A stretch of 64,000 bases of DNA. Source: Hydrolagus affinis (taxonomy: Eukaryota). Shown here in pieces: positions 1 through 64,000 of the stretch. The notes beneath the pieces are model-generated. The model was not told the DNA's origin, ran no database searches, and saw only the letters and a list, made by a program, of their open reading frames with translations. The stretch is taken from positions 1-64,000 of the forward strand of contig JAAILG010000534.1 in the NCBI GenBank assembly GCA_012026655.1, in the 5' to 3' direction. Within the stretch, counting starts at the first letter, position 1, and each line of letters opens with the position of its first letter. The translations under genes and the position numbers were made by a program.

Positions 1-518
1 GTTGGGAGGACGTCCTAAAGCGCTGAACAGTCAGGTCGGGACCCGAGCGGGGGGTGGGGAGGGTCGGGGGAAGGAGAGGGGGAAGAGTTAGTGGGGCAGC
101 CGGAGGCGCGGTCGAAGAGGAAGGTCTTGAGACCGGCCTTGAAGGAGGAAAGGGAGAAAGTGAGGTGGAGGGGCTGTGGGATGGAGTTCCACAGTGTGGG
201 AGCAGAGAGTCTGAAAGTCCGGCTGCCGATGGTTCGGCGGTTAGGGCGGTGGATGCGGAGCAGGCCTGAGTCTGCTGAACGGAGGGGGCGGGCAGGCTGA
301 TAGGGAGACAATAGGTCAGAGAGATAGGCGGGGGCAAGGCAGTGAATGCCTTGAAAGTGAGAACAAGGATCTTGAATTCGATCCTCTGGGTGACGGGGAG
401 CCAGTGGAGACGGGCGAGGGTGGGAGTGATGTGGTCGCGAAGCCTGGTGCGGGAGAGTACACGAGCTGCAGAATTCTGAATGATCTGCAGCCTGTGAAGG
501 GAGAAGCTGGGGAGCCCG
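1..518 (-). mobile_element. L2-clade LINE 3' fragment (RT C-terminus plus G/C-rich 3' UTR), 5'-truncated; tail runs off the window
   Basis: Minus-strand ORF RPLRSADSGLL...FRLSAPTLWNSIP...SFKAGLKTFLF is the typical L2 ORF2 C-terminus. Upstream it reads LHRLQIIQNSAARV. The tail stem-loop is at 1-25. Confidence 0.9.
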
Positions 519-538
519 ACTGAGCTACAGGACTCCAC
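519..538 (-). mobile_element. First 20 nt of the tRNA-derived SINE head, abutting the L2 5' end
   Basis: Reverse complement is gtggagtcctgtagctcagt, identical to the SINE starts at 29927, 32170 and 62011. Confidence 0.8.
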
Positions 539-2479
539 ATTTTGCCCCATATAAACAGTTATCCAAAATCAAAGTGAATTGTCCATTAAAAGGAACCCCA
601 GAGAGGAAGTAATTCTTAGTTGCAAATAAACATTAAGTTTGCCTTCTGTAGCTTGGACACTGCAAGCTTGCCTGCAACTATCATTAGCGTCAACATTGGA
701 GCATTTCCAAGTGATGGTTTTAAAATGCTACAAAACTAGTTGGACCACTTGACCCAGACACTGTACCTCTGGCAGACGTTTGGTTAGAATTATTGACTTG
801 TAAGTAGTTTGGGAAATATTGTTTATTCGAAGCTCTGACAAGAGATGCCTGTATATATGCAACAATGGCTTTGATTGCTTATGACCTGACTTCTATTATA
901 CTATGTGTAACTTGCTATAATTGTTATTCTTTTCCCTGTAAATTTAAGATAGGAATACAGGGTTTATGGTGCTGAAGTCAAAGTACGTGGCTTTATTAAA
1001 GTAGCTTTATATGACAGGAAAGGTCCTACTTTGCTTGATATGACCGAGACAGACAGGGAAAGCTGTTGAGTGGAGTCATGCTCACTCCCACCAGATTCGC
1101 AGTCAGATTCTCAATCAGGGACCAAAGGGCGTGGGTTGCTCAGGTTAAACAGGGGTACAAATATTTTGAGTGAGAGGAGGTGACTTTTTTTTAAAAAAAA
1201 TGCTATTTTGTTAAAAATGCAACCAAAGTAATGATCGCTTTTAAATTCGTCAGAATCAAAACAAATCTGTGAATTTTGCTCAAGTAATTGCACAAAACAA
1301 ATAAGAGAGACAGTTTGCCAGCATCTTGCACTTTAAAAGACTGCATTGGATGATGTTACAAGATGTCTGCTGTCATTTATTTGGTGTCAGTTAAATAAAA
1401 TTGACTTGTCAGTAATGATGTCCGTTTCTGTCAATAACAGAGTGGTAGACTGGATGTCAGTCCCAAACTAAACAACATCTAATTAACCAATGAGAAAGGG
1501 CATTGACCTTCATACTAGTTTTGAATGTTCAACATGTAATGCTGAAAGTGATGTTTGCTCGCAAACATTTCTGGGTGAGATGATAATGTGTTTAGCCCGA
1601 ACTATCTTTGCTATCATTATTCTGCGCTCCCTCGAATGATGTTTCTGTCCATTATTGGTTGATTCCTCAAGTCTGAACATATGGGCAATAATTTTGATCC
1701 ATTACAATTGTAAAATCTACTGAGGTGCATTCATGACTGTAAAATAATTTTTTACTGCATTATAACTGGTCTCTAACTGGATTTCCATACTCTCCTAACG
1801 CTCACATAAAACAGTTTAATCTTACAAATAAATTTAAATAAAATCTCCAGTTACAGGGCATTACTTCGCACCTTTCTCCTTTGTTCAGACAAAATAAATA
1901 ATTTGATGTGCGGATCACAGTGGGATTTGACGTCTAAGAGAAAGCTTTGTGACTGAGCGATAACACGCATTGAAGAGCTACATAAAATATAACAGCAAAA
2001 TGATTCTTGTGTTACATGATTGATTATTCACATCTAAATCCTGTATGTTCAACTCTATTGCCTCTCCATTAACATTACTATGAAATGAGATGGAGACATT
2101 TCTGTGTTGCTGAATTTAGTGGGTTAGGTGTGAGATACTTCCTATTGACTCTCTTGCCATCTTATTTTTATTCAGCCTTTTGGAGATGGTTTTACAATTA
2201 ATTTCTACTCATACTTTCAATTATTAATTGCAACAACAATTTCTGTTCTCACTTAATGATTGAGATACTTTCTCTGAATACCTGGAGTAAGATGGGGCTT
2301 TTTGCTGTGTTTTGTATTGCATTAACCAGAATACTAGAGAGCGGTTCATATAATTCTAGTGGTCAAAAAGGAGTGCAACATGAATCAAGGAATTATAAAC
2401 CCTTTATCATTTTACTGAGAGAATGTTATGGAATGCCATTTATATTAATCTAAAGAGCATAGAGACCATAAAAAGCAGG

Positions 2480-2790
2480 GGGCATAGTTTTCAAAGCAAT
2501 ATTTCATGCATCAGAAACTTACTGGAATTCTTTGAGCGGGTAACCAAATCAGGAGATGAAGAATATCTATGGAAGCAATACACTGGGATTTTCTGAAGCT
2601 ATTTAATAAGGTTTCACATCTGTAGCTTTGAAAAAAGATAAAAGTGCATGGAATTAAGAGGAAAATAGATAGCAAAATTGAAAATTGACAAGGCATCAAG
2701 AAGCAGAAGGTGGTGATAAAAGGACAAGGGCATCAGCTAGCAACGTTCTTTAGGTCTATTCTAGGTCTTTTGCTATTCATTAACATCATG
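2480..2790 (+). mobile_element. Degraded CR1 LINE reverse-transcriptase fragment
   Basis: Frameshifted translation resembles CR1 RT motifs (DF.KAF.KV.H, KIKVHGI, KQKVVI.G). Confidence 0.7.
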
Positions 2791-2911
2791 AAGGATGAAC
2801 ACTTTCAGTAATTGTAGTGATTCTGAGGTGGAAACAAACTATTGAAGAAAACTTTAGTTGAGCGTTACGCGTATCATCTTTTGGTCGTGTTAACCAACTA
2901 TGCCAATGGGT

Positions 2912-3015
2912 GTATTTCTTTCACACACAGAGGGTAATCAACAATCTGTAATATGTAACCAGCAAGGATAGTTCTTGATGGCAAGCGAGATCTACTAAGT
3001 ACACTGGATTACATT
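2912..3015 (+). mobile_element. Degraded CR1 ORF2 3' end fragment
   Basis: tttcttt-cacacagagggtaatcaac resembles the CR1 FFTQRVVN.WN motif. Confidence 0.45.
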
Positions 3016-3050
3016 TTGCGACATTGTGACAAGTCCTTAGCTCCTCATCA

Positions 3051-3478
3051 CCCAGAGGATTCAATTAAAAATCCTGGTCCTCACCTTTAAAGCCCTCCAT
3101 GGCCTTGCCCCACCCCATCTCTGAGACCTCCTAACCTGTCCCTTCCAAACTGTCTGCTCCTTCCACTCAGTAGATTCTGGCCTGCTCCATGTCCCCCGAC
3201 CTATCCGCCCCACCATAGGTGGGCGAGTTTTCAGCCACTCAGCCCCCAACCTTTGGAATTCCATCCTGCAATCCCCCTGCCTCGCCTTCTTAGCTTCCTT
3301 CAAGTCCTGTCTCAAGACCCTCTTCTTTGACCGTGCCATTGGTCACCCCCACTTTCCCTCCCTTCTCTCTACCCTCTTGGATCCCGACCCCAGCTCGGAT
3401 TCGAAACACTGACTGTCCAGCGCCTTGGGACGTTCTCCCAGCGTGAGAAATGTAATGTTGTTGTTGTTGTTGATGTTG
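3051..3478 (+). mobile_element. L2 LINE 3' fragment with (GTT)n tail
   Basis: Reads KILVLTFKALHGLAP...FSHSAPNLWNS...LKTLFFD. Tail is gcgccttgggacgttctcccagcgtga followed by gtt repeats. Homologous to 1-518. Confidence 0.9.
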
Positions 3479-5902
3479 CTTGGTCTGAAAAAACTGCTAT
3501 GGGGAATGGACACAAACGGAAATGAAAGAGAATACAAGCATATGTAGCAAACTAATGCTGTGTCTACACTCTTGTTAATGAAGCAGGCAAGCAATATAGA
3601 GCATATATTTGGAAAAGGCACAGAGTGATCAATAGAGATGGACTAAATTTGAATGAACAGGTGGCCAGAAGACACAAACAGAGATCAATAGAGAACAGGG
3701 ATCACTAAAGATGGGAAGAAGCGTCTAATGTTGCATTACTGTATTTACAAATCAGTTTAATGACTGGTAATTTAGCAAACAGCAATCCTTGTGGATGCAT
3801 GTACATTTTGGTGGCTTGTTTATGTTGTAGACAGATTTATAATGCGATGCCTTCCAAATAGAATGGCGTTAATTATATCATGATTATAATATCTGCATAT
3901 TCATAGCAAATCATATTTGCGGCATTTGCATAATTGTTATCAATGGACCTTGTTCATTAATTATCTGTTGTTCTTACATTTTGTATAATGATGTGATGAA
4001 TTAGGTCTTCATTTAACATGATTTAAAACTTCACGAGAAATAATTTTCAGAGGTGAATGACAAAACGTTTTGTGATTTTGTTGACATAGCGCTGCCGGGA
4101 TGAATTAAAACCCAAGTCTTCCTCTGATCACATTGTCGGGTGTATGGCAGCTCAGGGATACTGGAGCTTTGTCAGGGCAACAAAGTACTCCAGGGTTATA
4201 AAGATATTAAAAATGTATCACCATAGCTCCTCTAACAATGCAGTTGATTCTATATAAAGCAGCTGGAGCCTATACCCTGGTAAACTAGCGACCAGCTTCC
4301 ACGTAAAGTTTGTCCATTCAAAATTGGACTGCACAAGAGCAGAATTCAATGATAAACTAAGCAATCCTCAGGGAAACGAGGCTTATTATAAGTGACTCAT
4401 ATGCTCATGAGTTCATTGGGAGTGTTTTATTTTGCCAAGCCATGTTTTGAGGTTCCCATTTTCATGATTAATGTATTACTGATTCGATTTTAAGGCGATA
4501 TTTAGCAGTACAAAATACAGGTTGCTGAAGACCCCATGATTAGTGTATTTGATTGAATTGTAGATGGTGCAATTACTTCCATGCAGCATTTCAAACCCCG
4601 TAATTATCCCATGCAGCAAGCCTGTCAGATCCCATGCAAGGTTCCACACTCTGTCATGATCTCCCCTGTTGGATTAAGAATTAAAAAATGGTCAATTAAA
4701 TTTGTTAAACTGGGCACTCGCTTTGGGCGAAAGGATTTATGCGTAACCAAAAGGACCCAGCCTTAGGGAGCTACTTGCTGTTGGATGTTGAAGTTAAGAG
4801 TGGAGTCAGGTCAGTGGAGCTTAGAGAAAGATAAGAGGCAGCTCATATGGCACAATGGGCAGTATTAAATATGCTTGAGTAGTTTTTTATTTTAGATTGA
4901 ATTTTTGTATTCAATTTCTGGGGAATATTAATTTGAATTGAAAGGACCAATGTTGGCCTGTTAACAGAGGCTGGTGCAGTGTCGAGCGCAGGCTGACGGG
5001 AAGTGGTGCAGAAGTTGGAAAGAAAATCTGCTGCATAAAGATTGAAATCTCCGCTCTCCGCAGTTAAAAATATTGCTGCCATATTCATTAGAGGCATTAG
5101 CCTAATGTCATTAATTTAAAGTACGAATGAATACGTAACTTAAAACTATTAGCATTCGATAGTTAATTGATGTACATGTTTATATCTTACTGTGTGTGTG
5201 TGTCTATATATACATATTGCATATTAGCCAAGTCAAGCATAGGGGAAATTATACCATATTAATATTTTAACACAAAACATCTCTCTTATGAAGAGCTCAT
5301 TTGTAATAGTATCTTGTGTTTCACTCCTTCATACATTTAATTCGCAATGTAATTTATGTGATCAAACAAGCAAAATGTTTTTCACACAAGATCCGCAGTA
5401 TTAGTGATTGGAAATGAGCCTTTACGGGATTATTCCTTTCAGGGGGATTATTGCTGTGAATGATTTATGTGTAAATACCATAGAAAATGTCAACTCTCTG
5501 CGATGCAATCAGGTCTAATCATGTGTGTGATATGAGGAAACTTTGAGAATTCTTATAAATCCCTCATTAGCAGATCTTATCAGATTTCAGGCAACATCAG
5601 TCTAGGATGATACTGCAATGCTTTGTTATTTATGTAACCGTTACAACACTCTACCTGCCAAATCCTTACATGTTCTCTTGAATATTCTCTTGATTGCGCA
5701 GACCTAACTCTAAAGATGAACAACAATTAGTTAGATTATAGTCTACTGAATATAATATTTTATTTCTGAGCACTGGAAATTATTGGTGTCTTACCTCAAA
5801 AAGGAAGTTAGTTATTGAACTTTGCAGAATAATTCACTCTGTACATTACCTACCTGTTGAGAATTTTAGAGGCTTTTGCATCCTGTGACATAAAGTGTTC
5901 AA

Positions 5903-6230
5903 GTCCACTCACTCCCTGGCACCTTGCTAGCTCTCTGACCTCCTCGCTCCCCAATCCACCGCCCGGCTCCTCCGCTCGACTGGCACCAATCCCTCGCAAC
6001 TTGGATGTCACGCTTTTAGTCCCAAACTCTGGAATGCTCTCCCTCAAACCCTCCGGCTTTCCCCCTCTCTCCCCCTTTTCAAGTCTCACCTGAAAACCTT
6101 CCTCTTCAACCTGGCTTATGACCAACCTCCCCCCAACAGCCCTCGCCTCCCACCCGTGGCTCTGAGTCCGGCTCTGGCACTGTTAACTGCTCTGAGATGC
6201 TACTGTATCAGTGCATGCTGTTGTTGTTTA
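5903..6230 (+). mobile_element. Older L2 LINE 3' fragment
   Basis: cccaaactctggaatgctctccctc...ttcaagtctcacctgaaaaccttcctcttc (PKLWNALP...FKSHLKTFLF). Paralogous to 52993-53245. Confidence 0.8.
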
Positions 6231-7238
6231 GCTATAAACGTTTGAAATTAGCAACTCAGTTTATTGGTACTTAAATTGGGAATTTTGAATGGCATTTCAT
6301 ATCAATCCTCAGCTACAATTCATTGTGCTCTTTAGTTCAGCAGTGCTTGGTTTTATGTTGGTAATTTGAATGCAATTATTATCTGAGCGCTGCTGTGCCG
6401 TTCAGTTCTTCTTTTGGCTTTGACAAGATAGATAGACTGTTTCATCTTCCCTTTCACTGGCACACTTTTTATTTGTTCAAACAATTCCATACTCTATTGG
6501 TAAAAAAAAATGACTTCCCCCTTTTTTTGTGGATAAGATCTAGATCTCGCGTGAAAGCGAGTATGCAATCACTTTATTGTAATTACGTCCCAAAGGAGAC
6601 ATAGCTCACAGCCTCTGTGGGAGGATCTGTTTTCAGATGTGAAGCTGTGCTGCTCTTGCAAGCCACAGAAAGCATTTCCTTTAATGATTTAGCAAAGCTA
6701 TTGAATTTCACCAAGTGAGGACAGCTCCAGCACATGCATTGTTGATCTATTGGGGAAATGAACCCCATTGACCTGATGAATGGCAGAACAAATTTTATTC
6801 CAAACTCCTGTGGTACTGAACACATTCAAAATATAAGTGGAAGGAAATGAGAACATCAACAATTTTACCAATGTACATTGAGGTGCATCCATCACCTTGA
6901 TGTGACACAGAGCTTAAGAAGTCTTTCCAAATCAACGGGAATTAATTATTTTGCCCTGTTACAGAAAGACAATGTACAGCTCATCAAATCCTCCTTGCGA
7001 TATGTTTCTTTGAAGTTAGAAACTAAAACAAAATTCCACCCAACAAAGTTTTTACGTCAGAAATGAGATCAGTCCTCAATTCTCATTTGCTCAATCAGTA
7101 AAAATACTGAACCAGAGAGATCGGAAAGATTTCAACTTCTAAACCTTGTGTTTGCTTAGATGGGACAATGGTTAAGGTCGAACAATCAAACTCATTGCCC
7201 TGTACTCTACATGCCAAGATTGTACTGTATTACATTAG

Positions 7239-7551
7239 GGAGTCCCTGTAGCTCAGTGGTTGGAGCACTTGCCTTACAAACGTGAGACCTGTGTTTCGAA
7301 ACCAGGCAGGTCAGGACGAAACCTTGGGCAGGTTTCCTTACTCCACATGCCTAATAATAATCCGTCCCCAAAAAACCTATGATAAAATTGGTAATTTCAA
7401 TCCACGACTGTTTGTGGGACACTGCAATTGGCTGCCAAATTTCGCCCACAAATATAGTCAATTCACTTTACAGTATATTCTATGAAATGCTTTGAGAGGT
7501 CTAGAAGACATGAAAAGTGCTATATCAAAAATGCAAGTATGATTATTATTA
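7239..7551 (+). mobile_element. Full-length tRNA-derived SINE (~310 bp, L2-type tail; resembles elephant-shark SINE2 family)
   Basis: A box tagctcagtgg, B box-like tttcgaaacc, conserved body and tail. Flanking direct repeat tattacatt at 7228-7236 and 7547-7555 is a candidate TSD. Confidence 0.9.
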
Positions 7552-7699
7552 CATTCTATTACGCTCTTCAACAAAGATCTGACTTTACAGAAAAATTCCT
7601 TACTTTTCCTCTGATCTACTTTTGCAAATGTTTACGTATAGGAAGGCCTTCATTAACAACTTAAAAAAAAGTAATTGTAGATGTACAAGTCATTTTATT

Positions 7700-8025
7700 C
7701 TTTTTAGCTGAACAGTCAGGGGTCAGGACCCAAGCATATTGGGCAGGGTTAGGATGAGGGAGGGTGCAGAGGTGGGGGGCGGCTGAAGGCACGGTTGAAA
7801 AGGATGGCCTTGAAGAAGAAGGCATGGGAGGAAGCAACGCAAAGGGATTGTAGGATGGAGTTTCAAAGAGTGAGGGAAGAGTGACCGAAAACCAGGCCGA
7901 TGGTAGGGCAGGTTGGGCGGGAGATATGGAGCAGGCTGGAGCCTGCTGAACAGAGGGAGAGGACAGGTTGATAGGGGTCAGCAGTTCAGAGAGGTCTTGT
8001 AGGAAACAGTGCAATAGTCCTGAGG
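7700..8025 (-). mobile_element. Degraded L2 LINE 3' fragment
   Basis: Colinear with 1-330 (gctgaacagtcagg, gcctgctgaac, ggatggagtt). Confidence 0.75.
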
Positions 8026-8527
8026 ACTTTGTTCTCCCGCGATTCATCTGGAGGGATTGACCCCGGTCTGACCCTCATGTTTGTGGGGATAGGATTCGTC
8101 AGATGTGAGAGTAGACAATTATATGTAAATAGCCGCACTTGATAAAATATTAATAACGATATGAACCTATGGTTCAGGCTTCATGCTGCCAGTCACTATT
8201 ATTTCCACTAGCAACAGTAGATAAAGATTCATGTATAAAGTGAACTGGGGTCCCTCACAAGTACAGAGTTATTCACCAAACTCAGACGGCACAATATGCT
8301 TAAGCAGATAACAGCCTTTCATTATTCAAATGAAAGGATTACACAAGACTGTTTGAAATTGTCTGTACCTCATTCACTGCTGTCGCAATGCAGTTTGGTT
8401 CAACCGGAGTCAGTATTGGCAGGGTGAGTACAGATATCATCCTGCCACCGAGAACCTGACTGTAATGGATGAGATCCCAAATGATGTTTTTGGCTTTAGT
8501 TTATTTCATTATTGTTGGGTCTTGGTC

Positions 8528-8710
8528 AAGGCTGACACTAAAGTGAAATGGTGCATTTTCAGAGGCGCTGTCCATTGGATGAGATATTAAACAAAGTCCC
8601 GTCTGCTATTCAGGTGGACGTGAAAGATCCCATTCCACTGTTCCAAAAGAAAAGGGCTCCAAATATAGCATCTTAATCGCTCTTCCTAAATCAACGTTTG
8701 TTTTGTTGTA
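8528..8710 (+). mobile_element. Deu-domain SINE relic (SacSINE1/AmnSINE1-like)
   Basis: ggatgagatattaaacaaagtcccgtctgc...caggtggacgtgaaagatcccat matches the Deu-domain core as I recall it. Confidence 0.7.
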
Positions 8711-9111
8711 TCCAACAGCAATACTTTCTTTTCCAAGATTGTAAGACATTTTCATATTGTATCCCATATTCCACATATTTTTCAATTTTATAGAGTACAA
8801 GTGTCTCATCAGGTGTATTAAAAACATGAGATTTTTCAGGATTTACGTTTGTTAATGTTGACTGATGCTTTTTCATTAACACCAACAAAATTACGTTTCT
8901 CACAAATAGCATGTTGGAACGCCTGGCACAGATGCAATTGAATTAGCCTTTCGTAAAACAATGGATTGTCAGTCTTTTTTCCTTTTTGTATTGTATGAAA
9001 TGAATGTTGCTCAGTTCCAAACATAATTTCTCCTGCTTTGAACTAAGTTTCTCGAACCTGTCGACTTTTCTTTTAAATAGATGCTTTATAATGCTTTTAT
9101 AAATGTTGCTA

Positions 9112-9170
9112 TGAAGGCACTTTAAGACGTCCTCCCATTACAAGGTGCTGTCTAAATGTAAGGTGTTGTT
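9112..9170 (+). mobile_element. L2 tail fragment
   Basis: gcactttaagacgtcctccc...aaggtgctgtctaaatgtaag-gtgttgtt. Confidence 0.6.
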
Positions 9171-9339
9171 CAACCGAGTCCACATGCATGCAGTCCACCG
9201 TTATACAATTTAACAAATTAACACTGTAGTGATTAATTCTAAAACCACGTTGGACTTCATGTTTCCTTAGGTAGTAATCAGATTCTGTACTACGTTTTCA
9301 TTGGTTCTTCCCCATCTTCCCCATATCCTCTTGACTGAT

Positions 9340-9620
9340 TTACTTCCTAATTTTAATAAATCTCATCAAGCCTCCCCCTCGCCTGCAGTCTGTCTTTTGC
9401 TCCTGAACACCGATTTAGTTCGCTTTTCACCTGTCATTCAGGATTGATTTGAACACTAGTAATAATATTCCTGTGGCTCTTCTCTGAACCCTTTCCAACG
9501 CCTCTAGTTTTTTTTTGTACGACAACTAAAACTAGCAAAAAAAAAACACGGGGTCTCCCCAATGATTTATAGAGAATCATTATTACGTACTTGACGGATT
9601 AAGCTTTATGAATCCACTTA
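9340..9620 (-). mobile_element. Degraded CR1 ORF2 C-terminal fragment
   Basis: Reverse complement of gtggctcttctctgaaccctttccaa encodes LERVQRRAT, a CR1 hallmark. Confidence 0.7.
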
Positions 9621-11229
9621 CATTCTATTTAGGTTGGCAATTTAGAGATTTCCCATTATGAATACATAACAAAAAGATGACAAATGTTCGTGATTGACAT
9701 ATGAGAAACCCCACAGATTCACATAAATAGCTAGACACACAGGGGGCGTAGACACACAATGGGGCTTATTTTGAGATTGCTTGGTGTTTAGCCATTTTGG
9801 ACAGTCACACAGAGGTAAGTATACACACTAGGAAACTGCATATTGCCATACAGAGTGTCTAAATTTACAGCTCAGCTGAAGGTGCCCAATTAGTCGTGAG
9901 TTTAAATTATTCGAATTTAGCTGTCTCAACAAGCAGAAACAAGGTACTTGACCTATGATAATGAATGCTGCATTATATCGCGGTAGGAGTAAAGGATGGT
10001 TAATGAATTGAAATGGGTCCATTCTTAAATGGTCGGGTGTTAAGACACAAACAAATACATGCACTTACTTCAAGGCGTTTAAAAAGTGCAGGTACTGATA
10101 TGAAGTACCAGTAGGAAACGCTAACAGGTATTAGCTAAAATGACCAAAACTAATTGCTTGACTGCAAATTTTCTACTGACTGTGATGTGCTTAGTTTGTT
10201 TATTTTTCCTTCAATTTACCTCCCTTTTGTTCCCTATTAGAGGATATTATTATTATTATTCATACTTCAGTAGGTTCACAGGCAGTAGTAGTCCTCCATT
10301 TCTTCACTCAAGTGACCATTTTCACGAATGAGTACCAAACAGCTCTGTCAAACTATTGGACCACAGATTACAGCAGCAGAGTCCAGTAGCTGTGCACAGA
10401 TTTGAGAAGTTGGAAAAGGTGTCACGGATGAAAAACGACCACTTTGGTGGATGATTGGAAGCCAATTCAATCTGATTGATAAGGGTGCAATGGATGTAAC
10501 AGATGATGGGTCCTGTCCACACGGATGTGAAACCAGTACACCTCTCAGGGAGATCAATCAGACCTCCCTCAAGTTCTCTCATGGTCTTTACCAACTGGAT
10601 TCCTGGGGTTGCGTCCAGTTCTTTTGTTGTTTCGATTGACTCTATCCAGGGCACCAGGCAACAGTGAATCGTATGGTCCATTCACAGTCAGTACTTTATT
10701 TAATATCTGCGTTGGGACACATTTTAGATCAGACAATGCCGATCTTAATTGTTGATTTTGCTGCAGCACATATTGTTCCAGGAGTGAGTAGGATTGAAAA
10801 CACTTTGTTCAGAAAAGTTTTCTTTTAAATATATATTTATTGAACTGATTCGCAAGATTCTAGTGAAGGCAGCCACACTGAAACATAATCGGTTTAAAAA
10901 GTACAAGCAAAAAGTGATTTGACTTTTAATATTTATTGAGTACTTTTAAACTACTTTTTTTTTCTCACTTTGTCTCCAGTAGTCCCTCTTGCCTCAAAGC
11001 CAGTAAATGTGTTTATGACTATCAAAAGAATCTTACCAGGGAAATTAAAGACAAGAATACAAATTGTTTTCTCTGAAGTGATTCAGAGAGTAAAATTATA
11101 CAATCGTGTCTGGATTGCAACGGTCCATAGCTGTCAAATTGTGTTGTATGGATACTGTAATTGTTTCTAGACATAATGAGCTAAACAGAGATGAGATGTA
11201 GTCTGAACTGGAAAGAGACCAGCTTTTAA

Positions 11230-11790
11230 TAGAGATACACGGATTGCAGTTCAAAACAAAAGTTATTGAGCGAGATTAATTATGAGTTGTAGTGTAAAGT
11301 GAGCTTGGAGTATGACCATGTATGGGGAATGCCAAGGAAAAAAAAAACTACCTCCTGCACAAGCATACATAAAACTGGTAAAGATTCCAAGAAAAAAAAG
11401 TCGAAAGTGCCTGAATTGGAAGACCTTGGTAAGGTAGTATCGCGCTGCAGGTTCTTAGAGATGAATAAGTTAAAAATGCTGAGCATAATGTTTAAAATGT
11501 ATCCACTTTCAAATGCGGTAACAAGAGACAAATTTAGAATTTTAAAAGATAAAAATGGCAGTGAAGCTAAAGAGGAAACAGCTGACATACGAAGTGAATA
11601 TTTCCTATAGAACTATTCTCCAGAGAGAATTTTAACTTAGCCATTCAAATTTTGTAGCACACCCATTATCTTAATGGATGCTGAAGTCAATATTGTAGAG
11701 GCACTTGAAAAGGTAGGGAACTTAATACTAAAATAACCCCATGGGCCAGATGGGTGATATTCAAGGGTGCTGAAGGAAGCATTTCTAAGC
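11230..11790 (+). mobile_element. Degraded CR1 ORF2 fragment (EN-RT linker to RT start)
   Basis: ORF 11299-11610 ends TRDKFRILKDKNG..EETADIRSEYF, which is CR1 linker-like. It is followed by catgggccagatgg...agggtgctgaaggaa (GPDG..RVLKE). Confidence 0.7.
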
Positions 11791-12297
11791 AATAACTTAA
11801 CAAGAAACAGCAGTAGATCGATTTGTAATGGGAAGCCAGATTTATGTTGTGCATGTCCCCCATTGCTTTGGCTGAGAATAAAGAGGTATGCGAAGCATCA
11901 CGGTTGTTATTCTAATGAATGAAACTGTCAGATGACTAGTTCATTAATAACAATAAAAATCTTAAGTGCAGTTCAATGGTCCTCCCAAGAATTTTTAAAG
12001 GGCCATTTTTGAACAGAAGTTATATCGATTTACACCATCTAAATTTATTCAGAAAACTAATGCCGTAGTAACTCCACTCTCTCTTTCTTTCTCTCTCCCC
12101 TCCCCCTTGACTGTTGGCTTCATTAGGAAATACATTGTCATCATGAGTTTGAAACCTAATTTAACTCTTTACGTAGCAATTCTGCACAATTTTCAGACGT
12201 GAATCAACCGTGAAAACGCTTGTGTATGTAGGCATTCATTGCAATGTTGCGCTAAGTTGTGCTGTGAGAGCTGAGTCATATTGTTCTGGATTGTTGT

Positions 12298-12377
12298 AAT
12301 AATAATAGTCCTTGCGTTTGATATGGTGACTTATCACCTTGTCAAGACGTCCCAGTGCTTCACAAGATATACTGTCC
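12298..12377 (-). mobile_element. SINE 3' tail fragment
   Basis: Reverse complement of the family tail (ccttgcgtttgatat...gcttcacaagatatactgt). Confidence 0.75.
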
Positions 12378-12510
12378 AGTAGTGCCACTTAGTTGGAGGG
12401 ACACATTTATATGAATACACAAACCCAAATACAGTATTCAGATGTTTTGTAACTGGAGCACTGCCAATGTGTAGATGCACAGTAAGAGAATTTAGCCTAT
12501 AATAATACAG

Positions 12511-12802
12511 TAATAATCCTTGCATTTGATATAGTGCTTTTCATATCTTATCGATGTCTCAAAGCGTTTCACAGAATATACCGTAAAGTGAATTGACTGA
12601 ATATATTTGGGCGAAATGCGGCTGCCAATTGCCCACAGCAGTGACCCACAAACAGTCATGGATTGAAAATGACCAATTTTTATTATTGTGTTTTTTTTTG
12701 GATGGATTATTATTAGGCGTGTGGAGTAAGGTTTTGCCCTGACCTGCCTGGATTCGAACACAGGTCTCACGCTTGTAAGGCGAGTGCTCTAAACAGGAGC
12801 TC
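12511..12802 (-). mobile_element. Near full-length tRNA-derived SINE
   Basis: Reverse complement is colinear with 32170-32491. Confidence 0.9.
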
Positions 12803-12828
12803 ATATCTTCAAACTGCAAGAATCCCCA

Positions 12829-13040
12829 CATAGAATCATAGAATTATTCAGCACAGAAGAAGCCATTCAGCCCATTGTGTCTGTACTGGCTCTTTGAAAA
12901 GAGCTGTCTAAATCAATCCCACTCCCCCGCGCTCTCCCTATCGCCCTGCAAACGTGTCTTCCCCAAATAGTTATCTACTTATCTCTTAAAAGTTGTTATT
13001 GAATCAGCTTGTAGCAACCTTTTGGGCACTGCTTTCCAGA
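12829..13040 (-). mobile_element. CR1 LINE 3' end
   Basis: Terminal catagaat repeats and gccattcagccc 3' UTR. Homologous to 33955-34173 and 51961-52122. Confidence 0.85.
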
Positions 13041-15461
13041 TAGAATCAAAAATGCATGTAAACACCTCTCATGAGGAGTAGCCAAGCACACGTTTTGGAG
13101 GTGAAGGATTGTCCACCTCCAGAGATAGAGCAATAACAGTAGTGCAAATAGCTCTGAACTGCAGGGCCACCTACATGCAGACACACGGTAAACGCAGAGG
13201 CACATCTCAGACACAGAACAAAAAGAATGGCAGTGGATATTTTACAACTGGAGGGTTGCTGTGCAAAAAAACCCCACCTCCCACTATGTTGAACAGTTGA
13301 GCTGTGGGAATGAATACTTGAAGATATTAAATATGTGCAAAATGCAACTTATTGCAACCAGCCAAGAATAATTCTCCTATGCACATATCACAATACTTCA
13401 ATGATTATAGTTCACAGGAAGTCCTGATGGTGCAGTTGATGTAACCACTCTCTACAGAAACATGAAGAGTAAGAAATTCTCAGGTTCAAAGTTAGCAGAC
13501 TTTGGGTAATCCAATGTTATATACTCACATTAACAATATGAATTATGGATAATATAAACATTATTAGAGCTACAATTTGGGAATAACATTATGATAACCC
13601 TTGCATTTGATATACACTAATGGCTAATCATGTCATCGAGACGGCTCGAATAGTCTGCTCTTGTTACCATGCTTTTATGCTCCTAAAAAGCCTAATGTGA
13701 TTTTGCTGTAATGTATGAAAATATATACTGTATTAACACGTTTAAACAAACTTCAAATATGATGGCAAGAGGTTAAATTCATGGGATGTTCTTCAAACTA
13801 CTTTTATTTTGCTACTCATTTGTACTAGAACATCAGCAATTGCAACAATTCCTAGAAAACCAAAATTTCCATTGGACCTTCAGACTAAGTTACAGAGAGG
13901 AGTCATGCGATGAACGTGGAAAATGATTAAATTCTAAAATTATGGGATAAAATGTTACATTTCTTCTTCTGTAACTCGTTCCAACACACACGGAATTTTT
14001 AATGAAGAACTGGTGTCTGCTGCTTTCGAGTCAGATGAATAGAATATCAGCCTGTTTAGAAGGACACTTGAAATAGATGAGCCAGCTGAGAAACCGGCTC
14101 TTCAAGTGAGGCTTTAAGGCTCCAGGGACCAAAGTCATCAGACATTATATATTTTTGTGCATTTAAGCTTTTGATAAATACATTTTGTTTCTTGTATACG
14201 TATTTGCACAAGAACGAGGATTAAGGAATGTCACATTCTTATGTGTATGAATCAAGCAATAGACCTCACAATGTTGGAGAAAGACTGTTTTTCCTTTTAT
14301 ATATATATTAAAAAAAAGGGAGTTTGGGGAAAATGCATGAAAAACATGCGATGTTTCCCAGGACGCTATTCATCTATCTATCATGTCTCATGATAGTACT
14401 ACCAGAGAAGCCATTTTCAAACGTTTTGTTACCATGGTTACCATCAGAGCAGGACCCAATATATACGCTGCCAAGACAGTTTGGTGCCAAGAGCAATTAT
14501 GACTCATCGACTCCCCCCACCCCCACCACCCACCGACTTCACCGTTAACCAAGGCATCTCTGAACCTTCTTTCCTCTTTGCTTCTCCCAAATCATGATGT
14601 TGGTAATAATTTGGAGACCAGGGAAGCTTTCTATTCTTTGTTCCTCAAGATCTCTTGTACCTCACCCTCAAGAAGTTGGAAACATGAAGATTGATTTTGA
14701 AATAAACAGTATAGAATCCGCAGTCACTTACATTACTGTTTAATTCAAACACACCCATACGTAACATGTATGTTCATTATGTTGTCATCTATTGGGCTGC
14801 CGGGCTGCTTTCGACAGCCAGACAGATAATCAAAAGACTCTCGTGTTCCTAATTCATGGCTTATGGAATAGAAATGTGTGTCTGCCTGCTGCTTCAATTG
14901 GTATGGGGAATGCCTCTTGCTGATCTTCATTGCTACATCAAGGTCACCTTTCACTCTCCATGCCACGGGGAATGTGTGTCTCCTTCACCTTGCCCTGTTG
15001 CTGAAGAGTGGCATTTGCCAGAAATCCATGAGCAATTGCCTCCAGAGCGATTATTAGTTCAACTGTCACAGCTTTTCTAAACCATCCCACTGCTTAATTC
15101 CAGCCAGTGTCTTGAAAAGCAGCTGTTTAGCGAGCTAGTGGCGAAAGAGGATGAGCCGCCCACCTTAATCACCTCTGCCCTGGGTTGGTGAGCTTACACG
15201 AGTTTGCTTGTTATCTCTCAGGATATCTCTTAGACAAGATAGTTTGAAGATTTCCAGGTAGTGCTGATGACTCATGTTGATGGCTGTGTAACGTATTTGT
15301 TTCTTCTCTATGTAATTCACTCCAAAACGTACAGGCATTTTGAGGATCAAATTGATCTATTCTCAGCTGGCTCATTTATTTCAAGTGCCTCTATACCGGG
15401 TGCATCACCTGGGTAGAAAGCAGCAGTAACTGAGTCTAAAACATGCGGAATTCTAATGGGA

Positions 15462-15558
15462 ATTCAGTCACTACCCTTTACAGTAAATCCTATGAAGTGC
15501 TTTGAGATGTCCTCCTGATGTGAAATGTTCTATATCAAATACAACAATTATTATTATA
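15462..15558 (+). mobile_element. SINE 3' tail fragment
   Basis: ctttacagtaaatcctatgaagtgctttgagatgtc...tatatcaaat...attattatta. Confidence 0.7.
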
Positions 15559-15559
15559 C

Positions 15560-15875
15560 ATACAACACCAACAACATAATTACATATGTTTCGTGCATTT
15601 TCACATCGGGAGGACACGACAAGGCACTGGACAATCAGTGTTTCAGACCCGAGCTGGGATCGGGGAAGGTGCAGGGAAGGAAGGGGAAGGGGGGGGTGAC
15701 CGATGGTACAGTCGAAGAGGAGGGTCTTGAGGCAGGACTTGAAGGAGGCTAGGGAGGGGGTCGAGGCAGAGGGATTGCAGAATGGAATTCTAGAGGTTAG
15801 GGGCAGAGTGGCTGAAGGCTAACCCACTGATGGTGGGGCAGGTGGGTCAGGGGACATGCAGCAGGCCGGACATAG
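15560..15875 (-). mobile_element. L2 LINE 3' fragment
   Basis: Reverse complement is homologous to 3170-3478. Confidence 0.85.
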
Positions 15876-15894
15876 AATGATCCTTGTTGTCAAC

Positions 15895-15968
15895 GTTTCA
15901 CCCTGCCTGGGAAATGGAACTTAGCTTGTGAGGTGAGTGCTCTAACCACTGAGCTACAGGATTCCACT
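15895..15968 (-). mobile_element. SINE head fragment
   Basis: Reverse complement is gtggaatcctgtagctcagtggttagagcactc...ccaggcagggtgaaac. Confidence 0.85.
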
Positions 15969-17895
15969 GTAGAGTCTGAATGTCTAATTGCTGCACATCA
16001 ATTTAATACCCTGTTTTCTCTTTGCCAAGAATAAATTGGTTGTATGTGTGTGACACTTATTTAAACATGATAAAGATTTTTTTTAAATGGTTATGACGAC
16101 CATAGTCAGGGTTAAGAAGATTGGATCACTCACCATTTCCCTGAAACATAGAATGATTCTTGTTGTCAATGCACAAGTCGTACATGATAATGAGTAGATC
16201 AATGCATTTATGCGAGTGACTGTTATTGAATGTTTTGATGGAAACATGTAGAGTAGCAATTTGAAACAACATCAGGAAGCAAAGCTGTTGGGTTTTGCGT
16301 TGGCTGCTGTCACTAACAGTGAGGATAGTGCTGCATTATTCTCTACGCTGTGCTTACTCCTGCCAAACAGGCTGATTTGCTGCTCCTACCCATCAGGCAC
16401 AATATCTCAATGCCAACAAGCATGTTGATGATTGTTATAAAACATTCTGTTCACCGCTCAGAGGTTCTCCTGGCTTGGCAGCAATGGAGACGAGTTTCTG
16501 CAGAAATCCAACCAAAGCAACAGCTGAGGCAAAGCAGAAGGTTAGGTCTGTGTTGGGGGCAATTTGCTTTTGGCAATGATGCTTTGTATTCAATGCAGAA
16601 TATTTATTTCTACATTTTCACAAGCAGTGTAATTAATTAAACAGAAGTATTAATATCGTTTTTCACATTTTTAATTTGTGGATTAGAGCAACGTTGCAAT
16701 GATCTGGCATAGAACTTCTGAGTGTCTCTGTTAGTTTCTCTCTTGATGCACATGAGAAAGAACCTTCATCGACTCTTGTACTGTACTTGAAATGGAACTG
16801 GTATGAATGAGAAGCGACTATAAGGTAATATTCCCACAATCGTAAAGCAGTCCTCGTGAAAACAATGATGGGGAAGGAAAAAGGTGATGTGAAAATGATC
16901 ACAGCTGATAATTGCCCACTGATCATCATTGCATGATGCGAATTTCCACCTCAAGATGTCCCAGTTGAATGACTGGCTGAGCTGCCACCTCTGCTTTCAT
17001 CCCTGACTCACTCCAAAACCAGTTGCTGCAGCCATTGTGCCTATTCTGCAGTCCCTGATTTAATTTAAATGAAAATCTTGCTGATTTCCATCAACATTAC
17101 ATTCCCAATTGCATCCCATTATTTCTGTGTAGATGTTTCTTCTTTGCTGATCCTATTCATTTGCATAAAGTATTCATTTAGAGAACATACTGGCCATCAG
17201 ATTGATTTTTTTACACATCAGTTTCAGCTCTTGTTTGGTCTAAGAAATCAACAGCCAGAATTGCCATTAGCCTGATAGGCAGGAGGGTTAGAATGCTTTG
17301 TTTAGCAAGATGAAAGTTATCAAGTGAAAATGGGATTAAATCACTGTTTCAGAGGCTTGCACTGTTTACCGACGTTGTTTCAAAATTGCAGACTAAAAAT
17401 AGAAATTGAACCAATTCTATTGAGCATGACTTGATCTACGGTCTTGGCATTGTTTAATTAAGCAAGAGATCTTGGAGCATTGGCTTAATTCAAATGCTAA
17501 TTGAAGCTAACCATATCCATTTATAATCACATCTACGTTATATAAACAAGCAGTCCAAGCCAATTCAAGACTTATGATGAAACTCGGAGGTAGAGTATTG
17601 AAAGGACATGAAATAGTTGCACTTAAGAATGAAGAGTAAAATTATACAGAATCCCAAGTGTACACAAAAAAAACACATGCGCTATGAGTGAAACGTGACC
17701 CCGCTATGAAGAATGAGCTGAAACGAACACAATATCAAACTTGTTGAGCTCAGGAATCATGGATACCCTTAAAAATAGATCCCATCACGTACTACAGAAA
17801 TGACCTGTTATTCATGGTACCACATGAGCTAATAATATTCATAATACAGCTGAGATTTCACCCACAAATATACACTAAATTTTCCTACTCTTCTT

Positions 17896-18160
17896 CATCC
17901 TGCCCCAACCCCTCCCCCACTGCTCTTGTCCCTACCTAACTGTACAGCGTCTTGGGACATCCTCTCGGCATGAAAGGCGCTATATAAATGTAAGTTTTGA
18001 TTGATGGCTGCCCCACTAACTCTTCCCCCTCTCCCACTCTCCTTCCCCTTCCCCCTACCCCAACCCTCCCCCACCCCTCTTGACTGTTCAGCGCTTTGGG
18101 ACGTCCTCCCGACGTGAAAGGCGCTACATAAATGCAATTTTGTTATTTTGTTGTGTTGTG
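17896..18160 (+). mobile_element. Two tandem, heavily 5'-truncated L2 3' ends
   Basis: Two consecutive C-rich UTR + gggac(g/a)tcct..(c/t)gaaaggcgcta..taaatg units, followed by (GATT)n at 18162-18186. Confidence 0.85.
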
Positions 18161-18225
18161 TGATTGATTGATTGATTGATTGATTGAGATTGAAGGGTGA
18201 TTCCCAGCTCCCAACATATGAGTTT

Positions 18226-18270
18226 CCCCACAATGGCAATTGTCCCCACAATGGCAATTGTTCCTACAAT
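18226..18270. repeat. 18-bp tandem repeat ccccacaatggcaattgt, about 2.5 copies
   Basis: Directly visible in the sequence. Confidence 0.85.
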
Positions 18271-18759
18271 GAACATGCAAATAAAGCACTGGCAATATCT
18301 ACTTATTGTCGCGGGTGATATACAGGTTCTGACAAACTCAGGAACCTCTCTATGCCACACACACACACACACCTTCTCCTGGTGTCCTATGTGGTGGCAT
18401 TACCTTTGGCCTAATAAGAACTAATCAGCACAGCATGAGTGGAAGACGCAGGGCAAGACTCAGTCCAGTGCCGCCTTAGTACCCCTCAGAGCCACATCTG
18501 TGAATCACTCCAACACCCCCATACGGAAAACTTCCAAACAACATGGAACCAAGCCAACACACTCAGTACACATCAGGAAGCTATTAATGCATGAAATACC
18601 ATGTGAGCACGAAGAAAACTGAACCCGATATGCAAATAAATTATCTTTTTTTTTAAATGAAGGCTATAGACATTCTGAATGTATTGATGGTAGTGTCTGA
18701 TTATAGCTTACATTAGCATGGTTATTTGACTAATATTCTTGCTTTTAACCCTATGCCTG

Positions 18760-18855
18760 CAAGTTTTGCCCACAAAATAGACAGTATATTTTGGAAGGCC
18801 TTTGAGATGTCTTAAAGACATGACAAGGCACTATACCAAATGCAAGGATTATTAT
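18760..18855 (+). mobile_element. SINE 3' fragment
   Basis: ttttgcccacaaa...ctttgagatgtc...aaatgcaaggattattat. Confidence 0.8.
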
Positions 18856-20297
18856 GGTTGTTTTCACTTTCCATATTGAATGAAATATTGCCGTATGCAT
18901 TGTCTTGCAATGAAAAAATATTTGGGTGTTTACCATAGGAAGCTAAGAGAATAATGTTTCTCTGTTACTCTTCATGCGTGAAAAGCATAATTAAATATCA
19001 CTGAATGAAAAAAAATGTAAGTATCACTTGGAAATTGGGGTTAGGAAAGGTTTGCAAAATGTATACAAAAACAGCTTGTTAAGAAAATGGTAACTCGCGA
19101 ACATGGAACAAAAAAAATGGTCCCTTTGCTCTCCCAACGAGAGCTGAGCTGTTTTCCGCTTGTTTCAATGTTTTACGCTTCCCACGAGAGTGCAGCCAGA
19201 ATAATTCATCATACAACCATCTGTAAATAGAAGACATTATTGTTCACACCTGGCATGAGACTGACATTGCTTCACCCAATTACTTGTTCCACTACTAGGT
19301 AATGTTCTTTGTACTCCACGAGGAACACCATTAATATTTTTGCAGCAATTCCAAAGTCAGGATGGAATGGTATGAACTGGAACTAATAAGATCAAAGGCT
19401 GGCACCCAATTATTTCTGCACATTTGTAGGTGAACCCACATTCCACTGTGAGTAATGAATATTGCTCCAAATTGTTTGAGTTCCTGTTGTGGACAAGACA
19501 AGTTGACCTTTGTGTTTCATTGTGATTTAGTTTAATTTGTGCTATTCAGTGTGGAGTAAGTTTCTTTTTGGCTTTGGGGATTATTTGTCTGTGAAGAGAA
19601 TGCTATTCTGGAGAGAGATCTATTGAGGAGAGACACCAAGAGTACTACCATAGAAACATCATTAAGATTCAGTAGTATTTTGCTTACAGTTGTAATGCCA
19701 ATGAGTGAGAAACAGCCAATATCTCCAGAGACTGATGCTGGCCTGACAGATGGCTTATAGATGTGTGGGCACTGAAACAGACAAGCGCACAACCTACGAT
19801 TGTTATTCCAGTTACTGCAATGGTTACACAACTTTTACATGAGTGCAGCTTCCAGGCATCTAATGGAAACTTTGCAGGTTTATCACACGTATCTATTTCC
19901 AACACATTGATTTGGTTTACTAATGCTTTGTGTCGAGTTGCTTCACAATTCATTTTGTTTGATGATTCACAGATGCAACAAACATCTCATCAGAAAAGGT
20001 TCTCTCAAGTTCCTGGGTTTCCAAGTGACGAGGGAATTATTGACTTGATACGTCTAGTAATTCAAACTCCAGACAGATATATACATACCATTCAATACAA
20101 TTACATCTGATAATAGACAGTCATATTGATGATAATAATAATAATCACTGAAAACCACTTAAAAGCTAACTCTGTGGAGTGATTTGAACAGTAATAATGA
20201 TAGTAACAGTTATAATAATCCTTATTACATTATCGAGATGTCTCAAAGTGTTTCACAGGATACACACAATAAATTTTCTCATTTATGTTAGTTTATA

Positions 20298-20364
20298 TCT
20301 GCGCCTTGGGACATCCTCCTGACGTGAAAGGCGCTCTATAAATATAATTTTGTTGTTGTTATTG
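20298..20364 (+). mobile_element. L2 tail fragment (a degraded minus-strand SINE tail precedes it at ~20190-20262)
   Basis: gcgccttgggacatcctcctgacgtgaaaggcgctctataaat followed by (GTT)n. Confidence 0.8.
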
Positions 20365-21899
20365 TAGTTTCATGTAACTTTATGTATGTGTTGACCTATC
20401 AAATGCCATCAAAGTAGCAGTATCACTCATCTTTCATTTGCTCCTGAACTTTTATTAGATTTAACAAATTATTAACCTCCAGATCACTTAATTTAGTCAA
20501 TTCCCCTTTATGTAAATAACTTGGCCTGTGCATAATAGACCCTATCTTCTCCTTAAGTCACATTATTTGAGTTTGCAACATTGTCTAATTTCAGAGTTCT
20601 TCTGTAGTTTTCCATTTTCTTTGCTGGCACTTTACAAAGAGAATCGGGAAGAAGACATGAAGCATTAGAAATGTTCCTTTTAGTAGAATTTGACCTCTCT
20701 ATAACTGTCCGAAAAAGTGTTTGGAAGGCAAAGGGTACTGAAATTGATGTAATATTGAACCTGCCAATCATGTAGCATCACTTTTGGTAGTACAGTATTC
20801 AACTCTTTATTTTTTCTTTGCATGGTATAAAATTGAACAGCATTCTCATGCGGATGTATGATCTGTTACGTGTTAAAATCTCAGCCTGTTTTATGAATAT
20901 TGTAAACTCTACAGCTTGCCTTTTTAAAATTTTGATTCAAGATGGATCAATGAATTAAGTCGCACATTTCTAATAAACTTTCTCCCCTGTTGGGAAGATA
21001 CAATTACCCGCTGAATTCACAGCAATGCCAGACTGGTGTGCAGACCATGATGAATGAAGGCTCTATTGATCCTGGCTGTGCAGCTATGCACTGATACACT
21101 TCACGTTTAGCTATTAGGAAGACATTTGATCTCCTCTTTGCTCTGGTAGAATGGATTGGTTTGGGTATCTTGATTAAATGAAAATTAAGATTTACAGCAC
21201 ACCTTTTTTTGTACTTCAAGCAGAATAGTTCACAGCTCTAGACAGCTGGAACTGTGTTGTTTATGTATAGAGGGTTACGTACCTATCAAGGTGAGGGATG
21301 ATAGTGCTACAAAACAAAATATTGCAAACTTTCTACCCATCGGCACGTCAGGAACAGCAAGGTTAAATGTAACATAGCATTTCTTCCACATCACCCCAAT
21401 TATTCATCTCTATCTTTTCAAGTTTCGGGGCTGATATTATCTGATAGTATGGATCCTTTCTTCTTGCAGAAGAATATAGGAAGAATATCTTCCTATATCA
21501 TATTACTATTCTGACAACATCGTTTGACCTTGACATAATCTACTGTTTCTACATTTATATATTGACAATAAACTTCTAGCTTAATGTATTTCTAAATTAA
21601 ACCTGGGGATGTGTGGTCTACGCTGACACACCAACGCAGCGCTGGGGGTGTGATGCGTTGTCCGATTAGCTGTCCCACAAACAGTCATGGATTGAATAAC
21701 CATTTTCTAAAAAAGGAATATCACCCTCCACCCTAGAAATGCGATCCGCCAATTGACTAACATCCAGGTTCCTACTTACTGCGAGGTAAACTGATGCGAG
21801 TTTTGGCAACCAGCGGATATTCCATTATTATCCCGATAATGTGGTAACAAAGTGAATCACTGTATCACTTTTATCAGACTTATTATCCCAATAATCCCT

Positions 21900-21973
21900 T
21901 TAAGCATTCTGGAGACACTGTTCCACATGAAGGGTGCTACATAAATGCAAGTTGTTGTTGTTATTGTTGTTGT
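21900..21973 (+). mobile_element. L2 tail with (GTT)n
   Basis: catgaagggtgctacataaatgcaagttgttgttg. Confidence 0.7.
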
Positions 21974-22139
21974 AATAATGTACCTTTACTCTACTAGATA
22001 GCATTTCTACGTTTAAACACAAATATTTGGTGCGTCCAATTGATTTTCTAATTGTCTCCCAATTGTTGTATGCCTCTGCTGCTGTTCCCCATAGTTGCTC
22101 ATTCTGGGAGCAGATTGATGGGTGTGAGTAACCTGCGCA

Positions 22140-22410
22140 CATTGCCAATCTTCTTATGTGAGTCTTGGCAGGGCACTCGACAGCAGAAGGGATCACAGCC
22201 AAAGTCTTGGTTCCCACACTACCACTCGAGAGTGTTGAAGAGTGACCAGGACCAGTTAACCTGGCTGATTGTAACCCCTCACCCGGGAAAGGCTGGGACA
22301 AATTTAGTCTCCACATTTAGCTCCAGCTGAGACCGTCAAACTGAGTACGAACTAGGATTTGAACCAGAAAGCTCCTTGTCCTTAAGCTATACTCTAGCCA
22401 TTGAGGCTGC
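22140..22410 (-). mobile_element. Ancient LF-SINE-like element
   Basis: Reverse complement has ggttcaaatcctag (B-box-like), tctcagctgg, aatcagccagg, ggctgtgatccc and ctcacataagaag. Weakly similar to 39905-40175. Confidence 0.4.
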
Positions 22411-22534
22411 CCATCATCCCTGAATCCTGTGAGAATGTATTTCTGGTCCAGTCATTCAGTTATAAACCCAATATATCCCTGTAACACACAGAAGGAGACA
22501 GAATGGCTAAAACATGTAACAACGAACACTATTG

Positions 22535-22687
22535 AAGACTCTCCTCTTCGACTGTGCCTTCGAGCACCCTCCTTCCTTCCCAGCCCTCTACCCACCCCGA
22601 TCCTGACCCCCAGCTCAGGTCCTAAATGCTATTTGGGACGTCCTCCTGACGTGAAAGGCGCTATACAAATGTAATTCTGTTGTTGTA
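22535..22687 (+). mobile_element. L2 3' end
   Basis: ctgaccccagctcag...tttgggacgtcctcctgacgtgaaaggcgctatacaaatg. Confidence 0.85.
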
Positions 22688-23811
22688 TTTATGTGAACCG
22701 AGTCTTGAATACCTTAGGTCAAGATACAATCATCATTTCTTTTCTACCTTGAAAGGTCTAGCCCAGAACAGGCCGACAGAAAACAATGACATTTGTTCTA
22801 ATGACCAAACCAGTGTGTGAAGCATTCTCTATCAAAGCCTTGTACAGTGTACAGTGCTTCCTCTAACCCTGCCTCTTGTTTCCTTGTCAAAATGTATCAC
22901 TAAACCCTCACCCACTAATAAACTCAGGCAGAAAGGCGGAAACAGCACATTTTGAGCAGCTTAGATCAGTCCTGCGTGAAATTGTTTTTCTTTTCCCTCT
23001 CCTGTTTTAATTCTATGGACCGAAAGCCTTCAGCATCACTTCTTAACCATGAATATTATAAAATTGTGAAAAAGTGAAACCTATTCATAACAGTGCCCTT
23101 GAAAATGACAGAAATCAGTTAGAAGAAACCTAAAATGAAACTGTCTGCGATGCGATTTTCCAATTTTAATAGGATCTTACAAATCCTATTAAACTTATAA
23201 TGTTTTTTTTTATTTTCATGCTCATTGGAATGAAGCTTGACTCAATTTGGGGGAAATTCAACATTATCCCTCAGATGTAATAGGAAATAAAATAGCAATA
23301 CATGGGTTCCACCCACAGAGGGATTTAACGTGAGAAAGAGAATGCGGATTAGGGCAGATTCACAATATAACCTTTGAGATAAATCAGGTTGTTAATTATT
23401 GAAACAATTTGTTGATTAATATGCATCAAGATATCAACCCTGAAAACACACACACAATCACATTACTAATTTGATCTTATTTACATGACATTATTCAACT
23501 ACAACATCAAACAGTTACTCAGTTAATGTGCACCAATAAATGGCCTTATTAGCCACAGATGTGTTTACTGTGTAGTTGTACCTGGTGATTGATATGGACT
23601 GAAATAATTATTTATCCAATCAGACCTCATTCTTAGAAATTTTAATAGGGCTAATAGGATCATCTAGTCTTATCACTTTGTCTCTTCCTCTATTGATAAT
23701 CTGAATTTTGTGACTGAAAATATACTGTTGTTTTTCTGTTGAGAGTGTTTGATCAATAAATTATTGGAAGCGATGATTTATAATGAAACGCACAATCAAC
23801 GAAAGCTGACA

Positions 23812-23883
23812 ATTTCATTAATATAATGCTGACTATTCCCACCTGTCACTAGGGAGACCAGGGTTCAATTCCCCAATGGAGAG
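23812..23883 (+). pseudogene. Degraded tRNA-Asp(GTC) copy acting as a SINE head
   Basis: Gap-free match of about 55/72 nt to vertebrate tRNA-Asp(GTC) as I recall it. cctgtcac anticodon loop and gggagacc.gggttc.attcccc are retained; most mismatches are transitions. Confidence 0.8.
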
Positions 23884-24403
23884 AGATGGGAACCTTGGGC
23901 AAGTTTCCTTACTCCACATGCCTAATAGTAATCTGTCCAAAAAAACACACAATAATAAATATTGGTCATTTTCAATCCACGACTGTTTGTGGGACACTGC
24001 TGTGCGCAATTGGCTGCCGCATTCCGTCCACAAATATACAGTCAATTCACTTTACAGTATAAACAAAACATAAAATACCACAGATGCTGGGAATCTGAAA
24101 CAAAAACAAAAGTTGCTGGGGAAACTCAGTAGGTCAGGCAGCATCCATGGAGAAAGGAAAAAAAGTCAACGTTTCAGGTCTACAATCCTTCGTCAGAACG
24201 GAGACCGTTCTGACGAACAATTGTAGACCCGAAATGTTGTCTCTTTTTCCTTTCTCCATAGATGCTGCCTGACCCGCTGAGTTTCCCCAGCAACTTTTGC
24301 TTTTGTTTCACTTTATAGTATATTTTGTGAAGCGCTTTTAGACGTCGATAAGATGTGAACAGCCCTATATCAAATGCAAGGATTACTATTAATATTATTA
24401 TTT
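23884..24403 (+). mobile_element. SINE body and tail interrupted by a hairpin cassette
   Basis: aaccttgggcaagtttccttactcc...cactttacagtat [insert] cactttatagtatattttgtgaagcgc...caaatgcaaggatta. Confidence 0.9.
24061..24308. mobile_element. Palindromic Penelope-like (inverted pseudo-LTR) cassette with hammerhead-like motifs
   Basis: ~106-bp inverted arms (24096-24201 and 24205-24310) around a 3-nt loop, with a flanking ~15-bp duplication. CTGACGA...GAAA is present on both strands. Confidence 0.7.
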
Positions 24404-26593
24404 TCCGTTGTTGCGTTATCTCGATAGTAATTCACTCACATTTGGCGTTGCCCAGCTACAGTGTGCCTCAGCGTCAAAGTCCAGAACTGTGTAACCCGCA
24501 CTGCGTTAAAGCAAACACATTCGTTTCTGGTGTTTTCACCGAGGATCAACACTTGCGCTCATGTATTGTGAGCTTGTTCAGTTGTTTGCCTTGTGAGCAG
24601 CTGATCCTTGAGAACAGAACAAACTGTGCTTGTCAAGCTTTCCAAACAGTACAAGAAATGTAGAATCAGCCCACATTTCCTGAACTCTTAGCTCTCGCAT
24701 GTATGGGATGGTGAGGAGGGAAAAACATTTCTTCCCATGGTTGCCATTAGGTCTGGTTTGGGAAGTGTTGAGTGGAGATCCATTTCGCACAGAGGATCTA
24801 TGAAGGTTACATGTGCTACTATGTAAAGATTACCCTTCTTTGAACAAACTGGTAAGCAAAGGACTGTGTTATGAAACACAACCAGGTAAACCTACTTCTG
24901 ATCCCTGTTTACGGTATGGTGGAGATTAGTTTGATAAAGATGAGTCTGTTTCTATTATTTCCTGGAGCAGAAGTAGAACCTTGTTCGATGCGTTCGATGC
25001 ATAAAGAAAACTCAATGTTAAATGGAGTGCACCCAAGCCAAACTGAGCATCTATAGACTTACTTTCAATTGTAATTCATGCGCTGGGTAGAGAACATGTA
25101 CATATAGATATACACAAATGTGTATACAAGCAGCTCTTCATTAAAATGATAGAGAGAAATATACACTTAAGTAATGATAATGCCAGTTTGGGAAGACATC
25201 AAGCTGCAATTCTTGAGACCTGTTGCCTGGTCGATTAAGCAAGTGGCACACAGATCCATCTTAACATCAGCACACTCCATTATTGTCCTCTGAAGGATCT
25301 TGAGCTGAGTGGAGTCCACTTATTAAAATGAAGCACAGCTTGCACGAGAATCATTGTACATGCTGGCATGCTACATATGGTTTTAAATGACACAGGAACT
25401 CTGCCTTTGGTGTGCCAAGATGAAGTGCAACAGAAAAGCTGGCTGTAAAATGGAGACTAGCTGAAGGCACAAAAGGCTACATGGCAATTAAACTGACAAT
25501 AGATCACTGAAAAAGCAGACTTCTCTCTTTGCTGCATACGGGGAGATGTAGCGAGTGACCGTAGCTAGGGCTCAGCTTCTGAACAGTACAGTTCACCCCA
25601 CAAGGATATGAGCAGCAAAGCCCATGGAATGAGGCTGAATAGCTTGACTCAAGCAGACAATCGCAGTGGAGCCCAAAGTATATAATCCCAGGCTTGACCC
25701 AGAGACTGTTCTGGATTGTGTCAAATGTAATTTGACTTAATGCACAAAGCGTAGCTCTGAGAAATCTGTCTCACAAAATCATTGGTTGTGAAATTTGTGA
25801 CTTTTTAAAAAAAAACAGGTTCCACGTTTTAATTTGACATTGCAATTTTCACTTCATTGTTTTATTCATGCCACGAATGCTTATCTGTTGTGTTTTTTTT
25901 GACGAATATATCTCAGTGTTGTATAGCATTGGAGCCAGACACCAAAACCATTCCCATCCCACAACAGCCAAACCAGACAGCCAACCAGACAGACAGACAG
26001 CCCCCACACATCCCTGTTCAACACAGAGAAAACCAGACAGTTGCAAATCTGCCAATAGTGGAGATGCCAAGAGTGGTTTATCTTTCCACTATTTCCCTTT
26101 TTAATGTCTGCTATAAATATGTTGTGTTTATTTCGAAGCCCTTCTCTGTCCTAAGATTGATCGAATTAGATTTGGGAATGCGCGGAGAGAATGTCACAAA
26201 TAAAACACCATTAGCCTTGGGCTACAAATGTTGGATTTCAGAGGATATTTCAATCTCAGCAGGATCAGCTCATTAAGATTTCTGCTGATTCACAGCAGTT
26301 TGAAAATATCATTGAGAATCTTTGCAACATGAAGTATTTAAATGCAAAGGGTTGATGCTGTTTGACAGCGTGGTGAGGAGAATGTTATTTTTTTTAAACG
26401 CTCCGAATAAATTAATATTGAATTAACAGCGCTTCGGTAAATTTTCTTCTAAACAAGGTAATTGTTACTGTTTTTTTTAAAAATCCAACTGTCTCAAACA
26501 TAAATATATTTCTCACTTGCAATGTCGGGTGTCTGATGAGCATATTTATCTCATTCATGTAGAAACTGATAACACTGGTCTATCTGTCAATTA

Positions 26594-26750
26594 AATAATC
26601 CTTGCATTTGATTTAGCACCTTTTCAAGTCAAAGCACTTCCCAGAGGTTTTTTTTAATGAAGTGTAATGATTGTGTATTTGTAGTCAAACTCAACAGCCA
26701 ATTTTCACACATCAATTGTCACACAAAACAGCCAGGAAATTATTTGCCAA
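26594..26750 (-). mobile_element. Degraded SINE 3' fragment
   Basis: aataatccttgcatttga...caaagcacttc...cagccaatt. Confidence 0.65.
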
Positions 26751-27769
26751 TTTTTAAATAAATGAAGACATATCAATATTTAATAATGCGCAGGGAACAA
26801 CAACCTGCTTGCAGTGAGTCTGGGTAATAATCACGAGGTTCATATCATGTCATGAATTCTGAGATGAGAACACCCTCTGGAAATCCCTCCAGGGTGTTTA
26901 TTAGTTTGCATTTTTATTATATTTGGGGGCTGTTCTTTTGTTATTATTATTGTTAATAGGATTTTGTCAGAAAACTGATAGGCAAATGTTTCCAAGTTGC
27001 ACAGAGTGAGATAAGGCCCAGTTATTGCAAATTAATGAAGTGAGGGGAGTGCATTACTGAAAACACCACTGAGTTATGTCAGTAGAATTAGCTGAGATTT
27101 ATTGATGATTCTGTTCTAAATGCTGTTTCCCAAACCACAGACTGGATGAAGGTGTGCACATGGATAATTATTTATAAATAAGGGCACAATTACACGCATT
27201 TAAATCTTATTTTTTAAAAAGTCTTCTTTCTAACGCTCTTTATTTGGCTGATTTGTATGTACTAAATCTCCAGGATAATGCCTGCTGGTGATGAATGGCA
27301 GTACTGAGATTTTGTAGTTGCTGGTGCTTTCACAGATATATGTGGAGCTGACAACCTTACACTGAATGAAAGAAGCCCCTGAAATAAAGTTATTGAAATG
27401 TCTTCAGGAAATATCTGACAAGATGCATCAGTACAATTACCAGGGTAACAGCTGTGATATTCAGACTAAATCTAAGACTGTATTACACAGTGCAGTGCTG
27501 TTCTATGAACAGAATCCAGAAAGCATTAAAGGCCATATTGGCTACTCAAAAAACATTCTGAAGATCTTTCAGGCACCTTTTTACATTCTGGAGTATGGCA
27601 GCCAATATGGGCTATTATTTCAAGGCTCTCCAGGTCAGACTAAATAATCCCTATTCCAATCTAGACATTACTATCTGTCCTCTAGTCAAATTCTAATACT
27701 GTAGTTCCTTCCTCAATACTTGCAGAGCTTGTTGGATGGTAGATTAAAGTACTGTAGATCTATTCAATT

Positions 27770-27890
27770 CACTGCTGTGTTTCGCCTACAAAATATGCAA
27801 TTTGCTTTACAGTATATTCCGTGAAGCACTTGGAGATGTCTCAAAGACGTGATGAGGTGTTATATCAAAGGCAATAATTATTATTATTTT
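27770..27890 (+). mobile_element. SINE 3' fragment
   Basis: gtttcgcctacaaa...ctttacagtatattccgtgaagcacttggagatgtc...tatatcaaa. Confidence 0.8.
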
Positions 27891-29926
27891 AAACCTGGAT
27901 GTTGTCCTACAATGTAGTCTTTTGTCTTCGATAAAATGGTCCTTATAATTCCTATACATGAAAAATATATAAACCGGCTATATACTGTATTGTACCTCAA
28001 TTACACTACCAACTGTAACTCACTTATGGAAATTGTATTTATACTACCTGAAATCTTTGTTACCTTACTGTTTGGGATATCCATTATACCATAGGTTAAA
28101 TATTGACGGATGTATGATGTTTCTCACTTTGATACTGGAGAGCCCTTTAACTGATATAAATCATCATCCGATGGCCCCTAACCTCCCATGTTGACAGAAT
28201 TTATTCTGAGGAAAAACGATTTGCTGAGGTTTTGACCCAAAAAGTCATAACTATGTTATCAGTTGGATTCAGTTTACCTGTCTGTGTTCTCTTAGTACAA
28301 TAGATACCAAAACAAACGTTTACTGATAATATCACAAATTACAACTGATTAAAACATATTTCTGGAAGTGATCTTCAATTCCGGCTTACAGCTGTAAAAT
28401 TAATGTCATCAACCAAATGTATATTGAATGGAATTAGTAATTCAAAGTAATTGTTAACATTTTAAATATTTAACTGAAATATTCTGGCATTAACTTTCAT
28501 CCAGTAAATGAGTCACTTTATAATCATTTGTGTTGAATTCAAATAAAGAAAAATCTGATATGAATTAGTTAATTCTGCAAACATTCCATTGTAGTTTAAT
28601 TCCATCCTTCAGAAGAAAGCTGTAGGAAGTTTACTGCATAGAGAATAATGGAGTCAATACAAGTCACAGTCTCATTAAGAGGTTCAATTAAATGTCATAA
28701 ACATCAAAAGTGATATGCGTTATAGCTAAAGTCGTTTATAACCAGAAATGAACTTACAGTCTTTAAACCAGTCTTTAGTTTATCTCTTATTCTTATAGTG
28801 GATAGTTTATGAGATTTTAATTTTTTTTAAATGGTGAGTAGTAACATTTGTTAAATTCACATCATCAATATATGATGGCCTTCACATTAAAGGAGTAAGG
28901 GTTGTGATGCCATTAATTCAAGTCTATTGATAAATAATCAATAAGATGATGATGAGAAGATAACACATCCATTATATATTGGGACTAATTAACAATTATC
29001 TCTAAAATTGGAAAGCGCTTTGAATATATTGTTACTAATCTAAATTTTTTATGGACGTTTCAAACTGAAGAGGAAAAAGAAACATTTAAACATTCAAAAA
29101 CTTATCAAAAAGTCATTATTCATTCTGAATTTTACATAAATTGGAATGAACTAATCTTGAAATAATGCTTATAGACTTTCCATGACAGGGAAGATTTGTC
29201 ATGCAAATTGTTAAAATGTCTTCTGCAGGCACATGTATAACTGCATTGGATTAATTTGCCATTCAGTAGCGTTGGGTAGGAGTTTCTTTCACGAGTCTTT
29301 TAAAGGAATCCCTTCGATGTTCCAGCAAATTAATGTCCGGGTTATATTTCTGGGCTGGAGTCTTTAGGGACTTGCACTTACTTATCCTATCTCAACAGTG
29401 CGAAACCGGAGATATTCTCCCTCTGACCCAAATACAATATATACAACACCCACGGATCTGAAATTCCGACTGGTGTCATGAATAGTGACATTGACCATGT
29501 TGACTTCTAATAAAATTTCCTCATTTCCTCATCACTAAAGTTGCTGTACACTATAGGACTGTAATTTTAGATCAACTCAGACCAACTGATCTTACAATCA
29601 ACATGCAAAAAAATGTTGGGAGGTTTCTTTTAAAACAAAAGGCCTATGTCCACCTCCACCTCTTCCCCCTCCTTACTAAATTATTATTTGGGAGGATTTT
29701 TCACTGTCTACATATAAAAGTGAGTGGTGTAATGTTGTTACGTTCCATGATACAAGTGTAGCCTTCATCTTGATTTGCTTTTGGTCAACTCAACACAATT
29801 CATTGGGCCTTTTCACGCCTGGAAGCCATTAGCCCAACTTCAGGATTACCTGAATGGCAAATACCAATTAGGTATTTGCTTTCTAATCTCTGTGGCAATA
29901 TCAGAGAGTTTGTTATTTTACCCTCA

Positions 29927-30240
29927 GTGGAGTCCTGTAGCTCAGTGGTTAGAGACCTCGCCTTACAAGCATGAGACCTGTGTTCGAATCCAGGCAGGTC
30001 AGGGTGAAACCTTGGGCAAGTTTCCTTACTCTACACGTCTGATAATAATAATCCCTCCAAAAAAACAACAATAATAAATTGGTAATTTCAATCCACGACT
30101 GTTTGTAGGACACTGCTGTGCGCAATTTTGCCCACAAAAAAATATATAGTCAATTCACTTGACAGTACATTCTGTGAAGTGCTTTGAGATGTCTAGCAGA
30201 CATGAAAAGTGCTTTATCAAAATGCAAGGATTCTCATTAT
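29927..30240 (+). mobile_element. Full-length tRNA-derived SINE
   Basis: gtggagtcctgtagctcagtgg head, gttcgaatcc B box, body and tail. Confidence 0.92.
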
Positions 30241-30599
30241 AGTATCACCCCAATGAGCTTCAATTACACAAATTATCAGATATTGATGTAGCCCCGTTTA
30301 AAGGCATTACATAATCCAGAATTATCTACAGATTTTTTTTTCTGCTTCATGTATCTGCTATCTTGTGGGGAAAAAGATCTAAATTTGTACGGCGTGAATT
30401 TTGTATTTGTGCCTCCAGTCCTATCATTGATAAATAATCAATAAGAATCTCCAGTTCACAGAGAACAAAATAGATTCCTTTTATCAATCTGTAAACTATA
30501 TGTTTTATTATTATTACAACTATATGTTTTCAGATTTGTATTTACTCTCCAGTAAGAACAATTGTCTCTCTATCTATCTCAGTCTTTCTTCATCACTTA

Positions 30600-31020
30600 T
30601 TCCTTTAAGACCTGAAATTATCGGGTTACACTGAAAGCTTTCCAACCTCTTTGATGTTCCTTTGTAGTAAGTTGGTGAAAACTGCACAATCTATTCCAGT
30701 ATCAACCTCAAAAGATCATTATATAAGGGTGGCATAACTTGTGTTAACTTGTATTCAATGCTCTCCAAAATGATTCCATGTACTCGATCTATATGGTAGA
30801 TAACTACTTAATTTGACTTGTTGCCTCCAGGTTAAGATTAATGATTAAACCCTAATCTTTTAATTTGTCTGGTTTGATCCCACAAGTTAAACTAAGCAAA
30901 CAAGAGGCTGGACATTTGAAATTCACACATTCTTTAGATTTTATTTGGGGTATCTTATTCAGCCCTTTCATTATTTTCTGAAGGCAGCAGATAGTTAATT
31001 CTTTCCAAATGCATATATGC
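30600..31020 (-). mobile_element. Highly degraded CR1 ORF2 fragments
   Basis: The minus-strand ORF contains QKIMKGLNKI (CR1 FKIMKG.D motif). Weaker CR1-like similarity near 30680-30790. Confidence 0.45.
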
Positions 31021-32169
31021 AACAGAGTCTGATTAAGCAGGGTTTCCTCCTTGAGAGAATTACACCCTGTATTGTGCAACTGAGTAAGTTTGCTCTCCAG
31101 TAGATACACTTTGCTCTACATTTCCAGGGGGGAGTTTTGTCCTAATAAAATAATCTGCGAGATCCATTCAGGCAGATACTTATTTTCTGATATGATGTAT
31201 GTTTTACCATCATTGGTACCAAAGTGTTCTTGACATTCATCAGGAATGCAGCAAGATTTTTTTGACCCAGCTAATTTTTTCTTTCGGATACACTTAGTTT
31301 TATGCATTGACAGATGGAGTTGAGAACAGGTGATCCTCAGTTCCATTTTGCCAGCAATTGACTTTCAGTTATAACTGAGTTCACCTCCCCAGATAATTTG
31401 AGTCAAAAAGCATTGACTGGGGATAGTGTTAAAGGATAAGAAAAAAAACTTTGCGCACACTGATGCAATTTTCATGCAAGATAATCATGCAAGCCAGTCG
31501 GGTTTCGATTCGAAGTGCTGAAATAGCAATGCAATTTTGTTGATAACATCTTCATGGTCCTGTTTAAAATTCCAATCGCTTTAAGGTGATCTGTACAGTA
31601 GATTGGAGATTGGGTAGATAGTAGATTGTATGTAATTAAGATTCAGGTTGTCACTACATATTAGTTCATCTCCATTTAAACATGAAACAAAGCAAATGAG
31701 GTTGAAACAAATTAATGAAATGGATGGCACACTGTTAGCCTTGGGCTTCATTTTAATATTGCTCAAATGGAGCCCAGATACAAATCACCATTGCCATCTT
31801 TGCAGTATTCATATGTGAAATTGCTCAAATTCATATTGGGTTTGAAATCTCTGCCACGGAATAGGCAGCACTCTTTAATTCCTTTCTGCTTTTTTTTGGT
31901 GTCACAATCAAGTGATTACTTTGCTGAGTAATAGAAAATTATTTCCACTCCCAGTTCCCTACAGCATCAATTATCTATTGGGAGAAGACATCTTCAGAGT
32001 AGGATTAACCAGCGGATACTTTAAGGTCATATGTGAGTATTTACTGGAGATACATTCAGTCACACGTTAGACCAATTCTGCTTCAGTCACTGCAGACACA
32101 GATATGCTGACAGCTCAGGTTTCAGCGAGACCTCTGCAGCTATCAAGTATCCCCACATTAGTGCCATAG

Positions 32170-32491
32170 GTGGAGTCCTGTAGCTCAGTGGTCAGAGCAG
32201 TCGCCTTACAAGCGTGAGACCTGTGTTCGAATCCTGACAGGTCAGGGCGAAACTTTGGGCAAGTTTTCTTACTCCACACACCTAATAATAATCCGTCCAA
32301 AAAAAAACAATAATAAAATTGGTTATTTCAATCCATGACTGTTTGTGGGACACTGCTGTGGGCAATTGGCTCCTGTGTTTTGCCCACAAATACACAGTCA
32401 ATTCACTTTGCAGTATATTCTGTGAAGCGCTTTGAGACGTCGATAAGATGTGAAAAGTGCTACATCAAAATGCAAGGATTATTCTTATTAT
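32170..32491 (+). mobile_element. Full-length tRNA-derived SINE
   Basis: Head, A and B boxes, body and tail are all present. Confidence 0.92.
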
Positions 32492-32599
32492 AGATACAGA
32501 TATCCATGAGGACTTGATTTAGGTATTCAGGTTAGCATTATCTAGCTCACATGGATTGCCATTGCAATTCAGAAAAGAAGAAAGTGAATCAACATCAAT

Positions 32600-33260
32600 G
32601 CTGTTTATATTTTCATTCAAGACAGACTGGGACGAGTGAGAAAATGTCTCCAGGGAAGAAATGTCCAAATGAAATAACAGTAAGTAATGAGGTAGAGAAA
32701 GGTTGCAGTCCGCAGGGGAATGAGGGAGGGATGCTTTTGAGGAAGGGAGAAAAATGGGCTAAAGGAGACAGAGAAACCTGAGGGAGAGTGCACGTAAGTA
32801 GCAGCAGAAGAAGAGGAGTTGAGAGAAGAATGATATTGGAGAAACAACTGAAGAAGGCCACGAATGGTGAAGAGTTGGCCAGAATTTGCATAAGGAGAAT
32901 AATCAAGCTCAGATGTTAATTGTTTGGTTTATTGAGGTGAGAAGTGAATCACTCGATGGGTCAAACAGGATCAGGCTATTTCAATGACCAAGGACTGAGG
33001 TTGGTGAAAGTGTTGGATTGAAGAAGTGTATTTGGAGTGAGATGAAATGAAACATCTTAGAATATATCCACGGTGCGGTGTCATTTATTTCTTATGAGAA
33101 ATGTAACAATTGTGGGTAATGTGGTGTCTAGTAGCAGAGAGCGTGTTAGATGCGAGATTAATTTAAGAGGGAAATGATTAAAAAGGGAAAAGGAAGAAAC
33201 GTACATCAGCAGATTGGGTGATACACTGTAGTGACTCTGGACTTTGGAACAAGGCTGGTT
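32600..33260 (-). mobile_element. Possible ancient L2 ORF2 relic
   Basis: Purine-rich plus strand typical of antisense L2. Reverse complement aattctggccaactcttcacc (NSGQLFT) resembles the L2 N.R.LF motif. Confidence 0.35.
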
Positions 33261-33954
33261 CAACGTGTAATCAGCAATATTTACTTTGTTTAAATCCGTT
33301 GTTAGATTTCCCAGGTCTTGTTGATATTTGATCAGTTGAAGCCAGGGTCATTTTCAATTTTTAAAAAATGGACTCTTTTGTTGTGCTACCTGATGTAAAA
33401 GATTACCACCCAATCTATCATTTGTCTTTGGTTCTCAAAGTATTTTGAAATACGCAACATTGGGGGTGTAGGCTCAGTTTTAGAAAATCAAAGCAGGTTT
33501 TGCATGCCAGCAAAGCGTGAGATTGGCAACGAGAATCAACAAGGGCCCTGTTCTCTTTGGCAACTGATAAGAGCACAATGTTTACTCTCTAACTCTGCGT
33601 GTGACCTTTTTGTCCTCTACTTGGGGGCGATTAAAGGAATTTCATTTGATAAGGTTTCCTCCTATCAAATAACCAATCTAATTCGTGTCTGATCAGAATG
33701 CCAACAACTTGCGAGTGGTTTCTTTTGAAAGAAAGGGTTTATTGAGCGGGACTGGCAGAGGTCTGTGAACAGGCCATCGGTCACACCATTACTGTTGGGA
33801 GTTGTGCACGCAATAGGGACAAGGGTTGTGAAGAGAGAAAAAAACAATTTGCGGAATGGGCAAATACACTCAGACAAAGTCTTATTTGTACTGCATTCAG
33901 TCACATTGCTCACAGTCTGACTGCATTCTACTGGCTGTTGATTTTGCGTTGGAA

Positions 33955-34173
33955 TAATTCTACTCTAAGTGATTTGCCTGAAAAGGTGGAGGAGGCAGAT
34001 TCCATAACAGCTTTTAAAAGGGAACTGGGTCTTTATTTAGGAAGAGCAGGTCTGTTAGGTTATGGGGAGAAAGCTGGGCAGTGGGATTGAGTTGCTCTGT
34101 TCAAAGAGTCGGCACAGACTAGATGGGCCGAATGGCCTCCTTTTGTGCCGTATAATTCTGTGATTCTATGATT
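33955..34173 (+). mobile_element. CR1 LINE 3' end
   Basis: Reads LPEKVEEADSITAFKRELG, then gatgggccgaatggcctcct and terminal attctgtg/attctatg repeats. Confidence 0.9.
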
Positions 34174-35659
34174 TGTGCAAGATTTGGAAGACGGTTGGAA
34201 AAGCTAAGCATCGATGAATTTCAACAGAAAGGAGTTGAAAAAGGTTATTAAAATGATTTGATCTTGTTGAACATTGATGAACTCACTAGGTTACAGATAA
34301 TATTAAATCCACTAAGTCAAGAAAGATAGGAAAATGCATGTCATTAATAGTGAGAGCGTGCAAAGCGTATGCATAATCAAATTAGAGTCCCAGTATAAAC
34401 TCAAGTCCAGTCAATCTTATGAAATGATACAGATGCAAACTAGAAATATTAAAGTCTCTTTCATAGTCTCATTAAAATTATACTGTAGGTGGATTTCCCA
34501 ACTTGGAATTTTTGTAAGTAATGACTATATGTAATGTAGTTAATGACATGCTAAGTGTTTAATTTTCATTTGAGCAGTAATAAAGTCAGTTCTCAAAGTT
34601 AGGAATAGGTTTTACACAGTAGAACTTTCTTTACATTATTTAATTATTCGTTTATAAATCAAATTAACTTAGGAAGGTTTCAATGTTATCTGGCATTCCC
34701 TATTAGTTATAAGTCAAACTCAGACTAGAATGTGAGGCTATTAAAAAAAAACTAACAGTCATAATGAAGGTTTTTTTAATCTTTTATTCTGCTCCTCACA
34801 ATGACTTATAGGCCAAATCACCTAATGTTACATCTCCTTTATATTTGCTACATTTTCCCTTGTTTTAAGGATCAGAATCCTGTCAGCTTCAAACATGAAA
34901 TTTATATAACATGCAAAGTAACACAAACTCTTTTTGAAAGCTTGGTTTTACTTCTATTAGGATTAACATCAGAGTGCAATCAGTCTATAAATAAACATTA
35001 TCAAAACAAATATTTTTAACTTAATTTCACAGTCAATTTTGGATTTCCTTTTTCTAATATTGTATTAGATTTTGCACTGCAGTAATCAAAAAAGCTTTTG
35101 ATTTTCCATTTTTTGTAATATAGAGTAATTTGCCAATATCTTTCACATCATTTTGAATGAATTTATCTACCTTAACTGCACTTGCAATGATTTAATGTGG
35201 CACTGATGAACCAAATTAGATTTTTTTCCCCCCAAATGATTAATTTCTGTTTGTTAATCCTCATGTAGTAGAATTCACATGAGTTATATTAGTCGTGACC
35301 AAAGCATTACAGATGACTTACAAGTTATGGGCAAACTGCACAATTCATATAAAAGCTGATTGGATCAATGCCTGACTATGTTTCCTGTGATTCAATGAGT
35401 CTTGACCCATCACCACATGTGTAAGCATTGGAATCGCATTGAATCACAGGAAATTAAATTCTGCTGCGCATGATTCAATGGGTTATTTGCCTCGATTCAA
35501 TGCATCCGGTCGGTATGTGTGGGGGAGAATGGAGGATAGGGGAACGGCGTGACTTGTTTGCAGATGAAGTGTGCGACAAGCGCAAAGAAATCGAAGTGGT
35601 TTTGATAGGCGACTGAATGGGACTCGAGTGCATGAACGACTTGGGTGATTATATGTATC

Positions 35660-35733
35660 AATGACTGTCCAGTGCCTTGAGACATCCTCCCGACGTGAAA
35701 GGCGCTATACAAGCGTAATTTTGTTGTTGTTAT
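35660..35733 (+). mobile_element. L2 tail
   Basis: gtgccttgagacatcctcccgacgtgaaaggcgctatac followed by (GTT)n. Confidence 0.85.
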
Positions 35734-36264
35734 TTCTTCTGAGACTGCTTGTCCTACGATTTGCTGTTTCAAATTTAGACATTCTTCTAATCTTGCCAAA
35801 TGACTGTACTTTCATTTTCTGGATCAGTGTTCAACACATTTTGAGACTCTTACAGATGTTTTTACCTGTATCATTTTCATAGTGTACATTCCCGTACAGG
35901 ACAGTTTTTCTTTGTAGTTAATACTGTTCAACAATGTCTGTAGTTGTTTCTTTCCTCATTATTTTTTATTGTTCAATTTCTGGATATATTCCATAATTTC
36001 AATTTCTATCTGGTCCATGCATTGTCAATTCCTTTTATAATTTCAGCACATCTGCAAAAACTCAGACTTGTGCTAAAATTCATCCTAGCTCCTTTGCTAA
36101 TAATCCCTTCTCATTGCAGATTTGTGCCTTAATCTATACTAACAGACTAAAGTCAATACTATATAATGTAATTGCTTTTCATAATACATTGCAGTATATA
36201 ATAATTAAAATGTGTGTAAATCCTAATAACATTATTATGGTGGAATGATGCAATAATATCAATG

Positions 36265-36365
36265 AGTTACTTTCGAGACATCTTCACGGAATATATTGTA
36301 AAGTGGATTGACTGTGTATTTAATGTGGGTAAAACATGGTAATCAATCCTGATTATGCACCACAA
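36265..36365 (-). mobile_element. Degraded SINE 3' fragment
   Basis: cttcacggaatatattgtaaagtggattgactgtgtattt. Confidence 0.7.
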
Positions 36366-36579
36366 TGTGTGTGTGTGGGGGGGGGGGGGGTTTGGTGTGG
36401 GGGGAGGTGGGGGGACCCTTGGTGAAGATTTAAATTCACAGAGATTCAAAATTCCAATCTCCCCTGATAAAAGAGAAATCTCAATGCTGTTTGAACACAA
36501 CTTTTGACGCCCCACTTGAACAACCTAACCTTTTGGATCAGTGACAGTAAAATAAGTAGCCCTCAAAAATGCAGATGGG

Positions 36580-36865
36580 TAATAGTAATCCTTGCATTTG
36601 ATACGGCGCTTTTCATGTCTTCTAGACATCTCAAAGAGCTTAAGAGAATAAACTGTAAAGTGAATTGACTATACATTTGTGGGCAAAACGCAGCAGCCAA
36701 TTGCGCACAGCAGTGTCCCACAAAACAGTCGTGGATTGAAATAACTGATTTTATTATTGTTTTTTTTGGACGGATTATTATTAGGCATGTGGCGTAAGAA
36801 AACTTGCCCAAAGTTTCGCCCTGACCTGCCTGGATTCGAACACAGGTCTCGCGCTTGTAAGGCGC
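36580..36865 (-). mobile_element. tRNA-derived SINE lacking its first ~30 nt
   Basis: Reverse complement is colinear with the full-length copies. Confidence 0.9.
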
Positions 36866-37574
36866 ATAAACAGCATATTGCATTCACTTTGTGAAATTAT
36901 GGGTGATAAATCAAAAGCAAGAATTTTTTTTAACATCATGATGACATAAATCAGACAGGACAGAAAAAGAAGAGCATGTGGGCATAATTTGGATGCCAAT
37001 ACAACAGTTTTCTGACTTGTGGCAAGAGGCAGGAAAGCATTGGGCTGTATCTTTTAATGGTAACAAATGGCTGCACCTGTAGCAAAGGAACATAATTAAA
37101 AAAAAAATTATACATCAACACAAAGTGTATGTGCATGAAAATAACTTCTTCGAAGTGTCTCTATTTTGATTGAATTCATAAAGCAGTGCTTACAGGAAAA
37201 AAGGTTGTCAAGTTCTGTGCACTGCTGGTCAATTTCTGACCTTTAATTGCAATAATGTGTAGCCCTTCCCATCTGATTACATGATGTCCTACATTCTTCC
37301 AACTTTCGAATCTATCGACCCAACCTTTAATTACGAAAAGTACAATCCATTTTGAATTAAACAATACGCAATCTTGTTTCTTCAAATGTGTGCTGCACTA
37401 TTCTTCCCTTCTAATTACAAACTATGGAATGTTGGGACTGGAGACATTTACAGCTACATAGATTATGCAATTAATCAATTTCTATTCCTGTCAGAGGCTC
37501 GGTTTCTCTTTGCAAATGCTGAGTACAGAGATTTCCATTTTCATATCTGTTCTGTTTATAAAGAGTGCATGAAA

Positions 37575-37750
37575 TAATAATAAGAATAATAACCTTTGCA
37601 TTTGATATAGTGCCTTTTCACGTCATCTAGACGTCTCAAAGCGCTTCAAAGAATTGACTGTATATCACTGTAGGCGAAACATGGCAGCCAATCGCGCACA
37701 GCAGTGTCCCACAAACAGTCATGGATTGAAATGACCAATTTTATTATTGA
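37575..37750 (-). mobile_element. SINE 3' half
   Basis: ctttgcatttgatatag...gacgtctcaaagcgcttc...cagtgtcccacaaacagtc. Confidence 0.88.
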
Positions 37751-39669
37751 TACAAATGTTACAAAGCTTTGGAGGCAACGAAGCACTATACTTTAATTCC
37801 CAATTGACAGGGATGCAACATTTTGGGGGGGTCTTTTAAATCCCAGTAAATTTGAGCTCCCATTATTCTGTCAGTCAAATCAATGGAGATTTTGATTCAT
37901 GCGATGAATGCGACGGTGCATAACTTGCACTGTCGGGCATGTTTTTATGATGTGGAAACCTCACGAATGAATGATCTTTTGTAGGTTGGCCATCTGGGAT
38001 GAGAACCACAAGCAAGATATTTACATTCATGTAATCTATGAATCCGAATTTTAAGCAGGTACAAAAATATCTTAACAATCTCACAACCAACCATTTATTC
38101 AAATCAGTATTTAATCGCTTACATAAAATAATGCATTGATTTAGAACAAAGCTAAGGGTAAAAGACCTTAAGACAATAAGAATGATCGAATCTCAAAGGG
38201 GATTCTTATTGAAGTTATCAAAAGAACAATATTCCATAATCTAAAGAAATTTGAAAGAATGCCAAGAAATGTCAAGTAGTGCATAAACCTAGAAGAAAAT
38301 AATGAACTCAGCTCAAAATAGGGGTTAATTTTGCCCATTCATTGAAACCGACTTTATGTAAATAGTAATGCAATGTAATGCAAATAGTATATGTAAATTG
38401 GTGCATTAAAATCCCATCAAATATGGCTAATTGACTCGAAGTGAAAATGTCATTATGATTCAAGCACACTTAAGGTCCATTAAATAATATGTGATTGGCA
38501 TTTGGCGTTAGGTATGTTTCACGGTCCACTTGGATGAACCAGAAGGAAAAATTCTCAGACTATGAGCCTTTTGCGTTTAGTTTCGTGTTTACATGTTATT
38601 AAATGGGGTATGAATTTCAGATATTACCTGTTTATTGTGTATATACTGCTGGATGCTCAACATATGCTTTCTACTCCTCATCACTTTTTTTTACTTGCTC
38701 AACTCTATTTACACTGCACATTTGGTCATGATTCACTGACCAACATGCAATATAAACACAACATAGGTGTACAATGCGACTACACAGACTATGCATGGCT
38801 GCATTTTCTCATTAAGTCAGCTGTGCATTATATCGCAAAGATAGTGTTGCATTGAGATATTATACAGTTTAGTGGATTGTAAACTTCTATTCAGGTTAGA
38901 GAATTAGGTTGGAGAAAATCAGCAATTAAAATGAGTTAATGCCATGCTAATGAGTTTTTTTTAAAAAGAAAAGTTGGATCAATTTGTAGTTAAGTACTAG
39001 ATTGAACTTTATGTACAAGTGCAGACAGAAATGATTAAATACCTAGTGGAAGACAATGGTTGTGGCACTGCTATGGAAATGGAAATGTCATCGGTGAAAT
39101 GCAGTTAGTTGGTGAGGTTGTAAGGTTAGATTGATAGCTTGGAATTTCACTAGGATTTGGGGAGAAATTTCACAGAGTTTTACCCTCTTCCAAATTTTAC
39201 TTGTGGTCAGTCATCAAACCGAGGATATTAAATAATGAGTAGAATCTACAATAGGGCAAATTATATATTGCCTGTTCTTGCAACAAAAGTCATTTTCTTG
39301 TTCACATTTGTTATTTTTAAGAAATGGAATATCTGAACAATTACTTGCCAGAGCCAAGAGAAGTGAATAAAATAGACTTGGATAATATAGTACCAGTTCT
39401 CAATATTATCAGTCGATGACTGCATTATATCACCCATCAATATTTTAGTGGCAGTTTTGCCTGAAAAATTATAGTTTAAGTTTGATGGATACGCTTCTAA
39501 TGAGGACAGTTTTTATGCCATAATATCATAACTACCAATGTCCAATTTTTTTTAATGAGATGGATGTTTTAACATTGTATTGAATTGTTAGGAAAGCTGA
39601 GGCTGAAATTAGAAATTTTCTAAGCGTGTTCAATAATTTTGAGGGGGTTATCAAAGAAGGTAAAGATTG

Positions 39670-39760
39670 GATCTCCAGAACTGGGAGGGAACTTAGGGTG
39701 ATAGACAAGTTCCGGTCTCAAGCTGATGCAGCAGTAATAAATATACTGAATCTCATCGCC
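39670..39760 (+). mobile_element. Possible degraded CR1 RT C-terminal fragment
   Basis: Translates RELRVIDKFRSQADAAVIN, resembling CR1 RDLGV.VD...QC.AAV.KA. Confidence 0.3.
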
Positions 39761-39904
39761 AAACCAACAAACACCAAAGTAACACCCTAAAGCAGGAATG
39801 AATTCATTCAAATTCATATCAAACTTCTTCAGTGATATTTACAATATTTCAAGGGACGTACATGATGAGGAAATGCACTGCTTGGTTAATGATAAAACAT
39901 AGAT

Positions 39905-40175
39905 TCTCAATCTGTGTTGAATTAGTTCACCTGAGCTAATTCACAGCTTGGATGCTGCAATTGACATGAGTACCCTGGACAAGGGAGATGAAAAAACACA
40001 CGAGTTCATACGCTTTATTCTATCAAGTTCCTGCTGACGGAAAACATATGCGAGTGGACATTAGATCAGGATCAGATTCAGCTCTAATTTCCTCCCATCC
40101 AACCGTGGTGAAATTTACAGCCAACACTCAATGACTGAGCTCACACATGAGGGATGGTGGCTTGGCCAAGGAAGA
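39905..40175 (+). mobile_element. Ancient LF-SINE-like element
   Basis: tgtgttgaattag, gatgctgcaattg, gtggacatt...caggatcag and gctcacacatga occur in the order I recall for shark LF-SINE-like repeats. Confidence 0.45.
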
Positions 40176-40757
40176 CCAGTGTAGCTGAACCATTCCCCCA
40201 TCGCAACAGGGGAGGAGGAAAGGAGGAGTGGAACCATTTGGCCATTCAGAGGAAAAGAATGCCCCAAACATTGGATGAATCAGATACGTGTCAGAGACAG
40301 ATGGTTACAAAACATAAACACTGCAGCCTTGTGAGCATCCACACAGCTGGTCCCACTTGTTGCTTTATTATCCATGAAACACAGGTCCTCTATGTATATG
40401 TAAAGTAACATGCATTATTCACAGATCTAAACAAGATCCCAAGCAATGTGCAGATTGACTCTAACAAATTCAATTAGAGGCTTTGAATGTTAAACGTAAT
40501 TTTTTTTCCTTTCTCGAATAAAGTTAACTGGTGGAGAAAAATTAATGTTAAAGAGATCAGTGGAAGCAGAAGCATTTAACAGACAGCTACAGTGTAACAT
40601 GCTGGGTTCTCACTACTATGATAGGAGTGTGAATTCTTTCTAGTACTAGAGGATGATATATTTAATGAGAGCAGGGACACCCAGTGTGAATTGGCTGTGA
40701 TGAACTTGGTATACGGCTGCACATCCTGGGACATCACTCATTGGGTAAGACACATTC

Positions 40758-41085
40758 GGAGTCCTGTAGCTCAGTGGCTAGAGCACTCGCCATACAAGTG
40801 AGAAACCTGGGTTCGATTCCAGGCAGGGAGAAACCTTGGGCATGCTTCCATACTCTACACACCTATAATAATCCCTCAAAGTAAAAAATGGTAATTTCAA
40901 TCCACGACTATTTGTGGGTCACAGCTACGTGCAATTGGCTGCCGCGTTTTGCCCGCATATATACAGTCAATTCCCCTTACAATATATTCTGTGAAGTGCT
41001 TTGAGACAAGAAGACATGAAAAGTGCAATATTAAAAAATGCAAGGATTATTATTTTTGTTATTATTATTATTGCTATTATTATTA
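40758..41085 (+). mobile_element. Full-length tRNA-derived SINE (short-head variant)
   Basis: ggagtcctgtagctcagtgg...gggttcgattccaggcagggagaaacc, with a (TTA)n tail. Confidence 0.9.
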
Positions 41086-41175
41086 TGTACCAAGCTAGGT
41101 TGGTGCATGTGCTTTTTTAGGGACCCCCAAACACATCTTCTCTGAAGATTTTCCTCCAAATACATTTTCACAGTA

Positions 41176-41790
41176 TTTTTTGGAGGGTCAGCCAAGTGTC
41201 TGACACAATAAGAAAACCCTTCGCCATGTTTAAGAATATCCAAACCAAACCGAGAATTCCATGCATTCTAACCACGCATGGAAATTCCAGAGAATGGAGA
41301 TTTTTGGAATGGAATGCGTGGGAGTATTGTCGCCATCTACTTATCCGCATCTCGGGGACACTTCCCTTCCCATTGAGCTATGGATCCACCAGTTGGAGTT
41401 TCGGAGTTTAAGCCACAGCTCCTTGCCACACCGCAGTCCAATCAAGGTGGATTCCGGAAGCTGAAACTTGTGTCACGAATCCGGACTCCAGGTAATGTCT
41501 TCCAGCACCTGGAAGCCCAAGCCTCCGAGTTTTTCCATCATCTATCTGGCATCTGTCTTCAGTGTGTTGGGAGGACCTTTACAGGACAGCTTGTGATGTA
41601 GCAGCCACCTTGATGTTCTCTAGGTCCAGATTCAATGCTGCGTACCAACCTTACTCAGCACCAGTTGCTTAAACCAGGTCCTCATCTGAGGGGCCTTGGC
41701 AAATTGACGGGCCCGCTGTGAAGCCACCTCCAGTTTGCTTAGCGACAGGTCAGAGTAGGTTGGAGCCCTCCCTCCTTGCAATCGTTCCCC
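41176..41790 (-). repeat. Unclassified dispersed repeat, possibly an A-tailed LINE 3' end
   Basis: 41187-41350 aligns with the reverse complement of 56720-56887. GC-richer than its flanks. Confidence 0.55.
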
Positions 41791-43569
41791 ATGTTTTTCA
41801 GTGTTATACAGAACCCTTTAATACAGAGACATAAAGAAGCAACATAATATTGGAGTACAAGGAGAACGATGGATCGATACACATATATAGTCAACTTCTT
41901 TAATAAACAGTAGGATATTGTCTGACCTCAACATGATCTGATGTTCGGAGTGGGCTACACCGATCCTGTCAATATATCTGAGATCATGAATCACATAGAG
42001 CTACACGACAACAAAAAAATGAAAACAAAAGAGCATTCCTGCAGCATTTCTCGATTGTATGTAAGACATTTTGTGTTATTCATCATCTCGGTACATTAGA
42101 AATATCTTATCCATTCACTGAGACGTAAAGGAGCATATTGTGTGCATCAGTTGAAGATTATTCAGCTGAGCTGTCCAGTTTTTTTTATGCATACCCAATT
42201 AACGTACAGGAGTGAGTAGTAATATTGTCCATTTATTGGTGTGGAAGTTTTAGCAGATATCCCATCAAATATTTTCCAAGAAAAAGGAGGTTTCCTTTTT
42301 TGTAGGAGCAAAATGAAATCAGTCATCAAAATCAGTCAATTGACTTACTGTCATTATGGATTACTCTAACTGACTTCACTCTGATTATTTAACAGTCCAA
42401 TGACTATAGATCGGCCTTGGGAGCTCAAACAGGCAGTAGATAGAGTTTAATAATTGGGACAAGCCTTGGATTCTCACGGGCTGTGAATGGAGTTTTTGGT
42501 AGCTCACGAGTAAAGCTTGGTGTTGAGAAAACCAAGATTAGAAAAGGCCATAGATTTGTCTTGGGAATTAAACAAGATCACTAATCAAACTTAGCGGGTG
42601 GGAGAAACTGCCAAGCAGACTTGGCTGGTTGGATAAACAGCGGTCGGGTGCAGTAATTAACAGAGCACAGAGGGAGTGAGATGACGATCTGGTTCAGTGG
42701 CCAGAATGGGTCATAAATCAGACTTGGCAAATAGAGCGAATTGCAGATCATGCTCTGTTATTAGAACCGGCTGTGGACTTGGCTTTGAGATTTGTCAAAA
42801 TATAAGATCTAGTAAAAGGATGGAGCTTCCAGGTGCTGATATTAACAATTTGCCACTGTTGCTAAATGACCTTGAATCTACCATTCACTTGGAATGAAAA
42901 CAGGATGGATTGAACTTCAGCAACGTTGAAGCAAATCATGAATACAACAATGATGCCACAACAACAACTTGCATCTATATCTCATCAATATCTCGCAATA
43001 TTATGCTTTTAATCTATTACAGATTGAAAGAAAATGCCCTCATCTGATAATAAAACTGTTTTAAACAGCTCTGTCTTTTTGAAACACAAGGAAGTGTTTC
43101 ATTATTCTCGCTCTTTCAGGTTTCGATTCTCAAAAGGTGCTGAAACAAGTAGGCTTTATAATGTCTCTTTTAACTCTGAAATAAAGTGTTAAGATGAGAA
43201 CACTGCTTCCTTGACACTTTGTAAGCAACATTTTATTTTCCTCAAACAGCTTGCCATTCGTATAATAAAATGTGATACCGGTTGCAATGAAGGGTAATGA
43301 ACTGCTCACTGCATAAATGATCAAAACCAATAGGGAAGGAAACAGTGTGTACTGAAAACGACATCAACCCCAATGCTACAAAATCACAAGGATATTTGGA
43401 GATCCAATATAAAAAGGGAAGCTATTGGAAATGTATGACAGGTTAGTATGCCTTTGCAAGAGACAGGTTCATATCTCTGCTGTGATCCTTCCATCAACAC
43501 AGGGCTGGTGCCAACTGAGCTTCTCGGAGTTCTACTGACTTGTAACACTTCAGAAACCTGTGCGTTATT

Positions 43570-43805
43570 GTAGATATAGATTGATACAATGTTTACAGCA
43601 TAGACAGAGGCTATTCAGATGTGTGTGTGTGTGTGCATGCACTGGTCCTCTTGCTTCACTGGAGAAATCTGCTCATCCCTGTATATCTTAAATATTAATA
43701 TTTCATGCATTTATCCAATTCCATTTTAAATGGCTGTAATGGATTCCGCTTCTACACTACATTTGTGGTAAGATATTCCATGCTGTTACAACCCTCTCTG
43801 TTTAT
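43570..43805 (-). mobile_element. Degraded CR1 3' end
   Basis: gtttacagcatagacagaggctattcag...ttatccaattcc...attccatgctgttacaaccctct (reverse complement reads RVVT.WN). Confidence 0.65.
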
Positions 43806-44151
43806 TGAACAAAATCAACCTCCCTTTCACTTTGAGGATTCCCTTTGGAATAATATGCATGATTAGATATTATAATGCAAATGGAATCCCTTGCTGCAAA
43901 AATGTTAGATGTTAAAAGGACAGAGAAGACAAGAAAACTACTTCTGTTCATTAGCATTGCATCGTTTGAGCCCAAATGATGCTACATGGTAGAGAAATCA
44001 ATCAACCCGGCTGCACACCGACCACTCAACCTCTCAACTCCCAAGTCAGGACTATAGGAGAACTGTCGATTGTGACAATCTGGATGGGGAAAGAAATTGC
44101 AACAGAAAAAAATTGAACGAGATTTTTTTTAAAGTTGAAGGAGTGAATCAT

Positions 44152-44296
44152 TGGGCACAATTGGCTGCTGCGTTTCGCCCACAAATATACAGTCAATTCA
44201 CTTTACAGTACATTCCGTGAAGCGCTTTGAGACGTCTAGAAGGCGTGATAAGGCACTGTATCAAATGCAAGGATTATTATTATTATTATTATTATC
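44152..44296 (+). mobile_element. SINE 3' half
   Basis: caattggctgctgcgtttcgcccacaaat...caaatgcaagga(tta)n. Confidence 0.9.
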
Positions 44297-46609
44297 ATTC
44301 AATGTGCAGTTTATTTTTATGTTAGCCGATAAATCTCATGATATCAGTGGTGAGGGGATGCATTTTGAGTTCAAATAAAGTAAATCGTTTGAAAATGTGA
44401 TTTTACACTTGAAATCTCCGGGCCTTGGAAGGGACCGATTTCAAAGCCGTCTAATGCATCGGATAGACCCGGAGAAAACTCTGCTCGAGACCGTAAGAAG
44501 GGGCTCTTTTGTTTTATGAAGTAAATTTATAATATACAAAAAAAAGCTGTGCGTCTATCAAGTCCCACAGGCTGTTAGCTTGTGTAAGTAGATGTGTTAG
44601 CTGCGCTGTTTTTGAAACTAATGTAGTGCAGAAGAGCGTCATAAATGTTTCAGAAACATTTTTGTTTCAAACTACATTCACGGCTCTACAGCAGTTTCTT
44701 GCTCTCCTGGACCCCGAATGGTCCCAGTGCATTAAAGAGGAGGGAAATAGAAAGGTTTTATTTTGCACTAGGGAAAAGGACTGAATGAGATTTGGTTCGA
44801 TATAATAACTCAGTGAAAAAACGCACAGACACAAGATCACATCGAACATTTTTATAGTGAGAGCAATCAAAATATAAAAAAAAAGGCAAAGCTTACTATT
44901 CCCCAATCTGGCTTTCTGATAATGCAGTAGAGATTTACTGCATCTGGGACACAAGACCAGGTGTGGGACTACAATGGATTCAGAGAGGCCAAGCCACCAT
45001 TCTGCGATATATTTTAAACCTGTGCAAAACCATTATCAAAACAATTGGGAATTACATACAACAGGACAGTCTAATGCTGGTAGCCATTTAGAATCCCCCT
45101 ATGTTCCTATGATTGAGTATAGTTTGAGTGTGGCTAAAGTGAATCAAGGTTTTCTCAGTAATTGATGTGGTGCCAACCAATTTGGTCTTAATTTTGAAGT
45201 TGGCTATTTTTAAGAAGTGCAGAGAAGTGGCTTTCAAACGAAAACCGAATACAAGATTGTTCCTCGTTGGGTGGGACCTTAGATTTTTCAGGCAATATGA
45301 TCTCAAAGGCTAAAACTAGGTGCAAATTCATCCATGCAGGCTACGAATATTTTGTATTCATGACATATGTGAGAAAATGACATTAGTTTTTACTGCTGTA
45401 AATGGAGTCACTGAGAATGGTTGATAATAATTTATTCTATAAAATGACTGAAGGAGATGAATTACTATATCTGCTTAAGTATATAAATGATGTGCATTGT
45501 CAGCTATCTAGTTGTGGAATTTTTCACCATTAGCATTTTGCTCCCTGGCCTTTTGGGGGGAAATTTGTGGTTTTGGAATTCACCATTCACAGTTTTACAA
45601 ATCTCATGATTTGATACTTGCAAATGGGTAATCACAGTTGCCGATTATAATACTGTTTGCAAATTATCGCAGATTATACTGTGGCCTCATTGCAAGCATG
45701 ATATAGTAGTTAAAAAAAAACTGATTATGCAGGTTTGGGAAAAAGACAATGAGAGTTATGAGACATTCGATTTCCAACCAGTTATTCATGGTTGAACTGT
45801 TAAGAGATTAACAGTCCTGTAAAAGGGTCTCATTTATGGTGGCATTCTTGTGCAGTATTTCTATGACACATCAATGAGTTTAATTTAATGAGTGAGATTA
45901 CTCACCACGATTAAATGTTCGACACACATCATCAGAAAGAAATAATCAAAGAAGCGTTTAATAGAGGTAATGTTGTTTGGGATTTTGCGGAGTTAAGAGT
46001 GCACCGATTTGGTCTGGAAGCAAACTCGGCGTTAAATATGTTAAGCATCTTCTGCTGAACTGTCACATGTTTTGGAAATTGCTGTATTCTCATAAAATAA
46101 GAAATCAGTACAAATATATTTAAAAATGGTATATCTTATCTGTTTCCTGCATGTTTGCATCCTGAATTTACGGAATTGTCAAACCACTGTTTCTAATAAT
46201 TCTCTACATTTAAATGGCATGGTTTGGTAATCCTGGCTAGTTTAAGACAAATCATCTTGTGGTTCATTTGCTTAGAGTAACTATATGACAACAGCATCAC
46301 ATTCTCTACTGGTTGGGGACTTTGTAACCTTCTTGCTGTGAGTGGATAATGGGAACATAATAAACTTGTATCATAGGTGGCAATATTATTGGCTGGCCAA
46401 AAATCAGATGCTCTGTATTCTCCTGCAAAGATCGATAGTTGTTTCTGACCACTGGGAATCCAGTATCCCTAAATATCTAATTAACCACCTTTGGTAACTG
46501 TGAACAGTCCATCTCAGTATCTGCAGTGTGTGCTTTCTATGTGATAATATTCTATTTTATTTACACACTAATAGTTATCTAGTATTTTTTTGTACAGTAT
46601 TTGTGCCCG

Positions 46610-47170
46610 ATTTATCAGTCTGTCTGATCAGGATTGGATTTAGATTTCGAATGATCCAGCTCATTAAAGCCTGATGTAGGTTTGGATTGATGCAGTTGAT
46701 CAGTGTACAATGCACATTTATCTTGCATTGATCGATATAATGTAATGTAGATTTCTATTGACCTTGCTGATGTGTAATGTAATTTTTCTTTGACATGATT
46801 AGGCATGGTTTGATCTTGATGCATGTTAGACTCGCCAGTGGCTAATGAACATTTCAATTGACCCCTTCGATAAGTGATTTATTTAGACAATTATTATGGG
46901 ATGAATAATTCTGTTAGCCCAGGTGAGCAGTGCCGAATGCTGATATCTAATGGATCACTTTGATTAGTGTCCGTAATGTATTGATCAATTTGAACACGAT
47001 GTGATGCGGATATTACTAATGTCTCTAATCAATATCTATGATGTACAATCCCATTGAAATCTTGATCATTATCTGCTTGTGACAAATGCTGTGCTGCCTG
47101 ATCAATGACTAACGTAGATTATTGATAATCCAATTGGTTGGGTTCATTGCAAAATCATATTGACCATAAA
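46610..47170. repeat. Decayed ~30-bp minisatellite-like block 1
   Basis: About 19 TGAT in ~520 bp, with recurring tgatcagtgt and tgtaatgtagatttctattga-like words. Confidence 0.5.
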
Positions 47171-47684
47171 GAATTAGAAATTCTTTATGTTGCAGAAATT
47201 AGATGAAAAATACAATTTGGTAAATATGGACAGAATTTACTGATATCGTTTTAAATTCTGCTGAGCTATTTGAGCCTAATATGATGACATTAGTGAGAAC
47301 GTAGAGCAACCAATCGAAACGCCTCTCTAACAACAAGAATGTAATGAGTTTTAACGACTTTTATGAGGCAATCTATTCACGTAAGACTAACTAAGAGGTT
47401 AATCTGGTGAAGTGTGGAAGTTTAATGCAAGTAATGAATAGCAGAAAATCAACTTTGGAAAGCATGATTTTCTCATCAAATCCCACAAATGTTCACAGAT
47501 TCCATCTAGGTAAGATTTCAATATGAACAGCATCTGGTTGAAGTTGGTGAGAGTTAATGACCAGTGTGATAGGAGAGTTATAAATGATAAGTCAACATTG
47601 CCTTGCAGACTCAGAGGACCTTCTGGAAAGTGCCCTTATAAAAAGGCACTGTTAAGTTTAAATAATATTGTAATTAGGTCACTC

Positions 47685-47840
47685 AATCCACCACAGTCTG
47701 TGGGACACTACTGTGTGCAATTGGCTGCTGCGTTTCTTCCACAAGAATATACAGTCAATTCAGATTACAGTAAATTGTTTGAAGCGCTTTGAGACGTCTC
47801 GAAGATGTGATGATGCGCTATATCAAATGCAAGGATTATT
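47685..47840 (+). mobile_element. SINE 3' half
   Basis: tgtgggacactactgtgtgcaattggctg...caaatgcaaggattatt. Confidence 0.88.
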
Positions 47841-48004
47841 TGTCGTATAGAACAGTACCAGTGTATAGAAGAATACAAGCACGTATACTAATACGAGAAA
47901 ACGTTAATCTTTGTAAATAGTGTGCGAAAGGACCATGTACTTATAGAAAAATACAGCACTAAAATAGTGGGGGCTTTAACCTGATTGCCTTTGGAGTTCG
48001 TTCC

Positions 48005-48067
48005 AGCTTGTGATGTCCTCCTGACATGAAAGGCACTATAAAAGTGTAATTTTGTTGTTGTTGTTGT
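48005..48067 (+). mobile_element. L2 tail
   Basis: gatgtcctcctgacatgaaaggcactata followed by (GTT)n. Confidence 0.75.
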
Positions 48068-48389
48068 AACGAAGCACGCCAGAGTTGGTCTTGACTGAGC
48101 TACTTGTTCACCATAGGTCAGCCAACCAATCTGTTAAGACTTTGTTTTGCAGGAATGAGATGTCTATACTTCCAGTTCTCACTAATAAGAATAGCCTGGT
48201 AAGTCACCCATCAACAGTATCTTGGCTAGTTGGATTAATGAGAACCTACCTAGACTTTTGTCAGGCTGGACACCTCAGAAACAGTTAATTCCCTTAGGAT
48301 CCTGCTCCTCCCAAAAAATTATTTTTAGAAATTGATTAATTTTTGTCAACACCAAAAGGGTGAATGACTGAGTTGATCAACATGAAAAA

Positions 48390-48505
48390 TAATGATAATA
48401 ATACCTGCATTTGATTTTGTGCCTTACCACATCTACAGGATGTCTCAAAGTGCTTCACAAAATATATTATAAAGTGAATTGATTGTATATTTTGTGGGCG
48501 AAACT
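48390..48505 (-). mobile_element. SINE 3' fragment
   Basis: tgcatttga...gatgtctcaaagtgcttcac...gtgggcgaaac. Confidence 0.8.
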
Positions 48506-48599
48506 TCGGAATGGATGGGGTGAAGTTAATAAGTAGGTTTTGGATGGTGTTTGGGTGCAGTTGAATTCATGGGAATGAAACCCTTTTGTATTATTTTCT

Positions 48600-49300
48600 C
48601 ATGTTCCTATTTAATGATCTGACCAGTGTTTATTGTTGATTCCTTCAAATCCCTCTGATCCTCTCCCCTACAGATGTGTGTTGGCCTGGATGAATGTTAT
48701 GTGATTTAGATTACTATCGACTGATAAATTTCTATTTACTCTTTTAATCGCTGTCTAATGTGCCTACATTGCGATCTCATCATCCAGTGGATTGTCACTT
48801 CATGTTGATTTTTATTGATCTGAATGATTAATTGTCAAATCTGGATGGAAATGTATCAGACTGATTGTTGCCTTATGTAGATTTCTTACGATTTGTTTCA
48901 TCAGGTCTGACAAATTACTTTTGATAAGAGAATAATATGTAGATTTAAATTAACTCTTATTGTTCTCATGTGGGTCAGAGTTGTGTTAATTCTTCTGCTA
49001 TATGTTTCTTTTACCCTGGCTGGTTTGTAGCAGGTGGTGATTTATATTGACCTCTATTTATTTCTTGTGATGAGATTTTCTTTATCATCTTTGATCATTG
49101 GTTGATGCAGTTTCTACTGTTTGATGTTGTGTCTCATATGGATTACTACATCACAGCATGATCAGTAGCTAATTTAAATTTTACTGAGTTCTCTGATCAG
49201 TGTCTGTTGTCAATAACTATTGATTTAGCCGAATATCACGTGATAATAGATTACATTTCTGCTAAATTTTCTGTTGTCTTTTTTGCATTGACATACAAAT
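48600..49300. repeat. Decayed ~30-bp minisatellite-like block 2
   Basis: Same words as block 1 (tgatcagtgt, tgtagattt, tattga). Confidence 0.5.
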
Positions 49301-49487
49301 ATACGGTCACTCCATTTCACAGCAAAAAACAACAACAACAAGCATTTATTTAGCGCTTTCTACTCCAGGCAACGTCTCAGTGCACTTAAAACCTGAAACA
49401 CTATATTTTGAACCCTGCGAAGCATGTGAAGTGTTTTGAGACGTTGTTTTGATGCGATAAGGTGCTAAATCACATCACGCATTTTTC

Positions 49488-49870
49488 AACACCAACAACT
49501 TCGATTTATATAGCGCCCTCCACGCCGGACGGCGTCTCAGAGCACTTCACATCAACGGATCCTGGGACTGAGCCAGGGGCAGGGATAGAAAGGTCGAAGA
49601 GAAAGGTCTTTAGCTGGGACCTGAAACTGGAAAGAGAGGGGGCGAGGCGAAGGGAGTGAGGAAGGGAGTTCCAGAGCATCGGGGCGTAGTGGCTGAAGGC
49701 ACGGCCGCCGAGGGTGGAGCAGAGGATTCGGGGGGATACAGAGGAGGCCAGACCCAGGGGAGCAAAGGCAACGGGAGCTGGTTTGGGGAGAGAGAAGGTC
49801 GGAGAGATAGCGGGGTGCAGAGGAGTGGAGGGATTTGAAAACAAGGGTGAGGACCTTGAAATCGAGTGGT
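49488..49870 (-). mobile_element. L2 LINE 3' fragment, second subfamily
   Basis: ORF reads STLGGRAFSHYAPMLWNSLP...SFRSQLKTFLFD. Close paralog at 50921-51455. Confidence 0.9.
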
Positions 49871-49879
49871 AATGTGGGC

Positions 49880-50330
49880 TCTAATTGTATTGCATTGGGT
49901 TACCATAATGCACTGTGCTGCCCTGCATTGTACTGTAATGCATTGCTCTAAGAAGTGTGATTTGATTTTGTTAAACTGACATGTTAAGTTATATGGTGCT
50001 GAGCTGTGATGTATTGTGCATTGTTGCTTTATTCTGTGTTGTGCTGAGAGGAGTAGTGTTCGGTTGTATTATGCTGTGTTGTATTATGTCATATTCTGCC
50101 GAGCTCTTCTGGATTGCATTGTGCTGAGTTGACCTGATCAGTGTTGTATTGTCCTACTGAGCATTGTGTTGAGCTATATTCTGTAGTGTTAGATTACCTT
50201 ATGCTGAGCTGTGCCAGCTAATGTTGTATGATGCTCAACGGTGCAGCATTTTGGTATATTGAGTCACACACTATGTTGTTTTATTATTGTTATTTATTTA
50301 TTGCATAGTCCTGAGTTATGCGATGCCAGT
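49880..50330. repeat. Decayed pentanucleotide-period repeat (TGTAT/TGCAT/TGTGC/TGAGC-like)
   Basis: TG recurs at about 5-nt spacing, e.g. tgtattgcattg, tgcactgtgctgccctgcattgtactg. Confidence 0.65.
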
Positions 50331-50920
50331 CCAAATGCTGCCGTGTCTTATAGAGTTATGTGTTTTACTTCATTCCTGTTAACTCCAGTCCACTTATACG
50401 CATTAGAGACATATCGCAAAGCACTTTGCTGGTTCAGCACGCTTTTAATTATGTGCTAATTACATTTACTGCTGACTTACTGCAGTCTAATGGAATATAT
50501 TTGCTTGGCAGAATTTAACATTTTATGGTTCCCAGCTTTCTAACAATCGTTCAGCTACCTAGCCATTGAAGATGGGTGGGATACACACAATGCAACAAAG
50601 TAGAACCCAAATAAAATGTGTTCAGTATTTTGTTAAACAGTGCCCCAAATTTCCCGCACAACCTTAACATATTTTCGTAAAATCGTAAGTATGTTTTTTT
50701 AAGCAATAACCAATATTGCCTTAATTTCAAGGCAAGATAAACAGTGTTAAATCCTTCTCTTTCTTGTGCCATGACGCATTAAAATTCAGCTAATTTTTTT
50801 TCCACTCCCTGTTGCAACCTACGATAGAAAATGTCAACAATTCCCTCAGTCCTTATGGGAGTCAGTGATGGATATTGCAAGCAATTCTGTGCTCTCAGCA
50901 ATGCAAAGCTCAGTCATTCT

Positions 50921-51455
50921 CAACAACAACAACAACAACAACAACAACAACTCCGATTTATATAGCGCACTCCACGCTGGACGGCGTCTAAGATCGCTTC
51001 ATAATAACGGATCCCGGGACCGAGCCAGGGGCAGGGGTAGAAAGGTGACCAAAAGCACGGTCGAAGAGAAAGGTCTTTAGCTGTGACCTGAAACTGGGAA
51101 GAGAGGGGGTGAGGCGAAGGGAGTGAGGAAGGGAGTTCCAGAGCCTTGCGGCATAGTGGCTGAAGGCACGGCCGCCGAGGTTGGAACGAAGGATTCGGGG
51201 ACATGGAGGAGGCCAGACCCAGTGGAGCAAAGGCAATGGGTGCTGGTTTGGGGAGAGAGGAGATCAGAGAGGTAGGCGGGTGCAGAGGAGTGGAGGGATT
51301 TCAAAACAGAGTGAGGATCTTGAATTCGATCCTCTCAGGGACACAGAGCCAGGGAAGTCTGGCAAGGACTGGGGTAATGGGGGAGCGAAGCTTGGTGCGG
51401 GTGAGTATGTGGGCGGCAGAGTTTTGAATTAGCTGGATTCTCCCTTCCCCCGTCT
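50921..51455 (-). mobile_element. L2 LINE 3' fragment, second subfamily, with (GTT)n tail
   Basis: KSLHSSAPAYLSDLL and LGGRAFSHYAARLWNSLP...LKTFLFD motifs; (caa)n at 50921-50950. Confidence 0.92.
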
Positions 51456-51960
51456 CTCCAGAGTTGGAGGAATTTCTTCCGTTGTTTATTCTGAAATGTA
51501 ATGAAACTTATTATCGATAGTAATCCATAATATTTATGATAAGGCAAAACTAAATTGTGGCTCATGACTTGAATCGATAGCTGAGATATATATCTATGGG
51601 GTGCTATCTACAAGGTCTTATCGTTTTTCTTATGGTGAGCTATTCTGCAATAGCTGGGAAGTACTTGTATCCACCTAAATTTGAGTGAGGATTTTACCAG
51701 GTACCTTCAGGCTAAGATTATGTATTTTGTTTTCCCCCATTCACATTCCAAACCTACCTTTATTAACAATCTTAATTAAGCACCGTACCTTTTCAAAATA
51801 GAAATATTTCAAACATAGAAATAATTAAATGAAAGTAGAGGAAGCTTCCTTTGATTTGACTGTGTTAAATCAACAGCTAATTGAATTGAACAAGAAAATT
51901 ATTAAACTACTACTAACTGCTACGAATAATAATCCTTGCATTTGACATTGCGCCTCCTCA

Positions 51961-52122
51961 CATAGATTCATAGATTCATAGAATTTTACGGCACAAAAGG
52001 AGGCCATTCGGCCCATCTAGTCTGTGCCGGCTCTTTGAAAAGAGCGATTCAATCCCACTGCCCTGCCCGCTCCCCATAGCCTAATAGACCTGTTCTCCCT
52101 AAATAAAGATCTAATTCCCTTT
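51961..52122 (-). mobile_element. CR1 3' end nested in a SINE tail (SINE parts ~51925-51960 and 52123-52145)
   Basis: catagatt repeats followed by ggcacaaaaggaggccattcggcccatctagtctgtgcc. Near-identical to the reverse complement of 34110-34150. Confidence 0.88.
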
Positions 52123-52364
52123 CAAGATGTCCCGAACTGCTTCTAATGGAGTGAAGAATATATTAGGCTTGATTATATACTTGTAAAGGATGAGAACCAA
52201 CACTGTTCCCTTGTTGATATGCTGTATCAAATACAAATGTTGTCTCAAAAACAGTGTTATGATATTATTATTATTGGTCAAGACATTGTGAGAAACTCCT
52301 GTTTTGAATAGGGCTGTGAGATCTTTAATATCCACCGTAATAATATTAATAATACTAATAATAA

Positions 52365-52470
52365 TAACGTCCTCCCTGCCTGATCCCAAACCCCAGCTCG
52401 GGCCCAAAACACTGAATGTCCAGCACCTCCCGAAAGGTGCTATACAAATGCACTTTTGTTGTTTTTGTTG
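52365..52470 (+). mobile_element. L2 3' end fragment
   Basis: ccccagctcgggcccaaaacactga...gaaaggtgctatacaaatgc. Confidence 0.7.
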
Positions 52471-52992
52471 GTCACGATGAGTGTCCCATCTGAAGGAAAG
52501 CATCTGCAATAATGTTCCCTTTTAACTCGGAGGAAAGATTTTTTGCGGCTACTTAAATGAATAATTCCCCGTTCTAGGACTTAACAACTTGCATTGTTGT
52601 TCTGCGTTGAATCAACATCAATGACTGTTCTGTAACAGTCTTGTTACTTAACGTTTTATTGAAGTTTGCCAGCTAAATTAACCATATTAAGAACCACCAT
52701 GGATAGAATCAAAAAAGTCATTAATAATACATTCTAATTTTTTTTTATCTTGACTTTAAATTGCTGTAACAATGAGAGAGAATACAATATTCATTTGTGT
52801 GCCATAAATATTTGATTGAAAAAACTATATTTGCTGAAATTTTTCCTCCAAGTCTCTTTTTCTTGTATTTTATTCCCCGATGATTATTCAATTTGGAAGA
52901 TCCAAATAAAGATTAATTTAAAAATTGTCAATTTAACTACAAAAACATCCTAATTGGAGTGTGTTCTAGTCGTGCAGTTAAGGAGTGACTAA

Positions 52993-53245
52993 TCCCTTCC
53001 GCTCTCTGGCACTTCCCTACCTCTCTGACCTCCTCAATCCCCAATCCACCATCTAACTCCTCCACTCGACTGGCACCGGCTTCTTGCTCGTCCCTCGCAC
53101 TCTTTGCCCCACAATTGAAGCCCGCACTTTCAGCCCATACCCCCCAAAACTCTGGAAAACTCTCCCTCAATCCCTTTGCCTTGACCCCTCTCTCCCCGTT
53201 TTCAAGTCTGGCCTGAAAACCTTCCTCTACGACCATGCTTATAAG
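52993..53245 (+). mobile_element. L2 LINE 3' fragment
   Basis: ORF reads RTFSPYPPKLWKTLP...FKSGLKTFLYD. Confidence 0.85.
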
Positions 53246-54607
53246 TTGAATAATATGGGTGCTACATTAAATGCAAGTATTACTGCAGTATTATTATTTA
53301 ATCTGGGTCCTCATGTTAATGGGGCTTTTGCCAAGTTATCAACCTCTTTTCCCACAAAGTTGACTCTGCTGCTGAGTAATAGGAATGCTATTGGTCAGCA
53401 TCTTCTCTTTTTTAAAATCATTTTTTTTAACTGTGAAGTATACCTCCCAGTTTGGGTGAAATGGAACCCTGTACCAAGCTAAGGCAGGCTTGGACTGAAG
53501 TCCGTGGTGTATTTGATTGACGGATGTATCCCTGGGTTCTTCAGTGATAAAGAACAAACTGAGAAACACAAACAGCACATGTTAAGCATGGGTCTATCTG
53601 TATCAGTGGAGAGTTCAGCCTCTGTAAATATAAAAGGAAAACAAAATGGAGCCAGCAAGTCAATTTTGTCTCCATCTGATAACCACGTAGGCTCCAGAAG
53701 TCAAACATTGGCTTGCTGAATTGAACACTGGTCAGTAAATTGTATTCCTGGAGTCGTGTTGCTCTCAGAATGAATGCTAAGACAAGGCTTGTACTGAATG
53801 TTCCAACACCCCACCCTCACTTTCAAGTTAAACAAATAGCGGTGAGAGTGTATTGATTGATGGTGCAAACAGTACGCGGAGACTTGGAGACATTCATCAG
53901 ATTGTTTGAGTTCCAGACATGACAAATAGCATTGTCTCTATAGTGGCTACACATTGGAGACAGAACTGGCTTCTGCCAGGTGTCTTGTTTGCCCACCGCA
54001 TTGCATCATAATTCTTTGGCTGCCATGTTACCTGGCCCGGGTGTTGAGAAAATCCACCAAGTCCAAAGAAATCTGTGGGAGTCCCTGGGGAAATTGCCAT
54101 AACCTTCAAGATTAATTGTTTTCCTCACCAATAAAAAATATCCTTGCATGGTACCTTGCCTGCTAATCTGAGTGGAATATCAATATTTTTATTTTTAAAT
54201 AAAGCAGCTGAACGCAGATCTGAAGCAATACTCATACAGAGTGCCTCCTTCACCAAGGATAATATTTACCTGTGCGGCAACAGCAGTTTGGCATTGGTGC
54301 TGTAATAGAGGTCAATCATTCTGATCAAAGTAATGATTCTTTGTTATAGTAGTTTAAAAATAAGCGGTGGCACTTTGTGGGGGTCACACTGTAAATATGG
54401 TTATTTTTTTTATTGGTAGCAGTATAGCAGATGGTCACATTAGGTTTTCTCAGTTCCCTTAATGTAGAAGCAAACTCGGTATAGCGTTGCAGTTGGTAGG
54501 AATTAGTACAAGGAATCACAAGAACCCAGCACTCTTTGTATCCCTTTCCTTATGACTGTCAACATTCTACAACTGTGTGGCATAAACCAGTGTCAATCAT
54601 AATACTG

Positions 54608-54670
54608 TACTATATATATAGATATATTTATTATATATATATAGATATGTATATAAATAATAAATAAAAA
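54608..54670. repeat. (TA)n low-complexity tract
   Basis: Directly visible in the sequence. Confidence 0.8.
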
Positions 54671-56689
54671 GAAAACTGGATGTCTGATACATGTGGAAAC
54701 ATATGCTTAAAGAGTATCTAAACCCGGCTGAGATTTCCATCCATCATAATAAACAAAATACACTCTCCTTCAATCACACGTAAGAAACAAAACTGGATGG
54801 AAACTACTGGTCAGAACGCAACGCTATCTCCACCACCAGCATAATCTGCCAGGAAAAGAGGAAGGAACTCCATGGCACAAAGGAACAACAACAACAACAA
54901 CATTATTACATAAGAAAACAGAAGCTAGTGCTAAATTGTCAGTGGTTCAAAGTAGAAAAACATTGGGCATCAAGCTGTTTAGACCCAAAGAAGGAGCTGT
55001 GATGAATTGTTGCTTTACACTGTTTATTATTTACTTGACATTAATATGTTTCTTTGGTTGTAGCTCAGTTTGGCAGGATCTGCAGGTTGAGGAACAAGGT
55101 CGTGAACCATAATTTCAGCATTAGGCAGAAGCCCCCCCAACAGCTGTAACTACAGACTATTGTTATATTCAAAAACAGCAGTCTGATATGATTAGTTGAG
55201 CTTCACAGGGTCATGTTTTGATTCCAAGAAATATGTGCATTTGACATGCAGGATCCTGCATTTTGTACATTGATGTGGACCATGGAATTGACTGTGGCAC
55301 TTTAATCTTCCCATGTGTTAGCAGTCAATGATTCCCAGTGCCTTTGGAGAAGACAAGGAAGGCGTAAAATTGTTGGTGCTATCTCTGGAACTGCTGCTCT
55401 GAGACGAATAAGATGGCTAGCTAGCCCTCGGGGACAGTGCATTAGCCTCGGCTTAGACAGACATGGTTCCCCAGCTAATATCTGAGAGATCCTTTGCAAG
55501 TGACTAGAATGGCCCGGGGACAAAAAAGATCAGATCGGCCGCAAATTCACATCCATAGAAAAACATTTCTAATCTCTACATTGCTTTAATTGCCATCAGT
55601 GTTGGGCTGGCAGAGCTGGGCACCCCTGCCTGGTTTTCATTTAGGCCCATTCTGGAAGATTGTTTGCTGAGCATCTTGTGCCTGGTGTGACCACATGGCT
55701 CGTCCATCTACTTCTCGTTGGGAAAAACAATGGTACCCTTGTGATGTATTTGATCGAAGATGTTACCCTCTCCAGCTGGACTTCTAAGTGACAGGTCTGC
55801 TGGCTTTTTAAGTATTTGGAAATATCAATGCGGGCTGCATTAATTAGATCAGCCTCTCCTCCCTAGTTAATAAGCTTAATTGGTGTTTTACTACCAGCTT
55901 GGGCCACCTGTTTCGAATGCCAGAAACAGCTGTTGGAAACTGGTATCCTTTGTCCCCAATGAACAGATATGTCAAACAATGTGGGGATGCTATTTCTGGA
56001 TGGGCTTTAAACTGTCACCAAATTCTTGACATCCAGAAATCTGCCACTCAGTTTTCATTATTGAATGCAAAGAGCCAAAATGGATAAGAAGTTGTTCCAG
56101 TAATGGTATTCTGCCCCTAGGTTCGCAAATATTATATGATAAAATATTTACTAAATGCGTCACTCACATTGAGGTGCAAGATGTCAATCAAGAAATTAAC
56201 TTATTTTTGTCTTGTTGATGGGTGTCCACATTTCAACCCTTTGATCTTCACTGTGGGGCCTAATTGGTAAGAGAGCTGTCAACTGAGTTAAAAAGCTGTG
56301 ATTAAGCTGCCTCAGCCCTCGGCTGGCAATGGGGAGCTGGAGCACAAGATGTGCGGCTCTTGTGTGTCTGAACGAGTTTTAAATGGAATGGAATCAGAGA
56401 TAGCAAGAGACAGAGGATGCAGCGGATTCAGCCCAATATGAAGCTATGCTACATAATCTCAAGTAAATTCCAGTCTGCAAATTGCAGATGGAGCTGATAG
56501 CACAAAACCATAATGTGTCTGAACCTATATTGGATGACTATGTAAAGCTCTATATTGAAATAAAGCCTTCAGATCCTTGTAGAGTTTTTCAATTCTTTAC
56601 ATATATCCAAGATATCTTGCTGAGTGGCAGTGCTCTCACGTATTTCATGCTGAGCTGTGTTGCCCACTCCGAGATAATTCCAGTGAGTC

Positions 56690-56898
56690 CTGAAACCCAT
56701 CATTCACTGAGTGAGGGCTCAAATCCGGAATAAGTAAGCAGAATGAGTTCCTCCAGGGATGGAGTGTACGTTCCATTCCATCAGGTGAATCTCCTTGTAT
56801 AGGTGGGATGCTTGGAATTCTCAGTTTAGTTTGGATGCTCTTCATCGTGTTGATGGGTTTCCCCGTGTATCAGACATCTGGCTGACCACAAAAAAAAA
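56690..56898 (+). repeat. Second copy of the unclassified repeat, ending in an A-run
   Basis: Reverse complement aligns with 41187-41350; ends ggctgaccacaaaaaaaaa. Confidence 0.55.
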
Positions 56899-57579
56899 GC
56901 TATTTATCCCTCTAATGAAAATTATTTATTCATTAAAATAACAGCCCTGTCATGTACTGTTGCTGTAAACATGTACTTTATGTGGTGTGTAAACTAGATT
57001 TTTTTTTCCCCTGCAGATTTGGTGTGAATTTTTAAAAATATTCCTAATGGAAACAGTTTATGCTACGTTAATTGAATCTCTTTGAACAAGAAGAAAAAAA
57101 AACTGTTGGTAAACAGGATTCAAATGTGCATAGATGATCAAATTTTCTATGAAATATGACAATTTGTGCGCTGCAAGACCATGTTATCTGTGGAATGGAA
57201 TTGTTTATAGCTGAATATTATGGATTAGAAGGTTAAATTAATGGCCTGAAGTTTGACTTGATGATTTCTGTTGGTTGAGGAGAAATTTCAGCAACTTTAT
57301 TTTTATGGAGGCGTTAATCTATGGCTAGCTCCCTTGGTAAATTGAATAGGTTAGGAATATTCCATATGTAATATCCAACAATTTAAGCAGGGGATAATAC
57401 ATATGTTTTTAGGCGACAGTAATATGATGGATCTTAACATTCTATGTTTTGTTCTGCACCAATCTTGTCCTGAATGCTTTCACTTAATGCCCGAGCATAG
57501 AACTTTCTCTATTTTAAACAGTTTGCGGTGTCGCCTTTCATAAAGCTGAGTTTAGCATACTTGCTATGCATCAAGTGTG

Positions 57580-57652
57580 TCAGTTTAGTTCTTGCCTTTG
57601 AGTCAGAAGGTTGTGGATTCAGATCACATGTAGACAGAGGTTGGCATAATAA
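57580..57652 (+). mobile_element. SacSINE1-like tRNA head relic
   Basis: tcttgcctttgagtcagaaggttgtggattca matches the Deu-SINE head as I recall it. Confidence 0.5.
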
Positions 57653-58015
57653 CGTTTTGTGTTCTTAACTCGTTAAGCATCTTATTAGTTTTTAACTTGT
57701 TCTGAGTAGTGTAATTTAATGTTTGGTCTTGTTCTGGTTGCCTTCCTTTATCCCGTCGAGATGCTTCCATTCTAGTTTCTCAGTTCATTGGCTCTATCAT
57801 GAGCCAGTCATTAAAAATCGCAATCTCTTTATGATGTGTTTAAAAGAGGAAAAGAGTGCTACTTTCGCGATTGGCACATTGTCAAACACGGAAGGTTTGT
57901 AAGCAAAATGTTAATCTCTCTTTGAGATGCTGATGTACATTCCCAGGATCCTGTTTGCAAGCAACTGCTTGCTGTCTTCTGAAGATCCACATAATATGGA
58001 ATCGAGGTATCCAAT

Positions 58016-58333
58016 TGGAGTCCTGTGGAGTCCTGTAGCTCAGTGGTTAGAGCACTCGCCTTACAAGCGAGAGACCTGGATTCGATTCCAGGCTGTGTGA
58101 AACCTTGGGAAAGTTTCCTTACTCTACATGCCTGATAATAATCCCTCAATAAAAAAATAATAAATTGATCATTTCATTCCCTGACTGTTTGTGGGACAGG
58201 GCTGTGCACAAATGGCTCCAGCATTTCGCACGCAAATAAGTCAATTCACTTTCCAGTATAACCAGTGAAGTACTTCGAGATATCTAGAAGGCGTGAAAAC
58301 CACTCTATCAAATGCAAGGATTATTATAATAAT
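58016..58333 (+). mobile_element. Full-length tRNA-derived SINE with a 10-bp 5' duplication
   Basis: tggagtcctg-tggagtcctgtagctcag..., with the tail present. Confidence 0.9.
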
Positions 58334-59277
58334 AAAGATTAAATGAATTCAGAAACTGCAGTGATCCCAATCAGTATTATTTATTAAAAAAAAAGGCTGG
58401 AATTAGAATATAATTCTATTACGCTTACTCTTTTTAAATTTATTTTGAAATTCTATTAAAAAGATTTTAATCTTATTATGAATGCATAACAGAGATTTAT
58501 AGAGCTGTAATCTCATTGAGAAGTTCACATGTCTTCATAATCCATGAGATAGTATCATGAATGGGCTATGTTTATTATTAGATTCATTGATTAAACTGAT
58601 GCTTAAATTCATAGGAAGGTAAATACTCCACTTCTGAGTGCAGTTAGGTAATTTCCTTGTAGTTGCATATATCCATGCGACATAAGATATTTACAATGCA
58701 GTACTTGGCTGTAATACACAATCATATAAATTATGGGATAGGAATTAGTGCATTACCAGTATTGTTACAGAGAAGAAGTGTGCATGTCTACGTTACATCT
58801 TTGTTACATCTTGCTATTGATTGTTGCAGTAACTCATACATAATACATACAGGAATAATTTAATGATATGATAATAAGTGCATGGTGAGATACAAAGGCT
58901 GTGGTAATCACTAGATTATAGCACCAGTTCCATTAGAACGAAAACTATTCTTCCCGAAAGCATCAATTTGAAGAAAATAACAGACTCCATCCCCCTCTAA
59001 ATGTCCCAGATTATGAACCAGATCCCAGATGTGAAACTATGCTTGCCCATGTGACACGCAGTCTCCAAGTAGAAATAAATCATTCTTTTTCTGTCCAAAC
59101 TGGATTTGAATCCAAAGATCCAGAAATGTGAGAACCAACACATTCTGAAACAATGCCCCAGTGCCTCATCAAAGAGAAGAGATCTGGATCCCATTAAGTT
59201 TGGTTAGATTTCAATCTTGAAAGCAAATTACTCTTTCATCTCGAGGAACCTTTATTCAGTCTGTCTGGAATGGATTT

Positions 59278-59510
59278 AATAATAATAATCATAATCTTTG
59301 CACTTGATATAGCCCTTTTCACGTCTTGTAGACACCTCAAAGTGCTTCAGAGAATATACTGTAAAGTGAATTGACTGTATATTTGTGGATGAAACTTGGC
59401 AGCCAATTGCACACAGCAGTATCCTACAAACAGCCGTGGATTGAAATGACCAATTTTTTTAGATTTTTTTGGAGGGATTATTATTAGGCGTGTGGAGTAA
59501 GGAAACTTGC
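59278..59510 (-). mobile_element. SINE body and tail (headless)
   Basis: Reverse complement is colinear with the family from ttccttactccac to the tail. Confidence 0.88.
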
Positions 59511-59629
59511 TCATGTTCTGTTACTTTGTTTAGACTGGAATTTCAGCCCAATTTTCACAAGTGAAATGGCGCAGGCATTGGCAGACATCAACATCTACTC
59601 TGCATAAAGGATGGAAGCCTCCAAGATAA

Positions 59630-59677
59630 AGTCCGACGTGAAGTGCTCTATATAAATGCAAGTTGTTGTTGTTGTTG
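59630..59677 (+). mobile_element. L2 tail
   Basis: ccgacgtgaagtgctctatataaatgcaag(ttg)n. Confidence 0.75.
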
Positions 59678-60994
59678 AATGTCTTCATTCCCTCTATCTT
59701 GGATTTTGCTTACTTACTTTTGAAGAACTGAGTTATATCTATGCAGAACCTTATCCAGGAGATAAGGATGGGATTTACGTGGTCTGGCGATGGTTGATTG
59801 GATTAATGGCCTTTTCTCACTCAATGATCACTTATGTTTTTAAGGGCATTCCTATGGCTTGTCCTTTCCTGCTTGTAATTAGGCATTTCAAAGACTTACC
59901 CATCATGATGAGTCAGGGACTGAAGCTATTCACCCCCAGACCACTGTTAAACACTTGGGACGAGTGCAGTAGTATGAACACAATTGCCCTGGGGTTAATT
60001 TAAAATTCTGCATGATGTAGAAATGACAGCCTTACCAGATGGAACATTTAACTGCTGCAATGCTTCTTTGCCTCAGGGATCTGAATACTCAATGTTCTTT
60101 GCAACGCTCGTTGAGCTCTCCCCCATTAGGTCTATTCATTCAATATCCTATGCTTTTTTTCCCCCCTCTCCTACATTTTTTTTACCTTTGTATTAATATT
60201 TTAGATTTTTATTTATTTATTTTCCTGTCGGTTCTTATTGGTTCAATCTCTATCTTAAGGCCTGATCTTCTCTCTGAAATTGTAACATTTTTCGACACCC
60301 TCCATGACATCTTCTTGTGTACCTTCACACACTCATGTGCTTTGCTGATGTTTGCTTTTGACTTCCTTTTACATCTTAAAAAAAACTCATGCAATAAATT
60401 CCTAGACCAAAGTAAGTTTAAATGAAAATGAACTTTATTATTGCTATTAGAAAATATTTTGCCAAGGTAATAAATCGCATGAGATTGTGCATTTAGAAAT
60501 GAGAGCAGAACGGAGGGCAGCGTTGTTCATGAGAATTATTATCCAGATAGCAATCTTCCCTTTGTATTGAGGACCCATGTATTGAAGCTATGGTATCTTT
60601 ATTAGTGACTATGATTTGGTATCCCTTTTGATGAATAGTACATCTGACAATACAGCATCCGGATAACACTACCCTAGAGATGCCTGTGTTAGGTACCACT
60701 GTGCCTCGGAAACTAACGACTTACAATCTTCTGGAGGTTGCGAAAGTTAGTTTATCCTGAAAATTGATACCTCAAACATCTGTCACTATTCGTGATTGAG
60801 CTACAGGTCATTACTATTGTCACAGCCACCAACTACAATTATGAAGTAAACACTCTCACTGTCAACGCGGACACTCATTAATATCGGACACTTGCATCAA
60901 CTTATCCAAAGGTCACTTTCAACTGAGTCAATATCCAGTACGACTGATTGAGCCACTTGCCACCACTGCTGAAAAGTTGGCTGGTCGACCACCG

Positions 60995-61052
60995 AATGTC
61001 TAGAAGACGTGATAAGGGCGTTATATCAAATGCAAGGATTGTTATTATTATT
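60995..61052 (+). mobile_element. SINE tail only (another at ~61515-61588)
   Basis: gtctagaagacgtgataagggcgttatatcaaatgcaaggatt. Confidence 0.8.
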
Positions 61053-62010
61053 AAAGTCACTTACAATCGATCTTACTGTTAGATACAAGGCCACTACAAC
61101 TAAATGATCTGCTGGTCAGTCCCATTGTTTAAGACTTTGGTCAGTCCTATTTACTGAACCACTGCACACTTCTACTACCCAAGTCAAAGAAATAACAAAC
61201 ATAGCCACTAATTTTGACTAATGACTGATCTGTTAAACCAATTATCAAATGAGTCAGTGGGCACTGTGAGATGCCCCAGCTACCCAAAATACTGCTGAGC
61301 AAAAGGTCAGCACAATAATAATAATAATTAATAACTATTAAACTGATCTGAGATAATGGTTCCCTCTTACCAACTGAGCTGACTGATATTTCAGCTGTAT
61401 GACACAACCACCCATTGAGTCACCAAATGATACCAATCGCTAAACTATTTAACACTGCTACCATCTGAATCAAAGGTAGACTATTATTAGGTCAATGCAC
61501 TACATTCAATCTGGAAAAGTGCTTTTCAGACTTCTCCTGATGTGAATGTTGCTATATCAAATGCAAGGATTATTTTTATTATTTATTAGAACCTCTATCC
61601 AGATCTTGCAAAACATTTTAGAGAGTTAGCATCAAATGCCAAGTGATATAGAGAATAAACAATAAAGATTGACTTGTGAATCTATAACATCAATCAATCA
61701 TAAGCTTTGTAAACCACAAGAGGAAAAAATCTTGATTCAATTATTCCCCTTGCACCTCACTTTTATCTGATATGTATTGATTGAGACTGACTTAGTTAAA
61801 TCAGACATACAGAGGACTGCCGATGGCAAGGATTAATGCAGTGAGGACAGGAATTGCAAAGGCTGAGCCAGCGAGGGGTAACAGACAAATGAGGACTGAT
61901 GCTGAGTACGTGGTGTAGTGGGAACAGTTATAGCAAGGAGCTTATTTATTGTTTACTTTATTTTCCTCACTCATTATTTTTGTCATGATCCTTTCATGCC
62001 ACACATTACA

Positions 62011-62559
62011 GTGGAGTCCTGTAGCTCAGTGGTTAGAGCCTTACAAGCGCGAGACATGTGTTCAAATCCAGGCAGATCAGGGCGAAACCTTGGGCAACTT
62101 CCCTTACTCCACATGCCTAATAATAATCCCTCCAAAAAAAAAAGCAATGATAAATTGGTCATTGAAATCCGTGTCTGTTTGTGGGGCACTGCTGTGTGCA
62201 ATTGGCTGCCACGTTTCGCCCACAAATATACAGTCAACTCACTTTATAGTATACAAAAACAAAAGTTGCTGGGGAAACTCAGCAGGTCAAACAGCATCCA
62301 CGGAGAAAGGAAAAAGAGTCAACGTTTCGGGACGAAGGGTTGTAGACCCGAAACGTTGACTCTTTTTCCTTTCTCCACGGATGCTGTTTGACCTACTGAG
62401 TTTCCCCAGCAACTTTTCCTTTTGTTTCAGATTCCCAGCATCTGTCATATTTTGTGTTTTGTTTCACTTTATAGTATATTCTGTGAAGCGCTTTGAGACA
62501 TCTAGAAGATGTGAAAAGCACGTTATCAAAATACAAGGATTATTATATTATTATTATTA
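62011..62559 (+). mobile_element. Full-length tRNA-derived SINE interrupted by a hairpin cassette
   Basis: Standard head and body, insert at cactttatagtat, then the tail. Confidence 0.92.
62253..62464. mobile_element. Second palindromic Penelope-like cassette
   Basis: Inverted arms homologous to 24061-24308, with the apex partly deleted. tcactttatagtata is duplicated on both sides. Confidence 0.7.
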
Positions 62560-64000
62560 CTCCATGGCCAGGACGATAGGCAGTGAATGTTCTCTTATTG
62601 GAAGTTTATGACTGCATTTGAGTGACTCTCGAACCTTCTAGAGAAAATCTCTGGCATCTGCTCACGATCTTGAAACTCGTGGCTGTGTGAGAATCAAGCG
62701 TTTGAACCCTGCATTTTATCATTTAAAATATCTGTGCATTTGATATAGTGCTTTTCACATCTCCTAGACGTTTTGCCAGTTTGCTACTGAATTGGCACTG
62801 TGTGTTTGCGCTGTTGAGTTGATTTCACTGCATTACCCAATGTGTCAGAATTCAATTCAAAATCTTGAAAGCCTCAAAGCATTAAAGAAAACAATAGGCT
62901 CAAACTCCATTTGCAAGAGTTAATTTACTTGCAGGCATCATTCATACCTGTGAACAGTAAAAGGAAAATTATGTGTTGTGTCTATCTCAGGTTAAGGAAT
63001 AATTTAATTTTCTGACTGACCATTTTTATTGCCCTACACCAATTTTTTCATCTAGTTTAATAATTTCATCCAGAAAATTATTAAATTTTTTGACTTATAA
63101 TTGCCTGTGAACTTTGTTATGATGCTGCAATGGATCGTTTGCATGAGTGCAGGATTGGAAGTCAGAAACAAGAAAAGGCCATTCAACATAACAAGTGGTC
63201 AACTTCTATTTTGGTGTTAGCAGAATCATTATGATCCTTTTCATTTCCGTCCATGGGCACTGACTTAGAATATTTACCCATCACCTCATTGCTCCCTGAG
63301 TTCTATAGAGTACTTTTCAATGGGTGAATATTCAGCCTTGTTCCTACGTGCAGTAACTTTGACAATATGCACTTATAATGAGATTCTTGGTTGTCATTGA
63401 TGGTAAGAGGGCTATGACAATTGTTCACCATTCTATCCACTGGAGGATCCGGTTCATTGTATTATCTGTGAAATGGTTGCATTTCCATCAGATGTGACTT
63501 GAACATCCATTGTTTTTTCTTCAGATGTGCCCTCTTTCCTATAACTAATGTCAGTGCAGATGAATCTGGACTCAGTTGCGTTGGATGTAACCATGATTAA
63601 GATTTAGCATTTCCATTGCTGTGGGTTACAGGTTATACCTGTAGAAAAGCTGTACAACTGCCCGTCATCAAGTCACTTGGAATCTCTGTAATTGGGTCAC
63701 AGAATAGTCTGTGCAAATGAATTGCATTTTCTTTGCCCCTTCCCTGAGCACCAGTGGTATTGCCTCACCTAGAATTTCCATATCACACAATGAGCATTGC
63801 CAGTGAGGTCAGTGGGTGGGTGAGAACCGGAGCTGGTGAAGCAGCAAGGTTCGCTGGTGAGAGGCCATGACGTTCAAGTGTGCGAAGGTCCTGATGTCGT
63901 GGTAATAAAACAGCTTGGTTAGCCAAACTCAGATTGCCTCACCGATCATAAAGAAGTCACGGAGACATCACTGCTGAGGACACCTTCTAGAATGCAAATT

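Follow-up and report, generated by a model that had tools for sequence, protein, structure and literature searches.

Two SINE copies in the 64,000-nucleotide stretch of Hydrolagus affinis DNA analysed here (contig JAAILG010000534.1; the whole stretch is called the window below) are interrupted by a palindromic cassette at one and the same coordinate, which raises the question of whether a mobile element has entered a preferred site twice or whether a single interrupted SINE has been copied. The window is rich in repeats (38–40 % GC), and SINE copies cover about 8 % of it. Judged from their sequence, the cassettes are with high confidence the ends of a ribozyme-bearing Penelope-like element (PLE), and they have quite probably been inserted independently at a preferred site, although two copies are no proof.

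The first-pass annotation had described both SINEs as broken at the same word, with some 15 bp duplicated around a fold-back, and this description holds: the cassettes near 24 kb (copy 1) and near 62 kb (copy 2) sit at the same SINE coordinate, and each is built of head-to-head inverted repeats within a duplication of 13–16 bp. The arms of copy 1 (24096–24201 and 24205–24310) are 106 nt long, 91 % complementary, and separated by a 3-nt loop; those of copy 2 (62253–62331 and 62347–62425) measure 79 nt, are 94 % complementary, and stand 15 nt apart. Hairpin folding yielded z-scores of −23.8 for copy 1 and −18.0 for copy 2 (against 200 shuffles each), and the fold-back centres of the two copies differ. 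The direct repeat spans 16 nt in copy 1 (24046–24061 and 24307–24322, with one C/T mismatch) and 15 identical nucleotides in copy 2 (62239–62253 and 62464–62478). A 13-bp core word is found at all four junctions, and the length of the duplication is given as a range because 1–4 nt of microhomology adjoin this core. The additional segment of about 36 bp, reported on the left of one copy and on the right of the other, measures 37 nt, of which 34 are identical between the copies. The parts of both cassettes, including the best-kept ribozyme motif discussed below, are as follows:

24048–24060, plus strand: left target word of copy 1, 13-bp core with the consensus C (up to 24046–24061 with microhomology)
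24062–24098, minus strand: PLE 'tail' of copy 1, 37 nt, the distal 3' end
24096–24201, minus strand: left arm of copy 1, a 5'-truncated pLTR fragment with its 3' end outward
24165–24199, minus strand: best-kept minimal hammerhead, with a 3-bp helix I, CUGACGA core, extra A, decayed helix II, and GAAAC-GUU
24205–24310, plus strand: right arm of copy 1, which has no tail and holds the decayed remains of a hammerhead core (24210–24238)
24309–24321, plus strand: right target word of copy 1, T variant
62240–62252, plus strand: left target word of copy 2, T variant
62253–62331, minus strand: left arm of copy 2, tail-less, its 5' end more truncated and beginning in the 3' strand of helix II
62332–62427, plus strand: right arm of copy 2, beginning inside the hammerhead core, with the first three core bases absent
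62427–62463, plus strand: PLE 'tail' of copy 2, 37 nt
62465–62477, plus strand: right target word of copy 2, T variant

At the centre of copy 1 (24197–24209), both arms end 5 nt upstream of the ribozyme core around the 3-nt loop, an arrangement that resembles a self-primed fold-back at a fixed RNA boundary. The proximal element end (24095–24101 on the minus strand; 62415–62430) falls on a stretch of pyrimidines with CAG after it, reminiscent of a 3' splice site, and a small stem-loop of the tail has its base there; given that PLE pLTRs can hold introns, a connection may be speculated upon.

Several simpler origins of the pair were rejected. A larger or segmental duplication with homologous flanks, which had been named as one of the findings that would overturn the idea, was not found when about 3 kb on each side of copy 1 was compared with 2.4 kb and 1.4 kb flanking copy 2, because the flank matches were only short (at most 42 nt) and fell in repeat tails. 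A fold-back artefact of the assembly is ruled out, as the arms differ at 8/80 and 5/79 shared sites. Matches to Rfam miRNA models all lay far below the gathering scores and reflect the long hairpin, which speaks against a miRNA precursor. Neither BLAST nor an nhmmer profile of the four arms revealed a third cassette in the 64 kb, pattern scans of bacterial and archaeal genomes returned no further copy, and word-index searches with spurious translations of the cassettes were likewise without further copies; the two HMMER matches to such translations (34–37 %) are internally repeated, unrelated proteins and were judged to be due to chance.

The assignment to PLEs is based on the ribozyme and on the overall layout. 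Read on the T-rich strand from the centre outward, each arm starts with a minimal hammerhead motif. A strict hammerhead descriptor matched once over the two strands of the window, at 24196 (minus strand) in the left arm of copy 1, and not at all in 60 simulated 64-kb sequences. By arm, one of the four shows the strict match, three are decayed or truncated, and none is perfect; the right arm of copy 2 nevertheless retains an intact 4-bp helix II (62337–62349). For metazoan PLE ribozymes, the consensus NNN CUGANGAH G..C GAAAN palindrome NUH has been described, with an extra base, a G10.1–C11.1 pair, and palindromic positions 15.2–16.2 as characteristic traits (PMC4209133), and the cassettes, with a hammerhead motif within the pLTR, fit this published layout: they have the same core, an extra base before helix II, the closing G–C pair, the palindromic CG in place of helix III, and a 3-bp helix I. 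They depart from the hammerheads described there in that no arm has kept the motif free of decay or truncation. Rfam gave no match to a hammerhead family at any threshold tried, and folding of monomers did not yield the hammerhead fold (z of 0.67, 1.35, and −0.43), a result that is neutral with respect to a ribozyme because a motif lacking helix III is expected to give no monomer fold.

The layout of the insert points in the same direction. Head-to-head inverted pLTRs, a target site duplication (TSD), and often a tail of 30–40 bp at one end only are described as hallmarks of PLEs (PMC8557442, PMC3846280). Both cassettes consist of inverted, head-to-head, 5'-truncated pLTR copies, are flanked by a duplication of variable length (13–16 bp in 2/2 copies), and bear the optional tail (37 nt) on one side only, again in 2/2 copies. 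The Penelope origin that had been proposed on structural grounds is thus strengthened by the one-sided tail and by a minimal hammerhead of PLE type, which the proposal had not named. As PLE hammerheads are reported to occur in pairs, 100–700 bp apart and on opposite strands, short inverted PLE remnants were already known (PMC4209133). Tandem arrays or head-to-tail monomers of a hammerhead unit, which define non-LTR retrozymes (bioRxiv 10.64898/2026.07.22.740005), were not observed: the arms stand head to head and there is no tandem copy, so that this class was rejected. No frame for a reverse transcriptase (RT) or a GIY-YIG endonuclease was detected with Pfam among 244 frames of the window (237 of the 404 non-repeat frames, namely those of at least 55 aa, and seven repeat frames), with one weak hit below threshold; since no Pfam domain passed in these frames, a host gene or RT remnant was likewise rejected. 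PLEs are stated to be present in all species studied, including the elephant shark (PMC4350176), and neither the accessible part of the supplementary PLE ribozyme list (PMC4209133) nor a PLE sequence supplement showed a chondrichthyan entry (for general background, see PMC4824008, PMC3747384, PMC9004415).

The closest known systems are the canonical endonuclease-bearing PLEs (Penelope/Poseidon, Neptune), in particular Poseidon of Anolis (PMC11167929) and Pen2/Pen3 of rotifers (PMC3846280). As described there, they share with the cassettes the head-to-head pLTRs, the one-sided tail of 30–40 bp, a target duplication, ATT at the inferred nicks, and a hammerhead in the pLTR about 100–135 nt from the 3' ends. 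Unlike the canonical elements, the cassettes are without an ORF, and both occupy one coordinate, in contrast to the loose preference for AT-rich or microsatellite DNA; their duplication of 13–16 bp also exceeds the 8–10 bp of the rotifer elements (PMC3846280).

The interrupted SINEs belong to a family of about 308 nt with a tRNA head: Rfam tRNA scored above the gathering score in three copies, and ARAGORN produced two hits, calling the anticodons of the SINE heads as Val or Cys. The body presumably resembles CORE/Deu domains and the tail L2 (we assume a likeness to CR1 too). Uninterrupted sites were seen in all 14 of the other aligned copies in the window, in line with the first reading of the sequence, and a short SINE fragment at 36.3 kb is likewise without an insert. 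In one of the uninterrupted copies (37566–37749, minus strand), about 14 nt are missing across the target's left half near 37.6 kb, and this deletion sits between short direct repeats, 16 nt apart, that are present in the SINE consensus around the target. A more diverged SINE 3' module (26594–26727, minus strand; 69 % to the main family), perhaps an older related SINE family, is uninterrupted at the homologous site. The parts of the two hosts are:

23812–23883, plus strand: head of host 1, tRNA-like over its whole length but decayed; its anticodon loop reads GUC (Asp), and it differs from the family head
23891–24047, plus strand: body of host 1 upstream (5') of the target, 80–90 % to other copies by BLAST, and seen in the alignment
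24323–24405, plus strand: 3' end of host 1, with two transversions within 24341–24352
62005–62239, plus strand: head and body of host 2, with an ordinary family head that has a 12-nt deletion
62479–62559, plus strand: 3' end of host 2, with the consensus state at both subfamily marker positions

That the hosts have different heads, as had been proposed, is evident from the alignment and from the Asp-like tRNA head of host 1. This head matches positions 1–71 of the Rfam tRNA model weakly (17.3 bits, E 0.23, under the gathering score) and has no second copy within the window; the segment 23812–23890 would have arisen as a chimera by template switching or else represent a second SINE subfamily. 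Other repeats in the window include a family of 5'-truncated LINE 3' ends, 66–85 % identical (1–487, 3040–3476, 5912–6120, 7707–7993, 15580–15871, 49487–49865, 50936–51435, and 52991–53242), which gave no Pfam match and which we take to be L2-type, as well as a second family of LINE 3' ends, 74–88 % identical (12829–13008, 33995–34171, and 51968–52125), presumably CR1-type, and an inverted pair of 112 nt (41176–41287 and 56787–56895; 73 % identical).

By its size, abundance, and layout, the host SINE appears to fit the elephant shark CmiSINEs, to which it is likened here by description. These (SINE2-1_CM and SINE2-1B_CM) and SacSINE1-CM are likewise about 300 nt long, tRNA-headed, and furnished with a LINE-like tail (PMC5499810), and an abundance of 7–8 % (PMC1845163) compares with about 8 % of the window for the host SINE. 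The anticodons differ (Val or Cys in the window as against Ala for CmiSINEs, PMC5499810). The last 160 bp or so are common to CmiSINEs and SacSINE1-CM, and the cassette target falls within the stretch that would correspond to this module; the accessible text of that paper contains no mention of Penelope (PMC5499810).

Whether the two insertions are independent is best judged from the relationships of the hosts and of the arms. Some 30 nt 3' of its insert, host 1 carries two non-CpG transversions that also occur in the uninterrupted copies near 12.5 kb and 32.2 kb; these tail changes mark a SINE subfamily (12499–12795, 32170–32499, and 24323–24405). A third marker, 5' of the insert, groups host 1 with the same two copies and two more, with an A in the 12.5-kb copy that was read as CpG decay. 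None of these three markers occurs in host 2, and apart from a T in the target word the hosts have no derived non-CpG base in common. By other markers, the 32.2-kb copy groups instead with the one at 36.6 kb, and mosaic SINE copies are therefore suggested. In SINE trees built from 10 of the 17 rows of the alignment (each run omitted six short fragments and one of two host 1 versions), the hosts were joined in 0–6 % of bootstraps; AU tests of host monophyly gave p values of 0.042, 0.052, 0.107, 0.059, and 0.112, with no well-supported SINE branch. Within each copy, both arms carry a copy-specific dinucleotide, and the two arms of copy 1 have in common a further change that weakens helix II. The arm tree favoured a pairing of the arms by copy, at no more than 63/70, with pairing by side or by tail not rejected (p 0.19 and 0.23); single sites argue for each of these latter two pairings. 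The hosts have diverged further (32/227) than the arms have between copies (15/158) or within them (13/159), as would be expected if the insertion came later, a difference that is not significant (p 0.21 and 0.079). Insertion at one coordinate is seen in 2/2 copies; the markers favour independence, but with AU p values of 0.04–0.11 the rejection of host monophyly is borderline.

The main alternative, unlikely in our estimation and still the most serious of those considered, is a composite SINE, in which a double-tailed PLE insertion in a source SINE was amplified by LINE machinery, after which each copy lost one tail and copy 2 also part of the hairpin centre. Such a history would explain the identical coordinate without any targeting, and host monophyly is not firmly rejected by the AU tests. 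It would also account for the T common to the hosts, which the first-pass annotation had counted as a shared non-consensus base: the T is present in three of the four duplicated words (the left repeat of copy 1 has C) and is not exclusive to them, since one of the 14 uninterrupted copies has it too. Set against this one common non-CpG change are the three markers that link host 1 elsewhere. Loss of a tail at a microhomology, likewise suggested earlier, has an exact slippage route at one end, the right end of copy 1 being equal to the right end of copy 2 minus 37 nt between 10-nt direct repeats (47/49 bases); the left, tail-less end of copy 2 falls 2 nt short of the slippage product. The composite history also has in its favour the one site that pairs the two right arms, but it requires an ancestor with two tails, the loss of opposite tails in the two copies, a deletion at the centre, an exchange of heads, a transfer of subfamily markers both 5' and 3' of the insert, and homogenisation of the arms to produce the copy-specific changes, while one-sided tails are an ordinary PLE product. 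Copies of one composite SINE should have the same head and the same insert structure; here heads, centres, and tail sides differ. Counted as events, the composite model needs about six extra ones and the independent model two or three parallel point changes.

The remaining alternatives are considerably less probable. The passage of a single insertion, together with the T, from one SINE copy to another through ectopic gene conversion or recombinational repair, which we consider quite improbable, would reconcile non-sister hosts, the common T, and the single coordinate, but it too requires a double-tailed donor and a separate remodelling of ends and centre, and conversion did not extend to the markers some 30 nt 3' of the site. 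More improbable still is that a PLE with a loose preference for AT-rich DNA or ATT hit one SINE coordinate twice by coincidence. The anole PLE does prefer ATT in AT-rich DNA, SINEs cover a sizeable part (about 8 %) of the window, and the pair was noticed post hoc; if the insertions are independent, coincidence is nevertheless unlikely because the uniform chance of a second insertion within 1 bp of the homologous site is about 7.5e-4, and neither of the two cassettes, the only ones in the 64 kb, lies elsewhere. A fold-back derivative of a DNA transposon (a MITE or a Dada-like targeted transposon), to which we give the least credence, could produce an inverted repeat with a flanking duplication, and targeted DNA transposons are known in fish (PMC8869645). 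The fixed TIRs of a MITE would reach the duplication on both sides; in the cassettes, one end runs 37 nt past, and on different sides in the two copies. The centres differ as well, a PLE-type hammerhead is present, and target-specific Dada elements are reported in no vertebrates outside ray-finned fish in the accessible text of that source (PMC8869645). Between targeting and a composite SINE, the two readings first put forward, the markers, heads, and centres thus lend better support to targeting, short of proof at AU p values of this size.

On balance, a good case can be made for two separate insertions of a hammerhead-bearing PLE into resident, non-sister SINE copies at one preferred site. 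The PLE protein would nick both strands about 13–15 bp apart within a 20-bp pseudo-palindrome (AAT-N2-ACT-N4-AGT-N2-ATT), and the 3'-OH at each nick would prime reverse transcription at one or other of two start sites within the RNA, spaced by 37 nt. Both cDNAs would stop near the ribozyme and then be joined head to head, the target would become duplicated through gap filling, and the tail would come to lie at whichever nick took the distal RT start. The two proposed start sites have one and the same U-rich 8-mer at their end. The nicking and priming steps are borrowed from published PLE biochemistry, the anatomy itself being observed. For the anole PLE, cleavage and extension of both strands have been observed in vitro, with a preference for ATT in AT-rich DNA; reverse transcription starts at two internal RNA sites whose spacing equals the tail, the start site is the same for both strands, the RNA is uncleaved, and a dimer is predicted; the integration steps after priming are called unvalidated (all PMC11167929). 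Because this biochemistry fits, the cassettes can be read as the least that a PLE would leave behind after priming at both nicks, and the template may be taken to be uncleaved RNA, as all four arms run through the ribozyme cut site. This anatomy also corrects the earlier view that the cassettes lie in opposite orientations: a head-to-head insert has the 3' end of the element at both junctions. As both outer ends are element 3' ends and the tail is one-sided, its switch of side reflects neither trimming nor a flip of orientation, and the side most likely records which nick used the distal RT start.

The target word, which lies about 60–75 nt from the SINE 3' end, offers a hint as to what may be recognised. 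The 20-mer centred on the duplication has 7/10 symmetric pairs, a value reached by 7/289 windows of the SINE consensus and by 0.6 % of the 64-kb window; at 14 bp, the symmetry is unremarkable (4/7). With a 14-bp stagger, each inferred nick would fall directly 5' of ATT, and all 10 matches to the spaced motif in the window (with 0–1 mismatch) fall in SINEs. Since window size and motif were picked post hoc, one AAT of the motif is altered in host 2, and the 14-bp value is ordinary, the symmetry is to be treated as a lead, and as such the simplest model would be a dimeric PLE protein that recognises a symmetric DNA word. The element probably reads a DNA word that the SINE provides in bulk.

Xenopus Tx1L is a precedent for an element that targets another transposon. 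For target-specific non-LTR elements (R2, Tx1 group) and Dada transposons, insertion into a multicopy safe haven is likewise described, and other transposable elements count among the known non-LTR targets (PMC8869645); these systems differ from the cassettes in their enzymes and end structures. Among PLEs, target biases described so far comprise microsatellites (Naiad, Chlamys, and Hydra PLEs) and one case of rDNA targeting, namely the endonuclease-less PLE-X families of spike mosses that target 28S rDNA (PMC8557442). These, too, are PLEs with a precise or biased target in multicopy DNA; unlike their rRNA genes or simple repeats, the target of the cassettes lies within another mobile element. 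Insertion of a PLE at a fixed SINE site was not found reported in the literature covered, with Repbase, Dfam, and most subscription papers outside its scope, and nothing on insertion targets was found in published supplementary material on PLEs.

While short inverted PLE remnants with tails were known, a PLE that lands repeatedly at one SINE site would probably be new; on the composite reading, the result would be a modest new SINE subfamily. At about even chances, we propose a vertebrate (probably chimaera) PLE family whose sequence-specific, probably dimeric GIY-YIG endonuclease would cut a pseudo-palindrome in the conserved 3' module of the most abundant SINEs and prime reverse transcription at both nicks, with several hundred thousand SINE copies serving as a safe haven. 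If this is true, with 2 of about 17 local sites filled, insertions at the fixed target could number in the thousands genome-wide; from such a natural collection one could learn how PLE nicks are spaced, how the start site is chosen, and how the tail forms, in what is the least understood among retrotransposon integration mechanisms. As the empty target would be known for each insertion, nick spacing, use of microhomology, and tail side could be fixed. Such an element would further direct attention to a GIY-YIG/RT enzyme that is sequence-specific and able to write on both strands, to a parasite-of-a-parasite relationship between PLE and SINE, and to a source of long hairpin RNA within SINE transcripts.
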